A DNA stretch of 64,000 nt from Dimorphilus gyrociliatus (taxonomy: Eukaryota; Animalia; Annelida). Shown piece after piece: positions 1 through 64,000 of the stretch. The notes below the pieces were generated by a model that made no database searches, had not been told where the DNA came from, and saw only the letters and a list, made by a program, of their open reading frames with translations. Numbering within the stretch: position 1 is the stretch's first letter; each line of letters starts with the position of its first letter. The stretch spans positions 124,001 to 188,000 of the forward strand of contig CAJFCJ010000012.1 of NCBI GenBank assembly GCA_904063045.1, written 5' to 3'. A program made the position numbers and the translations under genes.

Positions 1-22
1 TATCTAAATAAAAGACAGTTAA

Positions 23-717
23 TTAATGCATAAGCTTGTTTAAAGTCTTTTTTATCCTTAAGCTGCTTAATCTCGCATCGTACTCGTGAGCCCAGCATTC
101 AATGGATATCTTTTGAAGCTTTTTACCTAGAAGCTAAATTTTTTAACTTTATAGCAAGTGATATATTTATATATACTGTATATATATATAAGTATATGTA
201 TACAATAAAACTGGAATAAACAAAAAATAAATGGTTTCTTACCATTTCTGTCTCCTCGCAATCGCTAAATACTGGTCTGCATCTATTCTGGCATACAATT
301 TGACGAATTTTGCCAATGCTCGTGTCGTGAGATATATTTTCGTAATAAGCAAGATTATACGTTTTAGAACTGTTTTTGACAAGTTCCCATCTGTGATAAA
401 TTTCCCAAAGAAACAATCCGAATGCGTAAACGTCACTCTTCTTGTAACAGTCAAAATTTGACGATTCTAGTGTACCGTCTAGAATTTCAGGTGAAAGATA
501 TCGTTTTGTTCCAGCCTATATAAGAAATATTACAATAGTATAGTATATGATCTAATAGGAAATTGCAATATATATTTTTTTTTAGAAATTTAATAGTTTC
601 ATTCTTTTGAACTGATAAGATAAGCATCTTATGATTGAAAGTAAAATTAGGTCATTATCATTTTGATTTACTTTTTAACGTATAATAAAATATCTAAATA
701 TATATATATATATACAG

Positions 718-749
<32 letters not shown>

Positions 750-2220
750 TATAGTTGGGAACTTACAATCAATTTAGGTAAATTTCCCAAATTAATCATC
801 TTTGTATCGCTATAATAAAGTACTGACACCCCAAAATCAGCTATACAGCAACGTAAATCATCTTTTATTAATACATTATTACTTTTGAAATCGCGATGAG
901 CTAAAGCAGGTTTTCTTTCTTTTCCGAAAATTTCAGTGTGTAAGTAAGCCAAGCCAGCAGCAGCTGACTGTATTATTCGAAGTAAATCTGTAGTTGATAT
1001 TTTTCTTTCTTGTAAATAATCAAAAACAGAACCATTCGAGTGATACTGAGTTATCAACCAAAACTGTGTTAGGCTATGTCTTGATGTAATATCTGAAGCT
1101 AAATAAGCAAGTATCGTTTCGTGACGTGGAAGAACCTATTATAAGTGTTTATTGCTGTAAAATGTAAACAAGTAATTTTTTCTTATATTAGGGATACCGT
1201 ATTATATATCTGACATTCTCTATTCCACGATTTTTCATTTAGGGAATAAAATATCTTAATAGCCACGTCATCTCCGTGTAAAGAACCTTTCCATACTTCT
1301 CCAAATTTTCCCCTACCGATTGTGTGTGATAATCGTATCTCATTAGCGACGGTTCTATGCATAAGGTATGGCAGACCCATTCCGCTACCGCTAGTTAGGT
1401 TTATATCACATTGTTCCTTTTGTAAAAATAAATATGAATAATAATATACTGTACACACATATATACATACATAAGAAGAACAGTATATTAACATTTAGGT
1501 TAAATGAAATGAAAGACAATAAACTCTAGTAATATTGTGAATATAATGAGGGAGGTTCAGTTATGCGTTTTTTCTTTTAAATTACACAGAAAATCCAAAA
1601 GTATGATAATGAAAGAAATTACGTGCTACAGTTATTTTCGTAATAATCTAAAGTACTCGCCTCTTCATTTATATTGGTAGAACTACATCTGAATTTATAA
1701 ATAACATAGTACGAAAAGATAGCAAGGGCGATCAATAAACCAACTATAATAGGAATTACAAAAGCCAGAACACTTGTATCAACTTTTTTAAGAGTTGAAG
1801 TGGTCTCCGCATAGCTGTATCCAAAATTCTTATTGCAGAAATTCGAATTGCAGCAGGTTATTTTAAAATAATCGGTTGGGGGGACTGTACATTGAATTTG
1901 ATTAAAACCAGCCAAACAACCTTGTTTTTCAATCGAACTTTTCGGTTCTTTAAGAATCGATGAGTAGCACTGCAATTATTGCATCACAAAAAAAAAGATA
2001 AAAAATAAACTTCACGGCTGTAAAAGTTATTTTATAAACTCTAAAATTTAAAAACATACAGTTAATCCTTCGCAAAAGGAATATTTTCCAACAGTATTTG
2101 TACATTCAGTTGCTGGTTTGCAATTACATCGAATAGATTGATTTTCAAACATTTCATTACAAGCTCTAGATCCAAAATGGGCTAGAAAAACACTTGACTC
2201 GACACAATTATTAAGAGCAT
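23..2220 (-). CDS. ACVR1: TGF-beta superfamily type I receptor Ser/Thr kinase, ALK1/2 (ACVR1/saxophone) class, about 480 aa, 6 exons
   Basis: Exons (-): 2220-2060, 1969-1661, 1416-1198, 1135-767, 515-243, 133-23. Contains an activin-receptor ectodomain (..TCCNSNFCN), a TM helix, GS box TSGSGMGLP, GRGKFGEVW, VAIKIF, HRDFKSNN, ADFG and GTKRYLSPE. The L45 region ASDITSRHSLTQFWL matches ACVR1 ASDMTSRHSSTQLWL. The model needs a GC donor at 1660 and one extra T in the tract at 2186-2190 to give signal peptide MLLIIVSSQVFFLAHFGSRA. Confidence 0.92.
698..746. repeat. (TA)n microsatellite interrupted by CAG (TACAGTA), in receptor intron 4
   Basis: Read directly: a TA run, TACAGTA at 713-719, then another TA run. 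Confidence 0.95.
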
Positions 2221-2669
2221 ACAAAACAGAGCAAGATACGGCTTATCTGATAAAAATATCAAATTGCTTGGTTTGGTCTGCGTCAAACGTAAAAAAAACC
2301 TTGTTAATTTTTTTTTCTATTTAAATACATATTAATTAACTTTATATAAAGATACTATTGTTAAATTTAATGAAATATATATTCTAGGATAGAATGTAAA
2401 CAAGATAAACTAATTAAAAGTGATAATGAAAGGATAGAGGAAAAAAGTCGGAATTTTTTTTTCCTTCCCAGAAGTGTATTGATAGAAATAAAAGTTGACA
2501 TTATTCGAATAGACTTCTTTTTCATTCTTCTTTTTACAGTTACATAAAAAAAGTTTATAAATTATATTTATTTTTCAATATAGTATCGATTGAAAATCTT
2601 ACGCATGATTATCGCACTGCATACCTATCCATAGAAAAAAATACAATACGATATAATGAATTTAATCTA

Positions 2670-4228
2670 TTACACAACAACACCATCTTCCTTGTCTTCT
2701 GTTTGTTGACAGGATACCATGTGCTTTTTAGCATTTCTTGTGTTTAAAGAATCTCCTATACTACATGTTAGGTAAGGATAACACAAACACCTAACGCCGT
2801 CTATTGTTCTCCTACCACACGGTAGGAAAAATAATTTGACAAAAGTTTGCCGAAATAATTTTGAGCAAGCGCAATATATAATAAAGTTTACAGCACTATT
2901 TACTGCTAATAGCAAATCAGTATACTCTCTTATTCCTTTTCCTAAATTATCTTCTTCTGCGTAACCAATTTCAAAAATTGTTGACATCAGAGCGTCCGGC
3001 GTAATACATATGAGAAAAACAATAATAACAGTAATCAGCATTACAGTTACTCTATTCCGTGATACTTGTTTTTTGCCTTTCACTCTTTGCTTTCTTAGTG
3101 CACTTATTATTAATGCATTTAAAACAATTAGTACAGTCAATGGTATAAGAGATCTCAGAGCATTTTGTATCCACATATATACAGTCATGAAATCTCCATT
3201 TTCACCGAGGCTTGTTAAAGCAATTTTATATCGTGTTTGATTCAATTTTTTATCAGTTTGTATCTCTTTTTTGTAGCGTAAAGCACTAGGAATGGCTAAT
3301 ATGCTCATAGTTAGAAAGACTAGAACTGAAATGATCTTTGCTCTTCTTACTGTGCACCAAATTTTCGCTTTGGTCGCCTTGATTTGGTCGTAGATGAAAT
3401 ATTATAAAATTGATTGTTTTTAATTTCATGACTAATTAGATAAGCAGTAATTGATTTCTAAAAAGGATATTATTCTTAGGTATATACTGTATATATACAA
3501 AAGTACTGTACGTATTTAAGTAAATATATACAGTATATACTGTATATACTGTATATATATATAGTAATACATATATGGTATATAAAAGTATATAACTTAG
3601 CCAAGCTTTCTATATTTATTAATTTATACGCAAAATTAGTCAGTAATTACTCAAGCCTATTAGTAAGGTTTTTCTCGTTGTCTGTAAAAGCAATTGTAGA
3701 TATCATCGCTTTCGCTTTCTGCTTGCAACTCTGAGTTCTTTGAAAAAGCTTAAGTATCAATCTACTATATGTTTTGACTTTTAACTATAAACTTTTAACT
3801 CTTCTTATATAATATTTCATCTGTACCTTGCATATAAAAATATATCTTTCAGCAGCAACTGAGACAGTTAACCATGCACAAACGCATACTGATTCATTGA
3901 AAATGTAATGAGATATTGGATATATATAGCCCATCATGGTGTTCGCTTGGGTCGGATTAGTCCTGATAAGAATAAGATTTATCCAATATAATGTATCATT
4001 AAATAATTTAATAAGATCTGCTATTGACAAGGCGGACAGAAAGGTATTGGTAGATGTAATCATATTTTTGTTGCTCAGAACAATGAGAGTTAGAATGTTT
4101 CCACTGATACCAAATATGCAAATTGTCGGAAGGAGAATGAGACCAGTTACAAATTGAGCAGTTTCATAGAAAGATTCATAGTTTGATATATTTTTTGCAG
4201 TTGTAAGCTGAGGGAAAAGAAGAATCAT
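2670..4228 (-). CDS. Rhodopsin-class peptide GPCR, FMRFamide-receptor-like, 2 coding exons
   Basis: Exon 4228(or acceptor at 4207)-3827 covers TM1-3 (GISGN, LSIAD, AERY). Exon 3377-2670 covers ATKAKIWCT and TM4-7 (CITPD, NSAVNFIIY). The 449-nt phase-0 intron joins FICK|ATKAK. A further upstream exon is possible because TTCCCTCAG at 4216-4208 looks like an acceptor. Confidence 0.88.
3481..3560. repeat. Cluster of five TAC(A/T)GTA motifs in a TA-rich intron tract, including palindrome TACAGTATATACTGTA
   Basis: Motifs at 3485, 3504, 3529, 3538 and 3547 read directly. Confidence 0.9.
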
Positions 4229-7200
4229 TAGAAACTAATTTAATTTCTATCCTACACAATAATTCCTAAAAGAAATTATTCAATTTATATTGGCTATAAC
4301 AATTTTCACTATTTTGCTAACGCTTCAAGGTTCCATTTAAAGTGCAGTAAATTTAACACCGAAGTAATACTATTTATTTTTACCGAATGAGAAATGATAC
4401 ATAAATAGTATAAATGACTTTTTTCTCTCATTTAATGCCACTTTGAGAAGTAAAAATTATAGAAAATTTATCATTCAAATTGACTTAAATACCGAGATAG
4501 CATCAAACTTTGAGATCATATAGATAATAGTGTATATCCTGAAGTCAAATTGGAATACGTTCTTGGCATACATTTCCTTGGAAAGAAATTAATGGGGGAA
4601 GAAAGACATTGAGTGTTCTTATCGAAAGCTCTGAAAAGCAGTACATTAGATTCTTTAACGCTTGTGCTTAAAAATGGAATCGGTATACTGTCGTAAGACC
4701 AAGATAAAAAAAAGCTTTTAGCATGGTGTCATTCAATAATTAATATAAGGAGATGCTAATATATTGTCTTTTTAATAAGAAACAAACTGTAATTCTTAGA
4801 TTAGTTTACAGATTAAGATTCTTAGATTACCGACTTTTATTAATATAAAAAACTGAGATTAGTGGAAATGAGGAATACAAAAATTAGTAGAAGAGGAGTA
4901 AAGCCGAGAAATCCGAAAAAAAAATAAACAAATACTTTTTGCTACTTTTAGAAAAAAACTTCAGAATATTAAATTAATTGGCTGAAGCTTCAATTTAGAC
5001 TTTTGTGTTTGTTATTTTTTCTCAATTTGTTTCAATTGAATATAAAAGTTGTAGAAAGAACTCTCCAACTACTACATAAACGTTATTAGAATTCTTACAG
5101 TTTTTTTTTGTTCCAACAGCCTAGATTAAATCTTTTCAAAACAACTAAAGTTTGTATCCTTTACCTTTTAATTCGAAAAGATTCAATTAGTAATCTGAAT
5201 GACTAGGGACTGGTAAAAATTTACGACAACGTCCAACGTCAATGCTGTTTGTCAGTACCTTTTATCTCAAACAACATACCTCTTAACTATTGTACTCATA
5301 CTAGAAGAAACAAATACATTTGCAAAAGCTTTAACTCAAGTTCCTCTCTTCACCGTACTTAAGAGACTTTTATCTTGCGTCACGTCTAATTTAAAGTTCT
5401 TTCTCTATATTCTCTGCGACTTAAATAAGTCATAAATTAATTTAGTTTTTAAGCCTCTTTATAATATTCTTTTTAATTATGTAAACAAAAAATAAAGCTA
5501 TATTCAGGCCTTTAGGGAATTTCTGCTCACCATTAACGATTTTCATCTGTCTAAATATGTTTAAAAATTAGACTACTAATAAAACTTTTATATTCTTATT
5601 TAAACAAGCGTTTCAATACAATGTACAAGTATCCTTAGGTTAAGAGGTAACTTACATATCTGGCTTGCAATTTCTTTCATTAATCGTTCCCTAGCAAAAA
5701 TTTTATTCAACAGTATATTGCGATGCCGATATTTTTTTGCCTTTTATCCTTATTTTTTACATTTTCCAATTTCTAGGCACTATTTATAGATAATAAATCA
5801 CTTTACGGTTTGCATAAATTATGCGTTTCTTTTTATGTAGCCTATATAAAATTGTACATCACTCTTAATTCTCCGAATGAAAGTTGTCAAGGTTAGAAAA
5901 GTCAATGAAGAAAAATCTTTCTCTTCCATCCGCAAATAAATTAGATGCAATTCTAGCTATGTATACACGTGAAAAGATAAAATACATCCCGTATATTGGT
6001 TTACATGTTTTATATGCTTTGTATATTTAATATTATTAGCATACTTTCTCTCCTTTCCGCAGTTGATATAGACCCCTTCGCAAGATATATAGTATTATGT
6101 TAACTAATTGCCATGCTCTTTTACTCTATTTTATATACACACTCCAGCGTTATTATTCTACTCTTTAGACGTACATTCAGATGTACAATACACACCGTAA
6201 GACATGTTTGTATTATGATTATTATAATTTGGCGTATTAAAGATAACATTAAATAAACCGACAAGAAAACAATTTGTAAATGTGCCTATATTTCTCAGAT
6301 ATTAATAGCATAAAGTTCTTTGTGATATATTACTAAACATAAATACTGTATGTAAATTCAACTATGAATAAGAAATATCATTTTCAATCATTATTATTTT
6401 AAAAACTGAATCGGTATCTTTTATTGTCAATTTTTGAAAAAGCTTTGTTTTTAAAAGAATGTCAAAGAAATTTATTATTATTACATTTGATGGAAGATAA
6501 AGTATTGGAAATAATTAACCAAGACGATATAGTATTTCTTTTCATGTATGGTTTATACTAATGTAAATTAATAACACAATGTAAAAAGACGTCAATATAT
6601 CTGTAACTCTTTGTACACTGTAAATACTGTGCATATTCTAATTGATTTGATTTTTGAGCTCTTACTCTGAAAAAATAACCAGAATTCTTAAGGAAACCAA
6701 GAGGATTAACGTCACTCCAGCACGAATAGGTTAAAAGTCAACAACCAAGAATGCTTTTATTAGACTTTACTACCTACTTCTCTATAAAGAGTTAGGTTAT
6801 AATCAGCTCTTTTAAAAGTATTAATATATACGCATATATAAAATTGTATGCGAAATAGAATAGAAGAGGTAATAAGTTATTCAAGATAAAGATTTAGTTA
6901 AAGATTTGTGAGTTTAACACAAATATTATTGATTTTACGATAAAGTATATATGTTTTCTTTAAAATGCATGGAATCAATAGATTAACTGTCAATGAAAGT
7001 GCGTTCTATACTGTACAGTATGAATTTATCCTTAGAATATCAGTAAAAACAATTTTGACCATCATAACAAAAGTTAATCTTCGTTCTATATTTGTTATAC
7101 GGTATATACGTAAACCTCATATTAAGTAAATACTGTATATGAATAGTTTGTATATATTAGATGATTCCATCATAGCAAATAATAAATATATTAAAATTCT

Positions 7201-9290
7201 ATACTACTGGGATATTCTTTCCTGTCTAAGGAAACAAAATTTTAGTTCTGCTGATGAACAAAAAAATAGTATTTCTTATCAATTAAACATTTCACCCTAT
7301 TTATCAAATGATATATATATTAGTATATATGCATATATATATATCACTTGAATATCATTTCATCTGTAATTGTTTTAATTATATATCTTTTTTTGATTGA
7401 ATATTGAATATAATATTATATGAAATACTTAAAGATGAAATTATTTAACCTTTTCATAATAAAAAATAATTATCTATCTTTAACGAGTGAACTAAGGAGA
7501 CCTATTCATATTAATTCATTTTGCTATTTAATTTCTTGGATCTAAACGGAGTACAGAATATATGTTTAATTATTTATAAGATATGTCGTTTAACAGTACA
7601 CTCTATCTTTTTTAAAGACGTTCATAGGAGAGACAGTCAAAAGTAAAAAGCCAATAATCACTTCTTTTGGATAAAGAATATAACTCAAAGCAGCATGCTT
7701 CACTTTGACAATTATTGGTGGATGAAACATCTTGAATCTACATGAATCATACTTCTAAGCAATGAGTCAGCATTGGATAAAAGTAAAAGTATAGCTGGAA
7801 GCGTGTGCAGTTTCGTAAACAACACTAAGAAGAGCATGTTGCATATATGTCTAATATATTATAATCTAAAATATATACAGTATATATATACTGCATATAT
7901 GACATACTTGTAGCATCTTTTTGGTTATTTCTAAAAATTAATTGGCGTCTTATTCATTGATTTTTTAGGCCTAATAACAACAAAAAAGAAGAATCTTTTC
8001 CTCCTTTTGATTCTTTTATTATATTAATTACGCTTGTTTGAATCAAGTCTTCTTAAAAGGAAAATTTAAAAAAAATGTACTTCAATTAGAGTATGGATAT
8101 TCTACTAGTCAAATTAAGAATAAAATTCTAAGCTTTATTGCTGGTGTTATAGCAGATTCCACACAAAAGATCGCCTTACTTATCATTTTGTAGTTTCATC
8201 ATTATTTAATGAGAGGAGACGAGTATGAGTTGACGAATTCATGAAATAAGAGGCCATATCTTTTCTAAAAAAGCTACTATACAACCTTAGAAGTAAACTG
8301 TATCATTTATTTATTATGTGATATTAAATATATATTTTACAGTGTCCTATATATAAAATTGCAATAACAAAATTATGTAAATATACAATGAAAACTTGAG
8401 ATTAGAATGAGTGTGCTTATTATAGAAAAAATTCTATTCACTAGATAACTCAATACTAACTCATGTTTGTATGTGCTGACACTTAATTAGACTTATTTAG
8501 GCTAAGTAGCCAATAATATGGATAAGCAAAACTATTCCAGCGGTTTCCGTTAATGATTGGCTTTCAGTGTTTAATTATTTCCATAGTAGTAAAGGTTTTT
8601 AAATGTATAAAGTTATGTTAAAAACAAAAAGAAAATATATCAAAAATCCCTTTCACATTAGCCTCCATACAGTTGAAGTAGAGATTCAATATTTTGAACA
8701 AATATTAACTCCTTTTCTTATAATCAATTAGCATTAAGGGAAATTACACTATTTGCTATATCTAAACGCACAAAACATATTGGCATGTATATGTTGTATA
8801 GTTTAATTTTCTGTTAAAATCAATATTATCCGTTTCTGCACTACTTATCCGGGAACCTATGTTTAATTTTCTATCGGTTTATTATCACCTTTAAAATTTT
8901 TTTAAATTATAGATTATTGACCAAATAATCAACACTTACATTTTCCATTTTTTTATTCTAGTTTGGGATGCGGTCTTATCCTTGCTGTCAATTGAAGAAA
9001 AAGAAAATGAATAATATTTAATTCTTATAAGAATATAAGAAAAAAGAAGAACTTTCCCAGCAAAAACATATACTAATATACATATACTTGCATACAACAA
9101 TAAGAGTTGTAAAGCTTGACTAAAAAACCTACAACTATAGTTTAAATATAGTACGAAACCTCTTGCCAATGATATGAAGAGCTGAAAAACTTATACTATA
9201 CCAAAAACTTGTTGCTAGATTTATAGTAAAAGTTCTCGAAATATTGAGTATATTCGGTATAATTTATGGGATGTAAGTAAAGTAGACGTC

Positions 9291-9314
9291 TATATATATA
9301 TATATACATATATA
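9291..9314. repeat. (TA)n microsatellite
   Basis: Read directly. Confidence 0.9.
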
Positions 9315-10063
9315 AATTGAGTATTAATGTACGTTATAATAATCTATTGAGAGCTATAAAACATTTTTATACTTCTTTTTTACTAAAAAAAAACAGCATC
9401 TATAGAAGAACTTCGGTGAGTTACTTTTATGTATAATTCTTTTATTATTTGGAAATCAATAGATAAATGTTTTTGAAGATGATTCTGTTTATTCGTGCGT
9501 GAAAAACTATATTTTTCGATAGATATGCTCCTTTGTTGAACATCTTTAAAAAGAGAGAATAATACATAATTAGGCGTGAATAAATAAACCTTTCATATAC
9601 ATATACATGTAGCTACATTGTATTATTCCCTGAATCATATTAGAACTTGTTAATTCTAATTTTTGTGTGTACTTCCTCAAGTAATGAAATAATAGTACTT
9701 TTTCGGTATCTAATTGCAAAAATAAGGATTATTCAATTAGAAAAGAGGAATAGTATCCAAGATAAAAAAGAACATTTAAATTTTATTTGATATTTAATTC
9801 ATAATAGAAGGAAAAAGCGATAAAATGTTAATTTAACATTAATTATCCGATATGTTTAAAAATAGATCATTTTCTAAAGATTAAATAAATAATAGTTAAA
9901 ATGTATTTAGTTTAAATATCCTTGAAAGTAAAAGATACGATTTAATGATTAGTTTTGAGTAAATTGCTTGAAATAAGAATAAAAAATATTTAATATTAAA
10001 TTAATCATAGAAATCTTATAGAAGCAGAATAATTTTAAACGTAAAATTCGTAATTAATACACT

Positions 10064-10088
10064 TATATATATATATATATATATATAT
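10064..10088. repeat. (TA)n microsatellite
   Basis: Read directly. Confidence 0.9.
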
Positions 10089-10983
10089 TAAAATATAAAA
10101 TCTGTAATGTAACTCTTATATCTAAAGTTTAATTATATATTTATATATATATATACAGCATATATACTTAGAAAGAATATTCCTAGATTTTCGGCTATCA
10201 TTCCTAAATAATCTATGTTTTTTATTACAATCTTGTTCATTTAATTGTTAAAAAGCATCCAATTCTTTTTTGTTATAAGATAAAATCACATTTTTTCCAA
10301 TGAATATAACAACGAAAAAAGTTTTACCTATGACGATCAACATATAGAATTTTCTCATTTTGGTTCGCAGCACAAATGTGGAATGCTAATCAAGAACTTA
10401 GATGGCGCTGAGGTTGCATTAGTATTTTTTGACCACATTTGCGGAAGTAAGTCTAGGAGTATCTAAAAATATACGAAATTGAAAACTAAGTGAAATTAAT
10501 TTTTAATAGACATCCAGCATTGAAACACTATTAAATGAAGTACAAGTAATAAAACGTACAACTGCCCATTTACTTTTATTACCATAAAATAAAAAGATTA
10601 TGTATCCAAGCGAAGAAAAATCTTGGTTATCAGCAGTCTAAAAATTGCAAAATTAAAAAGAAAACGCAGCTAGAAACATCGTATTTTTTTATAATATAGA
10701 TTTCTGTAAAGGCTGAAGGTAAGCTTTTCTTGGGTCAATTGGTGTTATAATTGAGAAAAAGAAAGAGGCAGAGATGGCTTCCTTTAGAAAACACACAATA
10801 GGATATAGACTAGAAAATAGAGACTGAAATAAATTTTTTGCTTACTTACCACAACTTAAATCCAATGAGCAATATTGAAGTATTATTAAATTGTCCCTCC
10901 GTTAGATAAAATGTAGGCCAATGAATAAGTTTTTTTCTTTCTTTCTTTCTCATTCCGGATTCCGAAAGCAATAGATTTTAATA

Positions 10984-11690
10984 TACAGCGGTCAAAAGTA
11001 TTGTTGTCACACTAAAAATTAGTATATAATTCTGTTTTCACGATTGCATTAAAATCTGTTAATAATTATACATTACTATTAGTGATAATGAATATGATAA
11101 TGTATGAAAATTACGCTTGTAAATCTTGGATCTTTTGAAAGTTTAGGTTAAACATTTTTCTTAAATGAAAATTGCAAAAATATTTAAACTACAGCTGTTT
11201 CTCTCTCTATTGTAGTTATCATTGTAACATTTCTTATTTTAGCCTTAGTTTGCTACAGCCATGAATTCAACACAAAATTTAATGAATATGAGGTTGATTT
11301 TGTCCACGCCTTAAAGATGGCTGTTTCAAATTTTCTGTAGACTGAAACTGCCTTTCACCTTCGTATACTTGCCTTGTCATCATTCACCATATATCCTCTA
11401 TAATATTTAATATGGAAAATTGATGGCTAATCTAGTGGAAAAATAATACCTGGACCATAGAGAGCATGAGGGGAAGAAATGAAATAGCCTTGCTTTTACC
11501 TGCCTGCATCCTGGGCATAGCAACTGTTGGGGAGTCTTTCCTTCATAGGAAGCTCCTTCCCATATCATTACACTACCTCGACTACTATACATCTTAGGAA
11601 AAATTCTTACAAAGGTCTTGCTAAAAGTAAGCCCAGACATCAGGTCGATCTGAATTAAACTCCATTTCAAGAAAAGACTACACAATCAGG
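10984..11690 (-). mobile_element. Decayed Tc1/mariner (Tc3-like, DD34E) transposon fragment: catalytic-domain pseudogene plus one putative terminal inverted repeat
   Basis: Minus-strand frames, with stops and frameshifts, read VVFS-EMEFNSDRPDVWAYF*QDLCK / IFPKMYSSRGSVMIW / LD*PS..LNIIEDIW*MMTRQVYEGERQF..LKQ..AIFKAW. These align, from recall, to Tc3 transposase VVFSDEKKFNLDGPDG..YYWRDLRK / VFSRRNFGGGTVMVW / LDWPARSPDLNPIENLW..LVRIVY..LKQGILDAW. The end reads TA|CAGCGGTCAAAAGTATT at 10984, typical of Tc1-family termini. The partner TIR was not found. Confidence 0.75.
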
Positions 11691-13067
11691 CAAAACCAAA
11701 TTATAACAAACTTTTATAATGACCAGAATGTTTTTGTACATTGTCAAATTATAAAATTAAATTACTTTATACGGTTAAAAATGCTTATAAACTTCTTCCA
11801 TATCCATAAAATAAATATAAAAATCGATAATTTTATACTTGTTTATAGTTGTTATTCTCTGTTGTTTTATCCAAGTCTCTCTTTTCATAGTCTTTGGAAA
11901 CTTTTAAGAGAGCTGTTAATAATTATATAAAGTATGGTAATTGAAAACCTAAAAACGTTTTTTAAAGTTTTATAATCAACGGATCTTCTCTGTAAACAAA
12001 CACCTTAAAACTGCAAAATAGCGAATTAGATAAATAATCCGTCAATAAGAGAAGGCAATGAAAAACTAACAATAGATAATCAATCATGACCTATAATAAT
12101 TCAACACTAAGTAAAATTGCATTATGAATTTGATACTAAAATTATAGACATAAATAAAAAGTTTATAACATGTTTATACATGAAAAGTAGAAATACAACA
12201 TCAAATACTTTCAGATAATCGAATAATTGAAATTTTATAGGTAAGTGAGTTTAAATAGAATGTTATGAATATATTCTTCATTTCTTTTGAGATCATGTTT
12301 AAAGTGTGAAAATGAAGTTTAATTATAGAATGTTTTTTAATTGGTAATTAATCGTAATCTTATTTATATCTTGTTGTAAGAGACGCTTGAAATATTTATA
12401 ACAAGATTGCTAATGCAGAATGTTTCCTATCAACAATTAAGCAAGAATGGCCACTAATTGAGATTAAAAAAATAGCAAATCCCCGTAACATATGTAGTAT
12501 AGCATTTATTTTTAACTAAATACAGTATATAGAGTATATAGGGACGGCTATCAGAATCAATATTAAGTTAAGACAACTTATATATAAAGGGTTTTTCATT
12601 CTTATGGTTCTTGTTTCGTGACATTTTATATAAAAGGCAGCTTTTTTTTATGAGGTTTAATACAAATCCTTTGCTCCTTAGAAAAAATTTAGAGATCATG
12701 CACTAATATGAGTTAAATACAATCACGATGGGGCTAGCTTGTAGAGAGATATAAAACGAGCAAATTTTTTAGCCACCAACATTTCAACGTCTCTTTTCAG
12801 CAATGAAGAATAGCTAAGCTTTAATATATTTTTTCCAATTTATACGTTTTGGATGGTTTCATATATATGATATATCAAAAACTAGTTGCTATAACGTTAA
12901 CATTTCTTGGAATGTACTCGATTTTGACTAATAAAGTGAAATTTTGCCAAATTCCTCTAATGGTACATGTTGAGTGAGGTGCCATATTGGTAATTTTAGT
13001 CTCCCGCTTCCCTCCCCCTCCCCTCCCTTCCAATACCAACTGCCTTTTCCTTCTCTGTCGCCGATAT

Positions 13068-13330
13068 TCTCTCTCTCTCTCTCTTTCAACTTTCGCTCCC
13101 TCCAAATCCTTACGGTTTATTTCTCCTACTCTTGACAGTGTGTTGTCTCCATTATCTATCTATATTTTTTTTCTCAGCTCTCCCCTATTTCCTTGCCCTT
13201 CCTGCTACCTCCTCTATTTCTGAGCTCTCTCTCTCTCTCTCTCTCTCTGTCTCACTCTCGCTCTGTCTATCTTGCCCTATTTTTCTCTTACTCTCTTTTT
13301 TCCAGCTTCCTTTCCTTTTAAATATAAATG
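13068..13330. repeat. (CT)n microsatellites (13068-13084, 13225-13248) in a pyrimidine-rich tract
   Basis: Read directly; explains the low-complexity ORFs at 12875-13467. Confidence 0.9.
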
Positions 13331-16300
13331 TTAAGTACCAGTCCTATTCATATGTGATTCTTTTATTCCCCATAAAAGAATCAAAGAAAAATGTAAACAT
13401 TTCTTTGGAATTATTATTATATGAGCAATATTTTGTAGTTAATAGTATTTATACATATATTTATTAACATTTCAAAGATTTCTCTACCGGATAATCTAAA
13501 AAAATTAATACCTGCACTACTCCCTTTTAGGGAGATTTGTTTATATATTTCCTTAATTATTAAATTGTGATCATGCATTAAAATAATGTAAATTACAACT
13601 ACATAAAGAAATAATTGATTTAATTAAGCAGAGGTCGGCATAAATTAAACTACTAAAGCTGTAGTTAATTTGTCAATTTCTTATAATGTCCATGGCTCCT
13701 GCATATGAAATTTTTAGTATATAAATAAAATATACAGTATATACTGTCTTTAGAAGTAATAATTCAAAATCTCAGCCAGAACCATATGAAAAAATTATAA
13801 GAACTTATGGAGAGACAGCAAGTATCTCTCTGATGCGTAAAAAAAGACAAGAGTTAAGCATTTTGCATAAAATTTGTTGGTTCCATCATGTTTAGTTATT
13901 TGGTTATCTCCATAACAAATTGATAGTACATATGGTTTCGCAGCCTTACAACTTAAGTGACGTTGCGCTTTATTAGGACACTATTTTGTTGACATGATGT
14001 TGAGTAATTTGTATAAATCAAACTAAGAACTCTCTATTATATGCATTCAATATATATAGAAGCTTCGCTCTCTGCACGAAATATTTCAAGCAATTCTTTT
14101 AATAGCTTCCTTACTACGTCATTTAAAGAGAGAGGAGACAGGAGTTGTTAAAAAATGTTTCCCAGTTTGGTTTTAACTATTGATTTATTACGAGTAGTTT
14201 ATATTTTACGCTGTCCTCAACGAAAATGGGATACTGCAAAGGTATTTTTTAACGGACTTTTAAGACTACTGGATTCAAGCTTCTCTAATTTATCAGTACA
14301 GTCGGACAGTTAATAGTATTATATTTAATTAAACCCATTTGTTCGGAAATAAGCTACTTTTTTCGCTTAATCAAACGATCAATAGTTTAATATGTGATAT
14401 AAAAACGGTTATCTTTTAATTCAGTGTTGATTCTATTCAATTATAGCGAAATATAGGTTTTAAAACGTTAATTAATATGAGAAAGAAACAGGAAATCGAC
14501 AGTAAAATTCATGATCAAATAAAATAATTGACTTGCCTCAAGCATCCGCCCTGACATTTCCTTCATATATAGTTCCTCCTTCCTATTCTTTAATTACTTT
14601 CTTTCAGTTCATTTCCGTGTACTACAATTAAAAGTGTCTCATTTATACGATGGGAAAACTGACGCATATTAAGTTAGAAAAATAATGTTTAGAAGGAAAG
14701 TAGAATGGTGACATTCATCATTTTTAGAAAATATTCTAGGATAGGGGGCTTTGTAGTATAGATGTCAAAACTATCCAACACGAGAAAATGAAGCAAAGAA
14801 TATGTTATATAACATCTACAAAAAAGTTTTTATATTAATTGCCTTATAAGTTTGGAAATGATCATAATTGACATCTATATTAAAAATTTAATCGTTTAGC
14901 TTTTAGCCTTCAGGTTAAATGGAAATTTTAATAACTTTATCGAGAAAAATAATAATACTTGGTATAAATAGCTGAATAAAAGCATTTTCTCCAATAATGA
15001 CATTTTACTTGCTTCATAGAATAGTTTTTTCTTTCCTAATTGGTGCACTTTTTTGTAATCCTTAGGAAATTTTTCTTCACCACCAATAAGAAATTCAATT
15101 ATTCTAATTTGCAATACTAGATTTCCTTAAATTCAGTTTCAGACATTAAGTTAATAACTTTTAATGATTATGAGTTAAGCGGTTCACTTAATTTTTATTT
15201 ATAGTTTTAGGGAAAATTTAGATCTATAAGTTATTTAGATGAGAAATCTTCTGGAATAATATGAATATGTACAATACCAATCTTTATTTATAAACTAAAT
15301 TAAGAAGATGTTTAATTCAACTTAGAAAAAAAAAGCAACCTGCAATTGACAACAGCAGGTTCTTTATAATCAAATATGATGGAAATTATAGCAAAATGCA
15401 CTATAATTTTTATATGAAGCTTTGGAAAAAAGTTATTAATAGATTCTAATTTCAATATATCTATATATCCATTTTCAATTGTATACAGTATTAAAATATC
15501 TATATATTACTGATCTTTCAATATCTCTCCCTCCCCCCGTCATTCCCCATTTTCAGCAATATCATCTGACAGTTTTATGTTCAGCTATATGCCTGTTTTA
15601 AGAGAAAATTATATTATTTTAATAGAAATAGAAGACTTAAAAATGAAGCTGATTCCTTTCCAAGTGCCAGGAAATCTTACCCGGGTATATGAAGTATTTT
15701 ATTATATGATCAAGCTTAAATATTTATCATGATTCATCAGATTTTCCAGCGACTCAAAATTTAAGGAAGAGTAAATATATACCATTGACTGATTAGGCAA
15801 CTCTGAAAAGCATTAGAAAAGCCATTACACACATATAAATTTATATGTATATATATAAATAAATACACATATATATATATATATAAATATCGTGTATATT
15901 CTTCATATTGGTTTATAAACTACCCCTGAAGACCGACAAATAAAATATATTAATATTTTAGATATTTTTTAACTTATTCTCATGTGACATTCACCATATC
16001 AAAGATAACAAAGAAGTTAATCTGTTAAAAAAAAGGACTACATCAAAGATGACAGCCTCTACTTAATTGAAAGAGAAGATTAGCATTGAAAGTAAGATAT
16101 CTGGAAAAATGGAAAACCTCTGCCAATATCAAATTGCTTTTGGATTTAAATTTAAAAAAGAGCAAAGAAAAGAAATCTACTTCACCGTATCCCAAATAAA
16201 ATAAGTATTAATTTATTAATGTAATAATAATTTATAAATATTATAATTGTTAGAATAGATTAAATTAAACCTTATATCTCATTAGAAGATACGCCAGCGG

Positions 16301-19138
16301 AATAGTTAATTGACAGATATAGTCTGATTTATTGGTAAAAATCAAAAAAAACTCTCCACAAATAAGCATTATGTTTTATCAAGCTTTTCTCATAAAAATT
16401 TCTTCAAAAGAGGATAAATAGAATTGATAAGGTACTCTTCTAACACTGTATATAGCGAGTAAATCATACACACAACTATAAGTATGTATATAGCACATAT
16501 GTCAAATACTCTCATCGCTCCAATAAGATTTGATTGTTGTCAGGTTCATCTAGTGAAGAGCGAGTAACAACACGATGATGATTTTTATTTGAAACTATTA
16601 GGAGAGATAGATAGAATGAATATATGTTGTAAAATATTGATTTTGCATTTGGGTATTATGTTAACCTAGATATTTGTATGTTTTCCTTATATACAATATC
16701 AGTATTGAAATGACAAAATTTAAACTATACAAAAAGAGGAAATTCTAATTGAAAGTGGCAGAAATTTCTGGTACTTTTCCGGCCTTAATTCGTCTATTCT
16801 AGCGTGTGTAGAAAGATTCTTTTTTTTGCCTTTGTCGATTCACAATACGTTCTTCGAAGTTATATCGATTTATTTGGGTGCTCTTAGGCAAAACCTCAAT
16901 CATTTCTTTGTATTTTTTTTACTTGTAAATGGCTACTTTATGGGTACTTACGCTTAAAGGCCATCGATTCCTTTTTTGTTATTTCCACCCAAATTTTCTC
17001 TTTTTATCATCAAATAGAGCTTTAGTTTTGAATTCAACATGGATAAATCAACAGCTGTTATTTTTATAGCCTTTTAAGTTGTTTCTTCAACCATTTAATT
17101 ATCAATTCTATTAAAAAAGCACATTAGATATTTAAATATCTTAAGATCAAAAGATTTTTAGAATAAATAAAGTAAAATAACGTAAAAGTCATACAAAAAT
17201 AACTTATTCCTTACTCTATGGATAATCTAGAAGGTCGACTCTTACGGCTGGTGAATTCCCAAATTACTCCTATGAATAACCCTACTATTAACAGTGACTT
17301 GATTTTCTTTTTACTACAAAATAAATTATACGTAAGTTTTTTTAATCATTAAAATCGGTTAAGTAAAGAGAAAATTTTAAAAATTAACCTATACAAAGGT
17401 TAAAGGTTATAGGACTTTCCTGTCTTATCGAGCGAAAGTATTTTCGCTCTAATATTATTTCTTCTTCTTCCTTACATTGACAAAAATATTTAAAATTAAG
17501 TCTATCTTACACGTAGCTAAATATTTAACAAAATTAGACATGTAAGTATAAGGATATCATTAAAAAAAGAAGACTAAAGAATACATTATACAGTATACTC
17601 AGTCGGTCTACCCTTTATCTTCCGGGTAAGATGAATTTAAAAAATTTTTAACCCTAACAATTCTGTGAAGGAATAATTGTAAAGAATTTTTTCTATCTAT
17701 CTATTTATGTTCAACTATCAATTTACATGTTCTTAAAATGCCTAACAAACCCCAATTCGATTCTCAAAGACTTTAAATTGAAAAATTTACACCAGCACGT
17801 ATATGATGAGAGTACAGATAGGCTGCATCTTTCTAAAATAATATTTATTAAGTTATAGATTACTAGTATTCTCTTCTCCATCAATTTGGCATTTTATATA
17901 TTCCAAATTTTAGCTTTCACATGACAAGACACTAGAGAATTTTCAGCCTATTATATAAATACTACTAGCCTTTTCTATTAATGTTTCAAGGAAAAAGTGA
18001 TGTAAAATATATAGAGCTATTTCTACCTTGACATCAAATGCAAGGAAACTCGGTTTTGCATGGTGAAAGATATCAGATAGATTAATTTTTTATTCTTTAC
18101 TGTCATATGGACCACTAATCAATGCATCTCTCTTATTAATCTGGTCTACAAAGGGAGGAAAGGAAGTTATTATGAATATTTTTGGATTTTAGACGACTAA
18201 ATCATAAAGAAAACGTTCATCAGAAGAACATGCTTTACTATTAAAAGAACTATGTACGGATTGACCAGCATAAAGGAAATTTCTGCATGAAAATACAAAG
18301 ATCCTATACTATTTATATAAATATCATCTGCATTGCAGTCAGTATATTTTCTTTGTATTTAGTAAACTTTTAAGTTAGGTAATTAGTTAAATGTGTAGTT
18401 TATGCTTATACAGTATTAATATACAGTATATACGTCATCAGCCATTATTTTTTATTCAGCTGCTTTTACGACAGAGTCAATGTGATTTCTGTTAAAGGTT
18501 TAGTTTAGTCTTTAGTCTTTTGAGTAAATTTAACAAAAACTACGTACATCTATGTCTGTATTGAAAAGTCCATATAAAAGTATGTGATATTTCGCAAAGA
18601 ATACAATTGTACAGAGACGTATATCAACCAAAACATGCTCTAGTAAATTGTACAGTAAAGGTTAAAAGTAAAACGATTTTCCGTTTATGGAAAATTGGTC
18701 GGCTCTCTCTTAAAGTTCAGTCTATTATTCAAAACATTTATTCTTGCTTTGATAGAGTGGAAACCGATTTTCCTTGGTGATATTAAAATAATTACATATA
18801 CAATAAATATATTTTGCTTTTGTTTGCAATGTATAGTTTCGATTTTTTCCTATTTCTTCACTTTATAAAATCTATTAATTAAATAAGATCAATGCAACAA
18901 TTACAGTTTTATATTGAATTAGCTTATGAAAATTAATAGATATATCGTTCTAGATTATTTTCTTCCTGCTTTATAAAAGAGGAGTTTAAGTTTGGAAAGG
19001 CCCTTTGAGTTAAATCACTTTGTCGTGACCACTTTTGGCCTATGCATATATATATATACTATTATATCCATACTTTTATAGTTGGCCGAATCTTATTTCG
19101 TATGCAGTCTTATCGCTTGTACTCTTTTTATATGTATT

Positions 19139-21215
19139 ATGGATTGGAATAGCATAGATATACCTTGGAGCGGTGAAACTCGTAAACTGTGCCAATTACT
19201 TGAAACTAAAGAGCCACCTTTTATTGCTCGCGTTGCTCTAAGTAATATAGGATCGTTTAATGCCGGCTATGGACCAAATACTCAACTTCCAATAGTCTTC
19301 TATAAATCAAGAAAAAGAACACATTTTATAGGTAAAAGTGAATATTATCTAAAGAAATATAACAAAGCGTATTTTCATAAGGAATGTTAAACTTTGAAAA
19401 GAATGATTACTATAGTATTGTTTGTGCTGCTTTAAGCTTTGTATCTATTTGTTCTTATGTAGGTTACGAAGGCTTAATAGGCCTAATACTTAAGTAAAGA
19501 CTAATTTTGACATCCTTTTATAAAAAATACTTAAAAATATACGTACAGTATATCTTTCTAAACTCTAGCCTTCAATTAGAATATTTAGTGTTTTTGTATA
19601 ATTGCCCAACGTAAATGGAAGACTTAAATTAATAAAATTTATTATTCTATTTAATAAGATTTATAGATTATATTTAGTACAAAAAATATAGTAACCGGAG
19701 GAGAATTAAGAATTTCAATATTCTATATAAAATTCTTTAAAAATAAAGGTAAACCTTTAAAATGCCGTGGCAGAAAAAAAGAGTATTATGAATTTTCACT
19801 TGATTGCTCTGGTTAGTTATTTTTGTTTTAAATAACTGCGGCAAATAATTTCAAATTATTTAAACATCTCAGATTGGTACAAAATTATGCATACGTCAAT
19901 GGATATGACACCTTCATACTCATCTTGCTATGATGTGCATCAAGACAAAAAAAATTCACTATTTCTTCTTCGTAGTTCTTGTTGCGGTTATAAACAATCT
20001 GGAAATCAGTTAGAAGAGCTAACGCTACCAGCTGGAATTTTGTTAAAAAAGTCTAATGTAACAACCTTACAACTATTGAATTGCGTAATTCGCAGGAGAG
20101 ATTCTCAAAGCAATTCAATGGACAACATGCAAGTAAATTCAGTTAATATTATTTGTTTTCCTCATTTAAATATTTATCCCTTTCTGTAGTTTTTAACTTT
20201 TACGCACTCTTCTGGGAATGACATATATACGGTCTATATTAGTTTTGATGATCCTTGTAAGATGACCCCTGCCCCAGGAAAAACTAATCATCCATCTGTT
20301 GGGGCTGCCTATCGGCTATTACAGATTAGGGATGCTAACTTGCCCCTTAATATTCGATGCGTATACGGCAGAGCCCCTGTGAATAAGCATCTGAGTGAAA
20401 CCACACGTGTCTATGAACTAACGAAAAAAAAAAAAACGTATAATATTACATCTTTCCTATTTTCTGAACAAGGAATATATATTATGGACATTCCAGTAGA
20501 CATTAACATTCTATTTGAAATACCGGAAAATGACGATTATAAAAGATCTTCACAATTTTTAGCTTTTATTAAATTTATTCCGGGATTATCTTCGAATTAT
20601 AAAAAAAAGGTAAAGCCGATCGAAATCCCCTATAAAAGGAATAGCAGCTTTCCATTTTCAAAACGAGGACTTCTTTGTGCAGCTACTCATATTGCTGAGG
20701 TAGGAATACATCGTTCACTCTTATAATCAATGCTTCAATAGTTTGTCTAATATGCACAGATAACTACCCCCATTTGTAGACCAGAATGCGATATTGCGGA
20801 AGACATCAATGAAAAAGAACAGATAAGGCAAAACAGATACCGAGCATCTGTAGTGGTCAAGAATACAATTTCAACCGGTAGTCACAATTCAGCCACAGGC
20901 CATGTAAATCATTTACTCGAATGGCTTGAAAGATACGAGAATGATCATTATGACTCCAATGAAAATATTTACACTGCCCTGGAAAAAAGTAGTATAGATA
21001 AAGACTATTACAATAGCCAAGCAATAAACAAGCAAAACGCTCTATATTCAAAACGTCAATTGCAAAATGAAACATTTCGGGACCTATCACATCAGGGTAT
21101 TGAAAATACTACGTCTTCAATAGAAGATATTTTATATAACGATTCAATATATGATAATAATAGTAGTCTAGCCTCATCTTATATATCAGATCTTGATAAA
21201 GACGTTTATAATTAA
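19139..21215 (+). CDS. CABIT-domain protein (Serrano/THEMIS/GAREM-like), 5 exons
   Basis: Exons (+): 19139-19331, 19749(or 19691)-19811, 19873-20132, 20190-20699, 20760-21215; all GT-AG and phase-compatible. Motifs WSGETRKLCQLL..PFIARV..QLPIVFYK, EFSLDCSDWYKI and YRLLQI..NLPLNIRCVYG..IPVDINI resemble invertebrate CABIT proteins (family call from recall). Low-complexity acidic C-terminal tail. Confidence 0.72.
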
Positions 21216-22102
21216 TGAATTAAAAAACTCTTAATTGTGTCTGCTAGCATAGATTACCGTACAGTTGTGATAAATCAACATAAACTGTAATGACTATTAT
21301 ATTATAAAAAATATTAATATATCAATGTATACACATACTATATTTATAGATGTGCTATTACGACAATAAAACAATTAAAAACCAAACTACGTAATTCTCT
21401 TACACAATAATTTTTATATTTAGAAAAGTTGAAAACAAATGTTTTCAAATCCTTTGTTTATCTAATAGAAAACATTTAAGAATAAAGAAGGAAATCTTAT
21501 CTGATTGTTATTACAAACTTGTCCCAAGTTTATTATTTAACTGAAAATGCGTAATTTAATAAATAACCCAGGATTAATTGATTATTCACAATCATTTTCC
21601 AAAAAACATAGTCTATTTTTAACCTAAAGCATTGTTACTAAATAATTATATTTAGCTACAATCTAAAAATAGAATTTATTAATATTCATATATTCCTAAA
21701 AATTTAGATATGTTTATGAATATTTAAATTTTTTGAATAGAAGATAAAAACAAGAGAACTTATTGCTGATTGTAATATCTATATGAGCAAGAGTCAATAA
21801 AAGATTTTTGCGAAAAAAGGAAAGAATGTATGAATGATATTTCAGATATGAAGGAAAAAATTAAATAAAAACAGATAATGCTATGAAAAATAAATAAAAA
21901 GGAAAAAAGTCTGTAATATAATAGTTCATAAGTAATTAAAATATATTGTAAATTTCCATTGGCCTGTTATTTCCTATAAAAGAAGTAAAATATTAATAGT
22001 AGAACATCTTTCAACTTTAAAATAAAACTTTATACGTAAAAAGTCTATATAATTAAACTTTTTCTTTCTACGATATAACATTTTGCAGTTGAGAGAAGGA
22101 GA

Positions 22103-23116
22103 ATGATTCTAATTTACTCTTTCATAATCGTTCTTCTTATAAATCCAATGAAGAGCTTTCTACTTGATGTTGAAGATTGTAAGAATAAATATTATTATTT
22201 TTTTGTCTTTTTTCATATAAATTATAACATTCCTTCCTATGTTTTCCAAGTTTTTTGTTTTTTATCATTTAGATCAATGTGATAAGTTCGCTGAAGATAT
22301 TGTACGGCTTGTACGTCAAGATAGGAATATTGTAAATAACCAACAGGAAGATTGGATTCAATTCTTTAAATTAAAAAGACACACCTCGTCTTTTAAAACT
22401 CGAATTTGCTCCATAATTCTTTCCATATGCGATGCTTGTATTTATTACAATATCTTTTCTTATGATATTGTTATAAACTATTATCCTTGAAAGATAATTA
22501 TTTCTATATTATATTCTCTTTTCAATAGCTGAAGTGGTCGATGAGAAAAAGGAGGATGTTTTCAAGTACATTGCCTTTGAAAATTACTTAATGGAAGAAT
22601 ATCTTCACATTCTTAGTTGGACTGTTAGACAGTTTATTACATTTAAGAAGCGAGAGAAATTCTTCACTGAACTAAAAAGTATTAAAAAGCAAACTTATTA
22701 TCCAAAATTTCCGATTGCGGACGAAAAAAACTGGCCAATTATTAAAATGAAATTGACATCTCTATTGAATAACTATACATATTTCGAAGAAATGCAGTTT
22801 CCTAATAAAATAGGTGACCTCGAAGAAGCTTTTACAAGTTTGTTTTCAATTTTTCTAAGAGTCAAACGTATCTAATGTTAGACCTCTAGACCTATTTCCT
22901 TCATGTTTACTCTTCACAGGTAAGAGTCCCTCCGAAATCATGAAATGGACATCGTTTTATCTTGCTTTCCGCTACTGCGAAAAAGAAAATGCCGTCTATT
23001 CAAGAAAGCGTATTGGTTTGAATTTAGCTAAAAAAGTTATAAAATTCTCTCTTCAATGCAAAAACAAGAAGATATTTGATTTCACCTACAAAAAAATTAT
23101 GGAAATCTATAAATAG
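22103..23116 (+). CDS. Orphan secreted protein, tandem paralog A (248 aa, 4 exons)
   Basis: Exons 22103-22178, 22273-22437, 22529-22837, 22920-23116, with three phase-1 GT-AG introns. N-terminus MILIYSFIIVLLINPMKS is signal-like. Homologous exon by exon to paralog B. Confidence 0.75.
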
Positions 23117-24121
23117 ACAAAAAAATTATATCCATTTTACGTACGAAATAAGGTTTTTGTTTTTTTTTATATAGTTTCTTGCTTTTAGACAAAAAGGATA
23201 GGAACTTTAGTTAGATTGTTAGTTAGTTCTTTTGATTTGTACACTCTTTTCAATAAAATTATTATTTATTAAGATATTAAGTTTTGCAGCAAAAAGTAAA
23301 AAAAGGAAGATATCACGAACAGAATAATGATAGATGCTTCAAAAAATAGCTAAAATCCAAAATTTTTGCATCACTCTTTTATAAACATTATCTATGTTAA
23401 GCACAAACCATTTATTTTTTTTGTACATGAAATGTGCTTATCTTCTAATTACTATTGTTTGAAAATGATAGAAAATTGTTTGTATAATTGGCTATTTTAA
23501 GCCTAATTTGACAAATCGGTACTTTTTCGACATTCTACAGAAGTTAGGGCTTCAGTAACATTATGAAAGTTCCTTTGATATTGCTATTCATCCTTTGCCC
23601 AGTTGTCTATACCGATCAGTTTAAGCAATTTGAAAGTAAGTATATCAAAATAGCTTACAGGCATAATGTGTCATATAATAATATTTCATGTCAAAATAAA
23701 TATGCATATACTAATATATTTAAATATACAGTACAATAATTACTTATCTTTTTGCGTAAGATCACCATAGGTTTGCTATATTTAACCAGACATTTATCCT
23801 AATATGGACAAACAAATTTTTTCTGTTTATCTTCACAATTATATATTTACAGATTTGTTTTATATTGCCGTTTTTTATTTAGAATTCAACATATTAAGAG
23901 AATTTATCATACTTTTATTTGATTCGTTTTTAAATTTTCATAATCTTCTGGACTGTTACAGTCCTTTAGTATGTCAAAGAGATAAAACTCAGAAAGTACT
24001 AAATCAAAGTTGCAGTGAGGTTAGCGACTTAAGGGCCAATCCTATTTTATGATGAAATCAGTTATTACGTGTGAGGTTGCGTGGTCTAGAATGACTATGT
24101 AGAAGACGAAAAATCTTTTTC

Positions 24122-25178
24122 ATGTTAAATTCGTCTCAATCTCGTCATCATCTCATTTTAGAATTTCTATATACCTGTCATATTTTGCTTCTTTTTAATA
24201 TAAGCGATAAGAGATCTTTTGATTGTAAAAATTTACCTAAACTACTAATTTTATTTAAGGAATATTATCAAATGATTAAAATTTTCCCGGTACACATCAT
24301 ATATATGTGACTTTAATACAATATATACCAACCATACAATATTACAATTATTTAAAAATTCTCTCAGCGGACTGTATCCTGATTGGCAAAGAATTATTCA
24401 GACTGACATTAAGAGATGGTAGTTTGAGAAATGAAAACTGGTTAATTGCTTTCAATCTTCATCCCTATAGCTCTGAAAAAGAGTTTATTAGAAGAACGTG
24501 CTTAGTTTTAAAGAAAATATGCATTGGTAAGAGAAAATTCTTTCCCTTTAGGTATAAACGAAAATATAACTGTCATGTTTTTATATATTTAGAAAACACA
24601 GCATCGAAAAGTCAAATTGAAAACTATACTAGATTATTAGGATATCTTTACAGCGAATATTTTGAGCATCTTAAAATTGGTAGAGCCATTCTCAACAAGA
24701 AGAGAATGGAATTTCTCGAAAGTTTACAATTAATTATAGAAAAGACAAATTTTCCCGTATATCCTCTTGCCGACGACAAACAATGGAATTCAATTAAAGA
24801 TGATGTCAGGTCATTATTGCACCATCATAAGTACTTTTTAGAGAATAGACATATAAACATGGAAGAGATAAAAGAAGCTTTTCAACGTTAGTATAACCTG
24901 CGCTTAAAATATTGTCTATATTAAATACTGTATAAATTATAATATAATATTATTACGCTTTGTCTTATTACATATTATGTTTTTATTCATAATTAGATCA
25001 AGATTCAAGTAAATTGGCGGAAATCAGATTGTTAGACATATTCAATATATTTGATGTGGCAAAAAATCACATGATAAGGAAATTAAATGGAGAAGATCTG
25101 ACAGCAGAGCTTGTGGATGTATCCTTAACGTGTACAAATGACGATGTTTCAACCTTCACCTTTCGTTTGATAGAATGA
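24122..25178 (+). CDS. Orphan probably secreted protein, tandem paralog B (245 aa, 4 exons)
   Basis: Exons 24122-24224, 24368-24526, 24593-24886, 24997-25178, with three phase-1 GT-AG introns at the same positions as in paralog A. Shared motif P..P[IL]AD.K.W..IK....SLL....YF.E. Confidence 0.75.
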
Positions 25179-25782
25179 AATTTAATATGAATAAATAGTT
25201 TTGCATATGATACATAATATACTAGCATGTATACGTATAAATTAGTATATATATAAATTTATATAAATAGAAAGGAAAAGAAGAGGGGGAGGGGAAAAAT
25301 TAATATATAAAAAGTATGAAATAACAACATGCAACCTGCCTTATATAGACTGCAGTATATATATATAGTATTCCGACGAATGCATCTTTATATTATTAAA
25401 TAAAGTATACTTTATTTGAATAATGTTAAAACGACGGTTTTTTTTGATTTATATATGAACCCTATCTTCCTTTCTAAAATACAATAGCACAATTACTTAA
25501 AATTTTTAATTATAATTCTTTTGTTGTCTACTTTATAGGCCTAATAAAAATATAAGAGTTTCCCATAAATAATTTTCCAATAGATATAAAGAACAAATTT
25601 TCTGCAAGAATACGATTTCTCTTCTATGTAAACTCTCATAAATCATAAAATATTAACACTAGTTAGTCTTACATTTAAAAATTCTTCTAATGCAATTAGT
25701 AATACAATTATAAGAAATATTAGCTAACAGATCGACTACTCGATGCTACATGGAGAAAATAAATATCACATATCAAAATATA

Positions 25783-25796
25783 CACCAGATGGCAGT
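25783..25796 (+). promoter_or_regulatory. CTCF-like motif CACCAGATGGCAGT upstream of hedgehog
   Basis: Near-perfect match to the CTCF core CC(A/G)(C/G)YAGRKGGCR; motif match only. Confidence 0.4.
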
Positions 25797-26459
25797 TTGT
25801 AAATGCAATAAGTAAAGAATAAAAGATTCTCTTATCAAAATGAATTATCTGACACAAAATTCAATGATCATGTCTAAATGAAAATTAATGATGAATTCTT
25901 GATTTTTCTTTTTGATGTAATACCGCCTGTAGTTAAAATTTCAATCAAAGACAGTATTTAAAGCGAACAATAAGGTTTTTCGATTGTAAAAAGGAGACAA
26001 CTCGTCATTGTAGTAATAATAAGTCAGATACTTTACTTCTGTAAAGAAGAAAGTTCAAATCTATTTTTCAGTAGAAATGTTTTTCATAAACAGTAAATAA
26101 GTTTTTTTTACGATCATTAAAATAAAAAGGATTACTTAAAAGTTCTATTTCAGAATCTGTTGAAATTCGAACAGTCGGAAGTGATTAGTCATGTTAGAGG
26201 AAAGAAGAAAAGAACTATGTTAAAATATTTAGATGTTTAAATAATAATTTATTATTTTCAATCGTATTTACATTTGATAACTGAGAAACTAGAATAATAT
26301 ACTTTATTGAAGAGAAAGATTACTGTTCAAAAATTCCATAAATTACTGCACGAAAGAATGTTCTTTATATGCTCTTTATCTGGTAGTACTTGTGTTAATA
26401 TAGTTTTTTAGTGTTAATCTCTTTCTTTCTAACCTTCCTTCTTGTTCTCTTTCATTGGT

Positions 26460-26460
26460 T

Positions 26461-26527
<67 letters not shown>
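26460..26527. repeat. Compound (TTTC)n(CT)n microsatellite upstream of hedgehog
   Basis: Read directly. Confidence 0.95.
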
Positions 26528-26533
<6 letters not shown>

Positions 26534-27272
26534 TGCTATGTTATTTCATATTAGTAGTCTTTTTAGAATTAAATTTATCTGCAGGTTACAAAAAGATTTC
26601 TTTTGTTTGATAAAAGTTCGAAACAAAGGCCCTTTCATCTAAAGATAATTGCTGCCTGTTTCGTTCAAAGTAGGAAATGATGGATAATTTCTTCAAGTAT
26701 ATTTAAAGGAACTTGGTAAAAATTTAAGTGGCTTTCTATGACACAATTAACCACTTCAATTGGGAAAGGTCAAGGTTGACTTTGTCGGTCAACAAAGGCT
26801 ATTCGTTTGGGTAATAAACAATTAAATAAACATAGTAAATTTGATTTGCGACGACGATTGTTTGCGGAAGTTCGCTGATAAGAACAATAAATATAAAACT
26901 AAATCAAAAGTCACAACGAAGATTTACCTAGGTAAAAGTCTCATATTTTCGACGAATGAGAAAAGTACGTAACTGTGAAAAAAAAAGCCTCATCAATATG
27001 CAAATATTTTTACCGGAAGTACAGCTAATTGGTCAGATTTTAACCAATCATCGTCGATCTAAATGTTCAAGTTGTTCAAAATAACTCCGTAAATCACGTC
27101 CAACGAAGAGAATTAAAATTTTCAGACCGTTCGGAATTTTTAATAAACAAATAAGAAAACGTGCTCTTCAATAGAAAGCGGTGAAAAAAGACGAACGCTT
27201 TGTTCAAGGCGAGGATTATTCTAATCTTTTTTGAATGGAGAGAGTTTTCGCTGGATTTATTTACTACCGATC

Positions 27273-28120
27273 ATGCATTTTGGCAAGATCATTTTTCTAA
27301 TTACTACCGTTGAACTAATAAAAGCATGCGGATCTGGTAGAAGATTTTATAGAGGCTCAAAACACCAGAAGCTTGTACCTCTTGTGTTTAAGCAGCATGT
27401 TCCTAATTATTCTGAACAATCTATAGCAGCAAGTGGAAAATTCTCAGCTAAAGTTCGTAGAGATAGTAAAGAATTTCAAAAACTGGCTTTTGTGGACAAA
27501 AGTAGTGATATAATTTTTAAGGATAACGAAGGAACCGGAGCCGACAGGCTAATGACACAGGTATTAAGAGCTAAACTATAAAATCTAATTGTAAAAACGA
27601 AAGCTGTTCGTTGTATAGCATTAAGAAATTGTTTCGTAAGAAGAGAATTCAGTTAACACTTTTAATTTAATTAAAATTATGTAGAAGAAATTCTTGCTCA
27701 TACTGTCCTTTAAAGAAACTCCTTTAACAAATAGAATTCGTTTAAATAAATGCAGCCCCCCTGTTTATTCCTTAGTAAATACATTATTCCTTATTTTAAT
27801 GTTCTTTCTGAACAGAGGTGTAAAGATAAATTGAATAGCCTCTCTATTATGGTAGCAAATGAATGGCCTGGTATAAAGGTCAGAGTTATCGAAGCATATG
27901 ATGAGGACGATCAACATCAGGAGGAAAGTTTACACTACGAAGGAAGGGCGTTAGATATAACGACTTCTGACATTGATAAGTCGAAATATGGAATGTTGGC
28001 CAGGTTAGCTGTTTTAGCTGGTTTTGATTGGGTTTATTACGAAAGTCGATATTATGTTCATTGTTCTTGTAAACCTGGTAAGATACCTATAATATCTATA
28101 TATCTATACAGTATATATAA

Positions 28121-28161
<41 letters not shown>

Positions 28162-28797
28162 GGTAGATCAATAGAACCTCTACAAATTACCTGTCGAAAA
28201 TTTTCAGATGATCTTACGTCAACATTCGGTGGAGGTTGTTTTTCCTTAAATTCTACTGTTCAAACAAATTACGGATTGAGGACGTTAACAGAACTCAAAA
28301 AGGGAGATTTAATTCAAACTATTAATTCTGATGGACAGTTAATATTTACGGAATTTTTAACTTTTCTACATTTTTCTGTGAATACTTTAACGACTTTTAC
28401 AAAATTGATTTTAGAAGATGGCAGAAAATTACTTTTAACCGATAATCATTTAATTTATACACGTAGAAAAGGAATGATCTTCTCTAGAGATTTACTAATT
28501 AATGATGAATTAAAAAGTGAAAAAGAGTATATTAAAATTATATCTATTGACCGAATTAATCAGATTGGATATTCTGCTCCTCTAACAAAGCACGGTACTT
28601 TACTCGTTAATGGACTTTGGTGTTCCTGCTACGCCGAAGTTTTTAGTCACGATTTAGCTCACGTCTCCATGAAACCTATTAGACTTTTGCCAATTTTTGC
28701 TGAACATGTGATAAATTATTACGTTTGGTTCTTAGTTCACCTTGGAAGATTTGTTTTACCCGAAAACTACTGGTTTGATTCACATTTCAGTCAATAA
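27273..28797 (+). CDS. hh: Hedgehog precursor (signal peptide, HhN signalling domain, Hint/Hog autoprocessing domain), 3 exons
   Basis: Exons 27273-27560, 27816-28077, 28208-28797. Signal peptide then CGSGRR; [14 protein letters not shown]|RCKDKLN; [15 protein letters not shown]; GFDWVYYES; G|CF cleavage site (Cys codon at 28237); TxxH (LTDNH); APLT..GTLLVNG..SCYA. Confidence 0.97.
28124..28154. repeat. (TA)n microsatellite in hedgehog intron 2, preceded by TATACAGTATA at 28105
   Basis: Read directly. Confidence 0.95.
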
Positions 28798-29716
28798 ACC
28801 TCTCTGCTATTACCTTAAATCGAACATTTTATCTTGATTACCGAAAGAAAAAAAATAAAGTATAAACACAACAGATGTCGCCACCATAAAATGACTTAAA
28901 CTAAGTTCTTAATATTGGTATAAACATGTAGTCTTCTATACAAAAAGAAAAGATCTCTTGAACTTTACACCTTAAATGGAAAAACTGCGTAAACGAATAA
29001 GAAATTTATTTAATATATAGCTCTATATAGTAAATACTAAAAATATAGTAAACAATAGTTTTAAAGTAGCAAATTAACCTTTAAGAGATGCTGTAAATGA
29101 ATTGAATCTAAATGCAGAAATAACAAAAAAATATCATATATGATGACCCATGTATGAAGAAATCATAAAATAATATCTGTTTACTAGTCCTCAGTCAAGT
29201 ATAAATAAATTATCGCTATTGCTAAAGTAATACTTCAAGAAAGTCGTATTTCTTATGTTCTAGTTAATGTGAACTTTATGCTTTTATAACATAATTTTCT
29301 TATTAGAATCAAGTATGATAAAATGATATAATTTATGGAAAATGATGTATAAGATAGTATTTTTAATTTAAGTAGTGTCTTGATTATTCATTTTTTATTA
29401 AGTAAATTAATTAATTTGATAGAAAAGATAAATTAAGAAGGTAAACAAAATACAAAATATTTTTTTTAGCCTTTTTTTTAACTTTTTGAAAATATTTAAT
29501 CCGCTTTTTCCGATTTATTGTAGCTTATTATTTTCAACTTCTAAGTGCAGAAATGCCAAAACGATTTTATCAACTGAGGGTGAGTCAGATAACAAGAAAG
29601 ACGCTAAGAGAAATGAGAGGCTCGTCATGAGGAAGAGAGTTTTACAGAGATTTTTAAAATAATTTAGTCTTTTGTTCATAAACAATTTTCATTCATCATT
29701 TAAAAATATAAACTTT

Positions 29717-30507
29717 TTATCCGATGAAAAAGCGTCTTGAACCTTTGGAACAACTACTTTTTGTATATCCTCCATTACCTGGACCTGTAAATAAGTGGAG
29801 TATTAATAAGTTATGTTATCTAAATTTTATTTAACTAGGAGGCTTACATATACTTTTCATATCTTGGGCGGATTTTTCTTGTCCATCTTGGGCATTACAG
29901 TGCTGAAAAGCATTCTGCTGACAATACCATACTGAGCAATCTTCCAGAGGTATTCCATTACAGGATTTTAATTCACATTTACAGTCTTAATTGTAAAAAA
30001 ATGATTAAATAATAAAATGATGTTGAAAAGAAACTAATTGAATAGGATGATCTTACCGTAAGAAGTAATTTTTTGAATTCTTTTCTTTATTTTATGAAAG
30101 TATTTCACTTTGCAAGGATGTTTATTTACACTTTTCAAGCAAGATAATTGTTTCTTATATGCACCCGAAAATCCTTCAACTGAGAAACCTTTATGGTAAG
30201 ATTTTTCTAATAGTTTTATGAAGATGTAGTTGCAATTTTGAGCCAAATGGAAGCAATGTCTTCTAGTTGATATAATGTTTCTTTTACTTCTTTTCAATGA
30301 TGGGACTGCTATGCCAAGATAGTCCTTTGCTTGAATTTCAATATTCAGGTTACTTTTCATTGGTTTTACTGTAAAGTATAAAATATATATCCTGTAATAC
30401 TATATGTATATATTTAAAGACAAGCAGGAAAATAAGTTAAACTTACTTTGAAGAGTTTTATCAATAGTCAGAGCGAAAAAAATTAGCACTAAGCAATAAC
30501 TTTCCAT
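29717..30507 (-). CDS. Orphan cysteine-rich secreted pro-protein (192 aa; signal peptide, RSKR furin site, 12-Cys mature region), 4 exons
   Basis: Exons (-): 30507-30447, 30368-30057, 29985-29848, 29784-29717. Three phase-1 introns of 78, 71 and 63 nt with GTAAG donors give an uninterrupted ORF. N-terminus MESYCLVLIFFALTIDKTLQ. Confidence 0.72.
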
Positions 30508-33440
30508 TATGCCAGCAGTATATAGTTCCTAATAGAACAGAGAAATTCAAATGCTGGGATTTGCCAGTCACATGCAGAGGTGATTAGTACCACGACACGT
30601 GACAATGAATAATATTTTTAGTACATCTAATCTAAAAAAAATTATCAGTCATAGTTTGTTGAAAAACGAAGAAGAGTATCCTTATGGGTATTTGGTCCCA
30701 CGCGAAGATCTGGTGATTTTATCAATGTTTCACGGTTTTTATTATCTTTCAATAATTGTTAAGGTTGTAACTTTGTACAATGTTAATCTAAAAAAAACAA
30801 TATATTATCTTTCTTTATATCAAAAAACTAGTTAATTTGATTAGTTATATTTGTTATCAAAACTTAGTTGTAAGTGTTAACCTTTACATTCTTTCTATTG
30901 AACTTTATTCCAATAAAAAAATGATTTTGTGCCTTTTCATTCTTATCTTTCCATTAAATGAAAAAAGTATTAAATTGAATGAAATATACTAAATTCATTT
31001 GCTTACTGCAATACTTTTAATAAGTGTCGTTATTTTCGTTCATATAAAATGATTACAATTTTCAGGGTCAAAATTGCGTAACATTTTACAAAAGTGAATT
31101 TGCGTCTAATATCATAATGTTATCTTTTACTTATTTATTTATATGGTCTAAATATCATTTGAAAATAATCTTCTATATCATTCATATTCAATTTAATGTT
31201 CAAAACGATTTTTTGTCCTTTTAAAGAGACGAGGTAACGGAGAAATGTTCTTTAGGCCATAAACTGGTTTCAAGATATTATTTTTTTTCTGAGATTATCA
31301 GATAATAATATATTTACTAAACAAAATAACAAAAAAAAACACTAAAAAAGACTTTTTATTAGATACATTTCGATTTATTTAAAAATGAAAAATATTCATT
31401 TTTTATAAGATTCTTATGAAATCAATATATTATAGTTCATTTATCATACGATATTTTTTTGTTATCTCTATCAAAATCCTGGATTTCTTATACTTTGTTA
31501 CACATTTTAGTGATATTTGAAGAATGAGTATTCCTATAAAATTATTCTCTTTTTCGTATACTTTGCATAATGAAAAGCTTAATATGTATAATAGCTATTT
31601 TTTGTATAGAATATTACAATATGAGCTATAAAGTGGAAAGTATTGAAAAATCGGTAATCTTAATAACGATGAAATATAGTTTTTATTGAGAAATTATCAG
31701 AATTATTGATATATTTTCTTAAAGTCAATACATTTATTATTGAGGTTATCAGAGTTTGAACTTTGGAAAAAATGACCTAGTAGTTTTAATTTTGAAAAAA
31801 CTGTCAAACTGTATATAATCTTTTGATATGAAAAATTCAATTAAATTATTGGACCTATTATTAATATTTTTATTATGAATATCATTAAATAAATCATTGC
31901 GATGTTAGAATATGGAAAAAGAAATTTTCCAACTTGAAACGAATTGAAATAACCTTATATATTAAAAGTATTGATTTTTTAAAATTATTGATCTTCTATT
32001 AATATCTATTATCTATTAAGGTTCATAAAGTAATAAATTTTTTTAGCTTGAAAGTTATAAAATATACGTGTAATCTTTTTTGGGTTTTTACCTGACTTAA
32101 TATTTTTTATGAAATATACTTATGATATTAGAATTTACTATATTCAATGCTTGTAGTTGACAATGCTACATAAGACTCTATTATAAGCAATGAACCAATT
32201 TAAATTACATTCCATAGAAGTAACTACATGTGTAAACAGTATATATTTCCAAACGATATTATAAGAAAGATCATGATCGATAAAAAGTTATTTTACGAAG
32301 TATTAATGTTTTCTTAATCAGTTTTATGTTTCGTCTGATATAAAGTGAACATTTTTTATGTATCGTTATCATTTAATATCAGTACTTGTTAAAGTAAATT
32401 CAATAACCTTTAAGATAGTAATACATTACTTAACAATTGTTAAAATTTCATTGATTGTATTACAAAGGTTTGTAAAGAAAGAAAAACGGCAAAGAATAGG
32501 GAAAGGATTAATTAAAATTTTCTTCTGATATTTTATTTTTTAATCCAAACTAGAAATGGCAGTCGTCGTATTATCGTTGTATTAGTTTTATAATATATGT
32601 TAAGTTTTTTATTTTTTATTTATTCAATGAATAACAAACTTAATTGCATATTGTATATACTTCACATCTACTTGTTACCCTAGTTTACAATTGCAACAGA
32701 TTTTATCATACGACCAATTACATTTTACCTAAAATATTCCAAAATTTGCTTATTTCTTTCTGAATATCAATTAATGTTACAAGGATATTTATAAAAAGTG
32801 CTTAGTAATAGTTAGATCAAACTACTATATTTACATTATGAAATACTTTTCTAAAACATGAAAGTTTAATATATAGTATCTTGAAAAGCATATTTAAATT
32901 GACAATAGATGGCGATATTTTTCAAGATTATGATTAAGAAATTTTAAAACTATTGTATTTTATGTAATTACGAACGATTAGAACTTAATGAAATGTTATT
33001 AGACTATTTTCTAACTGAAAACGGTAATTTTATATAGAAAATATGATAAACTATCAGCTTTATATTTTAAATAATAAGTCTATTGAAAGGAAAAGGAAAA
33101 TTTTATATATTTATATTTCCAAAAGAGTGTAATAACTGCCTATAACACTCTTATTTTCATATATACACTATTTTAGTACATCTACTTTCTCTTTCGTATG
33201 AATTATCTTATATACTTTTCAATACGCTAATTAAGGTTGATGAAATTAATTTACGACCTAGTAAAATCATGATTTACACTTTAGACTTATTACTAACAAA
33301 TATTTATGAATATTTCTATACAAACTAAAAACGGTTCTATAATTATCAAATTACAAAATTAAAAGTTCTGAGTTTCTTATTACATTCAATTTGGTCATAT
33401 ATTTTCTAATATCTCACTTGCACTTTGATACTTATAAGCG

Positions 33441-36400
33441 ATGAAAGCTTCTTCCTTAGTGATATTATTTGCAGCAATCGGTTCTTCTTCTTCGTCAAGT
33501 AACTGATCTTATTATTTAAGAATTATTAAGAATATTTTTGATTTTGAAAATTACAGACTCCGATGTGAAGAGCCACGATAATATCGGTTTACCTCTACCA
33601 TTTGTATATCCATCTGGCACTGGGGGTGGTGACAATTGCCACTTTCCGTTTTATTCAGGCCAATCAATTTGGTTTGGCTGTCAATATGGGGGCATTGGTT
33701 ATGCTCCTTGGTGTAGCACTGTTGCCAACAAAGATGAAAATAAAATCGGTTTTTGTATATTTGACGACTGTAAATTTACTCCAGATGGAGCAGGTTACAA
33801 GGGAACTTTAGCAGTAACAAACTTTGGGAATCCCTGCATTAGCTGGACTAGTGAGCCTACTTTTACATCTATTGGTATTCCTGAATCAACAACTGCAGAG
33901 GCCAATAATTATTGTAGATCTGCTTTACCTGGATTTATACCAGAAATGATGTGCTTTATACAAAATCCTGACCCTTTTGGTTATCCATTTGTTGAAACAT
34001 GTGGCGCTGTAATTCCTATGTGTGAGAACCTTAAGTATAATTGTCAAGAAAGACTTGTCACTCCTTTACCTGGTGTCTCGTTTACGGCCAATACTACCAG
34101 AAATAGTACATTCCCTAATCATGCCAAGGTTAGTGCTTCTTCCGTTTGGTGTGCTGCGGTAAACGATGAATATCAATGGTTGCAAATAGATTTTGTAACA
34201 AGACATGCTTTTGTTGGAATTGGAATGTATGTCCCTGGGGCTGCTGATGGATATGTGTCTACGTATCGTTTGCTTTTAAGTAATGATTCTGTTATTTGGA
34301 GCGATACACTAACTATAGAAGAAATTCAAGGCCCTACTCGAAAAAATGAATACGGAGTAGAAATATTTTTAGAATTTTCACGGTACATTCGAATTATTCC
34401 GATAACGTGGGTTGACAATATTTGCCTTCAAGTTGAAATAGGAGGATGTGAATGTTGGTATTATTTTTTATTGCACAGTAGTTAAGATATACAATATTCG
34501 TATTATTTAATCACTGACAGATTATAATCCTTGCTATTCATTTCCTTGTCAAAACAATGGAACTTGCCAGGGAAATTCTTTCCATCGTTCTTTCACTTGT
34601 ACCTGCACACTTGATTTTACGGGAAAAACGTGCGATAGTTATGTTGATTTTTGCCAATCTAAACCTTGTCAAAATGGAGGAAATTGTACAAATACGAGAA
34701 TTCTTGGAATAAATAGTACTAAATATACGTGCGATTGCGATTCTGCTGGTTTTTATTCTGGTGTTCATTGTGAAATCGGGTCGGCAGAATCATGTGTTCG
34801 GTTATTTGAGTATAACATAACCAGAAGCGATTTTTATACCTTAAATACAAGCTTTTCCAAAGAGTGTGAAATGAAAAAGAAAGCTATACAAATTCATCAA
34901 GTAACCTTCATTCTTATGATACTAGATAACATAACTACTGGTCTAGAATGTGCTAACATGTGTTTAAGAAATGAACTTTGTAGAGCAGCATCATTAACAA
35001 GGAGCCCCTATTATTGTTTTCTTCACTCAAAAGAAGATGAAGTTGAGCTGCTTAATGTAAACCTTAATAGAAATTCAGAATTTTACGTTAAGGAGTGTAG
35101 TTTACTATTTAGAGCATTTTGTGAATTTGATGTTGTAGCAAGAAAGGTTAAAACTGCAATTTTCACTTTGAAAACAGGTTTGAAAATAGTGCCTTATTCA
35201 CCTCCTGAGCGTTTTCAATATTTAGTTCGTTATGAGGCTACGGAAAGTCAAATTGCTTCTCTAAAAAATAATTCACATTCTTGTCAGCAAAGCTTTCTAC
35301 AAATGTGTTCTTTTTCTAGTAACAGCGATTGGTCAATTCAATTCCATGACTTTAACATAAAAAAATTTACTGAGGGACATAAAGTATCTTGCAGTAAATG
35401 TCTATTGGATGAACAATGCATACCAAGTACTGAATGCGCTTGTGCAGCTGGTGTAGGAAATTCTCTAGATAGTGGGCATTTTAGAAAATTAACTGATATA
35501 CCAATAAGAGCCGTCAGTAGTGGAAATAGTAATCCTGCTTACAACTCAATGTCTTTTGCTGTTGGCCATTTTGTTTGTGAGTTTGACTTGGCCAAATCAG
35601 ATCCTTGTTCACCATCACCCTGTTTCAACGGAACCTGTATTACAATAGGAAATAATTATATATGCAATTGCACTAATGGCTATGGAAATTATGACTGCAG
35701 TTACGATATAGACGAATGTGCATCCTCTCCATGTCGAGACATTTCAACTATTTCATGCACTGATTTAGTTAATGAATACAAGTGCAACTGTAATCCAGGA
35801 TTTACAGGAAAGAACTGTGAAACTCGTAATTATTTCTATTTGGGTACAAAGAGTTATTAATATCATTTACTAAAATACAGACATCGATGACTGTTCTTCG
35901 TCACCTTGTGAAAATAATGGATCATGCATTGACAACGATAATTTCTATACATGTTTGTGCTTTCCAGGTTTTTACGGAGTACGATGTCAGAATGGTCTGT
36001 AAAGAAAAACAACTGTATATTCTTTTGATTTAAATGGATTAATCTAAATTTTTATAGAGTATAATGAATGCCAACCGAATCCTTGTATCAATGCTGATAG
36101 TTGCACTGATAAAGTTAATGACTACGAATGCCTGTGTCTTCCAGGTTATGAAGGGAAAAACTGCGAAAAAGGTATATTATCTAAACTGTAATCACTCTAA
36201 TAAATGTGTTTTACAGATACTAAAGAATGTGATAGTAATCCTTGCTTGCATAACGGTGAATGTAAAGAAAATACCATTAATTCATATACTTGCAAGTGTC
36301 GAAGTGGCTTTTCGGGAGATCGGTGTGAAATCGATGAAGACGAATGTGTATCTGAGCCTTGTTTTAATGGCGCAACTTGTCAAGATGCAAAAGGATTTTA

Positions 36401-38245
36401 CCTCTGTGTTTGTACAGAAGGATTCAGTGGTAGCAGATGTCAAGAAAGTAAGATTTCTTTTCTCAGCGATGAAGTAAGATTGATCGTTTAATGTTTATAA
36501 CAGATTTGAATGATTGCATCGTGAATAATTGTAAAAATGGAGGTAGTTGTATTGATGGTATTGCCGATTATAGTTGCTATTGTGTTTCTGGATATGAAGG
36601 GGACCACTGTGAGATAGGTAAGATTTAATTTGTCTTCAGAATGATATAAAAATGAAATTCATATGTATAGAGGTAGAAGAATGCCTATCGGACCCCTGTA
36701 AAAATGGCGGCTCCTGTTTTGAAGGAAATATTGGGGAATATCGCTGCGAATGTCCAAATGGATTCACTGGTTCACAATGTGAGGTTAACATAGACGATTG
36801 TAAAATAGAGCCTTGTTTAAATAAAGGCCAATGTGTCGATGGTATAGCAGATTTTACTTGTAATTGCCCTCCTCCTTTCACTGGCCACATTTGCAATGCA
36901 GGTAATTTTTCTTAAAACTTGATTCATTCAAAAAGAAAATAATTTCAGTAATAACGGATGGTGAATGGGGTGGATGGCAAGATTGGTCTTCCTGCTCTGT
37001 TGATTGTGGACTTGGAGTTAGAATCCGCAAAAGATCTTGTAACAATCCTTTACCTCGGAATGGAGGTAGAGTATGCAAAGGAGACATTTCTCAACTTGAG
37101 TTGTGCAACGAAAGTGAATGTACATCAAGAAATGGTAATTGGGGGCTTTGGTCGGTTTGGTCTGCTTGCAGTGTAACTTGTAGTTCTGGCTTTAGAAGCA
37201 AATTAAGAAAATGTAATAATCCTACACCAATCAATGGAAAAGATTGCGAGGGAGAAGCCGAAATAACAGAGGGCTGTGAAGAGGTCGAATGTGGGAGTCC
37301 TGTAGATGGAAATTGGAGTCCTTGGGGAAGTTGGTCATCCTGCTCACATTCGTGCGACCCAGGTGTAAAATTTAGAGAAAAGCTATGTAATTCACCAAAG
37401 CCTCAATGGGGTGGAAAAGATTGCGTTGGTATACACAGAGATTATCAGAGTTGCCAAGTTAAAGCTTGTACGACTATAAAGAAATGTCCGGACAACTTTG
37501 AGAACTGGAGTGAATGTGATAAAGAATGTGGAGTGGGAAAACGATCCAGATTGAAGACTTGTTCAGTCGAATATGCAGAAAAAGGAAACCAATCTCAAGC
37601 AATTAAGCATAGTTTTTTACAATATGAACACGAATACTGTTTTGAGAGAGATTGTTCAAGTAATACCCCCGTATCTTTAACATATAACATATACTAAAGT
37701 CACTTTTTATTTTCAGCTTTGACTTGTATGAATTGTGAAGCAGTCTTAGACTTTACAATCCGAAAATTTACCTGTAGAGGACCAAATGTGCCATGTTCGG
37801 AATCAAATACTGTATGCCTTTACAAATTCGTAAAAAATAATTTGAAGTCTAGTATTACCAAGAGATGCGGACAAGAAAGTGAATGTCCAAAGCAGCTATC
37901 AGAAAAATGTTCAATTGCGTTAAAATATCTGATAGATGAGATCAATAAGTAAAATATTTTTTATAAAAATGTCTTTCTCAATAATTTATTTTAATAAAAA
38001 ATATCCTTTTTTACAGCGAAACTCCATTGCATTCTTTTGAAGATCTCGAACCAAATATTGATAGTCTTTATGAATGGTTTGAAAAACTTGAAGAAACGGA
38101 ATGCATATTCTGTTGTAGAGGAACAAATTGTAATGGTCCTGTGTTACCTCCTTCAGTAACTCTTTATTCGAAAGGTAGCTTGCTTTGGAATAACTTTATT
38201 TTAACGTATAGTTTCTTAATTTTATCAATATATTTTTCAATATAA
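33441..38245 (+). CDS. Mosaic extracellular protein (about 1411 aa): SP-FN2-kringle-F5/8C-EGFx2-fibrinogen-like with PAN insert-EGFx9-TSP1x4-Ly6/uPAR-like-hydrophobic tail (probable GPI anchor), 11 exons
   Basis: Exons 33441-33498, 33557-34453, 34521-35825, 35881-35994, 36058-36171, 36217-36447, 36504-36617, 36671-36901, 36949-37659, 37717-37948, 38017-38245; all phase-compatible (the 34453 donor is the least certain). Motifs: CHFPF..WCST..GFC (FN2), GYKGT..NYCR (kringle), WCA..QWLQIDF..RYIRIIP (F5/8C), Ca-EGF repeats, W..W..CS.TC (TSP1), CCRGTNCN. Confidence 0.92.
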
Positions 38246-38932
38246 AAGCTGATGAGAAATCATTAATATTTATATATATTCGTATTCAACATAACGTTTA
38301 TTTGAAAGATTTAAACACTATCTTAGTGATTTAGTTGACTAAGTAATTTAGAGAATTAGTTGTTGTAAATAGGAAACTTAATGAATTTTTAATTTAACAA
38401 TAGAAAAAAAGTAATTTATAAAATACTGTATAACTGTTTATTATTAATAATTAAAATTTGAAAATTTTAATGTCACTGTTGTTTATTGGAATTAATTTTA
38501 ATGGAATTTGATCATATTATGCAAAACGATTCATTTCTTTCATCATTTTATTAAATTTTCCTATTTAATATTTTTATAGTTTTTGTTAACTAAACTAAGA
38601 TTTGACTTAGATCAGCGAACTAATTAAATATGATGGTTGCACTAGCCAATTTTGTCTATTTTCGTAACAATCTATCTGGTAATGAAGGGAATCAATTTGT
38701 TAATTGTTGGCTGCATTTCTTCTTTGGGAATAGTTGTTTTTGTTCTCTTTATTTTTTATCAATAACAGACAATTATATATAAAGAATCTGTATATTTTAC
38801 ATTTATATAGGAAGTGTATTAGCTTTCAAACACTTTCAAGTGTTTTAAGATCAATTTATACGATATTTATTACGATATCAGTTAGATAAATAAAACAATC
38901 CTCGTTTTTATTGTTTGACTGTAGAACAGCGG

Positions 38933-38946
38933 CAGTAGATGGCAGT
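38933..38946 (+). promoter_or_regulatory. CTCF-like motif CAGTAGATGGCAGT downstream of the mosaic gene
   Basis: Motif match only. Confidence 0.35.
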
Positions 38947-41900
38947 ATTGTCTAATTCCTAAACATCTATATGTACAAGGTTAACTTATTGTTAAGGGTT
39001 ATTTTAGTTCTCTTCTTTAAACAGAGTGTTGACACAAAAATATTAGTCTTAGTATTATAAAAATTCTCAATTCATTTTAAACCGTAAATAGCATGAACAG
39101 TTATAGGATTTAATGCAAGTCCTTTTAAAGTCAAATTTCACTTAAAGTTATTTGATACGTTATTTTAGCGAGAATAAAATTCTTGTGTTTAGTTTTGTAA
39201 TAATTTAAAGAATATTCCTTTCCTCTCTTGGTGTTTTAGAATGATAAGATGATTATTGGTCAATAAAACGTATTTATCAAACACTATTTATAGTTGTTAC
39301 TATGATCGTTGATATTCTTTTTAAGCCTGTTGATCAAAATCATTAGTATGCATATACTAATTTTACTTCTTCAAAATTTACCAAACGCTTCATTATCCTT
39401 TCTAGTTTGATTAAACGTACGATATTAAAGAATACTTTTTACAGAAGCAAATTAGGGGCTTTGGTTTGTTTTTGATGTGACAAGTAGTTTGCATTTGGAA
39501 TTAATAAGAAATAATCGATGTCAATCAACTAAGGGATTGTCGATCCAAGTCAGAAATCACGGAGCATTAACGGAACCCAAGCCTTTACATTTAGAATGAA
39601 ATTTTAAGGCAAAAAGTAAGCGCCATTGACTTGGATAAATAATTGATAGAAGCGTTAAGTGATTCCGGAAATTTAAATGAGAAAGACGAGTTTATGATGT
39701 TGTGAAGCTGTCAGAAAACTTTCTCAGAATTCTTTAAATTCATATATGAACATTAATTGTCTTTTTGGCAATCAAGCTTTGGTTATAGAGGCCAACTTTA
39801 TTTTTGCATTCTATACTATTACCAATCTAATACATTATAAATACATCTATAAATATAGGTGAAAGCCTGATAAAATAAACGATTTTAAGTTCCGTATTGT
39901 CTATTATCTTCAAATTATTACTTTGAAAATAAGAAAAGGTCATATAGAAAAGCCAGGTCAATGAACTCAAAAAAAATTCAATATTATTATTATTCTAATT
40001 AACCTAAATTTGAATAATAAAGATTAAATATTAAGAATATTATATTAAAAACAATTCATTGAGTTACTTGTTAACAGCTGAAAATATTGTGTTGAATTTG
40101 TCAAATTATACATGTCTACATAATATCGCCATGAAAGCGAAAAATAACTTTCACAAGCTAGTTTAAACAGTATATATCCTTTCAGAATGTATAAAATTTG
40201 TAATTTAAGACTCATTTAAGAGTTGGGCATGATTTTGATTATAAGTCGTTATGAAACCATCGCAAAAAAAGTTAATGATTCTTGCCAATTTTAGTAAACT
40301 TTATTATATTTAGCAGATGCTTGGATTCTTTAATATCTTATAAAAGAGAGAACGTGCTATAAAATATAGTAGCTCTAATAGAATTTGATTGAATATTTAA
40401 TACTTACAAAGCTTAAGTTTAATGACTAACTTTAAGCACGATACGTTTTAATAATGCTCTCCTACTGGTAGTCTCTGATAATACATAAGCTAAAAGCATC
40501 TGTATATAGCATACAACAGCTTCGATATCTGCAATAGCTAAAATGAGAACACCAAAGTGAATAAGATGGAAGTCTAGAATCACAATCTAATACCCACTTT
40601 TTTATACGAATAACATTCTGTTTAGTATATGCTTTGCTAGTTAGTTATTCTATCACATAGTATTAATATTTTTGCAAAAGATTCCCCTTTTTGGACACAA
40701 TTAGGAGCAAACTTTTGCTGTACTTAATTGGGGTTAGTACAATCGTCAATTAAGTATTGCATTAATATTTGAGTTGGTCTTTTATAAGAACAGAAATTGC
40801 CTTTAAAGCATAAAAGGCTTTTCATAATATGATCCTCTTGAATATTTCACGGAAATAGATACTTTTACCAAGTTAAGCTTTATTGAAAAAGTAGAAGAGA
40901 AGGCCTCTACTCTATAATACCTAGGAAATTATGATGATATACAAAATTGAACAGTGCGATTTGTCACTCATAAATTTTCAAGTGTAATCAAAAAACTTTA
41001 AGAGAAGATTCTTAAATCAGGAACCTTTGGACAAGATCATAGTTATAACGGAAAGATAAGATAGCATTTCATCTATTTTATAAAAGCAGTATTGATAATT
41101 TACATAATAAAGTAATATTCTTGAACACTAAATTATTGCTAGTACTTTAAGTATCATACTACTGAAATACGTAAAATACGGTCAATAATACTTCTAAACT
41201 GATACTCATCTAAATATCAAACCAATAGAATTGCATAGCCAGTTTCACCTTTTGAAATAGTAGGAGCAACCTACTATTAACTATTAACCTTAAGTAGAAT
41301 ATACTAAAATAACTTAGGAAATATGTAGCATCTAATTTTTAATAATGTATACAAAATTAGCTAATTTGCATAATCTTGATTGGAGTTCAAAAGTTCAAAG
41401 TCATAGCTCGACCCCAGCAATTATATTTTAAAAATATGTTGTAGAATAAATTTATTAGTCTTACATCCTACTTAAACAAAAGTCCAAAGATGAGAAACGC
41501 TCAAATTATATTCCAGTTTAGTTTGCTACGGCTGTCTTACAGTGTAAGTTGTAATTACAGCTTCAAAAGTAAAATAACCTAAGTCTGTTATAGAGCAAAA
41601 AATTGCAATATATAGAGAGAAACAATTATAGAAGAGTGCATCTCGTTAATGAACATATAGCTCCCATATTTAAAATTCTGTCTAAAGTGAGTTGTTCTAA
41701 GATTGATTTGGCAAGATGTATATCAGTGTAATTCCTTAACACCCCTATGACATTTGGTTTGAAGAATTGGTAGCAAAGGTGACAAGGTCCACAAATAAGT
41801 AGTGATGAAAGATAAACAGTGTTTACTTAAAAAGTTTTCATTAAGACACATGACTAGATGGCAGGCTTATTTTTTAAAATTAGGTATTGTTTTCTATATG

Positions 41901-44900
41901 GAACTATCTTTTTTTTAAGAACTTTTCTAATTAAAACTGAAATTTAGTAGGGCAGAGTTTCAAATTAATAGGCTCAACTATAAAATCCTTTTCTAATACA
42001 AAAATTTGCGCATCCTATTGAATAAAAAGGTTAATCGTTAACACAGAATTAACCTTATCGTTAATACAGAATGTCATTAGATTTTGCTTATTACTTTTTA
42101 CTTGAAATCGTTTCTATTTGCATAGAGTTTTAGTGTGTTTCATTACTAGATACTCTACTCTACACCATCAGCAATCCGAAGATTATTTCTGAATTCACAT
42201 TTGGAGAATAATTTTGTATAATTAATAATAGATACAATCAGCAATTGTTTTCTTCAACTAATTTTATTTCCTTAATTAAGTGCTTCCGATCCTTCACCTA
42301 AGTTCTTGTACGTCTCTATATATAATAGGACATTGGTTGTTCTGTTTCCTTAGGTAAAAATATGAATAGAAGACATGGTATTTTACAGAAATAGCGTTAA
42401 TTATAAGAGCAAGTATAAAACAGAATAAACAAAGGTATATTTTTCTTTTCATTTTGTAGAATGCTAAATAGGGTGTTTTTAAATTACATAGTATTACCAT
42501 TTTTTCCCTTCTTCGTCTAGAATAATAAAAAATGTCCTCTAAAATTTTAGGGAGAGAATTATCTATTATTTTAGAAGCTTTGCTTTGATCGTAAGTGCAA
42601 GATTCTGTCTTACATGTTATCTCATATAGTAATTGAAATCACGCTCTCTTTTTTCAAAGACTGCAATTAATGAGAAACTACGGGAATAAGATTTTTTTAA
42701 AGCTATCATGAATGAAAATCTTTGATTATTACTTAAATGTATTAATATCCGGTTTAAACAAAGCGAGTTTTAATTGATAAAGCATGAGTTCAAAATGTTG
42801 ATAAGAGATATGTATTGAAAGAAAATGTCAAATGAAAACAAAAACAAATAAAGCTTGAAATTTATGCTTAAAACAAATAATTATTATTTGAAAAGCTAAC
42901 TATCTTATTATTACATTCTATTAAGTTTTCCATCTGCTTACTATGGTAATTAATAAATTCATTCTTTTATTTATAAAAATCGTTACAGATATAAACAAAT
43001 TTACTATAGACGTCTATTCTTTTTGTTTAGAATCATTCTTTTATAGAGAAGACAGTGTCATAAGGTTGTTAAACTAATTTTCCTCTGAAGGAACTTTCGC
43101 ACCGTATTAGTTTTACACTTTAAACATATTAGATTATATTTGCATTAGAGTATACGTTGAATAAGCAAATAATATCATAAACTCTTACAGGAATGATGAC
43201 TCTTTTAATAATGTTAAATATTCGCATCAATTATCACAAAATATGTATAAATATTAACAATACATATGTAATGAAGTACTGCACTCTATGAAACTATCTT
43301 CCTATAATATCACGTATGTAAATACAAATGGCTTTTTGCAGTTAGTAAGGTGTCACATAAAATAGCATTCTCTATTGCTAATTTAATACTTACATTCCAC
43401 TTTTATATTATTCTTTGAAATTGTTATTTAAGTCTATTGTATTGGTTTAATCCAACTATATTCATTAAAACATTTTTTGATATACAGTATTATAAGAGAT
43501 TCAGCAAAATATGAATTGTTTAATTACGGGAAAAAAGGCTATTTAGGTTATTTATATATTTTTTCTTATCTAATACAAAGTCCTTAATAATTAGATTACA
43601 AAGAGTAGAGATTTTTATATAATTAATAATTTATAAAGCTTTAAAATCTTTCTTTTCTCTTTAATTTTAACCACGTTTTTGTTCCATAATGCAATTTTCC
43701 CAATGTTGTAATTTTATAGAAAGTAATTTGGGTCTTTTCATTGTCAAACTATTAATTCATTTGAAAAGTCATGATGGCAGATATATTAGTAAATAAAAAT
43801 AAAAGATTCTTGCATTCCTAATGATTATCAGCTATACAAATTGTGGAGAGGAAGAGCTATAGTAACATTATTTTTCAAGTACTCTCGAATATTTTCTATT
43901 TAGACCGTAATAATGTGTTTCCTCTACAATACTAACCGCTTTCAGAATGAAAATATTTATTTTTTAGGTATTACTAACAAGAATACTATTTTCACTGACT
44001 GTATTATAGGAACCCGTATCGACAAAGAGACTTTCAACATGCATACAACCTCATTAAAACTAGTTGCTGTTTGCCCCATTTTTTCAATATAAATATAAAT
44101 ATGTATGTATTAATCTTATTATAATACAATTAATAGGCTTTCAATATGGGTCTATTTAATTAAATAACGATTTCTTATTGAAAAATAAAATAAAGAAGCT
44201 TATGACAGGAAAAGATATTGATTAAATCTTTTGGTGTATACGTGATAATGTATACACATTTGTATTCTTTTCAAAGCAAGTCAAATATACATAAAACAAA
44301 CTAAAAAGGTTTTACAATTCCAAGTTCATGTTAACTGCAAATAGAATATAACAGAAACTATAATATATATTCAGTGTAGTGTATTTTTTTATCTTAGTAC
44401 TTTTTAGTTTATCCTAAATTGAAGCGTAAATAGATTCTTTTCTCTTTTCCAATATTCTTCCACCTATTTAACCCCGTAATAACAATACAAAATAGTAATA
44501 TCAAACGATTTTCTTGCATTTGTTGAATAATTCTAATGTTAGTAATACCTAAAAAAGATTAAAAACATTTAATACAATAGAATATGTCCATCAATCTTAT
44601 TTCTATTGAATCTAATTAAATGTATGGACATCAATTAATTTCTTTCCTGATATATTTCCATTGTTATAGACATTCTTTAAAAATCCTATCAGATGCAATG
44701 CTTGAATGTTTGTCTCTCACTAAACGGCAGTTTCTAACTACAAAAGCTGGTATTAACACTAAAATTATTTTATCTTCAAATGGTATTGTTGTTAACTAAA
44801 AACGTGTTAACATCTTTTTAATTGAAAATCATTCAATATTTTAAACAACTATTCAATACCGTACCTAAAGATATGAAAATCTTGAGCATTTGGTAATAAA

Positions 44901-47900
44901 CTAATAGCTTTAACTTTTTCATTTAGTAATGAAATAGCTTTCTCTTAACTAACAGTGTTTGAGAAAATATACCTTATGTAGAAATATCAAGGAAAATTAC
45001 TATAATATAGAAATTAAGTTTACAGATAAAGATTAAATTGAATTAATAATTCAGAACAGTTATAAATCTCAAACAATTCATGCAAAATAAATCAGACTTT
45101 TATAAAGTAAAGTGTAAAAGAAAGCAGAATAATGTAAAATCAATGGAATAAAAACAGAAAAAGTTTATATATTGTCAATAAGTAATCAAATTATGCAAAT
45201 TGAAGATGTAATTATGTCTAAAAATTACGTGGTTCATTTGTCCCAGTATTTGTTCTATTCTGCTCCATTCGGCCTTTTATTTTGTAAATACTGGATATTT
45301 TTAAAATACAACAAAAGGGTCATTCTATGAAAAATAGAGGTAAACACAACTAACGTTTGCCGTAAGCATTCCTATAAATGTAAGACAATTTTATATTTGT
45401 TAATATACCAATTTTTTATTCAGATTTATTAATATTCTCCTGACTTTCAAATAAATAATACTCTGTTATTAATTTTAAGGAATTTCTTAAAATGAAATCT
45501 AAAACCATTATATAATATGAATGCAAATAACGAACCTAAATGACTTTTATTTGTAACTCAACCTTAAAATACTAAATATCGAATTCTAAGGAATTCTTTT
45601 AAAACAATCAAGCAATTTGCATAGTAATGATTTATATAAGGAAAAAAATAGTAGGTCTTTGTTTAAATAATTAAGAAAAAATCAGTGTTTTAAATAATAT
45701 TTCTTAGAATTTTAAATAAATAGAATTAAAGAGAAACATGATAATGTTTAATGTTGCAATATATTATCAATTGGCTATTATATTGATTAGTATTTGAGTT
45801 ACACATTATTACATTATTTAAACTATGAAATAATTGCAAAATACACAGTATTATGGAAATTCTAAACTAGTTATTTAAAATTTGAAAATTTTACCTTATT
45901 ATATATCTTTTCTTTTTGTTGTTACAATGTCAGAAAATTTCATTAGAATGAGCCTCTCTACAAGCTTGTGGATTATTGAAGAAAGAAACACTTAAATAAT
46001 ATAATAAACAGGCACTCTTATTTTAATGTATAAAAAATAGAAAGAAGAGTTCAAACACATGTAGTAACATCTACATATACATTTTTGTTATAAATTCACT
46101 ACGTAGGGCAGAAAACTACGAAGAAAGCTTTTAAAAATCTTCGTATCATGTCAAACTATTCGTATTTCTAAGGAAAGAAATATAAATAATCGCATAATCG
46201 CCAAGAGGGAGTCATTTGCTAAACCTATAATTCAAAGAAATTAATTGATGCAATTTTGAATTCTTTCCCATGTTTACAGGATTTTTGCTGGACTAAAAGC
46301 ATACGTACTTGGAAACGTCTTTATAAAATTACATAGTTGTATGATGACCTAGAACGTCATTAAATATCAATGTCCTCTATAAAAAAAAAGTCACATATAT
46401 AGCATTATAGGTTGAAAGGATTATTGATTAAAATCTACTACCTAAATAAGAGAAAACGTAAAATGTCAAGAGTGGAAATCTTGTATTCAATCGTTTGTTA
46501 AAGATTTTAACAGAAAAAAGGATAAACTTGTCAAAAGTTAATCTCTTAAATTAGATGGGCTAAATATATATTCACATTTTTTATGAGTAATCTATCCATG
46601 AAATATATAAAATATATACTGTATAAAGAGTACAATCAAGGTACCATTATAACCTACGGATCATTACAATGAACTCAAGCTTATAGCGGAAATTTTATTG
46701 AGCATTCATCCGAATCGACTATCTCTTACTAATGTGGAAATCACGAATCATTACTTAAAACATCAATCATTTTGATGAAAATACAATACCTATGTTAAAT
46801 GGTAAAAATTGATATCATTCTGAGATTGGATTTAAATTTTACTTGGCTAGATTTTGCTTTCTTGAATCCTTTGTCTAGTCTATACACTTTTCATATAATT
46901 TCCACATGAATATTGGATTATAAATCTTTTTTGAATTACATAATAGATGCTCACTCAGACTTTTTTTATCACTCAAGTCACTGTTTCATTATCGTGAAAT
47001 CTATTTTCAGGTAATGTCTTTTAAGAGACGAAAAAAAAACAAAAAGCGCTTGAAGCAACCGTTGGAAGGAGAAATGAGATTAGAATTTCAAATCCAACTC
47101 GAGTCAGAGGATCCTGCTGATTCTGAATATCTGTTCTAATGGTTAATAATAGCTAATATTATTGATCGTTTCTTTGTTTTTAAATTGCACTGAATTTTGT
47201 TTTGGATATGATTGTACGAGGAATACTGTCTTTATTTAATTCCTAATCAATATCTTCAACTCCTAACAGTTCAATACTCTTAAAGATCGAGCATTTTTCT
47301 AATAAATTCCATAAATAAACGTTTAAAATTTAATAGCCTATTTTTAATCTTAAAATATTATAGAAGTAAAAACTAAAAAGGTAAAGTAGGAGGTAACTAA
47401 CTGTTTGAATAGTATTCTCTACCCAGAGGACCACAGTAATAAAAAAGTCTATTTCTCTTCTTTTCACACAATTTAGAGATTTCCTTATTGAAAGTTCAAC
47501 TTGACAAGTTAATAGTTTTTCTTTTTCATAGCATTAAATCTCGATATTTGATAGAACAAATTTTGGTTTATATAAAATATACGACAGTACATATACAGTA
47601 CAAAGTATTCATTCATTTGTTCATTACTATAGTATATAATTTATTGCATTTTATGTATCAATCATTCTACATCATAATTTAGATCTAAATTAGCGTAATT
47701 ATCTCTCTGAATTATATAAAATTATGCAAGTTTCTGTATTGTTAAATTTGAAATCGCGATATGTTGATTATCTTAAGGGAGTAGTTTTGATATATTTTAT
47801 GTCTCCTTTACGTTCTATTTAAAATTTTACAGTTTTTTGTTTGATCTTGTAGAATAAAATATAAAGTATAAATAAAAAATATAACAAAAGCAAAACGTTA

Positions 47901-48184
47901 TTCTCAGTTGTATGATCGATACATAAATACACAACATTTCAGTGTATTTTCCTAACATATATGCAAATATAATAGATTGAATGTATAAATGTATTAACAG
48001 AGAGAAAACAAAGAGAACATGTTCATTATTGAAATTTTCCTTAACATTTATTCTCTAATCTTGAAAATTGGTCCGTTTTCTTTTAAGTATTTATTGTTGA
48101 AAGTTTTTATTTTCTACAAAAAGGATAAGAATAAAGATAAATTTTATCATGCAAAAAAGAGACTATCTATAAATAAAATAGTTT

Positions 48185-49249
48185 TTAATTCATTGTCAGC
48201 ATAGTACATGAATGTCTCTGATTTAAACTAATAGCTTCCGGATCATTGTTATGCATACGTGTTTTGAAACAAACTAAGGTACTCGTTATTACTTTTCCAA
48301 GCATGGCATTAACGGACAAATAAAGTAAAAATGAACAACTAAAGTTAACGGTTTGTAACAAGTTCAAAATAGAATTAATTAGTTTAGATTCCTGACTTTG
48401 ATTTAATTTAGAATAGAAATGATAAATTTCTGATGGTGACACTAAAAGTATATACATCATTACAAGAGAAATTAGAGATATATTCAGGGAAAACGTGTTG
48501 GACATTTCCTTTGAAGAATAATTTCTACGGAATATTCTACTTCTCCTTATGGATTTGATTAAATTATAGTTAAAAAATATTAATAATATAACTGGAATAA
48601 CATATCCGAAGAATGTCCATAAACTTGAAAATATGTAAAATAATACTGTATTTTTACTAAATGCTCCTTTCTTATAGTAATAAATAGTTAAGTTGGCTCT
48701 CGTGATTTTGCCTTCATTGTAGTGCCAGAGCAAAGGCAGCATAAACGTAAGCCATGCTAGAGGAGTAATTAAGATAAATGTAATTATTTTCTTTCTTTTC
48801 AACCAAATACCTGCATTCAATGGATAACAAATAGCGATGTAGCGCATACAAGCTGTTATAACTGTATACCATGTTGATGTTTTTATCCAAACGTCGGTAT
48901 AAAGACCTTGATAATTAGCCCAAAAGTAAAACCAACTTCTTGAATGATAAATGTCTGTACTTTCCCAGAAATATAATGGTAGAACTCCTAAACAGAACAT
49001 GATATCGCTAACAGCAAGAGCAGACATTCCAATTGCAGCACATTTTTCTAAATATTTACTTGTTTTAGTGTTATGATGTAGCATCTTAAGATTTAAAATA
49101 TTTCCGAAAATACCAAATGTAGATAAAGTAGGTAATAAAACTTCATTTAATATCCTGTAGTCGTCCTCCGTTTGCGCATGATTGTTCACAGTTTCATTTG
49201 AAGTTATTGAAAAATTTTGCGCTAGTCCCCCTCTATCAACTTCAGTCAT
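48185..49249 (-). CDS. Intronless rhodopsin-class GPCR (FMRFamide-receptor-like clade, divergent motifs), 354 aa
   Basis: Single ORF with seven hydrophobic segments; GIFGN (TM1), LAVSD (TM2), MRYIAICYPL (TM3), LVSPSE (TM6), NFSCSFLLY (TM7); N-terminal N-glycosylation sequons. Confidence 0.9.
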   Translation of the reverse strand: MTEVDRGGLAQNFSITSNETVNNHAQTEDDYRILNEVLLPTLSTFGIFGNILNLKMLHHNTKTSKYLEKCAAIGMSALAVSDIMFCLGVLPLYFWESTDIYHSRSWFYFWANYQGLYTDVWIKTSTWYTVITACMRYIAICYPLNAGIWLKRKKIITFILITPLAWLTFMLPLLWHYNEGKITRANLTIYYYKKGAFSKNTVLFYIFSSLWTFFGYVIPVILLIFFNYNLIKSIRRSRIFRRNYSSKEMSNTFSLNISLISLVMMYILLVSPSEIYHFYSKLNQSQESKLINSILNLLQTVNFSCSFLLYLSVNAMLGKVITSTLVCFKTRMHNNDPEAISLNQRHSCTMLTMN

Positions 49250-51388
49250 TTTCCCTATCGGCGCTGTGAGCTAAAATGGCGTTTCACACGAAGCAAAGTC
49301 GCTGTGTGACGCTTCAATCTGTTGCAAATAAGAAAAAAAAAGGAATATAAAAAACAAAACAAATTAAACCACAACTGATCGTTTGGATGAATTTTACTCA
49401 TTACTAGTGATATATCTTAATCCTGTTTAATTATTTCAAAGAATTCCCGTTTAAAAATGCAGTTGAAGGTTTAATATAGGTTTAAAATGACGCTATACCA
49501 GTGTTGAATGTGTGGTCGATATATAGTCATATTATCTTAGATATTAAACATAATCTTACGATTTTATTATAATAGTTGATAGTATTTAAAAACGGTAATT
49601 TTTTCATTACACATATATTACCAATAGATATATCTATTGGAGGAGAAAAGATACAAATTTGCTCTACAAATCAATTTAAGCGTCTAGTTATAGGTTCCTA
49701 CATAGAAAATTCATCTACAGCATAGATGATGGTGGGGTATAAATATAAGTGTGAATAAATAGAAATGTCATATTATTAAGTTTTTCTAATTTAATCATAT
49801 AAGCTATGTTTCAGGCAATTCTTTGCATTTAAAAGAAAGTTGCCTCTCTCGGCTATTCTATCATCTTGTAGTACTTTAATAACTATATTTGCTTCATTAA
49901 TGTATTTTCTTTTGTCAATGTAAATTTTGCCTTAAAATTTTACTTTTTTACTATATTTAAAGATTTTTTCTTTTAAAAATCTCTTATATTATTGTATTTA
50001 AAAGAAAATAAAGGAAATGATCATATGGACTAGATTTTCATCTTAGGAGAGTTCATTTTAAAGACTTTTGATCTCTTTTAATAAGCTCAATCTCTCTGGA
50101 CAATTTAGAGAATTCTCATATAAATAATTAAAGAGAAGACTAAAACATTCTCCGAATTACCTTGTAAATTGTATCGAACATTAAAGATATATCTTTTGCT
50201 TAGAAAATTAAATGTTATTACAAAAAATTAAATGAAATTATTTACTTTTTTCAGTTTTTCTTTGGATCACGAAACGTTGCGTGTAATTAGTTAACTAAAA
50301 TATATATGCAAAACTACTTTTAATTTATTGTTAATCAACATAGAAATTGCAACAAACCAATTAAATTTTCTATTAAAACTTTCAAAAACAGCTATCGTTT
50401 AATAATGGATCATTATATTTAATATCCCATTACTTTTCTCACTAAATTCTTTTCTCTTTCTTTTTAACTATATTAATTTTTAATTAACAATTAATAACTA
50501 ATCATAAAAATTGTAACTTATTAAAAAATTTAAAGACCACCTTTCAACAACTTTATTAAAATTCCAATCAATCAAATGACCATTTTTATTGTGAATAGAA
50601 ATTTTAATCGATTGGTAATTTCAAGATTTCTTTTATGTCATTTCTAAAATTTGTCACGTTGTATGATATTTTAGCCTTTAGAGAAAATTTATCTTGTTGT
50701 ATTTTTCTTTTTATCTTGCTCTCCGATTCTTCTTACTCCTTTTTCTGCCACTTTGTCTTTCTTTTGTACTTTATTTCTTGCTTTCATTCCCTACTTGTAT
50801 TTAAAATCAAGTTATGTATTGAAACAGACTATTCGATGAAAAATTGAATATCTAAGGCAATCTTTAAAACATCTAATACGAATATATACAATACATAACC
50901 AGTATAAATACAGTATATATATATTTAAATTGGTTGATTCTATGAGAGATTAATCACTGATTACTTCTAGAAAGACAACTTATGACATCTATTGGCTAAA
51001 GAGTAAAATATAAAAGTCTGTATCCATGTACTATAAATAAATATCAGTAATTCGTTTCTATACTAAACTGCAAAATACAGTAGTCTTATCTTCACAAGCA
51101 ACATATTTGTTTTTTATTACTTAATTTGTAGTTTTTAGATAGTTACTTAGTTTTAAAGAGCAACAACTAATGTTTTAGCTTAAAAACATAATGAATGACT
51201 GCATAACTTTACTTCTTCTAATTCGAATTTCATTATTAAAAGAAAAACAGGTTTTTCTTCGATTCCTCTATTTTATATGCGAAAACTTCTTTGAACTATT
51301 TACTGACTTTAATCAATGAGTATGGGAAGGCTACTTGCGCGCCCTCAATAAGAAAGTTTTAAAGTGACGCCTACAAACAGTCGTCAAA

Positions 51389-51815
51389 ATGAAACGGTTT
51401 ATAGCGTTCATCGCTGTCATTTTATTACTTTCAGAAGTAAACTGTGCAGGAAAGAATTCAGATTTATTTACTATTCATACAAATGGAGGTTACGATTCAT
51501 TTACATTCAATTTAGCTTTCCAAATGACGATAAACTGTCTTACTAAAAGAAATCACGAGAGAATAATGTTTTTAAAAGTATGCAATCAATTTTAAATAAA
51601 TATTACTATAAATATATGTGATATACTAATTCTTTAATTTATTATAGATGTTTGGAGAGGAAATCTACAAGAAAGGAACAGGTACAAAAACTAGTAGGAG
51701 TATTCTATAACTATGTGCATTTATTATATATAAATATATATGTATAATATTTTATCTTCCTTTTGTAGATTTGCCATACTGCAAAGAACAAATTGCAAAG
51801 CAAATGAAGCAATGA
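51389..51815 (+). CDS. Small orphan secreted protein (about 89 aa, 3 exons)
   Basis: Exons 51389-51577, 51648-51681, 51769-51815. Clear signal peptide MKRFIAFIAVILLLSEVNCA, context CAAAATG, GT-AG introns of 70 and 87 nt. Exons 2-3 are less certain than exon 1. Confidence 0.55.
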
Positions 51816-53850
51816 TGAGTTTTTTGATTCAAGTGGATATAACTTCGTTGAGCAAGATTAATGATATAAAATTTCGAATCTTGTTTTGTCAATTGATTCA
51901 ATTATCTTATTAATAAAATAGTGAAAGGTCAAAATGAATATTTATTTATCTATCTTTGATTGATTTCTTTAGAAATGAGAATCGTATTACTTTTTTCGAT
52001 AAATGAAAGGGAATGACAAAAAAATAGATAGTAAGCAAAAACGAAAACGAGAACATGGAATATATGAAAAGGTAGGTTTCATATAAAATTATCCCTCTCG
52101 TATCTTATAAATAGACGTATAATAGCGCTATTTTTGTGTAACTTTGCATAAATATGAACCATTTTTCAAATTATACCGTTTATAATAATGCTTAGCCGAG
52201 TGTAAAAATTATATATAATGATTCTTCAACAATACAAATAAAACCTTCAAAAAATACGTTCTTATGTAAGATTTTATAATACTTTGAAAATTTCCATGTT
52301 GAGATCGTTGACATAAGCAAAATTCTTAGAATTTTCTCATATAAAACGTAAATATTATCATTGTATTTTATAAGTTTCTGTCTCTAATATTTGTAATAGT
52401 AAATAGTACACCATTGCGCGTTTGATTGAGAAATAATGAAATATTCAAGTAACTAAGAATTGTACAGTGTATCTTTTGCTTCTTTTTATCTTCTCCTTTT
52501 TTCCTTTCATTTTTCAAGCCGGATGTTAAAATGGAACATGTACATATATACATATATTATAAGTACTTAATACTTTAAGATTACCGAAGTTTAACCTTTC
52601 TGAAAAAGAAATTCTTTCCCATTAAGTTAAAATGAATCTATATATATATACTATATACTATATATATAAAATTAAATAGTACCAAAGTAGTAATTTTACC
52701 AAAAACAATACTATCTTAAATAGCTAGTTCATCCGATATTAAACGATTGAAGCACAATGTCGATAATTAAGCTTCTTAGAAATATCTTTTTTAACAGTTT
52801 TAATCTTTCATTACCCACCTATACAAATTTTACTTGATAACACTTAAAATATATATATATATACAATAGATATTTCCATTCTTTTTAACTTTAGATTTGT
52901 GTTTAGCTCAATAACTATCAACTATTTTACTAAGTATAATGGTCTGAAGTTAAAAAATTACACTCTTATGTGTCACTAGAAAGTTTTATCATTCTCAAAT
53001 GTAATTGATTTAGATGATCAGAAAAGGTAAGATATTTTATCGTTAATTAAAATGGATTGGATAAAATTACAAATTTCTCAAAAGTTTATCGACTTGGAAG
53101 ATTTATACGATGTTTCGAGAAAAGTAAATTAGGTGCATTTTCCAACTTCTTATTAATACATAAATTAGTTTAGAAAAAATTGACCTATATAAAATTACAA
53201 ATAACATTTTTATATAAATTCGTAAGCATTTAATTTAAAGAGGCAATTATTTTATATGTAAAATTCCTTACAACGTAAAATGAAGAAGGAAGGACTTTAC
53301 ATATGATCGAGTATTCTTAATAATTTAAAAGTAAGAAGCAACCTTTCAAATAAAGATTTTCTCTTTTTACCTTAAATTAAATAACTTATCATATTTATAA
53401 CTTATCAGCAGCTATTTTTAAGAAAACAAAATCTATGTAAAATGGTCGAAATAAGACAATTAATTAGTTTCCACTATCTAGTTAAATATTGTCACCTCTT
53501 TCATCTTCAAGTCTATTTTTATATTTCCTTATTTCCTTTGTAAATAGATAGAGATGGATACCAATGTGATATAATTAAAAGAGTAAAAGAAAAAAAAATG
53601 AACTTTGAAAGATGGATAGTAGTCAAAAAACGAAATATACTGTATAAATTTATATTGTATACTCTTTAAATCTATTGAATAAAAGAATCTTTATTTCCAA
53701 TTATTTATCTACTAATTAATAATATACAAATGAAACAGAAACTCTATTTTCAAAATTTGTGTTTTCTACTTATACTCTAAAGTTCATTTTATACTAATTA
53801 TGCCGCAAAAACGAGGACAGGGGAGTGGGGAAATTTAAAGACAAAGCTTA

Positions 53851-56800
53851 TCAGTTTTCGATAGGCTCTTTAAAATAGCATATTAATATTAAATTTGCTT
53901 TACAATCAAATGGAATTTGACCCAATAATTTTTTTCCCGTTAAATCTGAAGCCATTCCATGATAACTGTAAAGATTATCCGTGTTTTGACTTATTCTCCA
54001 ATTGCGACAGTTCATCGTAGTACTTTCAGATTTGCCATCTTTGGATGAACCATGCCAAATATGCTTTACAGGCCTAAAGGAGAGATTCAATGCTTATTAA
54101 TAGTGATACTGTTTTGTTGCTCTTAATAAATTTTAAAAAAGATAAAAATTTTGCAAAATGTTCTTACCATCTCGGATTTGACATAACGTCACTGCCATCA
54201 AATGAGAATATTCTAGCAGCAGGATTACTAAATGGCCCACCGTTTTCAAATATATCTCTGAATTTCCAAAACAAAACTTCTCTCTGTGCACAATAATAAT
54301 AAAAACATATTTAAACGAAATAATCAATTATATGCTTCAAACAATTACCTTTGAATTAACAACAGGAACGTCCTGATAGGCTGGCATCACTCTTCTTAAA
54401 TGTAAATCAGTACTGCCAACAAATGCACGAATATTTCCAAGATAATGCTTATAAAAATTATGTCGTCGAGCTTCCTTAAAGCAATAATCTCCTGGATTAA
54501 TTGACTTTACCGGACTAAATGGGTTACTCAGGGCCACAAAGTGTATCTATAAGAGTTAATTTTATCGAGTTAATCATATTAAGTATTCTATATAAAAGGA
54601 TAAATTACAGCTGGTCCATTAACAACAGATGATCCGCTAGGTAGAGAACTTGAAGGTGGCCAAAGGGTTGTTATTATCTATAATATGAATAAATGATAGC
54701 AATCGTTAACTTATTCGCAATCGTTGATTTTAATTATACCTCTTCCTGTTCTCTCCCCTTGATAAGTTCGCCTAGTAGGACGTTCTCCCAACCGAATTGC
54801 GTTCTTATGTATAACTTGGATTTATTTTGAGTATTTCTTCCTTCCACTATGGCGAAAGCACCACTTTTAATTCTTGCAGTTGCTAATGCCATTTTTTTCG
54901 TAGTAGCAAATTTGAAAATTCCCGAATTATCCTATTAGGTGATTTGTTTTAAACATGTTATTTTAGAATTTGTTTAATACCGAAGTACAGGAACATTTTG
55001 TTGTAGATGAATCACCTTTCTGACCTTTCTCTCCTTTCTCTCCTTTAAGTTTAAAACGTTTTAATATGCTTGACGTAAACATCGCTTAATTTGCAATACC
55101 TGTATAGCCGATTTCAACATCACCCTTATCTCCTTTTATTCCCCTCTCTCCTGGGCTTCCCTTAGAACCCTGTTAAAATTTCTATCATTTTAAAGCAGCT
55201 GGTTGAAAATAAAGACTTTACCGGTGCTCCAATAAATATCTCTTTTCCTTTCAAATCTAATATACCAATAAAACCTTTTTCTCCTGGTTCTCCTCTTTCT
55301 CCCTGCTCACCTTTGGTTCCATTATATCCCTTTTTAAAAGCAATGTTGTTTTTCATCTTTTAACTAAAATTTCATAACTAACTGTATCCCCTTTATCCCC
55401 TTTAATTCCTTGGGGACCTATTTTTCCATCATTTCCTTTTGGACCCATAGCTCCCATCATTCCTGGACTACCTACATAGCCCTGTGGACCCTGAATACCA
55501 GGAGGACCTTGAATTCCTTTATAACCTGGGCGACCATTCCGACCTCTTTCTCCTGTATAGCCTCTTTCACCCTGGAGTAGACTACATGTTAACGCAAAAT
55601 TGTTTGTCTAATAGGAAATTAACCTTGTCGCCTTTTTCACCTATGGCTGCTATCTCACCCTTTACGTTTCTCACTCGACCTCTTTCACCTTTTTGTCCCT
55701 TTTCCCCATCTTTTCCATCTAATCCCGATTTTCCTCTATAGCCTTTTTCACCTCTTTTTCCACGATATCCTCTTTCACCCTAGTTAATTTTTTTATAGTA
55801 TTTTATAGTTTAAAATGTTAAACAGATTTTTTACTTGTGGCCCAATTAGTCCTTCTATTCCAGAATTTCCTTTGTCACCTTTTATAGCTTTACATTTACA
55901 AACTTGAGTACAAGTTTTACATTCTCCAAGATTTCCTTTATCTCCTTTGTCTCCCTTATAGTTTAACGAAGAAAGCGAGGCATAAACATAAATATTAAAA
56001 GATTTTTTTTTAAAGATTAAAACTTACGTCTACTCCATCTTTTCCTTTTGGACCCATTTCTCCTTTGAGCTTGGACACATCCTACATATACACACACATA
56101 TATATATATGTATATTTAAATATAAAAATATATGTACAATATAAACACTTTACAAAAAAAGACAATATATCGTATGTTATAAATAATTTACAGGTATATC
56201 TCCACGATCTCCTTTCAAGCCGGGTTCTCCTTTCTGGCCGCTTCTTCCTTGTTCTCCTGGACGTCCTCGCTTTCCCTTAATACCTTTTAGTTTCTAGGTT
56301 AACAAGAATTATTTAACACATTCAACAATTCTAATTATAGGCGTTAAAAAAGTTTACTAACCGAAAAAAAGAGGGCGTCGTTTCTGTAATATGAAGATTA
56401 ATCATCAATTATTAAGATATTTGTAAAAAATGCAAACTGAAACTTACAAACAAGGGACAAATTTAGAGCAAGTTTCCTATTTAAAAATATAAAAAGTATT
56501 TCATTAATAGTGATTTAAATATGAAATAACAAATTCTCACAGCCCCAATAGTATTTAATGATGGTGATGGTGGTGAAGTTATTAGAAGAGGCGGAGCTGT
56601 TGTCTTTATCATGGGCTATGAGAAAGTTTAATCATTTCTAAAAGTAACTGGCAATAATTGAAAAGTTTAAAACAATTTTTACATTTTCCTCAGATGTAAC
56701 ATCGGCGCCAGAGGAAAGTTGCGTAGTCGTTTTTACTGAAGGATTTTTAGTTGTATCTCTCAAGGGAGTTTTAGTCGTATCTTCCAAAGGATTTGTAGTA

Positions 56801-58219
56801 GTTATATCTTCAATTGTAGTTGTTAAAACTATTGGTTTATCTATTCAATTTTAACAAAGTAATAAATAAAATATACTCTTAAAGACATTTAAAATTCTTC
56901 TTTACTTGTAATCTGTGAGCTACTGGTCATTTTATCTTCTTTTTCAGTAACTGTATTGGATGTAATTGCTTCTGTTGTTTCTGACTTGGTTACGATATCC
57001 CCACTTCCAAGGTCTTCTTTCGTAGTTTCATCAAATATATTTAACGGCGCAGTAACAGTTTCCGCTTCACTTCCACTAGATACATCTTCAGTAGTCGTTA
57101 AAATGCGTTGCGAGTCTAAAGATGGCTTATCAGTCTCAACTCTAAAAGTTAATTTTATTGTTTCAGTGATTGCTTCCTCTTGAGATTGTTTCTGAGTTGT
57201 TGAATCTCTTTCAGCAGTCTCAATCGTTACGCTATCAGTAGTGTTAGAGCTCTCAAGGCTGGCAGTAGTTGTTTCTTCTGATTTAGTTGATACTTCTTTT
57301 GATTTTTCAGTAGTAGCGACCTGTTTTTCAGTTGACGTGTTATCCGTAAAGTTTGTCATTTTCTCAGTAGTGTTCGCAATTATCACTACTTTACTTGTTA
57401 CATTTGAACTTGACGAATTATCAGCTATTGGTGTTGATTGAACTAATGAAGAATTATCTGCCGTTTCTGGATTCTAGTTATATAATTTATAAAATTGTAC
57501 TTTTTTTAAACATTCATTATAGAGAAAACGTAAAAATTATTACTTCTTCTGCGACGGAATGGTCTGAAAGAAGAGTGGCATATGAGGCGCAAGTGATTCC
57601 TTCCGAGGTAAAATTTCTTCCCTATATTGAAAGTAATTATATTCTTGTCTGTTAGAGGGGAGTCACGAAAGATTACAACTAACCTGACAAAAATCATCTC
57701 TAGAATAGAGTGCGTTGTGAATTGCTATTCGATCAACTTTAATCTATGAATATGAGAATAAGAATTAAACAAATAGAATATGAATTAAATGAATAGAAAA
57801 TCTTACGTAGTTCGGGATAAATATTGTAAAATTATTGTTATCGCTTATGAAATCCGATGGATAACTTATTGAAACATTTTTTTGAGACAAGCAATCAAAT
57901 ACCGTAGTTTGATTATTAATTTTATCAATTGTAATGACTTTTCTTATCTTTTCACTGCTAGGTTCGATATCTACATCAATGCCATTGATAAATTCTAGGG
58001 ATTCATTTCCTTCCCTCCCCCTAATCATACGAACTGAGAAGTCATCTTGTAACACAAATATATCAGCTATATTTATATCTTGAGAGGCATCAACTTCTAC
58101 AATGAATGAGAAATTTGATACTTTATTCGAAGAATCCCAATTTACTAAAAGTTCTCTCGACCCATTTACAGATTTTTCATCCAATTCAACTCCTAATTGA
58201 CAAGATGATGCCAAAGATT
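53851..58219 (-). CDS. COL18A1: Multiplexin (collagen XV/XVIII ortholog): degenerate TSPN, Ser/Thr-rich region, interrupted Gly-X-Y, trimerization domain, endostatin; at least 21 exons, signal-peptide exon unresolved
   Basis: Exons (-): 58219-57807, 57743-57684, 57621-57544, 57473-56906, 56840-56683, 56615-56541, 56476-56448, 56383-56362, 56293-56192, 56081-56028, 55954-55835, 55779-55624, 55571-55383, 55329-55222, 55169-55100, 55042-54981, 54931-54740, 54677-54609, 54546-54349, 54283-54168, 54073-53851; all phase-compatible. LYIRTQFGWENVLLG marks the trimerization domain. IHFVALSNP..CFKEAR..RAF..VPVVN..IFSFDG..WPVKHIWHGS..CRNW marks endostatin with its 4 Cys. The gene is equally orthologous to COL15A1. 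Confidence 0.93.
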
Positions 58220-58367
58220 CTAAAAGAAATAGATTTTAACAATTATCAATTCCAATACTAAATTAAGCAAGATCATAAGAAAGACAAGTGCCTATTTCAT
58301 TTTATATAGGTTATGTTTATATAACTTACAAACCATTCAGTTTGTTAAGTTATGCTCTCTATTAAGC

Positions 58368-58376
58368 TGGGTGGTC
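58368..58376 (+). promoter_or_regulatory. Perfect GLI/Ci consensus site TGGGTGGTC at the 5' end of the multiplexin gene
   Basis: Exact match to the reverse complement of GACCACCCA; motif only. Confidence 0.3.
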
Positions 58377-60106
58377 CAAGGACAAATAAAGAAAGAAATA
58401 TACTTTAAAAACAAGTATGTTACTGTTGATGACAATATACGGATAAGGAGGCAGTTATGATTACTTTTACTTGGAAAACTTATGCATTCTGTCGTAAAAA
58501 TATAAAGGAAATAAAACTAGAACCTTTTCCTAGTAATTTTTAAAACGTTGCTATATTAGAAAAGAGGTCATGCTTTCACATTTAAAAATACTTGCATTCT
58601 GTTTATAAGTATCATTATAAAGATTACAGAAATGTATATATGATAGTAGAACTTTATTTCTAATTAAAGACATAAAACTATAAATTAAGCAATGCTTAGT
58701 TGAACAGCTCATTTCCTCCCCCTTCTTCCTCTTCCTCATCTTTCGATTATTTTTGGAGTTAAAATTGAATCTTTTCTAAATTTTAGATAGTTTACCTTTG
58801 ATTTAACCAAATTTAAACTGATCTTATCACTTTTCTAAGGAATGCGTACATAATTTCTTTCCAGGTACGAAATTATCTTATATATTTTAAGAATAATACT
58901 CTTATATTTTTTAATAGTCTATTACTACAGTAATTTGATATTTTAATATTTAAATGAACAGTAATATTGTAGAAAAATTACTATACTGAAAATTTAAAAA
59001 TAGAATGGAACAGGTTGTTCTAAAAGTTTGTCATTATGTTCAATATTAAAGATATTAATGTGGCAGATAGAAATATAATATATATGGATTAAATATCGTC
59101 AAATATTGACCATTATTACATAAAAATATATAAATTAATAGAAGATAAGTGTTACTTAACAGGGATGTTGCTAAAATAAAATTGAGATATCTCGACAACC
59201 TTTCAAGATAAATTAAAAGATAAGCGGATAAACCGAAGAATAATAAATCAAGAGAGGGTCGTTTGATAAACAGGGAATTGTACAGATTCGTTTTTAAATG
59301 GCTTAGCACCTGTTTTATGACAAACAAATTGAGGTAAACAAATATCAAAGAAGGTAAATTTTATAAATAAATAAGCGCTAATTATTTTGTTTACAAATAT
59401 CTGAAACAGTTTGATAAGGGAGTATATAGGCAGCGGAAAAGGAAATACGGATATAGTTAGGAATGGTTTATGTTTACAGATAAAAGCTTTAAGTAAAGCT
59501 TATCTTAACATTAATTTTAAAATCCGGTTATTTATCAACTGCAATTCTGTTTATTGTCTAAAGTTTTCCAGTTCTTTGTGGTTAGCCCATAAATCAAAAG
59601 TGAATATTCACCCTGATAAGAACTTAGATCCTGTAAGTAAAAATAGTTACAATCTATCAAATATTTACACATAGTCTAAACAATCTGCTTTTGTTTATGC
59701 CCTAAAATCAACTGATAATATGAGAAGAAATTGCTCTGAATTTCCCTCCCTAATTATGCAAATTAGTCAAAATTTAAGTAGACTTGAAGCTTTTAAAAGT
59801 TTCTCTATTACTTGAATTAACATAATGCAAAATCTACAAACCAGAAATAAAAAATCCAGTAACCAAATATAAACAGATAAGTAATTTATTCATTTTTCCT
59901 GTAAAATTAATTAATTAATTAATTAGTGTTTAAGTAAAGAACTCTATTAATACAAAAAAATATATAAAATAACAAAGAAAAAATCTTACTTTTCTTTTCT
60001 TTAAGATTTTAAAACTTTCGGAAAATTTTCATGATTTAAACCCAAAATAAAATACTTGCAAAAATATATTTGATAATTGAAATTTGTGCCTTATAATTGT
60101 AGGGAA

Positions 60107-60120
60107 AACTAGGTGGCGCC
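60107..60120 (+). promoter_or_regulatory. CTCF-like motif AACTAGGTGGCGCC
   Basis: GC-rich motif match inside very AT-rich DNA. Confidence 0.35.
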
Positions 60121-61333
60121 ATTTTTATCTTACTAAACGGCAATTGGATAACTTTTTGTACTGGTTAGTTAAATTGTTTCATCATATAAAGAAAAAAAAA
60201 CTAAATTCAAGCTGGAAATTAGGCTGAAAAAAATGGAATTTTCCCTTATATTCTTATAGAGGGAAAAAAAGTTTTAACACTATATTTAACATAAAATATG
60301 CAAATAAGAGACTTTTTTTAAGTGAATATAAACTTTCGATAAAAATTGAATTAAGATTTCTATTCTAAAAAATAGAAAGATAATGGAATTCTGTCAACAA
60401 AATAGGAGATTTCAGTTTATTTTAATAATTTTACAAATGACAGACGAGATAATTGATTGATCAACGATAAAGGATATCAGATACAATACGCATTTTTATT
60501 TTTTTCTCTTTCCGCCTTCTCTAGTATCCTTAAGGCAACTTTTGCCTTTCTTCGCTTGTTATATTGTTTTACCAAAGTTGAAAAGAAATTACGGGATTAC
60601 AATAAGCAAGAACAGTAAAGGATGCAAAGTTAAGAATGATAGGCCTATAAGGTAAAAGAATTGATACTTAATAAAATCTATAGACCTACCGCCAATCTCT
60701 AGCAATTCGAAATATCTACTTAATGACGTCAAATGGATCATAAACAATCTGAATAGACAATTGAATACAGGTTATCGATTATTATATTAGCACTAATATC
60801 TCAATATAAAGTTTTCCTTTTCTCATAAAAAAGATAATAACCTTGACTTGACTGGCAAACTACGAGTATCGTATAGCAGACATAAGAGGGAGTGATAAAT
60901 TTGGGGAATTACTTTTGAAAGTAGATAACTATTAGAATATATTCAAATAATTAATGTTACCCGACTATTAATCTTTTGTTCGATAAAATAACAATATAGT
61001 TTTCCCACCCACACATCTTATTAACCATGATATAGTATGCACATAAAAAAATTTTATTTTATTTTAACTCAGTTGAGTGTTATGTATACTTCACTGTCAT
61101 CTTCATAAAATATAATGCCAAGGATAAACTTTGCCTTATAAACTTTGTAAATATTACGTAGAGCTGTGAATATAATTTTTATTTAAACTTTATATTCATA
61201 ATTTTTCTATTCTGTACAACGAAACATTGTGAAACAGAATCAGGTTGGAACACTTTAAATTATTATAAAATGGGCAGTAATACATTGAACTTTTTTGTAT
61301 TCTTCATATGTCTGTGTTTTTTCTCGTTCATAG

Positions 61334-61397
61334 TCTCTCTCTTTCTCTCTCTCTCTCTCTATTTATCTATCTATGTATTATCTATCTATCTCTCTAT
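61334..61397. repeat. (CT)n followed by (CTAT)n-like microsatellite
   Basis: Read directly. Confidence 0.85.
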
Positions 61398-62588
61398 CCA
61401 CCCATCTATATTTCCATTTTTTTTAATATTCCTATTATAAATCTAAAGTTGATTTATGAACTTTGCTTTTGATCATCTAGAAAAAAAAATCAACATAACA
61501 TTTAAAAAACAAATCTCCCTAACAAACATAATTAATTTTTTTTGGACTTTAATATAAATTGTTTGAATAATTTAATAAAAACGAAATAAAATCAATGTTT
61601 TAAAATTAGTTAATTAACTTATTAATTAATATAAATATATAATTTCTATTTATTTTGTTAATTTTTCAGATTAATTTAAAACTAAGCTTTGTTAAATTAA
61701 AAAAACGAACTCGTGTTAATTTCATATAAATTACATACAATTCTTAAAAGTAGCTCATTAAACTAATCCCTGAAAAATGATTTTAATCGTATCTACAAAT
61801 AATATGTGAATGTGCTTTCTCTCAAGAAAATCTTTGTAAATAGCTTTTCTTTAAAGCAGTCTAGCTTTGTATAAACTTATGTCACTTTTGCAATTTAGAT
61901 TGTATACAGGCCTAACACAAATATGCTCTTTTAAAGAAATAAGCCATTTGGGTACCAGATACTGTATATTTTTCTAATTTTTGACTGTAAGGACATCTAC
62001 CGTGTTAAGTCGTAGTTTCTATTTAGATATAAACTTGAGAGGATATCTATATCTATATATAAATATATAATTTATAGCGTTTGACTATGTTAAACTATTC
62101 TAGATATGTTTATCAAGTAAATAAAGAAAAGGAAATATTATAATTCTATTAAAAGATTTCACTTGGTTAATTTGTTTAAAAACAGCCACGAGTTGTGATC
62201 TTTGAATGAGATATGCGAGTAAAACGAAAACGGGACATATGAACAATCTAAAAGTTTATTTTTACTATAAAATACTACGGATAATTAATAAAGTTCGTAA
62301 GATGGCGACACCATTTATTAGTAAAACGAAAATATCAATATCTAGATCGTCCTCTAAAAGATAATGGTAGTTTATCGTATGTTATTGGTATTAACAGGAA
62401 TTTGCTGAGTAAAAGCAAAACACTTGTAGATAGCGATATAGAAATATGAAATACTTTATAAGAGCGGACTAATATACCTTTTCCACATTTTTGTGTATAT
62501 ATTTTAATGTTTTAGACTATACAATATGTTGATCCGAATCGCTAACAATAATCAACTTGAATGGACGGATTGATCTGCAGTGACAAAG

Positions 62589-62621
62589 TTTGTTATGCAA
62601 ATCGAGCAGGTGGTCACGTGA
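62589..62621 (+). promoter_or_regulatory. Candidate enhancer: Sox-Oct composite TTTGTTATGCAAAT plus E-boxes CAGGTG and TCACGTGA
   Basis: Motifs read directly within 33 bp; function inferred. Confidence 0.3.
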
Positions 62622-62687
62622 TAATTCATTTGTTTAGCTATCTTTGCATGACAACGGCAGATTGCTCTCTGCTTTTCAACTGGTAAT

Positions 62688-63512
62688 ATGCCCACGACAA
62701 CTGAGGATTATGAAAAACGCCAGAAATTTAGACCTCCTTCCGGTCAGGTAGGCCTACTGTTCATCAACTTAACTTTATAGTAAACTTAATCATACGGAAG
62801 AGCTAATTTAAGAGCGTTAAGAGCTTTTGTTTTACGTAGTATCTAAGAAAATTATCTTTTAAAATCCAGAAGCTAGTATTGGAGTGTATTTTCTTTTAAA
62901 ATCAATCAGAAGATAACATATTTCATTAAAATGCTTATCAGTTATGTCAAAATACAAAGACTTGCGTTTAAAAGAGAGACTTCAATGTTCAAAATGCCCA
63001 AGTAAATAACAGATAACTGTTATTCTTGTAGATATACAAGACAGACAATGAATGTAAGACAATTTTATCTCTTCATCAACTCCTCTCTAAAATTATTTTC
63101 TGTGAAAATCTCTTTCATATAAAAGAGAAATGCGATATTTACTATTTTCTATATACGAAACAAGATGAATTACACTCTCTTACTATAGAGAAAAATTTTC
63201 ACATATACTAATTCTTATAACTCATTAATAACCCTAAACATGAGGGTCAGATTATCAATGTAAATTCTATCAAAAACACTTTTTTGTGATATGTTACGTT
63301 CGTTAGATTTTATTGGATTTTCTTATTAAGAAAAGGTTCTTATTCGACGTTAAACAACCTCGTGTAAATATTATGCATGAATTAGATTGGACGGTTTTAT
63401 TTGACTTATTTACGAAGCCATGCTGTTGCCTGGTGATAATTGTTTTTAAAAAAACTTTTGAATTGTATTGCATTTTCGTTCTGAACAATTTAATTATCAT
63501 TTCTTTGAAATG
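62688..63512 (+). other. Candidate 5' exons of a gene continuing beyond the window
   Basis: ATG at 62688 opens MPTTTEDYEKRQKFRPPSGQ ending at CAG|GTAGG (62747). An acceptor lies at 63306 and a strong donor ATG|GTGAGT at 63510-63518. No homology recognised. Confidence 0.25.
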
Positions 63513-64000
63513 GTGAGTAGATGAATGTTCATTTAATTAGCTATAATAAAATACTTAATAATTAATAAATTAAAGAGTTGTTTTATATTAATAATTAGTT
63601 TTAGAATGATTGAAATCTTCTATGTCTTTCATAAACTCTTCAAAAAAGTTATTCAGATTCATTGATATAGACTTTTATAATAAACACTTTGTCAATAACT
63701 TAATAATTAGTAGTATTTTTTTAATTAAACCAATTGTTATGATAATATCTCATTATTTGTATTCAGTTCTCCTGTTCAGATCAATTGAAATTTTAAGAAC
63801 CTAGTGCAATCCTTAAAAATTGATTTACTCGTATTTCTATTATATGTTAGATATAGATATAAATATATGTTCTTTTTTAAGTGATAGCTTTCATATTTTA
63901 GGGAAATTTTCCTATTTTCCCAAGTGTTGGACTATTTCTTTATGAATAGTCTAATAAAAAAATCCTCTCTTAACGGGTTGTTCTATTTTCATTTTTATAA

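Follow-up and report, generated by a model that had tools for sequence, protein, structure and literature searches.

The ALK2 receptor of the minute marine annelid Dimorphilus gyrociliatus carries, as its normal sequence, residues known from human ALK2 bone disease. The human FOP and DIPG alleles of ACVR1 include R206H, Q207E, and G328R/W/E, and Q207D is an engineered form. Set against these alleles, E207 and R328 of Dimorphilus are exact patient residues and the arginine at 206 is lost, although position 206 is Asn rather than His, position 375 is Lys rather than Pro, and the sister species has Asn at 328. In Dimorphilus the residues are fixed wild type and stand amid about 50 other changes at near-invariant positions, and sequence comparison indicates that the disease positions changed at the background rate of a long branch.

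The gene lies on the minus strand at 23-2371 of the window, the 64,000-nucleotide stretch of D. gyrociliatus DNA analysed here, and comprises six exons (Table 1), with each splice junction present in RNA contigs. Public runs were compared with window positions 1-2600. Run X1 is unspliced DNA, and runs X2 and X3 give spliced contigs whose CT..AC joints on the plus strand correspond to GT..AG on the gene strand, so both behave as transcriptomes. Their Logan contigs show 0 differences from the genome and cover all the codons for these residues, confirming the predicted codons at the RNA level, and they likewise confirm the junction that creates a two-residue insertion in the activation segment. 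The receptor gene is expressed and correctly spliced. One X2 contig (1389-1689) retains the GC-AG intron unspliced. Reading through that intron meets a stop after ...NNCST, which would give an ectodomain and transmembrane form without the kinase; since the related species does not share the read-through frame, the contig is probably unspliced RNA.

Table 1. Features of the Dimorphilus receptor gene, listed in gene order with positions counted from the first letter of the window
Feature	Position	Strand	Content and evidence
Conserved nucleotide block	2184-2290 (2182-2290 is about 215-325 in L001, the related species)	minus	5' UTR and short ATG ORF; 97/104 (93%) identical to the relative
Short ATG ORF, 12 codons	2182-2220	minus	MLLIIVSSQVFF-stop; ends G_TTT_TTC (2191-2185), then TAG
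Exon 1	2060-2371 (5' limit at least 2371)	minus	5' UTR and first part of ectodomain, frame open from 2242, ...RACNEMFENQSIRCNCKPATECTNTVGKYSFCEGLT; X2 contig joins 2060 to 1969
Intron	1970-2059	minus	Between exons 1 and 2
Exon 2	1661-1969	minus	Remaining Cys-rich ectodomain (CCNSNFCN box), transmembrane helix, short juxtamembrane piece; RNA contigs
Intron, GC-AG	1417-1660	minus	Donor GCGAGT; RNA joint 1415/1416 to 1660/1661; GC donor also in related species
Exon 3	1198-1416	minus	GS domain and start of kinase N-lobe; Pfam TGF_beta_GS, ACVR1 alignment
Met at S194 position	1378-1380	minus	ATG (1380-1378); Phe (TTC) in related species
Asn-Glu at R206-Q207	1339-1344	minus	AAT (1344-1342) GAG (1341-1339); AAT GAA in related species
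Intron	1136-1197	minus	Between exons 3 and 4
Exon 4	767-1135	minus	L45 loop SDITSRHSLTQ, hinge, E6 loop, HRD, DFG, first half of activation segment
Arg at G328 position	914-916	minus	AGA (916-914); Asn (AAT) in related species
Intron	516-766	minus	Between exons 4 and 5
Exon 5	243-515	minus	AGTKRYLSPE and kinase C-lobe
Intron	134-242	minus	Between exons 5 and 6
Exon 6	26-133	minus	C-terminal end of kinase (LLGKKLQKISIECW...NKLMH); joint 133 to 243 in X2 and X3
TAA stop	23-25	minus	

The product of 487 codons, counted from the opening of the frame, has the domain order of human ACVR1/ALK2, human ACVRL1/ALK1, and Drosophila Saxophone: a ten-cysteine ectodomain with a CC..CN box, a single hydrophobic transmembrane helix, a GS domain, and a kinase. 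The ectodomain retains all ten cysteines and the CCNSNFCN box and gives a weak match to Pfam Activin_recp (18.7 bits against a cut-off of 20.9). The GS domain lies directly before the kinase (Pfam PF08515, 29.9 bits, cut-off 21.3), and its TSGSGMGLPYL aligns with ACVR1 without gaps. Pkinase matches cover the kinase, and alignment to ACVR1 bears out the earlier statement that its catalytic motifs are intact, with K235, E248, D336, N341, and D354 all present.

Sequence places the gene in the ALK2/Saxophone class of BMP type I receptors. A maximum-likelihood tree built from 41 named type I receptors gives 100/100 support to the branch dividing ALK1/2/Sax from ALK3/6 plus ALK4/5/7 and puts the Dimorphilus gene on the ALK1/2 side, in agreement with an earlier tree and with the class named in the original prediction. 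Exon 4 ranks ACVR1 first among PDB entries (145 bits), followed by ACVRL1 (142), BMPR1B (121), and TGFBR1 (111). The L45 loop, ASDITSRHSLTQ against human ASDMTSRHSSTQ, points the same way. A loop of the SD(M/I)TSR type determines Smad1/5 specificity, and the near identity of SDITSRHSLTQ to SDMTSRHSSTQ of human ALK2 implies that BMP-type Smads would still be phosphorylated. Overall identity to the best full-length ALK2-like representative is about 40%, and the stem branch of the dinophilid gene measures 1.59 changes per site, roughly ten times the 0.16-0.20 of the Owenia, Lingula, and Tubulanus orthologs. A search with Owenia ALK2 returned Capitella, Lamellibrachia, nemertean, brachiopod, and mollusc orthologs and no second Dimorphilus protein among its best 120 matches, from which the gene is probably the only ALK1/2 gene of D. 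gyrociliatus. A sister grouping with P0091, a sponge-like protein 74% identical to a Halisarca receptor, was rejected as an artefact: it was flagged as long branches meeting and dissolved in a better-sampled tree.

The peptides and codon coordinates originally reported for the disease positions are all correct on the minus strand. The GS region in exon 3, TSGSGMGLPYLMHRTVANEI, aligns with human ACVR1 without gaps and places Met at S194, Asn at R206, and Glu at Q207; IFGKERKP in exon 4, likewise ungapped, places Arg at G328. In phmmer searches of PDB, exon 4 aligns ungapped to human ACVR1 at 5.7e-42, and exon 3, also ungapped, finds as its top match the ACVR1 Q207E mutant entry 6eix (4.7e-23). 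The reported alteration around R375 holds in part. LPKLI/AGTKRY, which spans the exon 4/5 junction, does contain two extra residues, but R375 itself is replaced conservatively by Lys and is not lost. Arg or Lys at 375 is the conserved state in all type I receptors and belongs to the 'electrostatic lock' of the A-loop (PMC5578689). In the pairwise alignment with ACVR1, the Lys aligned to R375 is followed by the two extra residues, and its lock partner D354 is present.

These states are exceptional among conserved ALK1/2 receptors. A canonical set of 175 ALK1/2 proteins has S194 in 175/175, R or K at 206 in 175/175, Q207 in 173/175, and G328 in 174/175, and this near-invariance marks the dinophilid states as derived and rare. 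The original prediction would have lost its force had N, E, or R been common at these sites in spiralian orthologs; instead, all of the slow-evolving spiralians checked (Owenia, Capitella, Lamellibrachia, Lingula, Tubulanus, Lineus, Mactra, Mya, Patella, and Liolophura) are canonical at all four. The idea that change was targeted to activating positions fares worse. Among the 161 GS and kinase columns that are near-invariant, defined as at least 97% conserved in the 175-protein set, 50 (31%) are changed in Dimorphilus, 47 of them in both species. Change has reached 3 of the 11 FOP/DIPG positions, or 4 if the conservative F198Y is counted, which is no enrichment over that 31%. The disease-position residues thus form part of a gene-wide burst and, taken alone, do not establish that the receptor is always on.

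Non-canonical residues at 206, 207, and 328 recur in other fast-evolving receptors, as seen among 50%-identity cluster representatives spanning the GS domain and the whole kinase. The mussel Potamilus streckersoni (KAK3595991) has N-E at 206-207, the TGF-beta receptor type-1 of the sponge Halisarca dujardinii R-E with K328, Hydractinia (XP_057303824) G-E with M194, and Macrostomum lignano (PAA65577) K-E; the nematode Parelaphostrongylus (KAJ1350212) has R328 and the mite Sarcoptes (KAF7489263) K328. These long-branch carriers come from different phyla, some belong to other receptor classes, and all have intact kinases and appear functional. The tree gives no supported grouping of any of them with the dinophilid gene, which indicates that the changes arose independently. 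A common origin of N-E with Potamilus was considered and rejected, because the Potamilus protein groups weakly with another bivalve; the match is treated as convergence.

Comparison with a related species separates maintained states from labile ones. Among 1.84 billion cluster representatives, the closest protein is P0004, a fragment of 103 residues with 80% identity, and the whole ortholog of the related species was recovered from Logan assemblies SRR23372215, SRR23372228, and SRR23372229 (L001-L003) with the same exon layout, GC donor included. The relative has F194 (TTC), N206 (AAT), E207 (GAA), N328 (AAT), and the same two-residue insertion after 375; its E207 codon differs synonymously from the GAG of D. 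gyrociliatus. Over the GS domain and kinase, the two species give pN 0.10, pS 0.68, and omega of about 0.06 (Nei-Gojobori), and exon 2, encoding the end of the ectodomain and the transmembrane helix, gives omega 0.24. Both species keep an unbroken frame of 487 codons. N206 and E207 are, on this comparison, maintained by selection in the second species, while positions 194 (M/F) and 328 (R/N) differ between the two dinophilids and therefore look relaxed rather than tuned. Strong purifying selection, expression, and correct splicing together indicate that a working protein is made.

The public gene model is short by 176 residues. A profile search with the exons aligned to a full-length relative shows that NCBI protein DgyrCDS8631 (311 aa) is identical to residues 177-487 of the present model, and its end matches the exon 6 translation. 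DgyrCDS8631 takes the GS-box Met as its first residue and leaves out the ectodomain and transmembrane helix as well as most of the GS loop, all of which are backed by RNA contigs and by cross-species conservation. The annotated start, M177, was rejected as an artefact since the residue is Phe in the related species.

The 5' end of the gene has an unusual layout. The ectodomain frame is open from 2242 only, its first in-frame ATG is M31 (2152-2150), and no signal peptide in frame with the ectodomain was found: no in-frame ATG precedes M31, and in both species a signal-peptide-like ATG ORF lies one base off. Codons of this short ORF begin one base downstream of the receptor-frame codons, and a -1 slip would join the two; the predicted product of the shift, MLLIIVSSQVFFLAHFGSRA followed by C, resembles a signal peptide. 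In the related species the ATG and the T5 run are unchanged, with a TAA stop at the same place. The remainder of exon 1, beyond the conserved block, is identical between species at 83/124 positions, and synonymous sites elsewhere are saturated. Compared with the slippery heptamer X_XXY_YYZ, G_TTT_TTC is near-canonical with its first base mismatched, and the receptor frame supplies the -1 ORF. Downstream RNA structure is no more stable than that of shuffled sequences (z +1.13 and -0.01), an Rfam scan of 2000-2700 returned only a sub-threshold mir-6 match, and the RNA contigs contain no inserted base at the short ORF. A 28-nt mini-intron or a splice acceptor within the conserved block was rejected, as the RNA contigs run collinear through it and its AG sites either lack conservation or lead to a stop; a trans-spliced start codon was rejected as well, since the genome paper reports no spliced leaders (PMC7854359). 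Candidate explanations are programmed -1 frameshifting, a conserved uORF combined with an M31 start in which the transmembrane helix would serve as signal anchor, and non-AUG initiation. If true, the first would make this ordinary animal receptor gene one of the rare examples of programmed frameshifting.

A TGACGCA motif (TGACGTA in the relative) at 2275-2290 on the minus strand, bordering the conserved block on its 5' side, resembles a CRE/AP-1 half-site and could be a promoter element. Directly upstream of the receptor gene is a two-exon rhodopsin-family GPCR gene (2670-4228, minus; Pfam 7tm_1, Srw-like), whose transcript reaches about 2396, some 25 bases from the receptor transcript start at about 2371.

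What the dinophilid residues might do is best read against the ALK2-FKBP12 structure. There, R202 and R206 bond D269, Q207 bonds W227 and faces E55 of FKBP12, R258 keeps the buried GS loop in position, the E6 loop has no room for a side chain where G328 lies, and R375 blocks D336 and D354 (PMC3481300). Dimorphilus shares with human ALK2 the Leu-Pro motif of the FKBP12 site (L196-P197), R202, R258, D269, G325, G356, D354, a basic residue at 375, and all catalytic residues. Unlike human ALK2, it has M194 in place of the last GS-loop Ser, N206, E207, R328, W227L (F in the relative), Y219F, and Q201H, together with HRDFKSNN for HRDLKSKN, an insertion of two residues after K375, a very short juxtamembrane segment, and no in-frame ATG with signal peptide. 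Its E6 loop reads GKER for GTQG, and that of the relative GNEN. These comparisons suggest that a burst in the dinophilid lineage rewrote about a third of otherwise fixed GS and kinase positions, pieces of the inactive-state lock included, and that GS/FKBP12 autoinhibition may have been weakened or built differently with dependence on ligand and type II receptor kept. On balance it is likely that the gene encodes a functional Smad1/5-type receptor of this kind, with its lock weakened or rebuilt and signalling still ligand- and type II-dependent; the conserved ectodomain argues for the retained dependence, and the lack of a conventional ATG-initiated signal peptide counts against the reading. 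Signalling behaviour is here predicted from residues and structures, and loss of the lock is a real possibility.

In the stronger form suggested by the original prediction, N206, E207, and the side chain at 328 would abolish GS/FKBP12 autoinhibition and leave ligand-free or activin-type signalling. E207 and R328 do match gain-of-function alleles of human ACVR1, contacts of R206 and Q207 link the GS helix with both the N-lobe and FKBP12 (PMC3481300), the Q207 contact W227 is lost as well, and one GS-loop phospho-acceptor is missing; selection on N206 and E207 in two species and the reduced TGF-beta ligand set of dinophilids (PMC7854359) would also fit. This full unlocking nevertheless appears unlikely, because the disease positions changed no faster than the background (3-4/11 against 31%), 194 and 328 vary between the two species, and the Lys375-D354 lock, R258, R202-D269, L196-P197, and G356 are retained. 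An acidic residue at 207 and a side chain at 328 also recur in many long-branch type I receptors, and ten conserved ectodomain cysteines with an exon 2 omega of 0.24 are unexpected for a receptor that ignores ligand. An improbable alternative is that the lock is intact but made of different, compensating residues, having co-evolved with a changed type II receptor, ligand, FKBP12, or Smad. Contact pairs have changed jointly (Q207E with W227L/F, S194M/F with the E6 loop GTQG to GKER/GNEN), as has Y219F, and the otherwise conservative D. gyrociliatus genome (PMC7854359) makes the acceleration gene-specific; the co-variation, however, comes from two sequences in one lineage, and the species difference at 194 and 328 fits drift equally well.

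It is very unlikely that the gene is a decaying or non-receptor copy that lost its in-frame start and signal peptide, would not reach the membrane, and owes its odd residues to relaxed constraint. The ectodomain frame without an ATG before M31, the candidate signal-peptide ATG one base out of frame, an NCBI annotation that could only begin at the GS-box Met, and the very long branch would suit such a copy. Against it stand the omega of about 0.06 over GS domain and kinase with saturated synonymous sites, five introns that are all spliced, the 487-codon frame intact in two species, the conservation of the out-of-frame layout itself within a block 93% identical, and the Phe that exposes the annotated start as an artefact; a pseudogene was rejected on the omega and the intact splicing. 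The boldest combination, quite unlikely as a whole, is that dinophilids took apart the GS/FKBP12 lock in the one ALK2-class receptor they have, leaving the receptor constitutively primed or differently triggered as TGF-beta ligands were pruned, and that this receptor would acquire its signal peptide only through a conserved -1 frameshift at G_UUU_UUC-stop.

The gene offers a natural experiment in which E207 without R206 is the selected wild type in two species and the Smad-docking loop is kept. Tolerance of E207 and N206 bears on how the FOP and DIPG alleles act, and swaps of dinophilid and human residues could reveal which changes (W227, Y219, the E6 loop, or the A-loop insertion) make these residues tolerable, although differences at some 50 other near-invariant positions make any simple mapping of a 'natural suppressor' hard. 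An animal ALK2-like gene on an ENA metagenome scaffold (L004, P0003) has Lys-Asp at 206/207 and Asp at 328 (GAQDK) and is a further natural carrier of the 'constitutively active' Q207D-type residue.

Follow-up and report, generated by a model that had tools for sequence, protein, structure and literature searches.

The engineered Drosophila Hedgehog enzyme D46H (PDB 6TYY) was reportedly presented by Zhao et al. in 2019 as a 'general base swap'. The residue that is replaced in this enzyme, Asp46, is the general base for sterol transfer (PMC8529194, PMC9163320). The D46H variant keeps structure and activity, and its tolerance is widened to coprostanol and epicoprostanol (PMC13738340, PMC9163320, PMC8529194), that is, in the A/B-ring region of the sterol (PMC8529194, PMC9163320); furthermore, D46H SHH is processed in cells (PMC12054796, Fig. 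1C). Three of these papers term Asp46 'conserved' and know D46H, or D303H, only as an engineered swap (PMC13738340, PMC9163320, PMC12054796). A natural His46 is mentioned in none of the three; Zhao et al. 2019 may mention one. Bürglin 2008 (PMC2362128) and a 2015 cholesterolysis review contain no statement on the residue at position 46, and our literature search found no biochemical data for any natural His46 Hedgehog. A literature search on Dimorphilus together with hedgehog or sterols found nothing relevant. Xenopus SHhC has recently been reconstituted in vitro (PMC13738340).

The SRR has been characterized by mutagenesis of human SHH. The loop between its helices is dispensable, and its deletion is harmless (Purohit et al., PMC7242414). 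In the HWY motif, H433A leads to a loss of cholesterolysis in cells and in vitro, while W434A leads to a loss in cells, but not in vitro. At Y435, an aromatic residue suffices, and Y435F is tolerated (PMC7242414).

An earlier note on the DNA studied here had described a Hedgehog of Dimorphilus gyrociliatus with a natural His in place of Asp46 and an altered HWY motif, and had inferred from both that sterol handling might be changed. The background on which it drew, namely the role of D46 and the activity and broader sterol tolerance of the engineered D46H enzyme, agrees with the literature (PMC8529194, PMC9163320, PDB 6TYY). Here, we compare the gene with its relatives and report that the His is a frequent natural state, whereas the altered SRR is, by comparison with 127 Hedgehogs, a lineage-specific trait.

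Results

The window, that is, the whole stretch of 64,000 nt of D. gyrociliatus DNA that was analysed, has a G+C content of 26-31% throughout. It contains a three-exon hedgehog gene at positions 27273-28797 of the plus strand, on which all features given below are located. The coding parts sum to 1137 nt, or 379 codons. The coding part of exon 1 (27273-27560), which was read directly from the sequence, starts with ATG and encodes an 18-residue signal peptide, the following CGSGRRF..., in which the Cys is that of palmitoylation, and the N-terminal half of Hedge; it ends with ...GADRLMTQ, and the donor GT lies at 27561. Intron 1 (27561-27815, 255 nt, GT..AG) is followed by exon 2 (27816-28077), which encodes the second half of Hedge (RCKDKL...VHCSCKP). 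Intron 2 (28078-28207, 130 nt, GT..AG) is a phase 1 intron, and the coding part of exon 3 including the stop codon TAA (28208-28797) comprises the end of HhN and the entire Hog domain of 186 amino acids. The three exons were searched separately against Pfam, not as a joined protein. Exons 1 and 2 matched HH_signal (PF01085, E=5.3e-20 and E=1.6e-45), and exon 3 matched Hint (PF01079, E=3.4e-34), with the match ending at profile position 185 of 213.

The gene structure was compared with Logan contigs of four runs (X1, X2, X5, and X6) over positions 27200-28900; expression levels cannot be derived from such contigs. The genomic contigs of X1 retained intron 1 and were free of differences over 27200-28109 and 28182-28900. 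Each of the runs X2 and X5, which belong to two studies, yielded one contig that lacked exactly 27561-27815 and 28078-28207 and had 0 differences to the window. In the spliced contigs, the joint at the end of exon 1 was found at 27556/27812 with a cut of +4, and the second joint, which in X2 and X5 completes exon 2, at 28076/28207 with a cut of +1. Run X6 stems from a relative that is about 92% identical; its spliced form of hh was the same as that of X2 and X5, and intron 1 was absent from it as well. Hence, hh is spliced as modelled, and it is found in RNA-like assemblies. Because the X1, X2, and X5 contigs show 0 differences, the gene model and the CAT codon described below are confirmed independently of the assembly. 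In the spliced contigs of X2, X5, and X6, Hedge and Hog are joined on a single transcript via GGGCF (28228-28242). This motif contains the G|CF autocleavage site with Cys1 of HhC (codon TGT, 28237-28239), a residue that is Cys in 134 of 134 aligned relatives.

Several further features were noticed at the locus. A (TA)n microsatellite lies within intron 2 at about 28110-28164, and the X1 genomic contigs end there. A likely polyadenylation signal, AATAAA at 28854-28859, adjoins the ends of the spliced contigs at 28873 (X5) and 28894 (X2); another AATAAA (28793-28798) overlaps the stop codon, and transcripts extend past it. At the end of exon 1 (27481-27564), further contigs of X1, X2, X5, and X6 match with 5-11 mismatches and then diverge into unlike sequence (translated ..SQRCKDKLVS), which suggests that another gene with a Hedge domain is present elsewhere in the D. 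gyrociliatus genome and in the close relative X6.

A non-Hh Hog protein of the ARR type was considered as an identity of the gene and ruled out, because a Hedge domain lies upstream and is spliced to the Hog exon. In ARR-tail Hog proteins, i.e. nematode warthog, groundhog and quahog and Lophohog (Bürglin 2008, PMC2362128), the Hint fold is likewise present, and the C-terminus departs from motifs K/L of the Hh SRR. In contrast, the tail encoded in the window remains alignable to the SRR helices of Hh (A-H..P-x-R, Y162, L166, G170, and V-L-P), and the true Hedge domain is encoded on the spliced upstream exons.

The His codon CAT (28369-28371) corresponds to the general-base position, Drosophila Asp46/Asp303. 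In phmmer alignments with PDB chains, the counterpart of the window His was Asp46 in Drosophila Hh (6TD6, 'ILFMDRNLEQ', EVILFMDRNLEQ) and the substituted His in the engineered D46H enzyme (6TYY, 'ILFMHRNLEQ', EVILFMHRNLEQ), and a MAFFT alignment of the Hog domains of 127 Hedgehogs placed it in the same column as Asp46. The codon is covered by genomic X1 and by spliced X2 and X5 contigs, with 0 other letters. A sequencing or assembly error at this codon has a negligible probability, as contigs of three runs and two studies agree with 0 differences and His is also present in contigs of two other species; no point in favour of an error was found.

All catalytic residues of the Hint domain are retained. 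Besides Cys1, these are the TxxH motif, which reads TDNH (28438-28449, equivalents of T69 and H72; T in 126 and H in 127 of the 127 sequences of the MAFFT set), and the SCYA motif (28624-28635), in which the equivalent of C143 is encoded at 28627-28629 (S 126, C 125, Y 126, and A 116 of 127). The observations of the earlier note thus proved accurate in this region: the His in place of Asp46 is supported by phmmer, the MAFFT column, and the contigs; Cys1, the His, and NYY lie where it had placed them; Cys1, TxxH, and the SCYA Cys are kept according to the sequence and the column counts; and the codon, which it had wanted to see confirmed in reads, is identical in the X1, X2, and X5 contigs from two studies, with 0 differences.

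An additional Cys (28621-28623) lies directly 5' of SCYA, so that the window and L001, a contig of a related species that is described below, read W-C-S-C-Y-A; a second such contig, L002, has Thr. In 125 of 127 other Hedgehogs, this position is occupied by A, V or T. The adjacent Cys is the proposed site of the branched thioester intermediate (PMC12054796).

An AlphaFold model of the Hog domain, built with an alignment of 68 rows, had a pLDDT of 91.4 and a pTM of 0.85. In this model, the Hint strands are followed by a helix with a kink (138-150), which a turn of five residues connects to a long helix (156-173); the SRR part is less confident, with pLDDT blocks of 74-88. Among PDB folds, the top match was the D46H mutant 6TYY with an rmsd of 1.6 Å, and the next was 1AT0. 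The window protein and 6TYY are alike in fold, in the aligned His, and in C1, TxxH, and SCYA. They differ in that the His of the window occurs naturally and precedes a Phe instead of the Arg of 6TYY, and their identity is only about 26%. The 6TYY construct does not contain an SRR, so a comparison with it is confined to the Hint part.

The frequency of His at position 46 was quantified in three samples. First, an exhaustive search of representatives with the Hog domain yielded 2703 relatives, and position 46 was counted in the best 150 of them: 88 have His, 54 Asp, three Glu, and two Lys. A Hedge domain is present in 14 of these 150, and 8 of the 14 have His. These eight stem from the spiders Nephila, Trichonephila, Stegodyphus, and Oedothorax, the copepod Tigriopus, the ladybird Henosepilachna, the annelid Urechis, and a record labelled Colinus virginianus that carries the flag UNVERIFIED_CONTAM. 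The nearest Hog relatives among the best 150 are mostly metagenome or Logan proteins that lack a Hedge domain, and His-type Hog proteins appear to form a large group that has been described only poorly. Second, the full-length Urechis Hedgehog served as query of a word search, which returned 120 full-length Hedgehogs, 110 with Asp and 10 with His. The latter include Capitella teleta, Novocrania anomala, Acanthochitona crinita, Procambarus clarkii, Xenopus laevis Dhh-A, and four unnamed proteins; the Platynereis and Owenia Hedgehogs of this set have Asp46. Third, the MAFFT set of 127 Hedgehog Hog domains contains 112 with Asp and 15 with His (about 12%).

A maximum-likelihood tree of Hedgehogs was calculated with the column of position 46 left out. 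It requires 11 changes between Asp and His, at least four of which are forced by well-supported branches. Examples of forced switches are Novocrania (His) beside Lingula (Asp), and Xenopus Dhh-A (His) inside the Asp-bearing Dhh proteins. The X. laevis Dhh-A (P0230) reads FLHRN, and the other Dhh, Shh, and Ihh proteins of the sample have Asp. The exchange of Asp (GAY) for His (CAY) is a one-base change. Across the sampled sequences, Asp and His at position 46 are evidently two naturally interchangeable states in the Hedgehog/Hog family. Because they are interchangeable, with one base to change and about 11 switches on the tree, His46 is not evidence of special chemistry. As a defining feature of Hedgehogs, Asp46, which the window lacks, is of reduced value, since it is not universal, given the His in 15 of 127 Hedgehogs.

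These results contradict the view of the earlier note that the His marks an unusual Hedgehog. It occurs in Capitella, Urechis, Novocrania, Acanthochitona, spiders, crayfish, copepod, ladybird, and Xenopus Dhh-A. The note itself had named a wide distribution of His in spiralian Hedgehogs as an argument against its claim, and a wide distribution was found, both in true Hedgehogs (15 of 127) and in the Hog representatives (88 of the best 150).

We also searched for a residue that co-varies with His46 in 128 Hog domains. The best candidate was Met at SRR helix-1 position 145 (6 of 16 versus 4 of 112), but it was rejected as evidence, as the counts are uncorrected for phylogeny or multiple tests.

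The SRR did not yield the same picture as position 46. Helix 1 (28648-28686; DSSP helices 138-144 and 146-150 of the model) has the conserved A-H...P-x-R motif, with A141, H142, P147, and R149 conserved. Helix 2 (28702-28755; DSSP helix 156-173) is divergent. In the 127 Hedgehogs, its columns contain G (124), V/I, H (120), W (120), Y (123), and, further on, L (125) and Y (103); the consensus G-x-H-W-Y...L-Y (G-V-H-W-Y-A-x-L-L-Y) is replaced by V-I-N-Y-Y...L-V in the window. Thus, the replacement of HWY by NYY (28714-28722) that the earlier note had reported stands, as the column counts show. Overall, the predicted helix-loop-helix and the helix-1 motif are retained, and helix 2 retains only Y162 and L166; the aromatic Tyr that is equivalent to Y435 is kept. 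The loop between the helices has 8 residues and is the shortest of 128 sequences, the minimum elsewhere being 11 and the median 24.

Single changes of the SRR were also found elsewhere, i.e. NWY in scallops and HRY or HVY in abalone and Gigantopelta, and the full combination was found only in the lineage of the window in the sample of 127 Hedgehogs. The altered helix 2 and the minimal loop are, as far as this sample reaches, a lineage-specific trait, unlike His46. As a side observation, HWY is less invariant in molluscs (scallops P0174, P0195, and P0160, abalone, Gigantopelta) than human mutagenesis would suggest. The scallop Hedgehogs of Pecten maximus (P0174) and Mizuhopecten yessoensis (P0195), with N-W-Y, share with the window the Asn in place of the His of HWY. 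They differ from it by having kept Asp46, the Trp, the preceding Gly, and L-Y, so that one of the four changes is common.

Natural His46 orthologs were compared with the window: Capitella teleta (P0156), Urechis unicinctus (P0048), Novocrania anomala (P0155), Acanthochitona crinita (P0203), Procambarus clarkii (P0219), spiders (P0011, P0065), Tigriopus (P0151), and X. laevis Dhh-A (P0230). All are bona fide proteins with Hedge and Hog that have His at the general base, as in the window. However, they mostly have the canonical G-[VI]-H-W-Y...L-Y and longer loops, and the window has neither. Since most His46 Hedgehogs outside the lineage of the window retain the canonical GxHWY tail, His alone is no signal of unusual sterol use, and, as other His46 Hedgehogs mostly keep GVHWY, His46 and the altered tail are uncoupled in true Hedgehogs. 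Among those of the best 150 Hog representatives that have complete tails, a non-canonical tail is found in 50 of 73 with His and in 23 of 50 with Asp.

Two close relatives made it possible to analyse the lineage. P0001 (contig L001) is 79% identical to the window and has the same FLHF and VINYY, and P0002 (contig L002) is 51% identical and has YLHY and D-I-Y. L002 is regarded as an ortholog, because two HH_signal exons lie upstream of its Hint exon. The three proteins form a long-branched clade with 100% support that is attached among spiralian Hedgehogs, with stem branches of 0.78 and 0.62; hh is the ligand gene of a fast-evolving spiralian worm. The spiralian placement, the short introns, and the low G+C content are compatible with D. 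gyrociliatus, a dinophilid annelid. Between the window and L001, dN/dS was 0.13 for the whole domain; taken separately, Hint had 0.09 and the SRR 0.36. These ratios indicate purifying selection on the domain. At the His position, the window has the codon CAT, and L001 and L002 both have CAC. The overall dN/dS of 0.13, together with the retention of His across three species with different codons, indicates that selection has kept both the His and the unusual SRR in place.

Discussion

Taken together, the gene probably encodes a working, sterol-transferring Hedgehog with His as the general base. An N-to-S acyl shift at Gly-Cys1 would generate the thioester, and the His in place of Asp would, like that of the engineered enzyme, deprotonate and thus activate the 3-beta-hydroxyl of the sterol. 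The sterol would be held and presented by the short helix-loop-helix of the SRR, and a sterol-esterified HhN would be released, as with the engineered Drosophila D46H enzyme. Against ordinary sterol transfer, the equivalents of both H433 and W434, whose replacement by Ala causes loss of cholesterolysis by human SHH in cells (with H433A also in vitro), are changed in the window, and so are the Gly before HWY (124/127) and the Tyr of L-Y (103/127).

A rival explanation is that, in the dinophilid lineage, the remodelled SRR helix 2 acted in combination with His46 and Phe47 to change substrate use, be it to other sterols, to another lipid, or to a sterol-independent, hydrolytic release of HhN. We regard such an altered adduct chemistry as unlikely. 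Both the window and L001 deviate at four of the most conserved positions of SRR helix 2, and the third species has D-I-Y, but the helix-loop-helix of the SRR is conserved and evolves under purifying selection, and the indispensable aromatic Tyr is retained. The loop is shorter than in any other sequence of the sample, but it is dispensable in human SHH (PMC7242414). The exchange of His for Asn is, given that H433A abolishes cholesterolysis in human SHH (PMC7242414), the one change that genuinely argues for altered chemistry, but the natural NWY of scallop Hedgehogs that are otherwise canonical weakens this argument. The broader A/B-ring tolerance of engineered D46H (PMC8529194, PMC9163320) and the higher share of non-canonical tails with His than with Asp among the best 150 Hog representatives would also fit a shift in substrate use. 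However, the lineage is fast-evolving, as its stem branches show, and the divergence may represent drift within tolerated limits. It appears improbable that the dinophilid Hog domain has been re-tuned as a whole, by the His base, Phe47, the N-Y-Y or D-I-Y helix 2, and the minimal loop, such that HhN carries a different lipid adduct or none. The changed sterol handling that the earlier note had proposed is thus not supported as far as it was derived from His46, which is widespread, and may still apply as far as it follows from the rare, altered SRR.

A decaying or non-functional autoprocessing domain, with a protein that acts uncleaved or not at all, is very improbable: HWY is missing and the last 28 positions of the Pfam Hint profile are unmatched, but the reading frame is intact, the catalytic residues are all kept, dN/dS is low, the His was retained via a synonymous change over three species, transcript-like assemblies from several studies contain the spliced gene, and the fold prediction is confident.

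For the Hedgehog family, the results mean that His46 is a frequent natural state: of the true Hedgehogs sampled, about 12% have it, the tree requires about 11 switches between Asp and His, and most of the nearest Hog relatives carry His as well. The natural His46 supports, in nature, the result obtained with the engineered D46H enzyme, and the proteins of Capitella, Xenopus (Dhh-A), and D. gyrociliatus are ready-made natural enzymes for tests of sterol tolerance. His46 does not make the hh of D. gyrociliatus special. Its divergent, minimal SRR might serve as a small natural construct for work on structure and function of the SRR. If the adduct were altered after all, the range of the ligand would be changed in a millimetre-sized animal, and, if the domain as a whole were re-tuned, the lineage would serve as a natural experiment in which to see how morphogen range is set by the lipid anchor in a miniaturised animal.
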